Position numbers and translations under genes: made by a program | DNA from: Ruditapes philippinarum | Taxonomy: Eukaryota | Direction: 5' to 3' | Assembly (NCBI RefSeq): GCF_026571515.1 | Contig: NW_026864127.1 | Coordinates: 1 to 64,000, forward strand | DNA length: 64,000 nt | The notes under the pieces: model-generated | The model's database searches: none | Seen by the model: only the letters and a program-made list of their open reading frames with translations | Told to the model about the DNA's origin: nothing | Shown: positions 1 to 64,000 of the stretch, one piece after another | Layout: every line of letters begins with the position of its first letter | How positions within the stretch are numbered: position 1 is the first letter of the stretch

Positions 1-184
1 TTTTCATAAGCTTTTATTTCTAGACAAACAAACGGTATATATGATAAAGTTATAAAAACAAAATGATGCTGCTGACATTTAATGCATGGCAACAATTGTA
101 AAAGCTAAGTAATTGTTAAAACTTGTATTATTTGTATGCAGTGTTACCTATGTACTACTTGGTTTAATTATGTATATATTTCAG

Positions 185-3100
185 TAAATGTTAAAAGAGC
201 AGACTCACAATCATCAACAAATGTCGGCATTATAGGTGGAAGTATTTCAGGTGTTGCTGTTGTTATGATTGTGAGCATCCTTTTAGCTGTATTTTTCATA
301 AAAAGAAGGTAATAAAAATTAATGACGTTATATATGTTGTTCTGAATTTATTGTTTCGCTAAAAAAATTTAGATTGAACTATGGTGTATTACTTTTATGG
401 CATAATGATGTTAATTCTATTTTATTTACTTTATATGTATTCTAAAAGTTTCCCTGTTACTTTATTGCTTCAATGTAAATCATTAAAGCTCTTTTATTTA
501 AGTTATTTTTTCAGCAATTAATTACTTTGCATGATTAAAAACATACCCACTTTGTAATATTATAGAAAGGAGATTATATTGTTTGTTCATGCCATATCGA
601 TGCGTTCAAAATGCAAAATACGGTAGATAACATTTTTAAACTTAAGCGCATAACGCAATGACCAGCACATTTACATTTAAATATATCCACGACTTACATT
701 CAAGCATATATACAGAAATACATTTAGATTTCTGATATATATTTGTTATTAAACAATAAATTACTATTATGAAAATTTAATTATACATTTCATAAATGCA
801 ATTTGCAATGACTAAAACAAAAGGAATCTAATGTATCAACCAAACCCAATTGGACTCAAGAAGAACGTTTGAGTAAATTCAGTGATAAAATGTCCGCATA
901 ATTTAAACAAACTGCGATCATTAAAGCCTTAGGGGATAAAAAGACGTGCTTGTATGATGTATTGTTTTTTGAAAAACGATAAGATATCGTTTTGTTAATG
1001 TTACATTTGAATCAGCATTATGGAGAAAAAGAATTTGAATGGTGACCTTATTTCATAAACACATAACTCTAATGATCAACGTGTGTATTTTAGAAATAAA
1101 AAAGAAACAGATGGATTGTATCAAAATGTGCCATTAATTGGTAAGTATAATTCTTACTTTATTATTGTTACATAAATTTTATGACTCATAGGCAAGTTAA
1201 AAAGAAAAATGGGTTAGTTGATATCAAGACTAGAAAAGACACGTTTTTGAAATGTAAAAAGAGATATATCCGTTTTTTTATAAGAGCAATTAAATAAGTA
1301 CGAAGAAAGGTCAAATTGATGTTAGATATATTCACCTTGAAAATAAAATAGTTATGAACTTCATGAACTGGAAAGGAATTCTATAATTTTCAACATTATT
1401 TATTTAACTTAGCATTGTTTTACCAAAGCTCTAATCTGTTAGTTTATTCTTTGGTTAAGGAAACTCGGTTTCTAATAAGAAAAAAAGCAAAAGTGAGACA
1501 AAACATGAGAAAGAAACAACTTTCGAAGATCTACAGGAGGTTGATGATGTTCCAAATATAGTTAGTGAAATCACTGAATACTCAAATTCTCCTGAAATTA
1601 TTGAACAATTAGATAGAATTGGAGTGTCGGAGCTGTACGCTTATGTATGTGGGCGCAAAGATACATTTGAAATTGAGTACCAGCAGGTATGTTTGTTTGT
1701 TAAACAAGTTATCCTCGAATGATCTTCTATTAAATCTAATCCTACATGATCTCAGAATCAGTGGTTAGTGACAAAAGGCCATTCGACTCAATGTCCAAAG
1801 CCAACTGCCACAGATATCTGGCCTCGCCTGGGGATACAAACATTATCAACATCATGATTTAATACGTCTTGGTGTTTCTAAATGAATGTCTGTGTCAAAA
1901 ATATGTAATTGTTCAACGGATACATCAGATACAGATTTTCATTAACCGTTTATCATAAAAAATGTAAAGATACAAATGAATAAATTAATAAATTGTATAT
2001 AAATAAAACCTTAACTGACAAAATTGAAATTAAAATTACATGTAGATTTAACGTTTATTTGAAATTTACTAAGTATATGGTTGATATATGTTTTTAAAGA
2101 TAATAGTTTAAAACAGTTACTTTAAAAACATGCAACATTTTTACGACTCATTTTGAAGTCCTTATCATTTTCATTTCAATTTCAATGAATGCAAGAATTT
2201 ATAGAAACTACCAACAGGGCTACAAAAACCATGCACTTTTGCCAGAAAGCCTGAGAACATTGCTCTTAATAGATACAATGGAATTTACCCATGTAAGCAT
2301 ACGTTTATTACAATTATTTCATTTACTGTTTGGAAATATATAAGAGATTAAGATATGATTGTGTATTATGAAATAGTTATTTACCTTGTGTTAAAAGGGT
2401 TAAACTGTTAATGATGTAGTATCAGATGTATTTATTTATTTTACAATTTTGTTTCAGACGACCATTCTAGGGTAAACGTTCATGGGGACGCTGCTTTTTT
2501 CATTAATGCATGCTACATGGATGTAAGTAGCATTTAATTTGATTAGCATTCTGAAATGATAAGATGCCAATTTGTGTTTCAATAGTATCCGCGGTTTTAA
2601 TTTTTCACGATAAACTTACAAGTACATGTATGTATTAAAAATGTCTTAATTGCAGGGGTACAGACAAAGTAGAAGATACATAGCATCACTAGGTATTTCA
2701 GTTGAATGATTTATGACAAAATACTTTTAAGCTATTGTAATAAGATAATTAAGTATTTAAGCAATCAAATAAAGGCAAAATATTTTATTGATTAGTTATG
2801 CTTCATAACTTTTGTCATATGTAACTTGATTTGTTTAAATGTTTAGTATTTTTCAATTAGTCTAAAAGGAACAGTTTGTATGTATACTTATGTTCAAAAC
2901 TTTTAATTACTGTGATTAAGGGCCGACTTCAAAAACAACAAACGACTTTGAAACCTTTTGGCAAATGATTTGGCACGAAAAATCTGATTTGATTGTGATG
3001 CTAACAAACTTACGTGAACATTCGGTAAGTTGACATATATAGGTTCTTTATATTTAAATGTGAATGTTGAATACACAATTAAGTTAATGCAAAAAGAACT

Positions 3101-6100
3101 ATTTTCATTTTGCAATAAAATAAAATATACAGATGCAAAGATAAAACACACCCATATGTTTTCAAAGATAATATTAATGTTAGTTACCAGAAAAGTGGAT
3201 TGCCCTTTCATATTATATCAATACATATAATAATCTTGATTTGTAGGGAATGAAATGTGAGCAGTACTGGCCAAATGAGGCTTCTTTGTGTCAATATGGC
3301 CAAGTTACCGTGACAAGTAAAAATACCGAAGTTTTTGCAGAGTATACAATTAGAAAATTTACGGTTTCAAAGGTACTATCGGATAGCATTTGAATCAAAC
3401 ACTTTTATTACGATTTATCATTTATTATATTTTAAAAGATAATTGCTACAAGTGTCAGTCAATGTGATGATGAATATATTTATTTCACGTTTATACTTCA
3501 ATTGTTAATATTCACATACTTATATCATTATATATATTTATAATGACATAGATTAAAGTTTCTTTTCCGTTACAAATTTATCATACAATTTTAAAATTCA
3601 ATATCGACTGGCTTCTTTACTTGTAATTTACAAACATGATTTAATTTACAAACGTTTGGTAAATTTAAATTAAAATACAGATATTCCCAACAATTTTAGA
3701 TTTTATAATTCTATAGCTCTGGAAAATATATGGCAAATATACTTAATAATCCGACTTTTAAGTCGTGACATTTATTATCATTTAAATTATGCATTATTCA
3801 ATTTTTTAACATTTTAAATTCAAAGAGACAGCATAATATTTATATTGCAGAATGATGTTTATAAAACTAAATTCTTTTTAGGAAGATGAACACCGTTCAC
3901 TAACACATCTTCATTACACAGCATGGCCCGATAAGACGGTTCCAGAAGACGTCACAACCTTACTTGAGTTTCGAAAAAGACTAAAGAGCACGCCAACGAC
4001 TTCAGAGGGTCCAATGGTTGTACATTGCAGGTTCTAGAATACTATGAATTTCAGTTTCATAACAAGATAATAGCTTTCATTTTAAGGCTAGGTTTAAATT
4101 CAGGTTATATCGTATGTTGTCTAAGATCCATCTTTGGACTCTGTACACTGTTATAGTGCTTTCTAGATAATCGCCCAATTATCAAATAGTCTTTTCTTTT
4201 GTCCTTTTGTTTAAAAACATTTCATGACTATTTGAAATATATATAATACATATTGTTATCAATGCATGCTATAATTCCTCTGTAGTGTAGTAGGGAGGTG
4301 ATTGGAGGAGGGTCCGTCTGCCGGTATGTTTGTTTGCCAGACTGTCGATCTGTAACATTATCGTGTCCGATTCTTAACTTGTAAACTAATTAAACATTTA
4401 ATATCACTAAGCACAAATGATCACCAATAAGACGTTGTAAAGTGCACAAAACAAGGTCGCTACCCCAAACGCAACGGTTACCTTCAAAGGTCAAATATGC
4501 CACCCAAGGTCAAGGTCACTCTCAAAGGTCAAATGTAAAGAAAGGCACTTTGTGACCGCTTTACAACTCTACACTGTTATTCTTGAGTTGTTGAGTAGGT
4601 TTTAAGATAAATTGACACAAATAATCAACATTTCAAAACGATGTGCAGAGCGCAACAATAAGGTCCCTTACCTAAAGGTTAAGGTCAGTCTTAAAACGTA
4701 CGAAGTAAGCATTTTGTATCCGCTCTTTAACGTTTAAACAAATGAAAAGTAACTTGGCACAAATGATCATCACAAAAAGACGATGTGCACAACGCGACAA
4801 CAAGTTCCCTACAAAAAGTCCACGGTCATTCTTAAAGGTCAAATGAAAAAAATAAGTTTGTCAAATTCTGAATAATTGATTTTGACTTTTATACTTTTTT
4901 ACAATAATTTACACAAATTAACATCATTATGAGATGGTGTCTAGAACCAAACTATCAGGTCAATAACCCAAATATTTAGTTGGCTTGCTTCCTCCACGTC
5001 CAAAGTAATATTTAAAGGTGGATCAGGTTTGAATTTTACTGCAGCAGGGGATATGCCCGCCCCCAGACTGCCTTGTAATAATGTATAGTAAGTTATAATA
5101 CCTCCTAAGTACATAAGATGGTCTTGCTATATTATCTAAGTAATTATTACTGTGTAAGAATTTCAACAAATTATCGTGACTCGTCTTATTTTCCGTTTTC
5201 TTTAACTAGAATCATTGCAGCAATCGCAAAGATCATTTCACTTTGAATATCAAATGTTTTAGCATTTCTACTGATATTTGTTCCATATCTTCTTTTCTCC
5301 TAAAGCAACATACTAAAATAGCTGTCTTAAAGCTATTATGATAGTCAAGAAACGACGAAAAACAGAACGTGTAAGACAGTTTTACGCGCTTTATACAAAT
5401 TTAAAACTTTAATATTAAAATTTGAGTATTTGCTACGGAGCCCCTAAGGTGATATTTTCCACACTTTTTCCCGAAACTTAATTTGTTTTTACGAAATAAT
5501 AATTCGTTTTTACGAAATATTAATTCGTTTTTACGAAATATTTATTTGTTTTTATAAAATATTCATTCGTAATTACGAAATAATAATCAGGTTTACGAAA
5601 TATTAACAAGACCCCTGTGACCTTGACGTTTGTCCTTGTGACCCCCAAATCAATAGGGTCATCTTCTAATCATTACTAACCTCCATGCCAAATAGGACTA
5701 TGGGTCAAATGAATCTTAAGTTATTGGGCGGACAGGGAAATACCGACGTACGGACGGACCGGGAGACGGCCGGACGGACAAGCTGATGCCAGTATACCTC
5801 CTTTACAACTTTGTTGTACCTGGGTATAAGAACAAAACAAAATGCATTCAAACCAGCTAATCAAAACAGTACAGTGTGTTTTTACCTTCAATAATACGTT
5901 CCTGTTTGATATAATCGACGAATGCATGTAATGACAAAAATACCGACATAATATTACAATCGATTTGTTTTTAATCAAGTTTCTACCGTATCTGTACTTT
6001 TTTAAATGGTCAGATATTTAAGCAAAACAATAATAATTAGTTTTCTGAGCCCGTCGTTGATGTATGAACCAAACCCAACAACATTGTTGTTCAGAGAATA

Positions 6101-9100
6101 TAAACGATACATGATATTTTATCTGTTCAAGTTCTTGTTCTCAATGTGTATAAAACAGACAAATAAATTTTGATATAAAATTTACTCTTTTTATCTTCTT
6201 AGAATTGAAAGATTTGTTTTGAAATAAAGCAGGTGTTCTGAAATAATATAGACGCTGAAATGTAACAAAAAGAATATTTATTAGTGGTTTCTGAATAATA
6301 CTTGTACTCTTAATATGTTAACCTTTTTTTCAATGAGTTAAATGTTTGACTTGCACATATTTTCAGCGCGGGCATCGGTCGAACTGGGACTTTGATAGCA
6401 ATCGATAGGTTGATAGAAGAGGGCTTGGACAAAGGTTCAGTGAACGTGTTTGAATGTGTTAAGAACATGAGAGAACAGAGAGTAAAAATGGTTCAAACAC
6501 TTGTAAGTAATCATTTGCATGTTTTATGTTGACATTTAACTGACTTTTGCTACACTTAATTGACCAAATTAGATTTATAAATTATACTAAGGATTTTGTT
6601 TCTTATATTTCAATTTCATGTGCAGGAACAATACATTTACATTCATAAAGCGCTGGTAATGGCACTGACATTTCGCGCTGAAGCTGTACCCGTTGAACAA
6701 ATTCGTGAATATGTTAACCGATCAAATGGAGATATGTTCAGCATGCTTTTTCAGGTATGGAATAACTTATAAATGAAGTTCATTTTAATAGTTCATTTTC
6801 GTTTTTCGTAAATGGTAAAAAGTTTAAAATTCATTTACTTACAAAAATCAAATTACCACTTATTTATTTGAAGCCTGTCAACTGTGATCAGAATGCGACT
6901 AATGAAAGTAAAATTAAAGTACAATTACCAAAACAAATGAACAAATATAAAACATAAATATGTAACAAATAATAAGACCAAATGATTTAATTCGTTGATA
7001 GATATCTGCTATTTCATGAAACGTTTATGATTTATCCTTAATGCAGTACGCCTCCAGATTCATGCTAATTTCAATGAAAAATTTGAAAATGTATTTAAAT
7101 GTGTAATATTGTGAAATAACTAAAAGGAAGTAATTTACACATTATCAATTGCACACACAAATCACGTAAATTACCAAAAATTTGTCAAAATATGCATAGA
7201 AAGCATTTACTGCGTTAGTAACGCAGTAGAGATATAATTGTAAATATTGAAAAATCAGTCATTAATCGCGCAAAATATGTAAAATATTACTTGAATCTTG
7301 AAACTCTTTACTTTGTCTTACATCTTAGTACATTTTTCTCTAGTTTGATTTTATTGAAATATTTTGACTCATCTGGAGGCATGTTGCTTTATAGACAGAC
7401 ACACTGTATTTTTACATAAACAAACAAAAATGGATATATTCATAGAGATAGAAATGTCCCAGAGCTGATTTAGATATTCTTGAAAGCAATATATGATTAA
7501 TATGATTATCTTAACTTTGATGCATTATTTAAGTTTTTTGACTCATCAAATGACAACGCTCCATGTTCGTACCGTTTTATATTTTTTATTGTATAGCAAT
7601 TGCAACAGACGATCGAAACAGACAGCGAAGCAGAACAGAAAGCTCGCATCAAAAATAAAGAACGATCGGGGAAAAATCGTCGCGGAGCAGACATTCCAGG
7701 TAGAACCTGCATGAATTAATCCAGAAAATACATACTAAAAGACTATATAGCAGTAAAATGTTATGGAATTGATGACACATAAGAAAATGAGAAAAGGTTG
7801 TATATGTTTTATACTTAATCTTAGGCAAATATCTTTTATTTCAGGCAGTCGATTTAGCATATTTCTTCATTTAAACAGAGAAGGGGACGAATCTGAATAT
7901 ATTAATGCAGTATACATAAACGCAAGTATCTTATTGAATATATTATATTTATTTTACTGTGCTTTAATAGTAATACATTGATTTTTTTATGGCTGTCTTA
8001 TACATGTAATTGCACGATTGTAATTGTTCTCATGTTTTATCCGGAAACAATAATCATGTAGCAATTAGGACTGATTACGAAATGATATTTACGATTGAAG
8101 ATACAACAAATTGTTAAATAGATAAACTTATGCATGAGTGAAGATTATTTTCTTAGATACTAAGATTTTTAAATTTCGTTTTAACGTTAATTTGTCGGAC
8201 AGTTTAAAACTATTTGTCCTTTAATTGCAGAGTTTCAAGAAAAAAGATCACTTCATTGCAGCGCAATCACCTCTACCAAGTACGGTTGAAGATTTCCTTG
8301 CTTTAATTTACCAAGAGAATTGTAGTTGTATTGTCGCTATGGAAGATTTGAATGAGCCTGGAATGGTTATTATATAATTATGCTTTATTCTAAATGGATA
8401 AAACTGTTTAAGAAGCACACACTAATTTACGAAACAATTCAAACCTTTCTTAACATCGTATCTAAAAGAATTGTTTCTACTTAGCCTAATTAAGCATTTC
8501 AGTACATAACCTTAGATACGAGCAAGAGATCTGCTAGTAATGGTTTGAGAATCGATACTAGTATGTGACAATAGATATCCGTTATCTCTCGATTAGGACA
8601 GATCTTTGTATTAATATATTCATTATTGTAAATGTACTATTTTTACTAACATTTAAAAAATCACTTGTTTTTTAAAATTTTATATAATCAGTAAAAATGG
8701 TTCGTTTTATCCCGCTTAATTTATAACAAAACATTCACCATAGTACGAATATCTTTTATAAAACAATCAATATATTAAAGTATAAAATTGGGTTTTTTAC
8801 AAAGTCAAAGAAGAAGAAAAAAGCAACTAAAGGCATTGAATATCATTTCACTCTGCAGGGTTTAAGAGAATCATAATTGAAACAAATTAATCAAATGATT
8901 TAAAGTCACTATCATTTTAAACTATCAGTCCCTTCAGGCGAGTTTTTCTTTTCTCGTTTAAGATATAAATCAAAACAGTGGCAATAAATTAAATTTGTGT
9001 TTGTTAGTTACTTTCTTGCCATGATATAAACTTTGCTAAGTCTAGGAGAATGATTTTATTAAACTATCGGTTGTGGGAAATGATAGAACGTTACTTCGAG

Positions 9101-11902
9101 GTATGCCCTTTATGATTTTGCATACTGACTAGAAATGGCGTCTCAAAAATATTTTGAAATTATTGGCATGCTTGATTTATAGTTATCCTGAAACAAGTAA
9201 TAACCTCACATTAAGGGGCAGAAAACTAGGAAAAGAGGGTGGTGATCCTTAAATATATTTCCATCAAGCTTGAATATTAAAATCAAACATATTTTAAAAT
9301 CAGTTTTTATTGAATAATATATGTTATAAATATTAAATATTTATTATTTATATTCTTTAAGAATATGCTTGAAAATTAAATTCATGTGATAGATATAACT
9401 AATTATTACAATTGTAAAACTGAAAAGTCATAACCTTTCTTTAAAGTCAATCTAATAACGAATTGTTAGAAAAAAAGTTTTGTAATATATATCTATATAC
9501 TATATATGGTTCGTGCTGATAGACAGTCGGTGTGTACCTTCCTGAAGAGAAGAAAACCTTAACTGTTGGAAACTTCAAAGTGTCATGCTCGAGATTAGAG
9601 ACTAAAAAGTCACACATCATACGAAAAATGAAGATAAAATATACAGGAAAGGTAGAATTTCATTTAATGATATTGTCATTTTCTAGAACCTGAATTTCCT
9701 TGTCTGGTAAGGTACTAAATATGAAGATTGTTCATCGTACTTTTAAGGAATTTGTAATATAATTTCATAGAACAAAAAGGAAAAAGAAAATACTAAATAA
9801 AGCATTATAATAAAAGCTGCCAAAAAGTATTTTCTAGAAATGTTAGAACTTTTCAACAGCTAGTTACTGTTAGCATCTTTGCCACAAACAAACAGTTAAC
9901 TATCCCCTGTCAAATGATACCAGTTGTGGGTAATTTATTTCCAACATTTTATATGTTGTTCATTTACGTAGACATCCATTCTTGAATAAGCAATATAAAA
10001 AGTTATAAGTGATAGGTGAGACTTTTGTCTAAACTTCGAAATTATTTGTTTTAGTATGAGAGTGGGGAAAGGAGCATCATTCACTTTCAATACACACAAT
10101 GGATAGCTGAAAACGATATTCCTGGTAATACAAGTGAATTCGTGCAGTTTGCAAATGAAGTTGAGGAGTATGCAAATGAATTAGGGGACGAGAAATCACC
10201 GGTCGTTGTGCATTGTCTGTAAGCTCGAAAATTTTTTTTTTAATTCTCAAACACATATTATTATTTTATTGGTTTAGAGAGTCATTTACGAAACAACATG
10301 TGAGCACAAACATACATACGCACGTACGCCGATATTTGCATACATACATATATGCATGCATATAGACAAACGTATGCACCACGCACATACATACATAAAT
10401 ACATACTTACAGAAAAACTATATCAATGACGTTGTAAGTATATTCAACAAATTTAAAAATGAAAGAACATTAAAAGGTGACCTAAAAATGAATATGATAA
10501 TTATATTATAGCACAAGTAAATGAAAGGACAAGTTTCATATAATAATACCAATTACGTAACATCAGATTACCTACCTGTTATAATATACAAGTATTTAAC
10601 CTTAGTTCTTGTTTTAGACATTTTAAAAATAAACATTAATACTTTTCTGACAACATTTTAATGCTGTTCTATTAAAAATTCATTAAGCTTTCGTATATCT
10701 GGTATCAAAAAATATAAAAACCTCATTTTGTAAGCTGTTTTTCGCTCAAATCATTGTACAGAAAAGACTTTTAATTAATACATGCAATTCATCTCATTAT
10801 TTGGAGCAAATAATACATTTCTTTCATGGTAAGTAATTGATCAAAAGTTTTACCATCTACAAATCTCAACTTTTAATCTATTTAAAGACATTGTTAAACG
10901 AGATAGAGATTTCCATAACGTTTCAAGAAATAAGACATCATTAAACGTAAATAACAAAACAAAATAAAATATTATTTCATTTATATATAATCAAAAATAG
11001 AATTGTGTTATTGTTGCCAAAAGTCCGGAAAAAAACCATTATGGTTTGGACTTGTTAAAGTCAATTTTGAAAAAGATTCAGAGAAACTTATAGATAATAA
11101 GTTAGCATATCATGTTTCGGGATATGTGCAGATAGTGTTTTCAACACGGTTTTACAAGTCAAATAACTGTATTTGATTTTGTACAGTCTTTAATGTTTTA
11201 GACCGAGTACACAATAAGAACGCAAACTGAAATTGAAAATTATATACTAGTAAATAATAATAACTCACTTAAATTGAATGTAGTAAACCTTTTATGATGT
11301 ATTTCAGCAAAGCAAACGAGAGGATTGGTTTATTTTGTGGAGTAATAATACTGATGGAAAAAATTAAATATGAGCGTCGGGTTAACATTCTCGATAGTCT
11401 AAGACATTTGAGAACAAGGAGACCATCGGCAATTACAAGCCAGGTACTGTGCTTTAATTTTCCCTATTCTATACAAGATAATGCATTTTTAAGTAGACAG
11501 TAACATAAAGAGCCGTTAATGTCTCTTAATAACCATTTCAATAATTTTGTCATTACCATTCTTAATTTTGCAATCACCTCCTTACTGAAAAAAGAAGCGT
11601 ATGGGCGATTTACTCTACTTTAAATTGTATACTGTGTGTAAAATAACAGAGACAATCTCTGTTACAACGATTTTAGAGAATCGGCCATTAGTTATTTAAA
11701 CATAATATAGCCATTTATGAGTTTTAAAAATATTTTTTAAGTAAAGCCTTTGAGTAAAATGATAGTAAATAAAGTAAATAAAAATTTATGCGTCACTAAG
11801 TATGTTCTTAATGAAGTTCATCTTTTTTAAATTTAGAAACAACTTGAGTTCTGCTATCAAGCTGCAAGTGCCTATACCAATCTGCATATGAAAAATATAT
11901 AG
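185..11902 (+). CDS. Receptor-type protein tyrosine phosphatase, 3' part (TM + tandem D1/D2 PTP domains); the 5' ectodomain exons lie upstream of the window
   Basis: 18 phase-compatible exons: 185-308, 1094-1140, 1460-1686, 2205-2292, 2458-2522, 2656-2692, 2921-3024, 3247-3372, 3882-4030, 6367-6502, 6626-6754, 7597-7699, 7845-7921, 8231-8365, 9523-9651, 10055-10218, 11308-11443, 11837-11902 (TAG). TM segment VGIIGGSISGVAVVMIVSILLAVFFI-KRR. D1 motifs: NRYNGIYPYDHSRV, FINACY, FWQMIW, IVMLT, KCEQYWP, WPDKTVP, VHCSAGIGRTG, MVQTLEQY. D2 motifs: YINAV, FIAAQSPL, VHCLKANERIG. Confidence 0.95.
4262..5077 (+). mobile_element. Decayed Helentron-associated (HINE-like) element with ~130-150-bp internal repeats, in an RPTP intron
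   Basis: Microsatellite-like GTCCGTCTG/TGTT tract near the 5' end. Repeated AAGGTCAAGGTCA and TTGGCACAAATGATCA cores. GC-rich 3' end GCAGGGGATATGCCCGCCCCCAGACTGCCTTGT. Boundaries approximate. Confidence 0.6.
5432..5605. repeat. 21-bp minisatellite (AATTCGTTTTTACGAAATATT-like, about 6 copies) behind a GCTACGGAGCCCCT terminus
   Basis: Direct tandem copies visible at about 5480-5605. Confidence 0.75.
5606..5828 (-). mobile_element. HINE-like element remnant
   Basis: TGACCTTGAC core, (GGAC)n microsatellite at about 5750-5780, and a TATACCTCC...GGGTATAA terminal hairpin. Confidence 0.6.
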
Positions 11903-14900
11903 GTCTGTACAGGAAAACAGAAAAGAGAAAAAGTGACTTTTATAAATTTATTTTTATAGTCAGAATAAAAAATAACTCCAAATTTATCATTTGCTATATT
12001 ATGTACTCATCATCTTAAAGTTACATTGAAAAACAGGAGTCACCGCGGTTTCTTCTGGTGGTGATGCGTTTAAAGAAAATACATTTCACTATACAGTGGT
12101 GCTTATTTTCATCTAGCATATAATTGATCGGATACACATCCGCTGCACATTCATACATTGTTTTTAGATATATTAGTGTTAACTTTAAAATCAGCCAAAT
12201 GCAATTAAACAAATCTTTTGATATTTATGTTCATAAACTGTGAATTTTAGGAACGCGTTTCGAAATGTTTACTGAGAGTCACTTTGACGTAAACGTTTTT
12301 TTGTGTTGTTATTATTGCCAAAATAACAAGTCACTCTACTAAAAACTATATAATTCGACCCCATTCGTAAACCAATTATATACAGTATTTCCTTTTGGGC
12401 ATCGTGTACAAATGTTCTTGCTATTTAAGTTCGAAAACGAAGCAAATACAGTTTCTACAAACCTTATGATAGGTAACCATTGTCTGAAGGGATCTATCTG
12501 ATTTTAATTAAAAATTCAATTCACACTGAGTGTTTGATTCCTTTCTCACGTTTATTGGAATACTTATTCAGACATTATTCTTGTGTTATTTATATTTCAT
12601 ATTTCTTCCGCTGTTTTTGTACTATGTTCATGTGTTTATTAAGACCTTATAGGTTTGATCTTGATATGTTATAACTTTTATTGCTCATACAAGCTTCTGC
12701 ACTGGGGAACAAACTGTACCTGGTAGAATTCGGTAAATTGTAAGGTTATGAACGGTAAACAAAACCAGAATCATAAAGACTGCTTCATCAACATGTATAT
12801 AATAACTATCTTGATCATGCTAGTAATCAGTTTTAGAACACTCGCATTATAAGATAAACTTTTTAATGAGGCTGTTGATTGCAATTTTTTTATTGGCTTT
12901 GATCTAAGAGAATATCAAAGTTTTTTTTGTGAATATATACATTTAGTTATAAAATAAAAAAGGTTAGTTAGTTTGAAATGATCGATACATGTTTTTAAAA
13001 AAGTATTAGACAACTCAATACACGCCTAGTAAACAATACAGCTACCTCATTCTGGGGTAAACGGTCAATCGCTTTATCGCTACTTCCGAGCAAGTTCATG
13101 TCGCTAAAATTAGGTGTCAAATGTTGTCATTTTTATATATTTTGTAAACTCTACACTAAATATCGAAATTCGGAGATTGCTATGCTATGTAGATTTGATT
13201 GAGATTTATAATTTGAAGTTGTTATAATTGTATTTGAAATGTAGTTGTGGCGGCGTTTCCCAGTTAGCAAATTTAGCGTTGAAATGGACCTTTTTATCAT
13301 GAAACAGATTATTTTTTATCCAGTTGTTATCATAACAGCGATTCAAGTTAAAAAAAACGTTTCAAACAGATATCAGATAAAATTTAAATCAGAACAACAC
13401 ATTAGTTACTAAAGAAAATATAGGACATTTGTTTTTCGAGACAGCTCTGTCATGAAATAGGTGGTCAAGACACCAAAGAGATAGTTGGTTACGTACAAAG
13501 TATCTTATTTTTGTGTATATTTTATCCACTACATTAATCACGGCATAAAATTAATAAAAACAATATTATACCAATCTTATTACTACACATGTATATCATG
13601 ATGTAATTTGCATAATAAAACATCTGATTCGACAATTACACCGTTCAAATTGTTATCGTAGGCTATTAATAATATATTTCATGTGGTTGTTCGACAAATT
13701 CCGCCCCTTCTTCTGCCAAACAAGAGGAAAATAATGACCAAATATGAATTAATCTTAGTACATATGTATGCCAAGAAATTGGATATAACTCATCAAATAA
13801 TGCCATTACCTTAGGTTTCAAAGCTCCTTAAAAAGAATGTTTTTACGGCGTGCTATGATCTCCCAGCTATTTCATTTAATATGTCGTTTAAAATCATGTC
13901 ATAAGTTAGATCATTTCGATTAATGTCACTGAAAATGTAAAAACCTATCGTTATATATAAGACAAGTTGGCAATAAATATGATATGACATTTAAAAAACA
14001 AAACAAATAAAATGATGACATTTTTTCCTGAAATAATAATATTGTTCAAACCTTGATTTATTGATCTGTTTATATTGCCTTTTCTTTGCCAGTAAGGGTC
14101 TCCACAAACGTTTTATAGAGTAGAAAAACAGTGTGTTTGGATTTTCCCTTATGAAAAAGCATTACAATAACTATGCAATTTTAGATTATGACTTAATCAG
14201 CTGTGTGTATCGGCTATTCACAATGGTTCGGAGTTTTGATGTGTAAGAATTCACAACGATAGCCCTAGGCCTGATTGGTATTTTTTTATTTGCATCAGAA
14301 CGACAAACTGGTGTTAATAGCCGTTAATAGATTGATATATATTCAGTTCTAAAAAAGACAAGTTGAGGGCTATCGATAACGCTATTTTTCAATCGGAGAA
14401 TAATTTCAATACATATTTTCGAGTTTTTTTTTCTCTTTTTGCTGTTCTATATCACAGTCTACTGTTGTAAAAGTGAAAACAAAAACAGAAAAGAAATTTA
14501 TGAGTAAAGTCTCATTTAAAGTATCGTAAATAATTATTTTTATTTTCAATATTTAGATATTTAGAAATGCAACGTGTTTACATCGATTGTAGATAAATCG
14601 ATAAACGTCGGCATCTTTGTAAGTTTATATGACGTCATTATTGAGTGCCTTTTCGAATTAATTGCAAACGGGATGGCGTCATTGTAATGCATATGAATGG
14701 TCATATAGATTAAATCAACTGATATGGATAAGGATGATATTGAGAAATTAACAAAAATATATATCAAAAGAAAACATAATTTAAACGGAAAATATCCATA
14801 TTCATTTATAATGGTCCGTTGTTAATTCATTTTATCAAAGGGATACATGTAAACAAGACATCTCGTGTTTATTTGCAGTTATATTCTTCTTTTTATATTG

Positions 14901-15799
14901 TGACAAATGGATCGTGTTTAAATATAACATATTGTTTTTTTTGTTTTTTTTTAACGTTTAAAAATCTTCGGAATTTGGAATTTTCATTTATTTACATTTG
15001 CAAGGTTCATATATCTGTGCATAAGAAAACTATTTCTAATTATACATTTGTCTCACTGAAATGAACAATTACAACCATGTTAAGTTGTGATATTCAAACA
15101 TACACCTGCCTAGGAAATATATTATCGTCTTTTTATCTTCTTATTCAAATATTTATACCTATGTTTTGGTGTATGCTATTTGTTAAGTGTCTATTGATAT
15201 ACGTAAAGTTTGATTGAAATGCTTGATTGTATTATATTCATACATTGGTGTACAACGAAATAAAATTTCAATCATTTTGTCGTTTGTCTGATTTGTGATT
15301 AAAAAATTCAAATATGAGTGAAGACATATAAACACATTTTAGTCCACTGCAGCACAAGCTGATCAAGCTGTGAAGATCTAATTCTCCTGTTATCTGTTAT
15401 ATTCAAGAAACATAACCTCCCGAATAAATGGTCAAATTTCAATAACACATTTTATAATGTGTTTTCTTATAAAGTTTATAGAAAATAGCATTATCAATGG
15501 CAATCACAAGAAACACCTTTTTTATAATCGTAAGTATTATCTTCCAAGGTTTTTTTCTCCCCAAAATCATTCTTATTTTAGATTATTATACAACATAAAA
15601 TAGTCGAAATATTTTGCTGAAAAACTTTGTAATTAAAAGAATATGCTATTTCACAAAAATAATTGAAATACGTTTAATTATAACAAAAGATATGGTTTTC
15701 TATTATTCACATTTTATTTAAAGAAAATTGCGTTTTGTTTCAAATTTATATCAGTTTATATACTTTTTTGCCTAATTTATGAGTTAATTTTACGAGTAA

Positions 15800-16510
15800 A
15801 TAAAGCACTTTCACATTATCCCTCATGTACAAACTCAACCAAACCAAGCCTGCAATTTCAGGTAAGTTTGCTGTTATAAATGCTTCCGAGGGATCACATT
15901 TTTCCAGATATTTAATATGCATTACAACGCCAGGTGTGAAGTGTTGTGAGGCAACCGGAAGAATTTGCTCCGTACTTCTTTTCAGCGAAGTTATATTTTT
16001 CTGTTTTTTTTTTGTAGATCATTCAGTCCAAAACTTTTAAGTGTTGAGTTTTGAGTACCGCTTAAGTCGGTGCAAGAGTGCAAGAGAGCGAGAGGGATGT
16101 TGCTTTTTTGCATTATTCCTAATGTACAGACTGAATCACACCGAGTCCTCAGTTTAAATGTATTTTTTCTGATTCGAATGCTTCCGAGGGATCATTTTTT
16201 TTCAAGATATTTATACATCATTTCAGCAACCAGCAGGTGTAAAGTGCTGTGTGGCAGCCGTAAAACTTTCCATCAGTGTAGTTATATTTCTGGTCCTTCT
16301 GGATTATCGAGTAGTACGGCAGGTGTTATGTACTGTGTGGCAGCCGTTAAAAGATGTTCCGCGCTTCACTTCAGTGTTGTTATATTTTTCTGGTCCTTCG
16401 GGATCATTGAGTCAAGCATTTTTAAGTGTGAAGTATTGACAACCGGTTAAGCCCGTGTTAGAGGACGTGAAATATGTTGCACTTTTTCATTATACCTTAT
16501 GTACAAACTT
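15800..16510 (+). repeat. Degenerate tandem units of a dispersed repeat also present at 59070-59530
   Basis: Recurrent blocks TGCTTCCGAGGGATCA, GTGGCAGCCGT, CTTCAGTGTTGTTATATTT, GGATCATTGA and ACCG(G/C)TTAAG. Confidence 0.65.
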
Positions 16511-16950
16511 GAAGGTGGCTTATTATTATGCTGCTGACCGTTCCAAGGCGGCGCCGCTCTGTGTTCCTCAGATGTACATGTCTATGTTGTTTCATACTGT
16601 TTTGGTGACACTTTTGCTTGTGTCCCTTGTTGTTATCTCGTCTACGGTAAGTATCTTCCCCTTTTTTGTTTCTTTGATTACCCCCCCCCCCTTCCCCCGG
16701 TCTCCTGTCTCCTTCCCTGTGACTTTGTGGGCCTATTATTTAATTATTTATTTGTTTTCTTTGAATTCCTTATCAGTTACAAATTATTTATCTTTTATTG
16801 ATTAACTTGTCCGTGCTCTGTCTTGTGCCCTGTCCTGTTTTCATTTGGGGTCCTCCTGGGCTCCTTGCCACTGACTCTTGTTACTGGGTCGGGTGGGGAC
16901 TGTGTTCATTGAACGCCGCCTTTCCTTGGTGAACTTTTTTTTATCATATA
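16511..16950. mobile_element. Short interspersed repeat, probably a retroelement 3'-end derivative
   Basis: GC-richer block with CTGACCGTTCCAAGGCGG, a poly-C run and a ...GCCTTTCCTTGGTGAACTTTT end. It interrupts the preceding repeat. Family not identified. Confidence 0.45.
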
Positions 16951-17904
16951 TTATATATCATATATTTTTTGGTTGATTGAACTCTTGAATTGATTGCCAA
17001 ACATTTGGTTTATAGTATTGTAGCCTTCGATGATACCGTTAACTTCGCGAATGTTAAAAAAAAATAAATGTACGAGGGCAATCAATGTTAATAAGGCTGA
17101 AGAAACAAAATAATTGCGTAGCCATAAGTGTATCCCCATTAATTGCAAGTGAATATTGTTTTAAGAACAATATAAATAAGGCAAATTATAATATAGCGCA
17201 TTTATAAAGACTTAAGCATAAGCAGTTGGGAACGGGACTCTATTCATATTTCCTATCTTGTAATGGCTTTTAAAATATTTTACCTAAATATCGTTTCATA
17301 TTTTACGAGTGCACAGTATTATCAATTTTATACGAGCTGCTTCTTTAAATATATTCCAACTCTGACGGTATATTAAGTTGACAAGGAGTGATATACGTCA
17401 TTTGCCCCATCGTTTGGTATGACTCCGGTTATGCTTGATTACTATTTTAATCAAAATTGTCCCGTTATCGATGTCAAGTATCAGGTACCTCAGATATCGG
17501 ACGGATAAAACTTTGAAGGTATAAGCGGTATTAAAACGGATGTATTGTGTTTTGATTTGTCAACATGGACAAAAAAGCAGACACTTTAGTAATATAGGAC
17601 TCAGGTTTCTGTGCCTTAGACATTTTTAATCAAGGGCCATGATTTGTATTATTCTTGATATTGTCAAATAGGCAATTATTGATACTAAATATTTTCCGCA
17701 ACAGTTGAGAAAACTTTTAAATTTAATTTCCTATATAATTAAATGAAAAAAAAAGCACACTTTTGAAGCCAATAGCAATGGTCCTTATAAATTTTGAAGA
17801 GGTCCACAAGGATTTTCTTTTCTTTGTCAACTTCTAAGCTTTTGCCCGATGACTAAATATATAAACACCCCTTATCCTCTAATTTGCCTATAAAATCTAT
17901 ATAT

Positions 17905-17969
17905 ATTTAAATTTTACCAAGGCCTTTCAAATAGAAACTCTATTTGAAAGGCCTTGGTAGAATTTAAAT
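17905..17969. repeat. Near-perfect 65-bp hairpin (31-bp arms, 1 mismatch, 3-nt loop)
   Basis: ATTTAAATTTTACCAAGGCCTTTCAAATAGA-AAC-TCTATTTGAAAGGCCTTGGTAGAATTTAAAT. Confidence 0.9.
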
Positions 17970-20499
17970 TCCACGTCGCAGCCATTTTAAATCAGTAGAA
18001 CAAAGGGTCATTCTCCTAGAAATTTCTGAATTCAGACTGTGGGGTATTTTAAAGTAACTTTCCCATCAAAATTGAAAGTAACAAATGTGGTCCGGGACCC
18101 TGAACTAAAAGGTTTACTATTTTTTATTGCAATAACGTCCATTCTCTTCTCAGAGCCATGGGTTAATTTGCATTATCTGCGTAGGAGCCTGCTCACATAT
18201 TTCCTTTTATTCTAAGACTTTCAGCTTTCCATGTTGTTAAGTAATTAACTGTTTTAAGTCTGGTCAACCAGAACATTTAACTACCAGAAAGTATGTAATA
18301 TGTCATCTGTTGATTCATATATAGGACACATAAACGGCCAGGAAGAAATTAAAGGGATCAATCCAGGTGGACAGGGAGGATATAACATTAAGAAATGCGA
18401 GACTACTTGAAAAACTGTCTTAAAAAGAGGAAGTGAAAAACTGTTGGTCAGACGAGGGCAAAATTATTGTCCTTTTGACAAACGGAAGAAAGATGAAGGT
18501 AGATATGAACACAGATCTTTCAAGGCCTTTACTCTAAAGTGTGAAAAAGAAGGTTAATTTAACTCTTTGTGACTTAGAAGAAACGATAGATTTATGATAC
18601 AAACTGTATATAGTTGCGTGATGTGTTAAAACTGATGATTGATACACACATGTTTGATTTTCAATATCACACGTTGTTTTGTTTGTTGATTTATGTAAAT
18701 AATGCCCTGTCATAAGCTTTTATAGATTTACTTTATTTTCATTGGTCGTAAACTACCGATGTGCATTACGTAGGTTAATCAAATGAGATAAATTGCGCTT
18801 TTGATTGGCCTATTGCAAAGCATCATGTATTTACACATAAACGTCTACGTCACCAGTTATTGCGCTACAGTACTTACTTTATATTAGACATATATTTTTC
18901 AAAGCTAATTTTGTTTATTTACGCAATTCAGCTGGTTAGAATTACAAGCGTAAATATAACATATTACGAAGAATGATGTGACTTGTTAGATGAGTCATTG
19001 AGAGTTCGCTTTTCAGTTTGTTTTTCTTTTTGCACAAGCAATAATGGTGAAAAATTAATATAATCACGTAAGCGGCAAAACAAGGAAATGAAACCTTAAC
19101 AAATTTAAAACATGTAATATAATCGAACTATCGCGTGTCGTTATTGTATTTTGTTAATATTAGACAGGTTTTTAGCCATTCATGCCGACAATTGCAGACC
19201 GTAACTCTGAAATATTGACTTGCGCTTCTTTTTTCTGTAATCTTGTTTTTAGAGATTACTACAGTATATATTATGTACTCAGTTTATGTGATGTGTGAAA
19301 ATTGTAGAAGCTAATGCCATATTTTTATACTTAAGTATGTGTAAGCCTACTCTTTGTATGGATGGTTAGTCCCAATGTTGCTTATTATGCATACTTTCTC
19401 TTTCTGCTTTTTGTATTTATAATTAATATTCATGTATGTCTCCTATATATATAATTATTATAGTTATACACAAAAAGCTATGGTGGGGTGAAGTTAAACA
19501 TAATTTAATTACAGGTCACACTAAATTAAACAGTATTATAGTATAAAAAGTGTTAAAAATATAACAAAACACAGACAGCCTTCTTTTCTTTTTTCCAAAT
19601 TTCTATTTGTATAAGGGAAAGATGTTTTAAGAATTAAATAGGTCAATGCAGAGAGGATCATGTTTCTGGTATTTTTCTTTACTTAGCAGTTTAAATTACT
19701 TTTTTAAAACTGATAATTTTTCCATGATCAAACATTATTACTGTTTTGGGGATTTTTTGACAAAATGACTGAAAATATAAATTTTGTCTCAATGAATGTT
19801 CAGGGGTTATGGGATAGCCAAAAAAGAAAAGATGTATAACAGCCTCCGGAATAAGTTTGCAAATCCGGAATTTTCGCAAACTCAACTACCCTTTTTAACA
19901 TAGTTTCAATACAAAAAGTTAAATCAAACAGTAATTTGGATAAAAATAGACGATTATTGACCGATTACACAAAGATAGCGCAATAACTAAACGCTGTGTG
20001 AGCGTTCAAAGTGTGACCTCCCATGGGGTTTTTCAATTCTCCCACGGGTTTTTACGTATCCCACTGGGACTTTAGTGGGGTTGAAACCCCATTTCTTAAA
20101 GTGGGAGAATAAATCCATGGGAGGAAAAATATTTTTTTTTTCTAAATATTTTTACATGTGTTGAATATATAATACTTATAATAAACTTATAAGTATTCGA
20201 GGAATATATTTAAAGAATTTTGCAATTCTCCCATTGGCTGAACTAACCCATTTAGTAAATGGGAGAAATCTCCCAAAATTAAAATGGTGCGGAAACCTCC
20301 CAAAATTAAAATGGGAGAAATCTCCCATGATGGCTAACTTGGAGAAATACCCCATTAGAGCGTGATGGGAGAATAACATTATGGGAGAATTCATCTATAT
20401 CTTTTTTTTTGTTTTACTTATTGGATCGGAAGTTTAACAGTAAAAGTTTTTCTACATGTTAATATTCGGTTCCGACCTTTTTAAAATGAAATAGGTCCG

Positions 20500-20940
20500 G
20501 TCCAATTAGTTATTTATTTACTCAATTAATTAATTATTAATTTATTTATTAGTTAATTAATTAATTCTAAATAAATAAATAAATTCATTCATTCATTCAT
20601 TCATTCAATTAATTATAAATATATAAATAAATAGAAAAATAAATAATTAAATTAACATATTGATAAATCAATATATTAATAAACTAATAAATTAATACAC
20701 TTATTAATTAATTAAATAAAGAAATCAATAAATAAATAATTAATTAATAAATTAATAGATTGATAAATTGATGAATTAATAAATAAATAAATTATTTTTT
20801 TAATAAATTGATTAAATAAATAAATTAATTAATTGGTTTATGAATTAATGTTACAAATGTCCAATTAGTCTAATAATGAATTAAAATATATCTGAAATAT
20901 TATGATTTCGCTTGGATTATTACCTTAAGTTTCATAAACA
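20500..20940 (+). repeat. First, partial unit of the tandem array that resumes at 33931
   Basis: AT-rich (AATA/ATTA) block followed by TGTCCAATTAGTCT...TCTGAAATATTATGATTTCG...TTACCTTAAGTTTCATAAACA, as in the units at 35173, 36502 and 37487. Confidence 0.85.
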
Positions 20941-21395
20941 TTAATAGCGACTGTTTTTTTTAATCATATAAATATATAAATGTATATTTCTTTCCATTAA
21001 TTTATAGTATTTGTTCTGTGTAGTTAGTTATTATTTATAGTAGGATATAATTTTATGATTAGTATGATATTTTCGTGTTATTATAAATGTTTTACTAGTC
21101 TCTTATAATTCAATGATTGAATGGTCAGGTACTTTTCTGTGTTTTATGTTTGCTTATGAATTTTATTTGTGTATGTGCATGAATGAGATTTAAAGGGCCC
21201 ATTGGTTGGTAATTTACCACAGCGATATTTCCATTTATATTCGTAAGAAAAAGCCACTAAACCTTATTCAGCGGAAATTACCGACTGCTGTCGTGTTTAT
21301 TGGAGCATAAATCACCGCTTATCATTGGCCAGTATTTCACGCGTTTTACGATTCAACGCACCTCGGCGATTTACGGAAAAAGTCGGAAGAAACTC

Positions 21396-21411
21396 GGTGT
21401 GACGTCACACC
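21396..21411. promoter_or_regulatory. Perfect 16-bp palindrome with CRE/ATF core (GGTGTGACGTCACACC) upstream of the transposase
   Basis: TGACGTCA core about 100 bp upstream of ATG 21509, in a CpG-rich terminal region. ATTGG boxes are nearby. Confidence 0.6.
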
Positions 21412-21991
21412 CAGTACTCATTCGAGAATCGCCATATTGGAAACATTGAAAAAAAATATCGTACAGTAATTTTTAGACTTATTCAGCGTAATTGGTTGGA
21501 TTTAAGCAATGGGAGGCGCGAGATGTGTTGTTGGAGGATGCAGCAATAAAAGAAGTGAGCGGGTTAGTTTACATCAATTCCCTAAGGACACGAACATTCG
21601 ACAACAATGGGTGAGGGCTATCAAGTGTACAGGAACGAATGTCTCTAGAGCTGACTGGAATGGACCTAGTTCTTCAAAATCAGCACAAGCACAATTGGTA
21701 TGCTCTGAACATTTTGAATTCACGTGCTTTACCCTCACCACAAGGATGCATTGGCAGCAGGGATTACCATACAAGGCTGCCCTTACTGACGAAGCGGTGC
21801 CTACCCTGTTCGGTGTACAGATACAGGAGTATAAGAATAGGGTAGAGAATCCAAGTTCTAGAGGAGCCTTTAGAAAACGTGAATTGGAAAGAGTAAGTGT
21901 ATTTCTATGCATATTTATTTGATGTCAAATTTTTGAAAAATACATATTAAAATAGGTAAATTTTGTGGCTAATATATGAACTGTTATTGTA

Positions 21992-22373
21992 TAGGAAGTG
22001 GCTAGCCATACGGCTAGCCAAAAGTTCTAGCCGTACGTGAGTCACGAACGACTAGCCAGGACACATTGTTTTGGCTAGCCGTACGGCACTTTTAAAAAAT
22101 GTATGGAAGGCGAAATTGCATATGTTAATTATGACTTAAAGCGAGGATTTTAGTCAAGAATGTTTACTTTTTAGAGATTAATCGAGGCGTTGGTTACAGT
22201 AAACACTTGTTTAAAGAAACAAAATAACATATGCATTTATGACTTCCATATATTTTTTAAAAGTGGCGTGCGACTAGCCAATACAGTTTGTCTAGACTAG
22301 TCGTACGTGACTCGCGTACGGCTAGAACTTTTGGCTAGCCGTACGGGCCCGTACGGCTAGCCACTTCCTACTG
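21992..22373. mobile_element. Fold-back MITE in transposase intron 1
   Basis: About 130-bp inverted arms TAGGAAGTGGCTAGCC.../...GGCTAGCCACTTCCTACTG with internal GGCTAGCCGTAC repeats. The right end is followed by TA (Tc1/mariner-like). Confidence 0.85.
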
Positions 22374-24096
22374 TATACAGGTCAAGCACGTCTCAACAAA
22401 TGTTTGTTAAAGAAAGAATATAGTTGGATATTTTTTAAAACATCAAAATTCAAAGTAAATTTTATGTGGTCTGCAAAATTTATAGAATTCTACGAAGTCA
22501 TACATGGAACATTTGGATGAAATTTGCACTGTAATTTGTAAAATGCTTAGGCTATCTCAAGGATATATCACTAGATTGATTTCAAGTCAGCTTGGTGTGA
22601 TCAACTTGGAACAACTTAGCCTGTATTCAGCTCATGTTACATTCATTTTGTAAATTACACAAATATTCATTTTGTAAATTGGGCAAACAAAGTATGTTTC
22701 ATCATAGAAAATTACGCAAAATCTGCTAAAGAAATGCATCTAGACCTTCTGTTAAAAATTTGTTAAATAATTAATATAATAATAATACATTTTTTTAGAT
22801 TATTGGAGAATATGAAGTCACACCAACTGGACATGCTGAGCAACCCCTACCAGTCAGACCAGCACTACTTCAGCCCTCCACTGGACAAGTGAAAGAGACG
22901 CTAACGGTAAATATCAAGTGAACATTTGTTTCCACATACACAAGCTAAATCTGTACTCTCAGTTTGTGTTTAGCTTAGTAATGGAAGTATTTGAACTTGG
23001 TTTTGATAAAAGACCCCAAGTTTTATAGGCTATTAATTGTAGCGTTAGATGCTTGCCACTGTTATTTAACACACATGAATATTGTATGTAAACATAGTAT
23101 TGTTCTGCTTAGTACTATTTTAAGTACGCTCTTGTCTATTTAGCAATGATTTTGTACATGCACTATTCATTTTTAATGCAGTTAAAGAACATAGATTTTC
23201 CACTCAAGAATTTTGGGAGATTTTTTTTAACTCAAACAATAATATTTGCAGCAGATGTATAGCCTCACACACTTAAAATGTCTAGGAATAATTAATTTCG
23301 AAAAATTATCCAAAACATATACAATAGCAGGTGGCCATGTCAAACACTAAGCTGCTATTACACAATGGACCCATTTCATAGCAGTGATGGCAAAAAATCA
23401 GTTAGGAAAAATCATGCAAAGGTCATTTATAATCCGAACATATTTCAATAATTTGTATAAACAGAACATGTGTTTTACTCCATTTTAAACAGCTATGAAA
23501 GGAATTATATACTAAAGATTAGGAGAAAATATATCAATATTTCAGTGTTTCACTGTATTCACAGAAACAAAATTTCAGTGTGTCATTGGGTATCAATGTA
23601 TAAATCAAATATGCTTTTCACTGAATCAATGACAGCTGTAGAGAATTCATAATTTTCTTTTTGGTTTAATAACATTGATTGTCTAATATACATGAATTAT
23701 GATAATTTTGTTTTAGATACATAGTGATGCCGAATTACCTGAGATTAGTGAAAATGGGCCATGTGTCAGTGAGAACAATCAGGAGTCTGAGGACAGTTTA
23801 TCAGTACAGACAGAAGTATGGATCTTTTTAAAGATTATTTTCTTCTTAAAAGTGTTAAAGCAGTTTAATCCATAATTGAGAAAAATCTTTTCATTTTTTA
23901 ATCTTTATTGTTCTTTTACAATTTTGCGACTTCTATTTTGTTACTACTTTTTTGATTTCTATAGCTTCTTATAAGAAACATGGCTGTGAACTTATTATCT
24001 CAGAAAATCTCACAAAATGTGAACATGCTGATCAATAAATCTCTTATACAGATTTAAAGTGGATTACATCATAGTTTCCTGTCCATATTAATATAG

Positions 24097-24294
24097 CAGT
24101 GATTTTCCTACTTACATAACAGACTCCGAAAAAAGGCCTCTTCCCAATTGAAATTTTCTTTAAAATCATGCAGTTTTCCCAAAAATTTGAACTTAAACCA
24201 GCTTTTTTACTTCCCAAATCAGCAGTTTTAGCGATAATTTTTCCCAAAATCAAGAGGCTAAGGCCTCTTCCCAATTAAGTGGGAAAAAACACTG
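24097..24294. mobile_element. MITE with CAGTG...CACTG termini and 5-bp TSD TATAG
   Basis: TATAG|CAGTGATTTTCC...GGAAAAAACACTG|TATAG, with internal TTCCCAA repeats. Confidence 0.75.
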
Positions 24295-25865
24295 TATAGC
24301 TCTGTGATTTAGCCAAGTCTTCAAAGAAAGAGCTAGCCTAATGCCAGATCAACATACATACATTTCTACATAGGAATTTTGCTCACTGATACAAAAAAAT
24401 AACCTCAAGTTTCACTGATCTTTCTATTACATATGTCAGCATCCATTAGTAGTTGTACTTTTTAAAAAAATACTGACCAACAGTAATGTGTAATTACATT
24501 GTTGAAATCCAGTCATTTGTTTCATGCTTTCTAGTGTTTTACTGTAATATATCAGATGATTATACTCTGATAAACCACTAGTGCAATTTTTAAAATATAA
24601 ATTTTACTGTGGCCGGAAAATATGTGAATGTCGGTGAAAAGAATATCATAACTAAATAGGATACAGTAATAGGCAAAGCTGATTGCTGTCATAAGTAATT
24701 TTTGCTTCTTTAGGAACAGACAGTTAATATCATCTGATCTTACATCATGTTCAAAATGTAACCAAAGTAGAGAAATTTTAACAGAACTATATTTCAAAAT
24801 TGATGACGTGGTGTGATGATGTCTCATAAGAGAATGCACGACGTTAAGCGGCAATATCAGTAAAAATACTTTAAATCACTTAAAAGTATGAAATAAAAAG
24901 AAAATTTATTTGTTATTCATATAAGATTAAAATGTATTTCATTTGTGAACACCAACTTTTCTATCTTCACTTGTGGTTACGCCACTCATAAAGTTATTGC
25001 ATCTGGTGTTCAATTATTTACATATATTTCAATCTTACATGCAAAACAGTCAAATATCCTCTATGTATCTTTCATTCTTTGTATTCTGATTAAATTAATT
25101 ATTTCCTTAATGATCTTTTTGACAGAGAGCAAATCTTCCTATAAAGACATCTGAAGAAAACAAGAGTCAGTGCCCACCACAATGTGCCCAGGACGAGGTT
25201 TCAGACTTGATCAAGGTATGTTTGTTTCAGTTATTAAAAAAATGTAGAAAAATGTGGAATTTGTGTTAGACATTCTGATGCATATAGATTTTGTGTCTTG
25301 AAGAGCTGAATTTATGGCAAATGAGCGGAATTGTCAAGCAACGACAAAATTTAATCAGACATGAATCATAAAAGGGTGACAGATATCAAATAGAACACTT
25401 GTTGAATTGTTACAGCCCAATCAGTAGGAACTAGAAACCAGTGTCTATGTCATATATGTATATAGCTATGGATTTTTTTTATCTTTACAGGAGGATGGTA
25501 GATGTCTTTGTATAAAGCCCGAAACAACTTCTACAGGGACCCAGGTAAAGCCTGGAACAACAGTTAAGGGAGTTCAAGTCAGCAGAAAAGTTCAAGTCAC
25601 AAATGCTGTGAAAGGTAGTGTATAATATTCAGTTAATCAGTTATTTGTGACTGTTGAGCTTACCAGTAAGAAACACCTTTTAAATTGTAAATCTTGGTTA
25701 CAGGTTTAACTATATGCTTTAGTACGTTTTGAGATAAATATGATAATTTATGAATCTACAACTGCCAACATCAATATTGGCCCATCATTGGGGTAACTTA
25801 GTTTGATTAAACATACTTAAGCTTGATTGCGTAGTTAAGTTCTTGCAACTTATATTTGTCACTTT

Positions 25866-25955
25866 CAAGTTCGCTTCCTGGAACCAGCCAGTACTGTTGT
25901 CATATGAAGGAACATGGCTGTGACCGGATTAGGGCTTGAATCTATGATCCACTGG
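25866..25955 (-). mobile_element. Decayed tRNA-derived SINE fragment
   Basis: TTCCTGGAACCAGCCAGTACTG central block, plus a degenerate B-box-like GGGCTTGAATC on the opposite strand. Confidence 0.45.
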
Positions 25956-26629
25956 TTAAAAACTATTCAAAGACTGACTGGACTAAAGATTAGGTGGACC
26001 CAAAGTCTGACTCTAAAGCTGGCTTAGATCAGTTTTGAATCAGGTACTATTGGGTCAGGTATGCAAGTGGCAAAAATCACAATTTAAAGTCTGTTTTCAG
26101 TCCAACTGAAACAGACAACAATGCCTCTGGACCGTCTTTATGAATGGCAAATAAACTTTGCTGTTATGGTAACATTGGGGATAAGTGCACTGTGGACACA
26201 TTTGTAGATTTTATTTGTCATTTTCAGCTACTCAGACTTTGCGAAGACATACAGTTAGGATGGTCTCTTCATCTAGCCAGTATAATGTTAGCGATTGTAG
26301 TGAATGTCTCCCTGACAGAGATGATACACTCCATTGTTTAACACTGTCAACATCTAATAAGAAAGTTACCATATTCTCACCACTGAACACGTCATTCCAG
26401 TCAGCATCAACTGTATACATGGATGACCAAGAAAATGACCCAGACTACATGCCAGATGATTCCTTTCACAGTGACACTGATGAAGAATGCCATAAACAGT
26501 AAGTCATGTCTTTCATGGTTGCAGAGTAATGAGAATTAAAAATAGTTAGTTAATTGACATGCCCATCAAAACCCTCCATGGACTTTTGATTCTTTCATGT
26601 GAGAAAGCTATCAAGCTAACTAAGGGAAC

Positions 26630-26730
26630 ATTTGTGGTTCTGCCCGGGTGCCAATTTGTGTCTGAAATAATGAATGGAGAGGCTTATGAGGTCTTTCTCC
26701 GACAAAAAAGCTGAAAAGTTTTCCTATGAA
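26630..26730 (+). mobile_element. Decayed fragment of the same SINE family as 61653-63236
   Basis: GTGGTTCTGCCCGGGTGCC...CTGAAATAAT...TGAGGTCTTTCTCC...AAAGCTGAAA aligns with 61766-61860. Confidence 0.75.
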
Positions 26731-28216
26731 CTTTATTATGTTGGTGTAACTTGAAAACCTATCCATGAAAAATAAATTGACAAAAGCTATTTTCATTAAT
26801 ATTCTCCTTAGAAGAAATCTATGATAATATTTCACTAATTGATGATGATATCATCATGTCATAATTATTCCTTCATCAATTGTCAGAGGACTGCATGATT
26901 AAAAAAAAAACAAAAAAAAAACATTAAAAGTCCTTGTAAACTTTTTTCTGACTCACACACTCTAAAAATTGTTTGTAAGTGTCCGTCAACTGGTTTAATT
27001 TCTGAAATTGAGAAATACATTTGTTTATTATTTACTTATAAATGAAATATTGATGAAATAAAATGCTTATTTTTATTTTCAGTATTTTCACTTCAAAAAT
27101 TTATTTTTCACTGCAGTGAAACCTATTTTCTGTATTTTCACTGGTAACTTGCCAGGCTACTTTCTTGTTAAATCAGCCAATACACAAAATAAAGGGAATT
27201 CTTCCTATCCATAAGGTTAAAAAAGAGAAAAAATATATAATAAACAGACAATGCCAAGTTTTTTTTTATTTATACAGGATTTAATTTCATCTTGTGATAT
27301 GAAAATTATCATATTTCACTCGTTGCTATAGAAACTCTTGAAAAATTTATTTTCATACCACCTGATGAAAATAAATCCTGTATTTATAGAAGAAACTTGA
27401 ATAATCTCTGTATATTTGAAATAATATTTTTGGTATACAAATAAATAATGGTAATGTATTCTTTTTATCTATTTCAATTATTTTCTTTTGTAGAGATGAC
27501 CCAGTAAAGCAACGAAAGTTTCTTGTGTTTGAAGACAATCTTATGGAACTTTTTAATTCTTGTCAAGTTTGTGGTCATAAAACCGAAGCACAAGTAAGCC
27601 AGGTCCAGGGTTCATATGTTGCGGTGCGTCAGATATGTGACTGCGGTCATACAAGGCGCTGGGATTCTCAGCCAAAAGTTAATGGAGTGCCTGCTGGTAA
27701 TATTCTATTGAGTGCTGGGATATTGTTTTCAGGATGTTCCCCAACAAAGTTCCTACGTGTGTTTAACTTTATCAATATTATGTGTGTCACAGTGAATACA
27801 TTTTTTGACCATCAGAAAAGAATTCTTTGGCCTGTCATAGAAAGAACTTGGAATAACTACTGTGTTAGAATGATGAGAACATTAAGAGAAAGAGGAGGAG
27901 AAGTTGTTGTGGCCGGTGATGGAAGAGCAGACAGTCCTGGTCATTGCGCAAAGTATGGTGTCTACTCACTAATTGACATGAACTCTGGTCAAGTCATTGG
28001 TCTCCATCTCGTACAGGTAATTAATAAAAATTCAATTATAGAATATTCAAGATATCCTGGGGAACAAAATCAAAATTATAAAATGTATGACTTTTTTATG
28101 TCTGATCTGATTCACATTATTTTACGAATGAGTCTTGATGACGACTGTTTATTGAAAAACTAATAGTGATTATTGTTTTAAAATTAGAACTCTGCCATAT
28201 AATTTGCATACATGGA

Positions 28217-28572
28217 CAGCGTTTTTTTCCCTCTTCTTTGGGAATGGTGCCGATACTAGACTGATAGGAAAAATGTGTTATTTTTATTTAAATTTGGGAA
28301 TTTTTTAATGCATTTTTTCTGCTACAAATAAGATAAGTCATCATGAATAAAGATAGGTAACAGCTGCCACTGTCCAGATGGAACTATTGAGTGATGATTT
28401 ATATGAATATGCTGGATTTAAATGATTTCAGAGAAATAACTTGGTCTTGTGGAAATTTTAACAGCCATTTTTGGAATTTAAACATTAGAAATTGGGAATT
28501 TTAATGTCTATTTACTATTTGGAATAGTACCGTTTTAGGGTAGTGGTTATAGAGAAAAAAAAATAACCACTG
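28217..28572. mobile_element. MITE related to 24097-24294, in the opposite orientation
   Basis: CAGCGTTTTTTTCC...AAAATAACCACTG, flanks ATGGA/ATGGC (4/5 TSD match), internal TTGGGAA repeats. Confidence 0.6.
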
Positions 28573-29714
28573 ATGGCAAAGCACTACCTCCATTTTTATA
28601 ATGCTTTTAGTTTAGGAGATTTTTCTGTACATTACAATTTTGAATGTTATGTCACTTAGTAACTTATGTCAATTAGTAACTTGTCATTTTTGCAGACGTG
28701 TAAGTGATCCTGTATTTTGCATTTTCAGAGTAATGAAGTAAAATCAAGCTACCATATGGAGCTTGAAGGATTTTAAAGAGAGCTGTTTCTGCATTAAATG
28801 GGGCTGGAAAAAATATTCTAGAAATTATAACAGATCGCCACATGCAGATACAGAAATGGATCAGAGAGAACATGCCATCTACAGTCCATAGTTTTGATGT
28901 GTGGCATATTGCTAAAGGTAATAAATACAGAAAAGAAAATAGGCTGCTCATATTTATATTTTTTGTAAAATTGATGAACTTCAACAAGCCTTTTTGGGTC
29001 ATCTTCTTCCCACTATTCTATCAATTGTTTCAATAAACACTTTTTCTTATTGGAACAATATGACATGCACTTTACACTTTCACTTTAGGTTCTTAGTTAT
29101 TACGAAATTTATTTTAATAAAATGGTATTGGAAGTATCTTGCTCAAGTAAATAAAAGATTGCATAAAACAGGGATTGGACTCATAGATTGATATAATCTG
29201 ACACATTTACTGCTTGGTCTTGTCGTGATACTTCGATTCTTCTTTAAGTATTTGTCATTAAAGTATGGTAAAAAAGCTGAGTTGTATTGATATCATAATC
29301 AAAGTATCATTAAACATTTGGTCATTTACAGTACATCAGTACATGTACATTTGTTTTGTTTGACTTAGGTGTGAAGAAAAAGTTATTGTCATTAGCTAAA
29401 GAGAAGGATTGTCAAGATGTAAGCAGATGGATAAAGAGTATAACCAACCATTTGTATTGGACAGCTGCTTCCTGTAATAAAGGGGATAGTGATCTTATGG
29501 AGTCTAAATGGAAATCAGTTTCCAGTCATGTTCAGAATATCCATCATGGTCATCAAGGGCCTTATAAAGAATGTCAGCATGATCTTCTTCAAGACAGAGT
29601 ATGGTTGAAGCCAGGTAAACTTGCTTGTCTCTATAACTACTATTACTTGCAATTAACCCTCTGAACTTCATTCCAACATTTTTACTGGTTTTCTCTTATA
29701 TTGCTGAGCTGTAC

Positions 29715-29960
29715 AGCAGTTCCTTCAAGCCCACTTGTGGAGAGCTGCACGTAATTGTCACAATGGCAGTGTTTGTATGTGCATGTGTCTGTCTAGTCAT
29801 CCATGTGTCCGTCAGGTTATGCTTGTCCGGGACGTAATTCTTGAATTTCAAATAACTTGGCACAAATATTCAACATTATGAGATGGCATATCGCACACAA
29901 TAACTGTTTGACAAAGTCATACCTCAATGTCAGATGTCACAGTGGGCTCTTTGGCATCTA
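29715..29960 (+). mobile_element. HINE-like remnant in transposase intron 9
   Basis: Degenerate (TGTC/TCCG) microsatellite, then CTTGTCCGGGAC and TAACTTGGCACAAAT cores shared with other HINEs in the window. Confidence 0.55.
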
Positions 29961-31717
29961 GTTTATTGACAGTGTCTAAGATCTTGATAAATAATTAAAC
30001 TCCTGAACTGTTAATGGGAGTACACTAACTGTACACATCAAAATTTAAATATAACATGCTTGTTATAATGTGTTTTTCAGGAAGTAAAGCAGCTGTGAAG
30101 ATAGAAGATATTGTATGGGGGACTCATTTATGTAAGGCCATCAGGAAGATGTCAACAGGTTTTCAGACATCAACATTGGAATCATTTCACAGTGTGATAA
30201 ACCATTTTGCACCTAAAATGACCAGCTACTCATATTATGGGCAGCTGTGTAGACAGCATTTAGCTGCTCTTCACTTCAATGAAAATATCAAACGAGAGCC
30301 AAGGAAATCAGACAATGGAAACCTCAAATTTAAAATTGTTTTCCCAAAATTTAAAACTGGGGATGACTATTCTGTGAAAATTGTGTCGACAGAGAATACT
30401 TATTTATATGTGCAAACACTTTTAGATACAACATTAGAAATGTGTGGTAAAAAAAATTCTATGGAAACACCAATACCGCCACCCCTGACATCAGGCAAGA
30501 GGAAACCCAGCAAAGCAGAAGCAGTAACAAAGTTGTCATCTCGTTATAAAAAACTAAAATTTTAGAAAAAACTTGTGAACATTATGAGCAAACAAAGTTT
30601 GCACAGTCTTAAGACATTTTTTTACAGTGTTTATAAGAAACTATTTTCTGCTTTAAACTGCCGATAACTTTATTATTTGTATGTTTGTGTTCAAATGTAA
30701 ACAATGAAGTCAAATTGCAGGATACAAAATTACATTATATATTTTACACTCAAAAAAAGTTAAACAAGTCGTTTTTATGAAAGTTGGGCTTCAAGCATCC
30801 ATATACATGTATTGTATTTTAATTTTAAAGAATTTACAACTACAGATGTTATCCGTTTCAAACTTTGATTGCTTGTTCACTTCCATGTGTATGCATTTTA
30901 GCTCAAGGATTAGAAGAAAAATGACATTTATTGTACTCGTCAAGGTGTGCAGTTGGTGTGGGCATAACACTTAACTTTTTGTACATGCAAGTTTGTATAA
31001 TAAAACCAACTGAAAGGAATGAATTGAAACTTGAAAAGGTGAAATAACATTGAACCATTTTGTATAAATAATTTTCTTTTAATTCAATAATACTAAAGAC
31101 TACTTATTAATGGTCGCACAATTGCATCTTTTCCCATTTAAATTGTTTGCTTAGGCAATGAACTCCATCAGTCATACAGAATTATCTTCCCTTTCTTAAA
31201 TATAGCCCAGATTAAAAGCAATAGGGGCTTTCATTTACTGACAGTATTATATTCCATGCTCAAGCTAAAAGAAATTCTGCTAAATGAACAGTATTTTTAT
31301 TGTGCAAAAATGGCCCAAACATGACAGACATAGATTTTCACATATTCTCAGCATATATCAATTCTTTGTATGATCATTTGCATATTTTATTCAGTTGTGT
31401 GACAGAATTTCAATTTTTTGGTTATGGCGTTTAGATTTTACTGGATATTATTGCTTGATTTGTATATAGAGATTTATTGTTTTTGCTGAATGTTTTTTAA
31501 TGTTCATTGATATAGAATGCTGTTGAGAAAATGAATTTGTTCATAGTTATTTAAAAGCATTAGTTGCAGGATAAAGATTAAAATTGTTGCAAATTTAATT
31601 GTTGTTCTGCTTATTTAACCATGGGTCAGTAGCTGTATAGGTGTGATACTTTTCAGATTTTGTACAAATTAGGTTCATAGCGACACATTAACAAAGAGAC
31701 CACAGCTATTAATAGAT

Positions 31718-32050
31718 GTTTGGTCGGGTTGCACAGGTGCAAACCCCGGTTATAGTATGGTGAATGTAGGGCAAGCAGACGGGGGGAAAACTGTTTGTAA
31801 CAGTTTTTTCAGCAACTACTTATCACAGTCTCTTGATATTTGGCATACATCATAAACATGTGGTCCCATACCGTGGATTTTGATTTTAGGTCTGTAGCTC
31901 AACCACATCCTGTTTACTTAGTTAAATTTTCGACATTAATGGTCAATGGTAAATTTTTTTCGTAACATCACAGCATCATGATATTTGGTATACAAATGCA
32001 TCCCAGCCTTTTCTGTCTTTGACAGTCCCACTATGGACATTGGATTCAAA
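31718..32050 (+). mobile_element. HINE-like remnant between the two Kolobok genes
   Basis: 5' hairpin CGGGTTGCACAGGTGCAAACCCCG, plus repeated TGATATTTGG(C/T)ATACA cores. Confidence 0.45.
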
Positions 32051-32164
32051 TAATATACTAGTTAGCCAGATGCTTCAACTCGAGATTGGAAATAACCGGT
32101 AGACAAGAGAAAAGAAAAAATCATTTACATTTACAACTTTTAATAATTCTTTTTATAATTTATT

Positions 32165-33652
32165 TCATGCATCAGAAAACCCTTTGTAAACGTCTGATGG
32201 GAAAGTACTTCTTATCAAGTTTACAGCACATGAGGGAAGCACAACTCGAACTTCTTTGCCAAGGTATCCCCAACACCACCTGGCTAACTGCCTGTAGGCA
32301 ACATATCTCTGTCGTCTGAAAAAAAGCAAGAAATTACTTAGTTGTCAGAGCAATATCTGGGAAGTCATTACAATATTTTAATAAATTATAGCTTTACATG
32401 AATATTATTACAAATTGAACTTTTGAATCTAGTGTGTAGCCATTTTAAGTATGAAGCTAAATATTGTATGTATATCTATGCCTTAAGTAACTGATAAAAA
32501 TCTCAAGAATTTCATTTCCCCTGTTGGCCTGTATTAATTATGTAAAGTATAAAATAATTTTACAAAATTTCACAGGCACAATTCCATATTCAGCCACGTC
32601 ACCTCTAAGAAAATGCCTTCATGACTTATGTAGTGCACAAACACAGAACATATCAGTTGAATAGTTTAAACTATTGACAAAAAATTAATTTTATATTTAT
32701 TACACTTACTCATTGTTTGTATGCTCAACCTCGCCATATTGTTGTCTGTACTGGTAGTAGGCAGTCTCCAAGACATACCTGTCGAGACAAACAGACTGGA
32801 AACCAGGATGCCGGGTTATACAGGAAAGTTCTGTTGCCGTTTCTTCCTTATACTGCTCTATCTTTAGTTTCACACTGTCAATCTCATTACAACAGATAGA
32901 TTCTCTGTCTGTATCCATTGCTCTACAGTTCTCACATTCACACCTGAAATGATAGTACAAGAAAAGAAAAAATCAGCTTAGTAAACTAGACTTTATTCTG
33001 GAATAGTCTCGGGGTCTAAAGCAACAGTATATAAGGTTAATCTCATTTTATTGGTTTAATACATATAAAGTGATCACTCAGCAAATATTTACAGAGGGGA
33101 CTCCTTGATGCCTTTTAAAAATGACATGTTTTTTATTTCCGTAAGAACAGTCAACAAATATTTAATTTCGATTTTGTTAGTTTTAAATTTACTTCTTATG
33201 AATGTTATTTACGATAGGTATGGTCTTATGTTGTTTAATTTTATTTAGTGCCGATTCATTGCCGAAATTGATTTTAGTGGGTGGGGTATGTTACTTGTTA
33301 CAATCTAGTAATCCTCCTATATTAAATATATATACAATTGAATTTATTAATTAAATAACTTTACAATATTCTTTCCATTGGGTGTATAGAAACTCGAATT
33401 TGCACCACTGAAGTTGAACAAAACAATGAAAAAGAAATGCTTTACAATTTCATACCAGTTTGTGTTGCCCGATCGTTCCGGCTCTTCGTTTTCGATCACA
33501 TCGGCTTGATTATTTGAATTTCCTTCATCAAGCCGCACAATTGGCTCAAACTGGTAAGGTAAAGTCTGAATCTCTTCATCTTCACTCTCAGAAAAAGCAT
33601 TATCTGACGAATATTCGCTCTCGCTGTCATGTATTTCTCTGTAGTCGGCCAT
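32165..33652 (-). CDS. KolX-type accessory protein, homologous to the P2X7 cytoplasmic ballast (Zn/GDP-binding) domain; 193 aa, intact
   Basis: 3 exons: 33652-33456, 32943-32710, 32315-32165 (582 nt, all GT-AG, in phase). Acidic N-terminus, PYQFEP, WCECENCRAM, ESICCNE, SCITRHPGFQSVCL, RYVAYRQLARWCWGYLGKEVRVVLPSCAVNLIRSTFPSDVYKGF. AATAAA follows the stop immediately. Confidence 0.92.
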
Positions 33653-33667
33653 TGTATGTACTTGGAA

Positions 33668-33683
33668 TGACGTCACACCCGAG
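33668..33683 (-). promoter_or_regulatory. CRE/ATF-type motif upstream of the KolX gene, mirroring the left-end motif
   Basis: The minus strand reads CTCGGGTGTGACGTCA, 15 bp upstream of ATG 33652. The left end reads CTCGGTGTGACGTCA. Confidence 0.55.
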
Positions 33684-34746
33684 CAACTGGGGAAAAATGC
33701 CGATCGGCACTTTCCGGAAATATTTCCGTCCCTTTCCGTACAGGTGTGTTTAAAGGGGAACTTTATGGGTTTATAAACAGGTAACCATTCGGTATTTTTC
33801 GTCGGTAACGAGTGCGTTCGATTTATTGTACTTATATCTTGCTATATTCAAAATGTAAAAGCGTCAATCAATGGGACCTTTAAATAAATAAATATTATTA
33901 TACATTGTAGAAATACTCAAAATTTTTTTTAAACAGTATGACAGTCAATTTAATTAATTAATTCTAAATAAATAAATTCATTCATTCATTCATTCAATTA
34001 ATTATAAATATATAAATAAATAGAAAAATAAATAATTAAATAAAGAAATCAATGAATAAATTAATAGATTGATAAATTGATGAATTAATAAATAAATATT
34101 TTTTTAATAAATTGATGAAATAAATTAATTAATTGTATGACAGTCAACTGTACATTAAATTCGGGCGGTGTGTGGTCAGTGCAGTTCTAATTAGCAATGA
34201 GATCAATTATCTTTTATTACCCTTCATGATGGGGCTTTTTCTTAACAGCATAATTACAAGAGACACACACACACACACACAAAAAAAGAAAAAAAAACAC
34301 GGTTTAAAAGAATAATAAAAATAAAAAAAAGAAGAAAAAATGGATGTTGATCATTTGAAAATGAATAGTTCATATATAATAATGTAAGTTAACAAATTAT
34401 ATATACATGTACGCCGTAAATTGCATAGTTTGTAACAGAAATTAGAGCGTTTAGGATGTTTTTCGTCTGCTTCATTGATCTCTTTCTTTCTTTGTTTACA
34501 ATCCAGTTGAATAATTGAATGGCTATTTGTGCTAAAAACGGCGTATTTGAAAATCGTGTAGGCCTGTTCATTTAGAGCACTTAAATAACAAAAGCATTTT
34601 TGTTTACATAAATATTAATTGTACAACACGCCAAATGAAACCAAACAGCATATATTTTGATGTATTAGCGAGGAAAAGAAATACACATAAGTATAATGGA
34701 CATGAAGGTTAACAAAGTAATATCCCACGTCATCAATTAGAATGGC

Positions 34747-34964
34747 NNNNNNNNNNNNNNNNNNNNNNNNNNNNNNNNNNNNNNNNNNNNNNNNNNNNNN
34801 NNNNNNNNNNNNNNNNNNNNNNNNNNNNNNNNNNNNNNNNNNNNNNNNNNNNNNNNNNNNNNNNNNNNNNNNNNNNNNNNNNNNNNNNNNNNNNNNNNNN
34901 NNNNNNNNNNNNNNNNNNNNNNNNNNNNNNNNNNNNNNNNNNNNNNNNNNNNNNNNNNNNNNNN
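34747..34964. other. Assembly gap (218 N)
   Basis: Run of N within the tandem array. Confidence 1.
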
Positions 34965-36041
34965 ATAGAATGATAAATAATTGAATTAATATATTGATAA
35001 ATCAATAAATTGATAATCTAATAAATTAATTAACTTATAAATTAATTAAATAGATAAATTTATAAATCAATTAATATATAAATAAACCAATAAGTTAATA
35101 AATTGATTAAATAAATAAAGTAATTAATTAATTTATAAATTAAAGATTTAATTCATTCATTAAAGTAACCAATGTCCAATTAGTCTGATATTGATTTAGA
35201 ATAGATCTGAAATATTATGATTTCGATTGGATGATTACCGTAAGTTTCATAAACAGTATGACAGTCACCTGTACATTAAATTTGGGCGGGGTGTGGTCAT
35301 TGCAGTTCTAACTACCAATGAAAACAAAGGAATTATCTTTCGGATAATAACTTGATTGGATAGCAACATAAATGACTGTCAGGTCTGATTGCCCCCCTAA
35401 AAGAATGTTGACACCACTTGAACGTGTGAAAAACATTACCATCGAAGGTCATAAATTACGTATCATATTACACATCCTTTGATTCCCAGAGATCAATTAA
35501 GTTTTATTACCCTTCATGATGGGGCTTTTTTATAATAGCATAGACACACACACAAAACACACAGAAAAAACACGGTTTAAAAGAATGATAAAAAATAAAG
35601 AAAGAAGAAAATGAGGATGTTGATCATTTGAAAATGAATAGTTCATATATAATAATGTAAATTTACAAATTATATATACATGTACGCCGTAAATTGCATA
35701 GTTTGTAACAGAAATTAGAGCGTTTAGGATGTTTTTTGTCCGTTGCATTGATCTCTTTCTTTCTTTGTTTACAATCCAGTTGAATAGTTGAATGGCTATT
35801 TGTGTTAAAAACGGCGTATTTGAAAATCGTGTAGGCACGTTCATTTAGAGCACTTAAATATCAAAAACATTTTTGTTTGGATATGTATAACTTGTACAAC
35901 ACGCCAAATGAAACAAAACAGCATATATTTTGATGTATTAGCGAGGAAAAGAAATACAGATAAGTATAACTGACATGAAGGTTAACAAAATTAGGTAGGG
36001 ATTTTCCTACGTCATCAATTAAATGGCGGCAGATATTGCCG

Positions 36042-36042
<1 letters not shown>

Positions 36043-36128
<86 letters not shown>

Positions 36129-36200
36129 TCAATAAGTTAATTAATTAATTCTATATGAATGAATGAATGAAAGAACGAACGCAAACGAACGAACGAACGA
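36043..36200. repeat. (ATTT)n microsatellite followed by (GAAT)n/(GAAC)n
   Basis: Directly visible. Confidence 0.95.
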
Positions 36201-39200
36201 ATGAATAAGTAAATAATAAAATATAAAAAAAATCAAAAAATCAAAAAAATCATTCATTTAATTATAAATATATAAAAAGACAGATAATAAATAATTAAAT
36301 GAATAAATTAATAACTCAATAAATTAATAAACTAATAAATAATTAAACTTATAATTTAATTAAATGAATAAATTAATAAATTAATTAAGAATTTAGTCAA
36401 TTAATAAACTAATAAACTAATAAATAATAAATTGATTAGATAAATAAATTAATTAATAAATTTATAAATTCATAAATTAATTCATTCGTTAATGTAACAA
36501 ATGTCCAATTAGTCTGATATTGAATTAGAATGGATCTGAAATATTATGATTTCGATTGGATGATTACCTTAAGTTTCAATACCGGTATAACAGTCACCTG
36601 TACATTAAATTTGGGCGGGGTGTGGTCAGTGCAGTTCTAATTACCAATGAAAACAAAGGAATTATCTTTCGGATAATAACTTGATTGGATAGCAACATAA
36701 ATGACTGGCAGGTCCGATTGCCCCCTAAAAGAATGTTGACACCACTTGAACGTGTGAAAAACATAACCATCGAAGGTCATAAATTACGTATTACATCCTT
36801 TTGTTCACAGAGATCAATTAAGTTTTATTTCCCTTCATGATGGGGCTTTTTCATAACAGCATTATTATATAAAAGACACACACACACACAGAAAAAAAGA
36901 AGAGAAAAAAACACGGTTTAAAAGAATGATAAAAAATAAAGAAATTGAGGATGTTGAACTTTTGAAAATAAATAGTTCATATATAATAATGTAAGTTATA
37001 ATAATTTATACATGTACGCCGTAAATTACATAGTTTGTAACAGAAATTAGAGCGTTTAGGATGTTTTCTCGTCTGTTTCATTGATCTCTTTCTTTCTTTG
37101 TAATAATTGAATGGCTATTTGTGTGATAATCGTGTAGGCACGTTCATTTAGAGCACTTAAATAGCAAATCATTTTTTACATAAATTTAACTTGTACAACA
37201 CGCCAAAAGAAACAAAACAGCATATATTTTAATGTATTAGCGAGGAAAAGAAATACACATAAGTAAACTGACATGAAGGTTAACAAAATAAGGTAGTGAT
37301 TTTCCTATGTCATCAATTAATATGGCGGCAGAAACTACCGATTACTTATTCATGTATTATTTATTTTTTATATATTATCTCATTCATTCATTCATTCATT
37401 CATTCATTCATTCATTCATAGATTGATAGATAAATGAATAAATTAATTGATTAATCAATTAATTATTTAATTATTTTTGTTACCAATGTCCAATTAGTCT
37501 GATATTGAATTAGAATAGAACTTAAATATTATGATTTCGATTGAATGATTACCTTAATGACAGTCACCTGTACATTAAATTGTGGCGGGGTGTGGTCAGT
37601 GCAGTTCTAATTACCAATGTAAACAAAGGAATTATCTTTTGGATAATAACTTGATTGGATTGCAACATAAATGACTGGCAGGTCAAAATGTTTAACGAGG
37701 CATTTATACAAATTTAGATCAGACTACAATTACTAAACAATATCAAAATATCTATTATATATTATTTAATTATATGCATATTTTGCCTTAGAAACATTTT
37801 TTTATTAAATTTTTAAGAAAGTGCAATCTTGAATTTTACAACATTTAAATATTTAATTACTTAAAAGAGAAAAATACAATGTGTTTTTTACAAGATACAC
37901 ATTTTACTAATGAAGAAGTTATTTTTCCGTTCGCAGTGGGGATATGAATGCTATTTCAGTAATTATAATACTTTTTAGTCAATCTAGAGGAGTAGCAATA
38001 TTTATTAATAACAATTTTGACTTTAAATTTAAAAGTCTTGAAACAGATCAAAATGGTAATTGACTTTTTATACATGCATGCATTTCAAATATTGATATCC
38101 CTTTAATTTGTATATACGGACTAAATAGAGATGACCCTATCTTCTGTAACAATATAAAAGAGAAAATCTTACAGTTAGAGAACCCATGTATAATGGTAGG
38201 AGACTTTGATATGGTGTTAAATCCTAATATGGACTGCTTTAATTATTTAACCATAAATAACCCTAAGTTTTAGATATGATAATTGAATGTAATTTAATGG
38301 ACTGCTGGAGGGAACAATTTTTAGACAAAAGGCAATATACTTGGTTTAAAAGAAATCCTATAAAAAAGCTAGGCTTGACTTTTTCTTAATCTCCAATAAT
38401 CTTTTTACAAATATGAGTAGTGTTGACACTGTGCCAGGTTATAGAACAGATCATTCCATGATTTTATTAAGTATTCAATTTGGCAAATTTAAAAAAGGTA
38501 TTTCATACTGGAAATTTAATAATTCCTTTTTGAAAGATTAACTTAATGAAATTAAATCCCTTATATCCCAGGTCAAATTACAATATGCTTTTGAAGACCA
38601 ATGAACAGAGGTACAATTAGAAAATATAAGTAATAATTTTATAAGTTCTATAATAGATGATAAACTATTTTTTTAAAACACTGTTAATGGAAATTAGGTG
38701 AAAAACTATTTCATACTCGTATTATAAAAAAAAACAAGAAGACAAAACTCAGGAAAAATTAATGATAGAAATTGGTAATTTAGAAAGACAGTCAAATATT
38801 AATGTTCAGGTTTTAGATGAAAAAAAGAAGAATTACTTCAATTCCGAATTAAAAAATTGCAAGGTGTTTTTATAAGATCTAGGGCCAAATGGATTTCAGA
38901 AGGGGAAAAACCATCAAGATATTTTTGTAACAAGGAAAACAGAAATAATGTCTCAAAAACAATGAATTCTTTATATGATATACATGTATCGGATACTTTG
39001 CTTACAGATAAAAAAGAAATTCTACAAGAAGTAGCTGGTCATTACAAAAATTTGTTTACTTTTAGGGAAACAGATGATGTCAACCTTACTGCTTTATTTA
39101 ATAATAATAACATACCAAAACTGAATGATGAAGAAAGCAAAGGACTTGATGGTCTTTTAACTTATAATGAAATGTTAGCCAGTTTAAAAAAAGTCAAATG

Positions 39201-39438
39201 ATTCTTCCCCAGGTAGTAGTGGTTTTACAGCGGCTTTCTTAAAAACATTTTGGAATGATTTAGGTCATTTTGTAGTTAGATCAGTTAACCAAGCTTTTGT
39301 TTAAAGAGAATTATCAAATACCTTTAAACAAGGGGTTATAACACGCATCCCTAAAGAAAACAAAGATGAACATTATATTAAAAATTGGAGAACTATTTCT
39401 TTATTAAATTGTTCTTACAAAATTACACCAGCAAGTAT

Positions 39439-39889
39439 TGTCGCTAACATAGCGATTATGTAATGAATACTTGGTATTTAAATGCTGTTCTTTGAATATG
39501 CTCCTTTAAACGTTATTGTATGTTGATACTCCGTTTATTGCTCCTTTGGTTTTCGCGCCAAAGTCTTATTATATTACATTGCTCCTTTTAACTTTCCCGC
39601 CATTGAATTCCCGCCACAAACATATTCACGTGCTTTTCATGATAGCTTTGTATAAATTGAGATCGCATGGTCACAGAAGTTTTAGTGTGTGTTAAAAAGT
39701 ATTGTAAGAAGGAAAGTGATTGAGATATGAAAAGGATTTTGATGTAAAATACATTTAGTTGTAAAAAGTTGTGAGAGAGACAAAAACTTGTGGATTGTAA
39801 AAGAAAAAAAAAGGAAAAAAGTGTTTAAAATTGGATATTAAAAGTGGAAACTATCAAGTGTTTCTGTTATTTTCATTGTGTTTACGACA
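39439..39889 (+). repeat. 5' LTR (451 bp)
   Basis: Direct repeat of 46049-46496. Confidence 0.97.
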
Positions 39890-40062
39890 TAATGAAAATG
39901 GCCCTGCTGTTTTGGATACTAAAGTGGACGTAAAGTATGAAGTGAAAATTAAAAATGAGAAGTGACAAAAGGTGTTAAGTGCATTTCAAAGGTGGATTAT
40001 TTCTTTACTCGATTAAGTGTTCTGACAAAATTGTGTTTGTGCAACCTGAATATATATTCAAA

Positions 40063-43000
40063 ATGCCAACTGTTGCTTCATTGAAAGGAGTGAGAACGAA
40101 GTACAGAAAAGTGGTGATAACTGAGCTTCAAAAAGCAAACGACCTTCTGAAAAGTGAGGTGAGTGCAGTGTCAGAAATTGAGTTTTTAAAAGATGTTCAA
40201 AAGTGTAAAAGTCTATTGAAATCCTATTCTGAGAAATTGATGAGTCAAATGGATAAACTATCAGAACGTTTAACTAAAAGTGATTCGGAATATTTGCAAC
40301 AGATTGTAGATGAGGATTGCAATTTGAATTTCGAGGTAGAAAATTGTATCATTGATTTAGACCAATTTTGTGAGTCAACTGTACCATTGAAACATGATGA
40401 GAAAGAAAAAGAGACATATCAAGAACAAATGCAAAAGATGATGATGACACAAATTGAACAGCAACATCAAATGATGGTGCAGATGCAAACGGACAGAAAA
40501 AATACAAGTGCAGTTAAATTACCAAAACTTGATTTGGACATGTTTTACGGAAACAAAATAAACTGGTGGGAATTTTGGGACTCTTTTGAATCCATTGTGC
40601 ACAGAAACACCAAACTATCCAACATAGAAAAGTTTAACTATTTGCTAAGCAAACTAAGCGGAGAAGCGAAGAGAGCATTAGCTGGACTTGCGCGTACCAA
40701 CGACAATTATTCTATTGCAGTCGGAATTCTCCGAGAGAGGTACGGCAACAAACAAGAGATTATTGATCTTCATTACAAAGAAATGGTTAATGTTCATTCA
40801 CCAACTACAAAGGTTGAAAGCCTGCGATTTTTTTTGGATTAAGTTGAAAAAACCTTACGCAGTCTTGAGATGCTAAAGGAAAATGTGAATCAACACGTTT
40901 TTGTTTCAATGATTCGCACAAAGCTGCCAGAGGATGTGCTCCGGCAGCTGGAAATAATAAAAGGTGCAAAGAATGAGTGGACTGTTGACAGTTTGCGTGA
41001 TCACCTACGAGATTACATTACCGCTTGTGAAAAGTCTGACAAAGGAAAGAGTGATAGAGTGCATGGAGGTCAATTTAATTCAGTGAACAGGGGAATAAAG
41101 AAAGACGGAGCAATGCCAACGAATACTTGGAATAAAGATTTTCATAATCAACATCATTTTCAGAAATTCCGTAGCAGTGCCGACACATTTGTGGCCAATG
41201 AAACTGTTCATAACAAGCCAGTGTGTAGATATTGTGCAGAGAATCATTGGAGTGACATGTGTACTCGATTCGCAACATTGGAAGAACGGAAAAACAGAAT
41301 CAGAGGTAGTTGTTATCGTTGCCTAAAGGATGGTCATGGAATTCGTGAATGCAAATCAAATAAAAAGTGTGTGTACTGTAATCAATTCAATAGACATCAT
41401 AGAAGTCTGTGTCCTTAGAAATATAAACAAACAACACAAGAAGAATCACAGATGAGTGCAACGGAGCAAATCAATAATATCTCACCGATGGAGCAAAATG
41501 AAGAAAATGCTATGTTGTCTCACGGAGAATCTGTGTTTATGCAGACGGCGCTAACTGATATTCAAAACCCAACATCTAACGAAAGTGTCAAGACAAGAAT
41601 TCTTCTTGACTGTGGCTCTCAGAGAACATATATCACACAGTCACTAGCTGACAAATTAAGACTAAAGAAGCAGTATGTCGAAGAGTTACATGTGTTTACA
41701 TTTGGCGGTAAAGATGCTAGAGTGATAAAGACACACGTGACTTCCATCAATTTAAAGTTAAGAAATGGACAAAAGCTATGTCTTAAAGCAAACATTGTAC
41801 CAGTGATAAGTGGAAGCATACATAGAAAGTCACTGAATAAACAAGTCCTGAAAGAATTCAGAGATATTGCAGAAAATTTGGATCTAGCTGATACGTTTCC
41901 CGACAAAAATGAAACATCTCAAATAGAACTTTTGATCGGCAATGATCATTACCTAGACATTGTACTTCAACAAAAGATTGAAGTTCAGCCCGGATTGTAT
42001 CTGATGTGTTCTAAACTCGGTTGGATTCTAACAGGAAGGTCATACTCAGAAATAAAAGAGAAAGAGGAACCAAACATGCTCATTCTCACACACGGAAGTG
42101 TTAACAATTCAACTATAAACAAAGGAATATTCTGTGGTATCGATTCTTGTGAAAACTCGATTCAAGATCTAGAGGATTTTTGGAACATAGAGGCTATAGG
42201 CATTTGTGACAAAGACAAAATGAATGATGATGAGTTATCAATGAGAAAGTTTAAAAGCACACTCACCTTTCAGGATGGTAGATACAGTGTTACCTGGCCA
42301 TGGAAAGAAGAAAATCCAGATTTACCCGAAAACAAAGGACTTGCAATTGGACGACTTAAGTCGTGTTTGAAAAGACTAGAAAACAAACCTGACCTGCTAG
42401 AAAAATACAACAATGTTATAAAAGACCAACTGTCAAAAGGAGTTATTGAGAAGGTTCAAGACTCGGGGAAAGGCAAGGAATATATGCATCACTATATTCC
42501 TCATCATGCGGTTATCACGCCACAAAAGTCAACAACAAAGCTAAGGATTGTTTACGATGCGTCGGCAAAAATATCACCAGAATCAAAGAGTTTGAATGAG
42601 TGTCTTTTTCGAGGTCCTGTTTTACTCAAGGACTTGTGTGGGCTACTTATGAGATTTCGTTTACATAGAGTGGCAATGGTTGCGGACATCGAAAAGGCGT
42701 TTCTTCAAGTTGGTCTGCAAGACTCAGAACGCGATGTAACCAGATTCTTTTGGATTAAAGACACAAAAAGACCATCACTGTTTCCAAACAACATCGAAAT
42801 TTATCGTTTCTGTAGAGTACCGTTTGGGATTATTTCAAGCCCTTTTCTTCTGAGTGCAACGATTGAGGCTCATTTGAATGCTTATGACACTAAACTATCA
42901 GAACAGCTGAAACATGACATTTATGTTGACAATATTATAACCGGAGCATCCAGCGATGAACAAGCTGTAGACTTGTATAAAGAAGCAAAAAGCATGTTTA

Positions 43001-45666
43001 AAGACGCCTCAATGAATCTTCGGGAGTGGAGTTCAAGTAGTGAAAAAGTAAACAGTCTTATTCCAGAGGTTGACAGATCCACTGAAACTGAAACTAAGGT
43101 TCTAGGACATGTTTGGGACATAAAATCAGATATTCTGTCAGTAAAATCTGTATGTTCGAATATAAACCGTTCATTAGTGACAAAACGAATCGTACTGAAA
43201 GGAATAGCATCAGTATTTGACCCCATGGGTCTTGTGTCACCAGTCATTCTTCATGGAAAAATGTTGCTTCAAGAAATGTGGGAAAGTGGTTTCGACTGGG
43301 ATACAAAGATAACAGACGAACATGTGCTCGATAAGTGGTCATTTATCAGCGATCAGCTTAGGTTGATATCTGACATCAAAATACGCCGGAGTATCGTTTC
43401 TCAAGACAAATATGTAAAATACAATTTGCTTTGTTTTTGTGACGCTTCGTCAAAGGCTTATGCCACTGCAATCTATCTACAGCAAGAAAATGTAACTTAT
43501 GTGAAATCAAACTTGATCTTTGCCAAAACACGTCTTGCTCCAGTCAAGAAAATGACTATTCCAAGACTAGAGCTAATGGCAGTGCTAATAGGTGTTAGGT
43601 GTTTGAAATTTGTGAAGACACAGTTAATGATAGAAATATCTCACGAATACCTTTGGACCGACTCTCAGGTAGCATTAGACTGGATTAATAGTAAAAAGCA
43701 ACTTCCCGTATTTGTGAAAAATAGAGTTAAAGAAATCAAAAACAATAATTGTGTGATTATTGCTCATGTAGACACAAAAGATAATCCAGCTGACGTTGCA
43801 ACTCGAGGTTCGTCGGTGAGTGATTTAAAGGACAATTCTTTTTGGTGGAACGGTCCCACTTGGTGTTGTGAAAGTCCACGAAACTGGAATACAAATCACG
43901 ACAATATTATTGACATGGAATTAAAGCAAGAAAAAGATGAAAAAGAACTATGTGTTTCATTGCATGTCGAAGAAAATGAAAGCAAAACAAAACATGATAT
44001 TGTACCACCTTGTGGAATTGACATTCAAAGATATTCAACGTTGACAAAAGTGTTTGTGTTACAGCTCTTGTGTTAAAGTTCATTAGGAAACTCAAAAATG
44101 TAAAAGATGATGCAAAATATCTAACTTGTGACGACTTACGACAAGCTGAAAATTTGTGGATAGTTTATGTTCAAAGGAACATTTATAATAAGGACTATAA
44201 GAATATTCAAAAGAAAAAGCCGTCCGGACTACAAAGACAACTTGGACTGGTTATCGACAACAATGGATTATTGCGTTGTACTGGGCGTTAAGGGAACCCT
44301 TGCTTATCAGAAGGAGCAAGACAACCTATTCTTCTACCTCACAAAGAAAAGTTTACTGAACTAGTGATTCAAAGGGCACATAAAGAGTGTATGCATTATG
44401 GAATATCATATACGCTATCCAGAACAAGACAAACATATTGGATAACTCGCGGTCGTTCAGCGGTCAAAGCAGCATTAAATAAGAGTAATGTGTGTCGCCG
44501 CTACGATGGAGGCCCATACAATATGCCTGTTATGGCCCCACTTCCCAGTTCAAGAGTACCAAATCAAGTGCATTTTCACGAACTGGATTAGATTATCTTG
44601 GACCTTTGAACATTAAAACATCAAATGGTAATAGAAAAGTCTGGATATGTTTATTTTCGTGTATGACAACACGTGCTATTCATTTGGAAGTGATTCAGGA
44701 TTTAAGTACAGAAGAATTCCTGATGTGCTTGCAACGATTCATTTCACAAAGAAACACTCCTATCAAGATTGTTTCTGATAACGCTGCTCAGTTTAAACTT
44801 GCAAGTAAAGTCATACATCATATATGGAAAAACGTAGTGCAAAGTAATGAAGTAATGTCATACGTAGCTTCGAAGGGCATGCGTTGGAATTGCATTGTCG
44901 AGTTAGCTCCCTGGATGGGGGGATTCTATGAACGGTTAGTTGGGGTAGTTAAAAGTGCACTTAGAAAATCATTAGGACGAAAACTTCTTACAATGATTCA
45001 ACTTCAAACACTTATCAAGGAAGTGGAAACCGTTGTCAATTCGAGACCCTTAGTTTACGAAGAAAATGATTTATCTTCTAACATCACTTTGACACCTGGC
45101 ATTTTTTAACATTAAATCCAAACACCAGCGTACCAGACTTAGAAGACGACGATGGTGATGAAAACTATTTACCTGTCGAAAGTTCAACTGAAAAAACTGT
45201 TAAAGATTTGGAAAAAAGGACAAAGATTACTGAATGAGTTCTGGAAAATTTGGCGTGATCAGTACCTTGTGAGTTTAAGAGAGCGCCTTCAGACTCAATT
45301 AAAATCAGGACGGATCACTGCCAAAACAATACCGAGTGTGGGTGATGTTGTGCAAATAAAGGAAAACTTACCTAGAGGAAGTTGGAAATTGGTCGCATTG
45401 TGGAGTTAGTGACTAGTAATGATGGAGAAATTCGATCTGCTAAAGTACAGCTACCTTCGAAGAGACTGATAGGCAGACCTTTGAACTTACTTTATCTTCT
45501 TGAATGTGATAAAAATCTCACATTTATTGATGACAAAGGTGATACGAACAATGAGAAAAGTGAAAGAAACCAGATAAAGTATCAAACAGAACGGCAGCGG
45601 AAATTGCAAAACAAAAAATTAAAAACTATTTTAAGTAAAAATTATTTAAAAAAATCAATGATGTAA
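40063..45666 (+). pseudogene. BEL/Pao gag-pol polyprotein with nonsense and frameshift lesions
   Basis: Gag KLPKLDL.F.G...W.EFW. Three Cys-His boxes (CRYC..H...C, CYRC...H...C, CVYC...HH..LC). Protease LLDCGSQRTY; RT ADIEKAF, PFG, YVDN; RNase H FCDAS, ELMA, WTDS, NPAD; integrase LDYLGP, SDNA, GGFYERLV. In-frame stops at 40840 and 41416; frameshifts from about 44060 onward. Confidence 0.95.
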
Positions 45667-46048
45667 ATAACGATGATATTTCATAAAATAAATATGTGTT
45701 TAGATTCTAAAACATTTAACATACATTCTGTATCGAATAGAGACACAAAGACAGTCTTTAATTGTTTGACATTATAGCAATGTGTGTTGAAACACTCAGG
45801 AAGAGATTGTGATGAGACTATTTTGTATATAAGCACTTTTTTATATATTGTTTTTACTTCATGTATTTGGACATAGATCATATGTCATGTATTGCATTTA
45901 ATTTGACACTTCTAAGTTAATCAATGTGCATTGTCATTGGATATTTCTAAGTATTTATAATTAGCTCAAGTTAATCACTTTTCTCAAAAACATACATATT
46001 GTATTTTCTACTATAAATATATTGTATGCTCATTTTCTATGGCGGGAG

Positions 46049-46496
46049 TGTCGCTAACATAGCGATTATGTAATGAATACTTGGTATTTAAATGCTGTTC
46101 TTTGAATATGCTCCTTTAAACTTTATTGTATGTTGATACTCCGTTTATTGCTCCTTTGGTTTTTGCGCCAAAGTCTTATTATATTACATTGCTCCTTTTA
46201 ACTTTCCCGCCATTGAATTTCCGCCACAAACATATTCACGTGCTTTTCATGATAGCTTTGTATAAATAGAGATCGCATGGTCACAGAAGTTTTAGTGTGT
46301 GTTAAAAAGTATTGTAAGAAGGAAAGTGATTGAGATATGAAAAGGATTTTGATGTAAAATTAATTTAATAGTAAAAATGTGTTAGAGAGATAAAAACTTG
46401 TGGATTGTAAAAGTAAAGATAAAAAAGTGTTTAAAAATTGAATATTAAAAGTAGAAACGAAAAAGTGTTTCTCTTATTTTCATTGTGTTTACGACA
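46049..46496 (+). repeat. 3' LTR (448 bp)
   Basis: Direct repeat of 39439-39889. Confidence 0.97.
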
Positions 46497-49400
46497 AGTA
46501 TTGCCATACGCCTTAAAACTGTTTTAAATAAACTTATAAGTGAAGATCAAACTGGTTTCTTATCGGGAAGATACATAGGTGACAATATAAGACTTATTTA
46601 TGATATCATGCAATACACAGATGGTCATCAAATTCCTGGAATGCTGTTACTTATTGATTTTGCAACAGCCTTTGATTCTGTATCATGGACATTTATGCAT
46701 AACGTTTTAGAGTTTTTCAATTGTGGTGAAAATTTTATAAGTTGGATAAAGTTAATTTACAAAAACATTCATTCTTGTGTTACAATAAATTGAAATGGGT
46801 CAGACTGGTTTCAATTACAGCGTGATTGTCGTCAGGGCGATCCCCTCTCCCCTTACATTTTTCATAGTATCTGCACAAATTTTTGCGTTATTCATGAAAA
46901 ATAATACAAATATAAAAGGTATCAGACTTAATACATGTAATTCTGAATTTTTATTATCACAATATGCTGATGACACAACTATAATGCTTGATGGAACTGT
47001 TAAGTCTCTAAGACACATTATGCAAGTTTTAAAATTTTATGCTAAAATGTCAGGTCTAAACTTTAACATAGATAAAACAAAAGCAGTATGGATTGGTTCT
47101 ATGAAAGGGAATACTAAAAAAATTTGCCCTGACTTAAATCTTCAGTGGGAATCTGAATGTTTTCAGCTACTTGGTGTTACTTTTACAATTATTTTAAATA
47201 ACATGACTCAGGCCAATTATTTATCTAAACAGGAGGAAGTTAATAAGTTATTTACCCATTGGTCAAGACGTATTATTACCCCTATTGGTAAAAATGTTGT
47301 TATCAAGTCATTAGCATTACCTTAATTAAATCAACTCATTCTTAGCTTGCCAAATCCTGATATAGGAACAATTAAAGCTATACAAAACTCCTTCTTTAAA
47401 TTCTTATGGAAGTCAGGACCAGATAAAATTAAAAGAAATGTTGTTATTCAGAAGTATGAAAATGGGGGTTTCAGAGTGATAAACTTAGAGACTTTTATAA
47501 TGTATCTAAAATTGACATGGATATATTAAGAAGAATTTTAATGCATAATACCAAATACTTTAATTTTGTTAATAATATGTACCCATTTCTATCAAATATT
47601 AGTAAATATGGAGACCAATTTTTGATAAATAAACTTCAGACAGTGCAAAATAATTTTTTGAAAGATGTTTTTACTGGGCTCATACCCCAGGAATAGGTGT
47701 GAATTTTGCTCACTTACTGTTTGGCATAATTCTATGTTTAAAATAGGTGGTTCTACTGTTTGTTTCTAAAGATATGTAAATTGTTGTTTATATTGGTTAA
47801 TGACTTCTTACACAAGAGAGGAAATTAGCTATCATTTGATGAATTTCTAACTAAGTTTGATATAAATACCAATTTTTTAGAGTATCAAAACATTATAGAG
47901 TCTATTAGGAGAATTTAAATCAGCTGTCTTTAAGACACCTACCTCAGAAAGAGGAAATGCATATTCAGCCTTTAATGATCAAGATAATCAATAGTCAAAA
48001 GAAGGGATGTAGACAAATCTATGATTATATTCTTAGAGCAAATATATCATCTATTATTAAGAGAAAATAAGAAGATGAACTCAATTTGAATAATGATTTT
48101 AATTGGAATGGCATTTATAGGCTCCCTTTTAACATTAAAGAAGGATTCAAAGTTACAATGGTTTCAGTATAAAGTTAATTACAGGATACTAGCAACAAAT
48201 TATCTTTTACATAAAATGAGAATAAAATATTTTAATACATGTTCTTTTTGCAACAACTATATTGAAACTATAAAAAATTTATTTTGGAATTGCCAGTTAA
48301 GTTCTTCCTTTTGGGAAGATATAAAATCATGGATAAATTCAAAATGTACAGATGTTAACACACAGTAAACCTTAACAGATATAATTCTAGTCAATGAACA
48401 CTTAGATAATGCAACATTGAATTTAATTCTGCTGGGAAAGTATACTCTATCGATGCAAATTAAAAAACACAGTTCCAAGCGTCCAACTTTTTTAAAAAAT
48501 ATGTCGCTATTCTTTTGAGAACACAATTATACAGTGCAAAAAAAAATAAAGTTTCAAAGTTTGACACTTTGTGGGGAAAATATATTTCTTTGCTGCCTAA
48601 TTGAGACAAATGTTTTAAGATTATTTTTTAGGATTGATCCACTCTGTATTGTACCCACTGCCTTTTTTGTATCTTTACTTATCAAACACCTTGAATGACC
48701 TTTGGTCTTTTATAATCTCTCTCATGATATAAATGCATAAAGTATTTATGACAAGAGGTGCAACTCTTAAATGAATATCAATTTTAAGATAGTAGGAGTT
48801 GTTTCCCTTGAATTAATGACATTTTTAAAATATAAATTCAATATAAAATTGGAATTTCTCCTTTATGTTAGATAAGTTCTATAATATTGTAAAGTAATAA
48901 GTTCCGAAAACGAATCTTTTACTTATGTTATACTGAAATAAGTCTGGTATTAAAAATTTGTCAACTCTGTTAAGATACTACTGAATTATTACCTTAATTA
49001 TATTTATAAACTTGGTAGATTCTAAAAAGTAATCTCTTATTCCTTATTATACGTATATCTCATATATTGTATGTATATGCATAAATGTTTTGTATTGTGT
49101 AAAAAATTTGAAAAAAAAAAAAATACAAAAAGTATGTAATTTAACAGTTTTATCAAGAGAATAACCTGCGAACGAGGCATTTAGGTTTTACAACATTATT
49201 AAACATCTTCAAACAAGGACAATCTGCCTAATAGTATTGCATTGAATTAACCGCATGTCTTGAACTACTTACATGAAGCAACTTCAAGAAATATTAAGGC
49301 ATACTTTTTTAATTATTTCTGTCACTTCATACCGTGCTCATATGAGCGCAATAAAAATGACAACGTTGAGGCTTACGCGGCCCCGTAGATGGATAACAAT

Positions 49401-51782
49401 TTCTGCTATAGTGCTTCATTACACAAATGATCAAGTTTAAATTAATTAAAAAGACCAATAACGTTTTGCCAGCGTTAGCATAAAATGCAATAAAAATATC
49501 TAACAGGCCACTAAAGAATTAGCTTAAATGTAATACCCGTAGTCAAGCGAACTATGGACAGTGAAAGTTAAAAGAAAAACATAAAAAACTTCAAACAGTT
49601 TGCAGTATCAGAAATTCAGACATTTAAAACTTTAAACAATTGACTGTGTTCCAATACAATTTGTATAAGTTTCGTATAAATAGGTGGCTTGACTTCAAAA
49701 ATGCATCCTATGATTAAATGATACTTAGAAAATGAGACACATGATTCCACACATATAATATTTTAATTTGTCCTGTGTAATTAACTCGAATGATATCTTG
49801 CATATGTTCGCGTGTACACTTATATATCAGTAAAATATTTAAGAAACACATCGAGCAGTTTATATTAAAACACTGTTGTCTATGACTTATAGGGGCGGAC
49901 TTTGTACTTGACTTGATTTATCCTTACTGTAAAAACTACCTAAAGTGACGAAGATTTAGAATCGACCATCCATATTATTGGAATAATTTTCTCTATTGGA
50001 AAATAACTCGTTGATGTAGACTGCCTAGCTTATAGCGACATATATTTATCGTGAACCTGAATGAGATCGGGTTTCGTAGGAAATTCTGTCTTGCTCTAGA
50101 CAGACATTAGGCATAGTTATCGCACACCTCTCGTCGTTATCGATAGGAACCTTAATGCCTAATGCTACCGAGATAAGAATCTTACGAGGCACATCGTCAG
50201 GATAATGCAAAAAACAAATGGCATCAAGAGATACAGTTGAGAAGGACGTATAATATTGCTTTGAATATTAGTTGTCCTAGCATAATTGTGATCTGATTCC
50301 CATCGAGCACCAGGGTGATAATTTCCACTGTCGGACATCTATGGAAAAACACAAGCCATACACAAGGAATGGAATAATAGAAATGGTTTAACCTTTCTTT
50401 TCATACATTGTTTAGATATGATCCCAGCAACTAATTTCGATACAAGATATATCGCCGATACATATTATGTCAGGTTACTGACAGTACAATCATGATTAGT
50501 GAACACAAGCTAATGTAATAATTAAAACATGCATGCACTTACTTTATTACTGCTAATCAATATAAATCTTAGCCCTCGAGTCAATAATATCCTTAAGGCC
50601 TGTGTCCCTTATGGCCATTATCGCATAATGACAATCAGCAACTAGATATTGCCCTATATTTAGTTCTTTAAGTCACTTAGGTGATCACAGTTCAGTAACA
50701 CACCTAGAGGTTTCGCTTATTCGCTAAAAATCGCAACATAAGTTATTGATTGACATCAAACAAAGAAATAAGACAAAAATAGAAGACAGGAAATAAAAAG
50801 AGACATTAAAATAACCCTAAAAACAAACAAAAAAACAAGCAAACAAGTGATAAAATGTCCTTGTTTCGTTCTATCTATACACGATTGAAATTACCATTGT
50901 TCACTTGTTTAAAAAAAATCTAAAATTACATTTTCAACTCGAGTGAATATAGCATGTTTATAATACAAGAAACAATAATATCATTTATCTCAAATTGGTA
51001 AACAGACATGGGAAATGTTTAAAAAAATTTCATTCAGGGAGTAATTTAATTTTAACGTTAAAATACATTCTACTAATGAAAAGTGTTATAAAAACTGGAT
51101 AAAGTGTGATCCCTTGGAAGCATAAATCACAACAATATCACATGACAGTTGCAGACTGGGTTTGACTGAGTCTCGTTTCATGTAAGGACATTTTCTTTTC
51201 AATGGCTGAAAGAAGAAACAAGGTTGTATTTCTTTTTCTTTATCACATTATAAAGATTTAATATATAACTATTAGATTTTTTTCGCTTTTCTGTTTCAGT
51301 CATAAGTTTGGAAGATACACTATCAGTTATTGTGTTTATGCAAACAACACCTGACATCTTATTTATAGAGGTTTTTGAAAGTCTAGGTTCAATAATTAAT
51401 TTATTGTTCGAGTGGAATAAATTTTATTCAATGAATTCAATTAGTTCAGTATTGAAGCTTCACGGATACTTTGTTTATCATATACCCAATTTAAGAATTG
51501 TCTACTGTCAAAATGACTTATTTTTTATTAAAGTGCTTACATCGTAACGTTACATTTAGCTCGTCTTTACGCAATGATCGTATAAGCCAAATGGTGTAAT
51601 GTCAAATTGTATGCATGGCCGAGCAATACCGATTCTACGGAGTCGAAAAAGCGGCATGGGTATGTAATAAAATGCATTCATCGTCTGAATACAAATTAAG
51701 ATAACCTGTATATATTAATTGTACGCGGGTATGTGACTGTTCACGAACTTATATGACATAAACTATTAGTTTAACTATCCCT

Positions 51783-51867
51783 AAGTTTACAAAAGGAAGA
51801 AATGCATGTTTACATTTTCGAAAGTAAAAATTATTTCCCTGTTTGCATTTCTTCCTTTTGTAAACTT
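51783..51867. repeat. Perfect 24-bp inverted repeat with a 37-nt spacer
   Basis: AAGTTTACAAAAGGAAGAAATGCA ... TGCATTTCTTCCTTTTGTAAACTT. Confidence 0.9.
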
Positions 51868-52510
51868 CTTACATTGTGTAATTAGCTTAAAAGCATAGGA
51901 CTGATATCTTCCTGCCAGTTTAATTTCTATTCAATTGTCACATGAATAACTGCCATACATTGTTTAAAATATAAAACAATGTATATTTGTTCTGTTTTAA
52001 ACTGAAACAATTTATCTTTGACTGGTACTTCATGAAGAAAGGGTAAGGCAAAGAAACAGAGCTTTGGGCGTTTAGTTATTCCAATCTGCTGAAGAACGTT
52101 TGGTACATCTACGTATTGCACAAATGTTGAATATGTCGGTTTAAATTTCGTCACCTAACAACAGATTGTGTTAGTTGTCGAAGAAGTCCGGTTACGCATT
52201 GTACCGTATCGCATATCATATAGTGTAGGTGAGTGGGAATTAGAACTTCGAGTGCGTTCTGATAAAACAACATACGCTTTCGGCCTTTTTTTGTTTTTTA
52301 ATTTGATTATCTCCAGTAGTGGCAGAATAAATGATAATCAGTCTTTCTTTTCAAGGATTCTGTCAGGTTTTGATACCTATAATGTAAGATAGAAGTTGAT
52401 TATTTATCGATTAAAATAATGTATTATCGATACTTCAGGACTAACATTTTGTTCACTTTCGCAATCAAAAATAAATAATCTCACCTTAACCGTTTACATG
52501 CTATCAAGTT

Positions 52511-54318
52511 GTTTTGCTCCTCGAAAAATTTCGGAGGAGCATATATTTGAAACAACAAGAGATATCAACATGAAACATTGTAGGTAGATATATCTCATTG
52601 AGTAGGTGTGCAATGCATAAAACCGTAACTCTGCCTTGCCTAACTTCAGAATAATCCCCCTTTGTTTATTTTACACTTTGAACTTTGTCCGGGACATTAC
52701 TCTAAAACTATAAGAGGTACCAACATGAAACTTTGTAGGTAGATAGATCTCATTGAGTAGGTGTACAGTGCTAAAGAATCGTAACTCTGCCGTGCCTAAT
52801 TTTTGAATTATCCCGCTTTGTTTATTTTACAGAATAATCCCCTTTTGTTATTTTACACTTTGAACTTTGTCCGGGACATAACTCTAAAACTATAAGAGGT
52901 ATCAACACGAAACTTTGTAGGTAGATATATCTCATTGAGAAAAAGTGCAGTGTATAAGAAACTTAACTCTGCCTTGCCTAATTTTTTATTTACCCCCCTT
53001 TGTTTATTTTACACTTTGAACATTGTCCGGGACATAACTCTAAAACTATAAGAGGTATCAACATGAAACTTTGTAGGTAGATATATCTCATTTAGTAGAA
53101 GTGCAGTGCACAAGAACCACAACTCTGCCTTGCCTAATTTTTGAATTATCCCGCTTTGTTTATTTTACACTTTGAACTTTGTCCGGGACATAACTCTAAA
53201 ACTATAAGAGGTATCAACATGAAACTTTGTAGGTAGATATATCTCATTGAGTAGAAGTGCAGTGCACAAGAACCACAACTCTGCCTTGCCTAATTTTTGA
53301 ATTATCCCGCTTTGTTTATTTTACACTTTGAACTTTGTACGGGACATAACTCTTAAACTATAAGAGGTATCAACATGAAACTTTGTTGGTAGATAGATCT
53401 CATTGAGTAGGTGTGCAGTGCATAAGAAGCGTTACGCTGCCTTGCCTAATTTTGAATTAATTCCCTTTGTTTATTTTCACACTTTGAACTTTGTCCGGAA
53501 CATAACTCTAAAATTATAAGAGGTATCAACATAAAACTTTGTAGGCACATAGATCTTATTGAGTAGGCGTGCAGTGCAAAATAACCGTAACTCTGCCTTG
53601 CCTAATTTTTGAATTATCCCCCTACGTTTATTTTACACTTTGAACTTTGTCCGGGACAAAACCCTAAAACTATAAGGGGTATGAACATGAAACTTTGTAG
53701 ATAGATATATCTCATTAAGTAGGTGTGCAGTGCACAAGAACCGTTACTCTGCTTTGCCTTATTTTGGAGTTATTGTCCTTTGTTCATTTTGACACTTTGA
53801 ACTTTGTCTGGGACATTCCTCTAAAATTATAAGAGATATCAACATGAAACTTTGTAGATAGATAGGTCTCATTAGGTAGAAGTGCAGTGCTAAAAATCAT
53901 AACTCTACCTTGATTTATTTTGAAGTAATTGTCCTTTGATTACTTTTTTTTTTACTTTTGTCCGGTAAATAACTCTAAAACTATTAGAGATATCAATATG
54001 AAACTTTGTAGGTAGATAAATATTTTTGGATAGAACTAAATTGGTTAAAGAACCTAATCAAAGCCTTGTCTTATTTTGGAGTTATTGCCTTTTGTTCATT
54101 CTTAAACTTTGAATTTTACCCGGGACATAACTCTGAAACTATAAGAGATATCATCAGGAAACTTCATAGACAGATAGATCTCATCTCATTAGAAGTGCAG
54201 TGCAAAAAAACTTCGCCTTGCCTTATTTTGGAGTTCTTGTCCTTTGTTCATTTTTATATACTTTCCTGTGTCCAAAACTTTCTCGGGGAGCATCACCCTT
54301 TTCAACCGATTCTTGTTT
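52511..54318 (+). mobile_element. HINE/Helentron-type element carrying a ~156-bp satellite array (about 11 monomers)
   Basis: Monomer anchor at 53025, 53181 and 53337 (period 156). Subterminal inverted motifs GCTCCTCGAAAA (5') and TTTCTCGGGGAGC (3'), a CTTGTTT end and T-rich flanks. Confidence 0.8.
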
Positions 54319-54480
54319 TTATCTTTTATTATTTTATCAATATTTGCTCCGCATTTGTTATATAATGATTTATTGCATTGAAAAAAATTAGTGAATTGAT
54401 GTAGACTTTTGCATACCATTTATCATTTTCTTTATTTTTTTAAGATTCGTTCTTTTAATACGTGGACATATACATGGGCT

Positions 54481-57400
54481 ATGATGAGTTGGAAAGTATG
54501 CTCGTTTCTCCTTTCAGCACATTTTTTTCAAGGTATGTGTAAAAAAAAAATGAATATTAAAGTATTTTGCTGTGTAAGGTCTGTTGCCCTAAATAAAAAT
54601 GCAGACATTTAGAAAATAAAAACATATTTATATCTTCATCATATATTTTGATACTTGCAAATGTTGAATCAGAATAGAAATTATTCTGTTCTAGAAAACA
54701 AGCTAGTTTTAACAAATGAATGAACAACTAATAAACAAATACACTATAAAACATATATAAAGGAATAAACTCTCCATTCACAATATATATTCATCTCAGT
54801 TTATGAAGTCTTTGTTAATGAGAACTATCTTTTTCATTCACACTTTTACAATTTCATGCGTGCAAGTGTGAAACATCAATTATACTTTATATTTCCACAA
54901 CACATTTTCACGCATTTGTCCATTTCATAATTTTGCAGGTTTGTTTTGCAAGAGCATATATCTTATCCCATCACAAACTGACGTTGTTGTTAACAATAAC
55001 TTTACATTAACTTGCACATACAACGGGTACATTGAGGTAACTGGTACAAAATGGAATGTACAGGGAAAATATACACCATCTGTTGTTAGAAACGAAGACG
55101 GCACATGCTCTGGTAGCGGAATATTTGCTAACAACTCAATCTACGAAGTAGGATGCCCGTCAAAAACGTCTTTCACTGTAACAATATTACGAGTACAACT
55201 CGATGATCATGGTGCCCAGTGGATTTGCTTTGATCGTGAAAGGGAGAGTAACAATGTCACTATTTTTGTTAAAGGTACAGAATTGCAAATAATATCGTTT
55301 ATGATCTTTACCTTCAAAAGTAATACTTAAAAATCCAATAAGTGCCGTTTAAAGTGTTTTTAATTGATTCTGGGCTCGAAACATGACACCTAGAGATGAC
55401 AATACATGCGTCAAGGCATAATTGCCGGAATTTTTCAAAAAATATAATATAATACATTGTCATATATGAAATTCTATAATTTTGATGCGATTAAAAGCTG
55501 GATCTAAATTAATTTAACAGATAAATTGTAAATTTTGAAACCTTCCCATATACATAACATGTTTGTTATTGACACAGTGCTTCGATATTAAAATTTTGCC
55601 CCGGCTGAGGCTTTTCGGTGACATTTAAGATAAATTTACAAAATCTTTGCCATAAAACTTTATTACCATGCTTAGTCTAGTCGATGTAAAGAAGAAAAAG
55701 ATGTCTTTTTAACGACCTAATCAAAAATATCTGTTGAGGAAAACAAAGGTGTATTGATGGATAAAATATGAATATACCTTATTAACGTACATGAAAAATG
55801 ACAACTAAGAACGATAAAAAAGATGAAGAAGAAGAAATGTCATTTTTATTCAAAGTACCATTAATACGATTAATGCATATTAAACGAAAGGCTTTTTACC
55901 TGACTCTTTGTATGAAATAAATACTTTAGTACATGAATAAGACAAAAATCAAAATCTTATAATTAGAGATATAACAAATTAGTTTGTCTGTTTAACTTTA
56001 AATTAAACAACAACCTTGCATTTTAATTTCATTTTGATTATGTTATAGTTCCTGTTAGAAATGTAACGTTATCGGGACCAAGTTCTCGTTTATTCAAAGA
56101 GCATTCCAAACAAACTTTTAGATGTGAAACGTCAATTGGTCGACCACAACCTTACGTTGACTGGTTCATCCTTGAATATACTGGTAGCGTGAAACATGAA
56201 ATCACAGTAAATTCTTCGTCGCAAATCATTTCCTCAACCACAGATGGACTTGTAGCTGTGAAGAGCCTTCTCCAGTTTTATCCTAATAAAACATTCACCA
56301 ATTGGATGCTATATTGTGAAGCTTGGATTGACAACGAAACCAGTGCAATTTTCAGCAACCAGTTTACCCTTAATATAATGTGTAAGTAAAATAAATTAGT
56401 TTCACTTTTTAAGTTGGGAAATTGTCACTTACAAATATTTAGATGCAAACATTAAAACGTTAACAAAACTCCTAATAATGCTTTTTCATCTCCTACGTAG
56501 GACTTCAAAGTCTTTAAAAGGATTTATAATCTCCTAAATACGCTTGCATCTCCTATGTAGGAGTTTTAAACTCTTAATTAGGTTTAATATTTTTGTAGAG
56601 CATTATGTATTGGCACTAGGACGCTTCCGTATAAAACAGTTTAGAAAAGAAAAAAAGAAAAACGTACATGTGCACACAACATTTGGTTAAATAAATAATC
56701 TATGCAGCGTTTAGGTAAACTTTTAATAGCGGTTGACTAACATTTAATTCAACATAATACGATACATGAGTTGCAGTTCGGCATTTGTTGGGGTTTGCAA
56801 TAATTGAATGAGCCTTCCCTTGCTGATTTTTGTTCTCATATTTTAGAGTAATACAAACGTTTTTTTTAATACAAGAGTTCAATTTGTAAGTTTTGTCTTA
56901 GAAAAACATATCTTAAATATATGCTTTTTATGAAATTATTTGGCTTTAATTTTATTTCTTCATCCTAGTTTGATTAGGTACTTGTAAAAGTAAATTATTC
57001 TTTGGCTTCAAATTAAGGGCGGAAATAAGTGTAGTGTAGATAACGTCCCTATTAGGATATCATAAATTGATTGGGTAATTACGAAAAATATTCAAATAGC
57101 TTAAACACGTCAGTGCTTTTATATTTGTCTGGTCCATCGGGATTATTAATATTTGCACGTAATTATTGAAACGTGAATACCGCTGAAATCGGTGATAGGA
57201 GGCAAGAGAGATATTGTATTTTACCATTGTTTCACATCCGCAGAGACAATCAAACCGGATTTGCAATTGTTGATATATCCCTGAAAATCGAAGTTTTAAC
57301 GGGCATACTGGAGTCAGCTGGGGGTTTGTTGGTCGGTCGTTTGGTCAGTTGGTTGGTTTGTTGGTCGGTCCGTTGCAGATTTCTTGTCCGGGACATACCA

Positions 57401-60400
57401 CATAATGCACAAAAGATATCAACTTAAAATATTCAAGGTAGATAGATCTCATTGATATAAAATACAGTGCTATAAACATAACTCGGCCTTGCCTTAAATT
57501 TGGATTCATTGCCTTTGGTTTCATTTCTATATTTTGAATATTGTCTGGGGTATAACTCTGAAACTACAAGAGATATATATCAACAAGTAACTTTGAAGGT
57601 AGATACATCTTATTTAATAGAAGTGCAGTGCATAAACGCCGTAACTATGCATTTGTTAATATGGAAGTATTTGCCCTTTGTTCATTTTTACTCTGCGAAC
57701 TTTGTCCGTGAAATATTTCTAAAACTACAGGAGGTAACAACAAGAAATTTTTTTAGGTAGATAAATCACATTGAGTAAAAGTGCAGTGCATAAGAACCGT
57801 AACTATGTGTTATCTTATTTTTGGAGTTAATGCCCTTTGATCATTTTTACGCTCTAACCTTTGGCTTTGTCCGTTGCTGATTTCTTGTCCGGGACATAAC
57901 TCAGAATGTACAAGAAATATCAGCTGCAAACTTTGTAGGTACATATATTTTATTTAGTAGAAGTGCAGTGCAAAGGAACCGAGACTCTGTCTTGCCTTAT
58001 TTTTGCCCTTTGTTTATGTTTTACTTTGAACTTTGTCCAAGGCTACAAGAGTTATCAACAGGAAACATTGTAGGCATCTATATCTCATTGTGTAGATTTG
58101 CAATGCATAACATCCGTAACTCTGCCTTGCCTTATTTAAAGTCATTGGCCATTGTATATTTATACACTTGTCCGGGACATAACTCTGAGACCTAATAGGG
58201 TATTAACGTAAAACATTGTAGTTAGATATAATTTATTAAGTAGAATTACAGAGCATAAAATCGTAACCCTCATTTCAGAGTTATTACCTTTCGTTCATTT
58301 TACATTGTGAGCTTAAGATGTCCGGGACAGTCCGGGACATAACTATAAAACCACGAGAGGTTTCAACAAGATAGATCACATTGAGTAGCAGTGCATAGTT
58401 TCAAGTTTTGGAGTCGCCCTTTGTTCACTTTAACCTTTGTCCGGGTTATAATTCTGAAAATACTACAGGTATTAACAAGAAACTTAAAGGGTAATTAAAT
58501 GTCCTTAAGTAGAAGTGCGGTGTAAAAGGCCGGAACTATGCCTTCCCTAATGTGGGCGTTATTGCCTTTTGTAAATTTTAACATCTTGAACTTTGCCCTG
58601 GACATAAACTGAGAACTAGTATAAAATTTAACTTTAAACTTTGTAGGTATATAGATCTCACTGAAGAACTGTAGCCTCCCCGCCCCCTTCTTGCATTATG
58701 TTTACTTTTATACTTTGAGCTTTGTCCGGGACAAAACATAAGAACTATACAGGGTAGCAACTTGAAATATTGTTGGTAGATACATCTGAATGAGTAGAAG
58801 TACAGTGCATTAGAACCGTAACCATCCCTTCCATAATTTTAGAGTTTTTGCCCTTTGTTCATTTTACATTTTTAACATTGTCAAACTTTGATTTATTTTA
58901 TTGATATAGGACAAATAATTACTAATTATTTTAGAAAAATCTATAATCTACTGCAATCTCTGTGTGCAAAATTATAAAAAGCATGTTTCCCGACAAGCAC
59001 GTGTCGGGGGTATTCTGCACTTGTGGCAATTTCTAGTTTTAAAATAATCTTTCAGTGATCGCCTTTTCTATAGATGTGCATGCTTTACAGATGTCAAGAG
59101 CCGTGTTGCAGCTGTAAAGCGTTGTCCCATACTTCAGTTTAGTGTTGTTATATTTTTGGTGCTTTGGAATAATTGATTCTAGCACCTGAATTTCAAAGAA
59201 TGAATACCGCTTAAGCCGGTTGGAGTGAGGATATTAGATTTTATCATTATCGCCCATGAATAGATTTAATTTACAATGAAAATATTGTTTCATAATCATT
59301 TTCCCATATTTTCATACTTTAAAGCAGGAGGTGTCTAGTGCAGTGTGGTAGCTGTAAGGAGTTGCCCCGTTCTTCACTTCAGTGTTGTTATAAATTATTG
59401 TTCTTATCCTTCGGAATCATTGATTCTAACACGTAAGTGATGAAGGCTGAATACCGTTTAATCCGGTAAAGAGGTATGAGAGAAAGTGCAATCTAACATT
59501 ATAATAAACAACCTCAATCAATTCTAGTCTACAAAAGTCTGTTGAAAATAATGTCCACCTCCAGTATATTTCAGGCAAATTACGGGCATTTACAATATTT
59601 ACGGGTGCAACGCAAGCCATCATATAGTTATTGGGTATATTCAGTATAACACCTATACCCATTATTGAAGTACGTAACTAATTTATGAATAAACAATTCG
59701 TAGAGAATAAAAAGCCCCGTTTATTCTCTTATCTAAATGTGTCCATGCATTGTTATTGTCTTGGAAGTATTTAGTTTCTATGTTTAGAAAGGGGCTGTTA
59801 AGCGTTACCTGTTTTGCTATAAGAGCAACACAGTCTCATCAGATGATATCATAAAATATAGGATCAGATTCAAACAATTTACCTTTAAAACAAAGGATGA
59901 CTTTAAATCCATAGTTAGGTCTTTAACTCCGTAAACTATTACAATTCAGATCCTCCAGATAGTCCACCAGTAATTCTTGGATACGAGGACGGCAAAATGT
60001 ATACACTTATAGAATCAGAAGTTGGTGAATTATCCTGTTCTATATCTAGTGGAAACCCACTTCCAAATTTAACGTGGATATGCTATAATAGCAAACCGGC
60101 ATTGAGCACAGTAAATGGCAACATAGTTATGAGCAATGTGACTTTGATTGCGTTTCGTAATCAATCGTATTGTTCTTGTGTATCAAACCATCCATGGTCA
60201 GGAGTTACGCAATCCACTACTGTGTCAGTACACATTCTATGTAAGTTATTCGAAATATATTATACAACATTCCTTACAAAAATAATAAAGAAGCCAATTA
60301 TACATTATGCATTAGTTACGTGTTGTTCTTCTCTGTAGTTACTCTCTCTCTCTATATATATATATATGTGTAAATAGCTAGTTTAAGTGCAATAAACATA

Positions 60401-63400
60401 CATGATCATTATGGCAAAAAAAAAATCAATCAACTTAATTAAACGGATAATAAGCACCACACATACATACTCAAACACACACGCGCACACAGATACAGAC
60501 ACATACATGTATATAGTATTCGAGTCAATAATTGTTTTGATTACTAGCTCACGTTCATATGATATATGATAACAAACCTCGATAAAGTATATATCACGAT
60601 CTATCCTTTAAAATGTAGTTCCACCACAGAAACCAACATTAAAAGTGAACTCAGCATATGTGACTGGTACAATTGACGTAATAATCAACCAAAATCTGAA
60701 TGTAATATGCGATAGCGAAGGTAACCCACTCCCGAACTACACTTGGACTGGTCCTCTCATAGGAAATGTTATGGGTAAAGAACTTAATGTTACGATCAAT
60801 AGTAAAAACGACAGAACATACAAATGTATAGCTAGAAATGTTATTACAAGTTTGGAAAACATGCAAACAGATGGAAGAAATGAAACTGCTTTAACAGTTA
60901 AGGTTTTGTGTAAGTAAAACTTTACATAAATAATGTTATTTTAAGTAAGTTCTATTCATATCTGCTTAGCCTAATTTTCCTAATATATACAGATGTTAAA
61001 GCGCTATTCATAACAGTACTGTTAATTTTCATATTAGATACAGTTTAAAATTCATATATGTTTTATCTTTTTTACAGCACATTATGTGCAAATATGTTTT
61101 ACATGTTGTTCAAATTACAATTTTATATTTCTGGTTGATTCGGAAGTTATTTAATCAAATGGCATGAAGGATTTCACGCAGTATAAGGTATATTTGTTTT
61201 AATAATAATTATAGTATATTGCTTTTCATGAACTGATTTATAAGATCCACCTGAAAAACCTTTTTTTAAATATGGACATATACACGGGCAACTTATCAGT
61301 CATGACATGCTCGAAGTATTCAAGGGAGAATCCTTTTCTATATACTGTGATGCCATAGGAAATCCTCCTCCCACTGTGTTTTGGGATAATAACTATACAA
61401 ACGAAAGTGTTATAAATATACAGTCTATAAGATCTGCCATCAACAAAACGTGTACTGCAAGAAATAAAATGAAAGAAACCGTTGGAGAAAACAGAGATGG
61501 TGTTTCAAAATCTACATTAATCATAAAAGTTTTCAGTAAGTATGTGCTCTTCCTGCTTACTATTTGACTTTCATTTCAAATATAGAAAGCAAATAAAGGT
61601 GTTCTCTTGAACAAAATACTTCTATTACTGTATTCGGTGATTAGGAATTTAATTAAGGTCGTTGACTTCAAACCACTTGCCCTTCACCGCTGTGGATTCG
61701 AATCCCGACAGGGACTTATGATTCTTTCATGTGAGGAAGCTATCCAGCTAGCTTATGTAACGTCCGTGGTTCTACTCAGGTGCCCGTTCGTGCCTGAAAT
61801 AATACACGGAAGGGCACCTGAGGTCTTCCTCCACAAATAAAGCTGGAACGTCGCGATATGACCTATACTTTGTCGATGTCAGACCTGGGGTAATCACTAA
61901 TCGTAATCATTGATTTTTTAATTGATTACATGATTACACTGTAATCATCATGTAATTGATTACCTTGCCCAAAACTGATTACATTAATTGTAATTAATCA
62001 ATTACAGCTTAAATTCAGTCTGTAATTATGATTACAATTTGATTGATGTTGATTACTTTCAGATTTTACATGAAACTATTGAAATTCAAATGATTTATTT
62101 CACATGTTACAGTTTAACTAAGGTAGTACAATATCAACTGAGATGTTTTAAGACATCACTCACAATGAAGAAATAAGTTTTAATCCATACAGTTAACCTG
62201 GAATTCTAACTGAAAGATAGACATTATTGTTTGGCTTGTATTCTTACCAAATTGTCAAATCATTGGATTTATGATGTCTTTGACTTTCCTAAAGAAACAT
62301 CTGGAAATGTGACAGCACAGTGCAAATTGTGCCCTAAGAAGATAAATGGAAACATTAAGTCACATTCAAATTTCATTACCCACATAAAGGTATGTTAAAT
62401 TTTGTTTCACATATTTTGGTTAAACCATGTTTTAAAAAGTTTCAAACAATGTAGATAACTTCTTTACTTTGTATATTCTAGAGTTTATGTCAGATGCATA
62501 TTACCATATTTTAATTATATGCAACAGTTATTTTGTTAGGTGATAGACAATGTGTCTATATTATAATGGATACTGTTGTACCATTGAAGTGTTTGTAAAA
62601 TAATTGATAATTTCTTTGTAAATTCTATTGTCTCTTTGTATTCCCATATAAAACATTATTGTTTTCACACCTGTTTTAACACCTGTATACAGCATACTGT
62701 ACAATTGACACTTTTCAAAATTTCTGTTGCAGAGAGTTCATTATGAAACCTACACCAAGAAGACTGAGGACCATTCCTGCATCATTGGCCCCTGTAGAGC
62801 GTTTGTTTAGTGTTGCGGTAAATTATTCCGTCCTGATAGATGCAGTCTGACTGACAGACGGTTTCATCAACTTATGATGCTAAAGTGCAATGCTAAAATA
62901 TGATAAAGTGATGTGACAGTAACTAAAAGTGTGTTAAATTGATGACTGTTGATGAGCTGGAAATTCTTTGTGTATATAATGTATATAATGTATACTAGTA
63001 TATTAAATAGCATTAAGAAACTTTTGTTTATAGTTATACATGGAATGTAATCAATTATCAATCAATTACTTTCTTAAAGTAATTGTAATTTAATTGATTA
63101 CAGAGGCAAGTCTGAGTAATCAATTGTAATCAATTACAATAAAATCTGAAAGTAATTGTAATTAAATCAATTAATGATCAATGTAATCATCCCCAGGTCT
63201 GGTCGATGTGACGCAAAACCCAATCAAAAAAAAAAATAGGAACTTAAATATCAGCTTAAGTCTTCACATGAATTCAAAATAGTTTTCCCGCTACAAATAT
63301 GATAAAAGCAGCAATATTTATCCAATACCATATTGCTTTATACTTGTACAATTTTATCTTCTTTAAAATGTGTATCCGTTTTACTTTCAGCTCAGTCGAA

Positions 63401-63687
63401 AATACAACGTTTTTATGTCAATGCGAAGAAATCAAATGGTGCCTTTATTGTAAATGAAACCAGTACGGTATCATTTATTTGCAGTGCAGAAGGATACCCC
63501 GCTTCAGATATTATTGTTATCAGTCCTGAAGAAAAAGCTATTTTAAATATAACAAATTCAAACAGCATAGATCTCGTACTGATTAATGTATCATATGTTA
63601 ATGCTGGAGAATATACATGCATTGGACAGAATATATACAACACAGATAATCAGTCTTCCAAGTCAAAACTTATCCTTATTGTTCGAT
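54481..63687 (+). CDS. Multi-immunoglobulin-domain cell-surface protein, 5' part (signal peptide + 6 Ig domains; continues past the window)
   Basis: Exons 54481-54532 (MMSWKVCSFLLSAHFFQG), 54939-55274, 56049-56381, 59950-60240, 60619-60909, 61245-61535, 63391-63687. All are phase-1 with one Ig domain per exon. Paired Cys and Trp, GNP.P motifs, DHGAQWIC and NAGEYTC, and many N-x-S/T sites. Confidence 0.92.
57270..59040 (+). mobile_element. Second, more diverged HINE-type element with the same ~156-bp monomer
   Basis: (TGGT/CGGT)n microsatellite at about 57325-57372, degenerate GTCCGGGACATAACTC / AGAAGTGCAGTGCA monomers, 3' hairpin CCCGACA...TGTCGGG and a CTAGTTT end. Confidence 0.75.
59070..59530 (+). 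repeat. Two units of the dispersed repeat seen at 15800-16510
   Basis: AGCTGTAA..., CTTCA.TT.AGTGTTGTTATA, GGAAT.ATTGATTCTA and AATACCG.TTAA.CCGG blocks. Confidence 0.65.
61653..63236 (+). mobile_element. 5'-truncated tRNA-derived SINE, split by a hAT insertion
   Basis: B box GGATTCGAATCCC (61694-61706). The body runs to 61879 and resumes at 63210 with GACGCAAAACCCAATC plus an A tail. Flanks TAGGAATTTAA / TAGGAACTTAA (probable TSD). Confidence 0.85.
61880..63201 (+). mobile_element. Non-autonomous, internally deleted hAT transposon
   Basis: 11-bp TIR CAGACCTGGGG, 8-bp TSD GTCGATGT (61872-61879, 63202-63209), and GTAAT/GATTAC subterminal repeats. BED finger remnant HWIYDVF...AQCKLC...SNFITHIK|RVH is fused to the hAT C-terminal remnant IPASLAPVERLFS...RPDRCSLTD. 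Confidence 0.93.
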
Positions 63688-63961
63688 GTAAGATATTTTA
63701 TGTTTGCCAGAAGCACATTTAATTAAAACTTAGGAACTAAGCAATAAAGTAAGACATAAATAACGATTATAATTCTAAACGATAGTTTGACTCGATAAAC
63801 AAGAGCCGAAAAATAATCATGACGTTTGGCAAATTTTAAATAAAAACGTTTAAACGTTTCTTTTCATATGTAATAGCTCTTGATTAACATAACGACAAGA
63901 CCCGAAAGTCGTTTTCATTCGAGATTTTTGAAATGAAAATACAGCAAAAAACACAAAAAAA

Positions 63962-63986
63962 ACACACACACACACACACACACACA
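63962..63986. repeat. (AC)n microsatellite
   Basis: Directly visible. Confidence 0.9.
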
Positions 63987-64000
63987 AGCGATTTAAACGA

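Follow-up and report, generated by a model that had tools for sequence, protein, structure and literature searches.

An intact KolX gene encoding a P2X7 ballast-type protein in a Kolobok transposon of the clam Ruditapes philippinarum

The window, a stretch of 64,000 nt from Ruditapes philippinarum that was analysed over its whole length, holds a Kolobok element of 12.7 kb (21194-33879) with TTAA on both sides. The element carries a THAP-DDE transposase on the plus strand and, convergent with it, a three-exon reading frame on the minus strand that begins 227 bp inside the right end of the element. The two ends are as follows.

21190..21209, plus strand: left TTAA (21190-21193) and left terminal inverted repeat (TIR), which starts at 21194 with 5'-AG and has the terminus AGGGCCCATTGGTTGG
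33864..33883, minus strand: right TIR, which ends at 33879 (...CT on the plus strand), and right TTAA (33880-33883)

The right terminus is an imperfect inverted copy of the left one, matching at 13 of 16 positions, and the junctions (TTAA followed by AG at one end, CT followed by TTAA at the other) show the TTAA duplication and the 5'-RR ... YY-3' ends of the superfamily. These TIRs (16 nt, three mismatches) were absent from the automated repeat search; they were found by reading both ends and were fixed by the boundaries of other copies. Homologous copies elsewhere in the genome begin at 21187-21190 and end at 33883/33884, the host repeat ends at 21194, and the TTAA and the right TIR are identical in four copies (C13164, C15192, C4325 and C11903). 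The flanking repeat is abundant and runs uninterrupted in other copies (C2752, C13127 and C11768, for example), and these empty sites prove that the Kolobok element was inserted. Similar subterminal sequence, including TGACGTCA, is found at both ends of the element. A run of N lies beyond the element, at about 34.75-35.0 kb of the window.

The transposase, whose stop lies at 30565, was read in five regions.

21509..21922, plus strand: transposase exon 1, an open frame that includes the THAP DNA-binding domain (Pfam THAP, PF05485, 58.5 bits, residues 6-101)
27525..28018, plus strand: Cys/His-rich exon with the putative first catalytic Asp block, AGDGRADSPGH; 47% identical to the core of the P0149 transposase, with 39 paralogous matches in the genome
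28714..28919, plus strand: exon that holds the ITDRH block and DVWH, a candidate C/DxxH signature; frameshifted in the window copy
29368..29583, plus strand: exon reading ...WIKSITNHLYW...HHGH..., 56% identical to P0149 residues 204-275
30056..30565, plus strand: region of the last exon, containing LESFHS (candidate catalytic Glu) and the stop; the 5' border is approximate

The blocks AGDGRADSPGH, ITDRH, DVWH and LESFHS follow one another in this order; their catalytic residues were assigned by eye, and Pfam gave a weak Mutator-like match only. The DVWH exon, which is read in one frame in copy C13164, needs two frames in the window, where a frameshift at about 28760-28770 is followed by a stop after ...MELEGF. 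A preliminary description of this DNA had placed the minus-strand reading frame inside Kolobok TIRs, convergent with a THAP-DDE transposase in need of frameshift correction. The TTAA, the termini, the empty sites and the THAP match bear out the first part, and the correction falls near 28765. Because of the frameshift, any activity of the window copy would need the transposase of another copy.

The minus-strand gene, which we call KolX on the grounds given below, has the following parts.

33653..33863, minus strand: KolX 5' flank in the element, with the presumed 5' UTR and promoter; other copies are 91-100% identical here
33652-33456, minus strand: KolX exon 1, with the ATG at 33652-33650, an acidic Ser-rich tail, PYQFEP and the donor GTATGA
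33455-32944, minus strand: KolX intron 1 (GTATGA...TTTCAG), removed in a spliced contig of run X1
32943-32710, minus strand: KolX exon 2, with C-x-C-x2-C, CC, C-I-T-x-H-P-G-F-x3-C-L and YRQQYG; acceptor TTTCAG, donor GTAAGT
32709-32316, minus strand: KolX intron 2 (GTAAGT...TTTTTCAG), removed in a spliced contig of run X2
32315-32165, minus strand: KolX exon 3, with the RYVAYR helix, LPSC (seventh Cys) and IR..FP...Y.GF; acceptor ...TTTTTCAG

Together the three exons (197, 234 and 151 nt, or 582 nt) encode 193 codons and a stop, TGA at 32167-32165, which an AATAAA overlaps. The palindrome TGACGTCA lies at 33668-33675, 16 nt upstream of the ATG. Both introns are GT-AG on the gene strand (CT..AC on the plus strand), and the codons split by them are the W ahead of CECENC and the E ahead of RQRY. 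Evidence for splicing came from transcript-sized contig sets of two studies, runs X1 and X2, which are presumed to be RNA: one contig of X1 joins 32943 to 33456 (the junction is printed as 32941/33454, 'cut +2') and one contig of X2 joins 32315 to 32710, so that intron 1 and intron 2, respectively, are removed exactly. In run X22, coverage of exons 2 and 3 was no higher than that of the introns, and run X24 yielded no reads. In their variants, the longer transcript contigs and the RNA reads agree with the C15192-type copy and differ from the window copy, and the KolX transcripts are therefore assigned to the family and not to the window copy. The window KolX is an intact three-exon gene, and transcripts of its family are spliced as predicted. 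Mean Kyte-Doolittle values over 19 residues do not exceed 0.96 in any exon, so the protein has no membrane segment. Exon 1 is strongly acidic (19 D/E versus 3 K/R) and exon 3 is basic; with net charges of -16, -7 and +5 for exons 1, 2 and 3, the protein is acidic overall. The exons, introns, spliced contigs and hydropathy agree with the intact three-exon, 193-residue, membrane-free protein that had been described at first sight; its acidic N-terminal tail is equally real, and the motifs then quoted (RYVAYR, VLPSC, IRSTFP, YKGF and PYQFEP) are all present in the exon translations.

Judged by sequence comparison, the window KolX is a member of the P2RX7_C (ballast) family and has retained the full set of seven Cys that make up the dinuclear zinc site. 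The exons were searched separately against Pfam P2RX7_C (PF20478, gathering cut-off 23.5 bits): exon 3 alone scored 32.0 bits over profile positions 146-191, and exon 2 alone scored 15.6 bits over positions 82-128, collinear with the exon 3 match. Exon 2 alone also matched 942 database representatives at E <= 0.001, and by phmmer it had no match in the PDB at E <= 10; exon 3 aligns to P2X7 residues 544-591. Full-length relatives in a hemichordate, corals, echinoderms and fishes are covered by the three exons with no gap where the exons meet, and a profile of these relatives found P2X7 as its sole match in the PDB (E 1e-10, residues 469-593). The Cys pattern of the family is WCxCx2C; CC...CIT; (L/I/V)PSC(C/S)x3IRx2(F/Y)P...Y(S/T)G (Rump et al. 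2020, PMC7016195). All seven positions are present in the window KolX (W-CECENC, ICC, SCIT and LPSCAVNLIRSTFPSDVYKGF), as the preliminary description had read them; the optional eighth Cys (C573) is replaced by Ala, three residues rather than five separate FP from Y, and K stands in place of S/T. Every family residue that is more than 95% conserved is also present.

The fold was compared on a full-length relative, P0012, which stands in for the window KolX and is 56% and 57% identical to its exons 2 and 3; a protein homology search with P0012 did not bring up the window's own annotated product. In the AlphaFold model of P0012, pLDDT exceeds 90 in the core and is about 50-70 in the N-terminal motif region. 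The top 14 Foldseek matches of this model were all P2X7, the next having an E of 1.9, and VIA-align superposed it on P2X7 with Z scores of 8.9-9.9 (114-121 residues, 3.7-4.1 A), the next chain having a Z of 3.2. The structural search that had been suggested as a check, run here on P0012, matched P2X7 ballast structures only, and with the P2RX7_C score and the PDB profile match it upholds the reading of the protein as a stand-alone relative of the ballast. The P2X7 ballast (PDB 6U9V/6U9W, 8TR5 and 9E3M; PF20478) has this fold in common with KolX, as compared via P0012, and shares with it the seven zinc-site Cys, the R546/Y550/R551 helix and LPSC..IR..FP..Y.GF. Unlike the ballast, KolX stands alone, with no channel, membrane segment or palmitoylated anchor; C573, H547, R574 and K583 of P2X7 are replaced in the window KolX. 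There are 10 residues before CC and 22 after it in KolX, compared with 15 and 6 in P2X7, when CC is equated with CC after Fig. S6 of PMC9587614; HMMER places those loops otherwise.

The family link itself, which the preliminary description had suspected to be known, is published and is reflected in database names ("P2X purinoceptor 7-like"). KolX of Kol0 Kolobok elements was shown in 2022 to have the P2X7 ballast fold with seven Cys, and the vertebrate P2X7 tail to derive from KolX (Kojima and Bao, PMC9587614; see also PMC7016195). The Kol0 KolX proteins (Kolobok-1_XT, -1_Aqu, -1_CTe and others; Kapitonov and Jurka; PMC9587614) are likewise encoded by the second ORF of a TTAA-inserting Kolobok and are of similar size. 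They have the same Cys pattern and the same CC-CIT insertion relative to P2X7 as the window KolX (Fig. S6, PMC9587614), and share with it the CIT-x-HPGF-x3-CL and PACAV..IR..FP blocks. The hosts given in PMC9587614 are vertebrates, annelids, cnidarians and sponges; the host of the window element is a bivalve.

The conservation of the zinc site extends only in part to the guanine-nucleotide pocket. The residues that contact GDP in rat P2X7 are R546, H547, R574, R578 and K583 (listed in Rump et al. 2020, PMC7016195), and in the window KolX they correspond to R, Y, V, R and S. The claim that its nucleotide-pocket motifs match those of P2X7 holds in that the motif frames align; with two of five contacts kept (R546 and R578), the window KolX does not have a P2X7-type guanine-nucleotide pocket. 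Across representatives, the R546 equivalent is kept in 39 of 62 and the R578 equivalent in 28 of 40; at the position of H547, 53 of 55 representatives have Y, H or F, and the family does not conserve R574 or K583. According to Rump et al. (PMC7016195), non-deuterostome relatives have the pocket in the same partly kept state, the pocket defines the mammalian receptor and not the wider family, and GDP binding beyond vertebrates is unproven. Such data bear on a reading in which KolX would sense GDP/GTP and Zn and, as a switch, regulate the THAP-DDE transposase or direct it to its targets, with a logic like that of MuB or TnsC. The P2X7 ballast does bind GDP/GTP with high affinity, and its soluble domain, a stable trimer, still binds GDP as well as Ca-calmodulin (PMC9574498); the pocket-forming helix pair is the best-conserved part of KolX exon 3, and the partial retention of R546, R578 and an H547-like residue points the same way. 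Against this stand the three altered contacts, the two positions that vary throughout the family and the vertebrate limit of proven binding, and KolX has no P-loop or other hydrolysis motif, which makes a true switch cycle unlikely. We consider guanine-nucleotide sensing by KolX improbable, and the same holds for the switch as a whole.

The relation of KolX to the transposase can be followed in other copies of the clam genome. Six other contigs (C14517, C3411, C4926, C2508, C2504 and C1802) pair a diverged KolX with a diverged Kolobok transposase, 4-11 kb apart and, by match coordinates, always convergent. Compared with the window, KolX is 38-59% identical and the transposase 35-49%, and the two identities co-vary. 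The KolX copies on C3411 and C4926 are identical to each other. At least six diverged Kolobok families, as far as sequence matches can tell, thus keep a convergent transposase/KolX pair, and KolX has been inherited together with the transposase in several of them. Between the KolX sequences L054 and L056, dN is 0.051 and dS 0.77 (omega 0.07); more distant pairs have pN of 0.18-0.24 against a saturated pS of 0.75-0.85. These values were summed from in-frame codons over separate exons, split codons being skipped. The window KolX differs from its nearest copy by seven synonymous and three non-synonymous changes. Broken copies (C13164, C10432, C4325, C7257 and C10588), the majority of the window's family, have about three non-synonymous changes per synonymous one, plus stops and frameshifts. 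KolX is under purifying selection between transposon lineages (omega of about 0.07 where measurable), and old copies decay neutrally. Neutral evolution across copies had been named beforehand as one of the outcomes that would speak against the accessory reading of KolX; purifying selection was found instead.

The preponderance of broken copies is what would be expected if the reading frame belonged to the host, or were a pseudogene in decay, and had come to lie within the repeat without serving the element. We regard this as very improbable, since KolX lies between the TIRs and is copied together with them, the gene pair recurs in the diverged families, omega between lineages is far below 1, and the window copy has retained all of the most conserved family residues. 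That a cut-and-paste Kolobok transposon of the Kol0 lineage carries the window reading frame as its second gene, KolX, is the best explanation overall and a highly probable one; membership of the KolX family together with the status of a transposon accessory, taken jointly, is more probable still.

What KolX does for the element can be stated with less assurance. We propose that it would be a soluble accessory subunit, stabilised by its zinc cluster and required in trans for propagation of the element. The folded ballast domain may offer a basic surface for a ligand or partner, namely the helix pair that binds GDP and calmodulin in P2X7, and the disordered acidic N-terminus may present PYxFEP as a docking motif for the THAP-DDE transposase or a host factor. 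Given the low pLDDT of the motif region in the P0012 model (about 50-70), the suggested docking role draws on conservation. A role for KolX as an adaptor or regulator of the transpososome is a possibility that we hold tentatively. It has a parallel in the Myb-like protein of PIF/Harbinger, a small second protein beside a DDE transposase that is co-inherited like KolX and, as proposed for KolX, needed in trans; this likeness is one of working only, as the Myb-like protein is unrelated to KolX in sequence and fold, and its DNA-binding and nuclear-import roles have been demonstrated for Harbinger.

By the same analogy, KolX could bind DNA, recognise subterminal sequences at the element ends and recruit the transposase to them. 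Binuclear zinc-Cys clusters of the Gal4 type can bind DNA, recognition and catalysis are often divided between two proteins in two-gene DNA transposons, exon 3 is basic (net +5), and the shared subterminal sequence with TGACGTCA would provide a target at both ends. The transposase, however, has a THAP DNA-binding domain of its own, KolX is acidic overall, and neither Foldseek nor VIA-align found a known DNA-binding relative of the ballast fold. On balance, end binding seems to us quite doubtful.

Two features of KolX have no counterpart in P2X7. PYxFEP is kept in diverged clam families and across phyla, in the general form P-Y-x-F/Y-E-P among KolX-type proteins, within a tail that is otherwise unalignable and acidic; the published KolX alignment (PMC9587614) starts at WCxC, which leaves the motif outside it. 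In addition to the seven zinc ligands, KolX-type proteins have a near-invariant His and Cys in C-I-T-x-H-P-G-F-x3-C-L, at positions that are T/S and V in P2X7. Neither the conservation of PYxFEP nor the additional invariant His/Cys pair was found reported in the literature. When PYxFEP was compared by eye with known linear motifs (PY-NLS, WW-binding, LIR, TRAF and clathrin box), none of them fitted throughout the family. We speculate from these sequence patterns that the ancestral KolX may have worked as an adaptor that depended on metal, had an additional metal or redox site and used PYxFEP to dock on the transposase or a conserved host factor, and that both features were lost in P2X7 on capture. 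We put this forward as a long shot; if true, it would give the first handle on the function of the ballast fold in any context.

Acidic tails that carry a short conserved motif are also typical of proteins that mimic or recruit host factors, and KolX might act on the host rather than in the chemistry of transposition, by countering silencing or by timing expression to the early embryo or germ line. Purifying selection and co-inheritance show a benefit to the element but not its route. Zygotic expression of Nanor, a domesticated relative, starts at the midblastula transition, and the two host captures (P2X7 and Nanor), together with the presence of related proteins in piggyBac elements, suggest a function that is portable between contexts (PMC9587614). 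We judge a host-directed role somewhat unlikely. Zebrafish Nanor and the stand-alone 'P2X purinoceptor 7-like' proteins of invertebrates and fish (PMC7016195) have, as KolX does, a short variable N-terminus followed by a zinc-coordinating Cys domain. Whereas Nanor is considered a domesticated host gene present in single copy, the window KolX exists in multiple copies, lies between TIRs and has decayed in the old ones.

That KolX has the P2X7 ballast fold with seven Cys was known already. Our modest additions are a bivalve host for Kol0, direct evidence that the gene is spliced and under purifying selection, the finding that the GDP pocket is conserved to a limited extent, and two conserved features that are apparently undescribed. 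A further difference from the published Kol0 elements is that several diverged Kol0 families coexist in one clam genome. The ballast of P2X7 is an appendage of a drug target, and its ancestor is a transposon protein, KolX. A small, soluble and intact KolX, in a genome with several recently active Kolobok families, would be a convenient system for studying the ligands of the ballast, be they zinc, nucleotides, calmodulin or a partner protein, and the clam KolX could help to ask why a cut-and-paste transposon needs a ballast fold.

Read on the minus strand, the interval 32165-33652 holds KolX, the second gene of a Kolobok DNA transposon, and the clean three-exon ORF of 193 aa that had been described there was recovered as follows:

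33652-33456, minus strand, KolX exon 1, with ATG at 33652-33650 and donor GTATGA
32943-32710, minus strand, KolX exon 2, with acceptor TTTCAG and donor GTAAGT
32315-32165, minus strand, KolX exon 3, with acceptor TTTTTCAG and stop TGA

The exon lengths (197, 234 and 151 nt) sum to 193 codons plus the stop, which overlaps an AATAAA; one split codon encodes the W of W-CECENC and the other the E ahead of RQRY. The predicted protein has a strongly acidic exon 1 (net charge -16), seven Cys in exon 2 and a basic exon 3 (net charge +5). No membrane-spanning hydrophobic stretch was seen in any of the three exons, scanned separately, in agreement with the claim that the ORF lacks a transmembrane segment.

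Four public sequencing runs were compared with window 32000-33950. One contig of run X2 connects 32315 with 32710 and one contig of run X1 connects 32943 with 33456 (printed as 32941/33454, 'cut +2'); both skipped stretches are CT..AC on the plus strand, i.e. GT..AG on the KolX strand, and coincide exactly with the two predicted introns. X1 and X2, which come from separate studies, are only guessed to be RNA; at 100-136 million letters, the contigs of each are in keeping with a transcriptome rather than with a 1.4-Gb genome. The junction contigs, at 57 and 60 nt, are too short for assignment to any element copy. The longer contigs carry variants of the type found in a copy on contig C15192 of the same genome, as does every read at 33569 in X22, the one true RNA run, so that the transcripts are not attributable to the window's own copy. 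In X22, coverage of exons 2 and 3 is no better than that of the introns. RNA reads of this run pile up over exon 1 and the element's terminal 230 bp (window 33492-33884), and many diverge into unlike sequence at 33492, 33701/33706 and 33884, which suggests shorter derivatives or other insertions with only the element's right end in common.

For database searches, each exon was queried separately. Pfam P2RX7_C (PF20478), the profile of the ballast, or cytoplasmic zinc-cluster domain, of vertebrate P2X7, matched exon 3 alone at 32 bits (cut-off 23.5) and exon 2 at 15.6 bits, at profile positions collinear with the exon 3 match. Among 1.84 billion proteins searched, exon 2 alone matched 942 representatives (E <= 0.001), and over the matched stretches it shares 97% and 83% identity with two Ruditapes philippinarum proteins, P0001 and P0002, respectively. 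Full-length relatives of 180-220 aa, named 'P2X purinoceptor 7-like' or 'P2X purinoreceptor 7 intracellular domain-containing protein' in their sources, were found in a hemichordate, corals, a sea cucumber and fishes, and are tiled exactly by the three window exons. A profile built from these relatives had P2X7 as its sole PDB match (E 1e-10, residues 469-593). The AlphaFold model of the closest one, P0012 (56% and 57% identical to window exons 2 and 3), is confident in its core; its top 14 Foldseek matches were all P2X7, the next having an E of 1.9, and VIA-align gave Z 8.9-9.9 over 114-121 residues against P2X7 and Z 3.2 for the next chain. The Pfam score, the relatives' profile and the P0012 fold together uphold the identification as KolX and the relationship to the P2X7 ballast, and the anticipated structural match to the ballast fold was obtained on the P0012 model. 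One further protein, P0032 (1658 aa), with 19 short stretches matching exon 2, was rejected as a relative; by Pfam it is a HYR-like Cys-rich repeat protein, and its match is compositional.

All seven Cys positions equivalent to the zinc ligands of P2X7 are kept in the window protein, as had been proposed (WCxCxxC, CC, CIT and PSC, read in the exons). Where P2X7 has an optional eighth Cys, C573, window KolX has Ala, and its loops ahead of and following CC comprise 10 and 22 residues, versus 15 and 6 in P2X7; other KolX proteins show the same loop differences (Kojima and Bao Figure S6, PMC9587614). The reported match to the nucleotide pocket held only in part. The motif frame aligns, but of the five residues through which rat P2X7 contacts GDP (R546, H547, R574, R578 and K583; Rump et al. 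2020, PMC7016195) window KolX retains two, R546 and R578, and has Y, V and S in place of H547, R574 and K583. Among 112 representatives, Arg predominates at positions 546 and 578, and position 547 is occupied by Tyr, His or Phe; positions 574 and 583 show no conservation. Judged from sequence, nucleotide binding by KolX is possible and not implied; that the protein is a true guanine-nucleotide sensor is unlikely.

The family link was, as suspected, already known. In Kolobok elements of the Kol0 lineage the transposase is accompanied by KolX, which resembles human P2X7 residues 476-595, including the seven Cys and both zinc ions of the ballast domain, and P2X7 has been traced to a P2X4-like gene fused with KolX (Kojima and Bao, Mob DNA 2022, PMC9587614). 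The stand-alone domain has been described across Metazoa, molluscs included, its N-terminal parts being judged without obvious homologues (Rump et al. 2020, PMC7016195). In the literature searched we found no function for KolX and no description of two motif strings, PYxFEP and CITxH...C. The first, P-Y-x-F/Y-E-P, lies 20-45 residues ahead of WCxC, where the published KolX alignment begins (PMC9587614), in an acidic, Ser-rich tail that could not otherwise be aligned, and is conserved in every clam family (PYQFEP, PYMFEP, PYMYEP, PYNFEP) and across phyla. In the second, C-I-T-x-H-P-G-F-x3-C-L, the His is present in 107 and the Cys in 109 of 112 representatives, whereas P2X7 has T/S and V there.

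On the left the element is flanked by TTAA at 21190-21193, next to which comes the terminus AGGGCCCATTGGTTGG; an imperfect inverted copy of this terminus (13/16) forms the right end, which stops at 33879 with TTAA again beyond it. The termini, 5'-AG and CT-3', agree with those described for Kolobok (PMC9587614). Other genomic copies start at window 21187-21190 and stop at 33883/33884, and the right TTAA and TIR are identical in four other copies. The insertion sits in a very abundant repeat (window 20900-21194 and 33867-34746; at least 30 copies at 96-99% identity) and is proven by other copies of that repeat in which both flanks are adjacent, leaving clean empty sites (e.g. contigs C2752, 20930/20945, C13127 and C11768). 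The plus strand carries a THAP domain (58.5 bits) and the transposase blocks AGDGRADSPGH, ITDRH, DVWH and LESFHS in the expected order; this gene ends at 30565, which, with the TTAA/TIR ends, bears out the placement of the ORF inside Kolobok TIRs and convergent with the transposase. With the transposase core of a database protein, P0149, as guide, transposase exon 28714-28919 was found to span two reading frames, with a stop after MELEGF, so that the window copy combines a frameshifted transposase with an intact KolX; the copy on contig C13164 has the same exon in a single frame. P0149 (Nymphon striatum, KAG1696945.1; 349 aa, predicted) is KolX exon-2-like at residues 1-64 and has the Kolobok transposase core (Pfam Mutator-like) at residues 146-262 on the same strand; it is either an annotation chimera or from a lineage with both genes fused or in tandem. 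A palindrome, TGACGTCA, occurs near either end of the element, at window 21400-21407 and 33668-33675, in both places surrounded by similar GTGTGACGTCA sequence. Each occurrence precedes one of the convergent genes by a short distance, which for KolX is 16 nt before the ATG. On G000:C2689, two left-end copies (7961-8688, plus; 14583-15312, minus), 97-98% identical, point toward one another across about 6 kb, and possibly form the two borders of a single derivative.

The KolX region is present in about eight copies, 83-96% identical with introns included, among which KolX is intact only in the window and on C15192; copies on C13164, C10432, C4325, C7257 and C10588 have stops, frameshifts or a lost start. 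Relative to the window, the broken copies show about three non-synonymous changes per synonymous one, the prediction of neutral decay; 7 synonymous and 3 non-synonymous changes separate the intact pair. The C15192 copy (220985-224158, L022/L035) is the closest, 95-98% identical, and keeps only the right 3.15 kb, which begins just past the transposase stop codon and extends through the right TIR; the stretch examined showed no left TIR. In the C13164 copy, identity is 98.7% over exon 2 but falls to 76% over the adjoining exon 3, where base runs contain numerous small insertions; the pattern suggests either locally poor sequence or a patch with a different origin. Distant KolX genes in the genome, with exon 2 38-59% identical, retain the three-exon layout and the motifs. 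Between two such lineages dN is 0.051 and dS 0.77 (omega 0.07), and more distant pairs have pN of 0.18-0.24 with pS saturated; the dN/dS comparison, which the preliminary description had put forward as a check, thus indicates purifying selection between lineages rather than neutrality, the broken copies decaying as neutral sequence. Six contigs each pair a diverged KolX with a diverged Kolobok transposase 4-11 kb away, convergent in all six, and identity to the window's genes co-varies between the two. Together with omega, these linked pairs argue that KolX is a long-standing, selected component of the element and not a passenger of one copy.

The initial observation is therefore confirmed and its interpretation was right on identity; the nucleotide pocket was overstated, and the mechanism is putative. 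In the mechanism we propose, KolX would serve the element in trans as an accessory subunit: its folded domain would present a basic helix pair, which in P2X7 binds GDP and calmodulin (PMC9574498), and the acidic tail would dock a partner via PYxFEP. That it is an adaptor or regulator of the transpososome is the likeliest of the specific roles, though less likely than not. A role directed at the host, e.g. anti-silencing or timing, seems rather doubtful, and a factor binding the element ends improbable, although these readings overlap with one another and with nucleotide sensing. The data do establish KolX as a soluble protein of the ballast fold, as read from the P0012 model, in which every zinc ligand is present and which is co-inherited with the transposase and selected alongside it.
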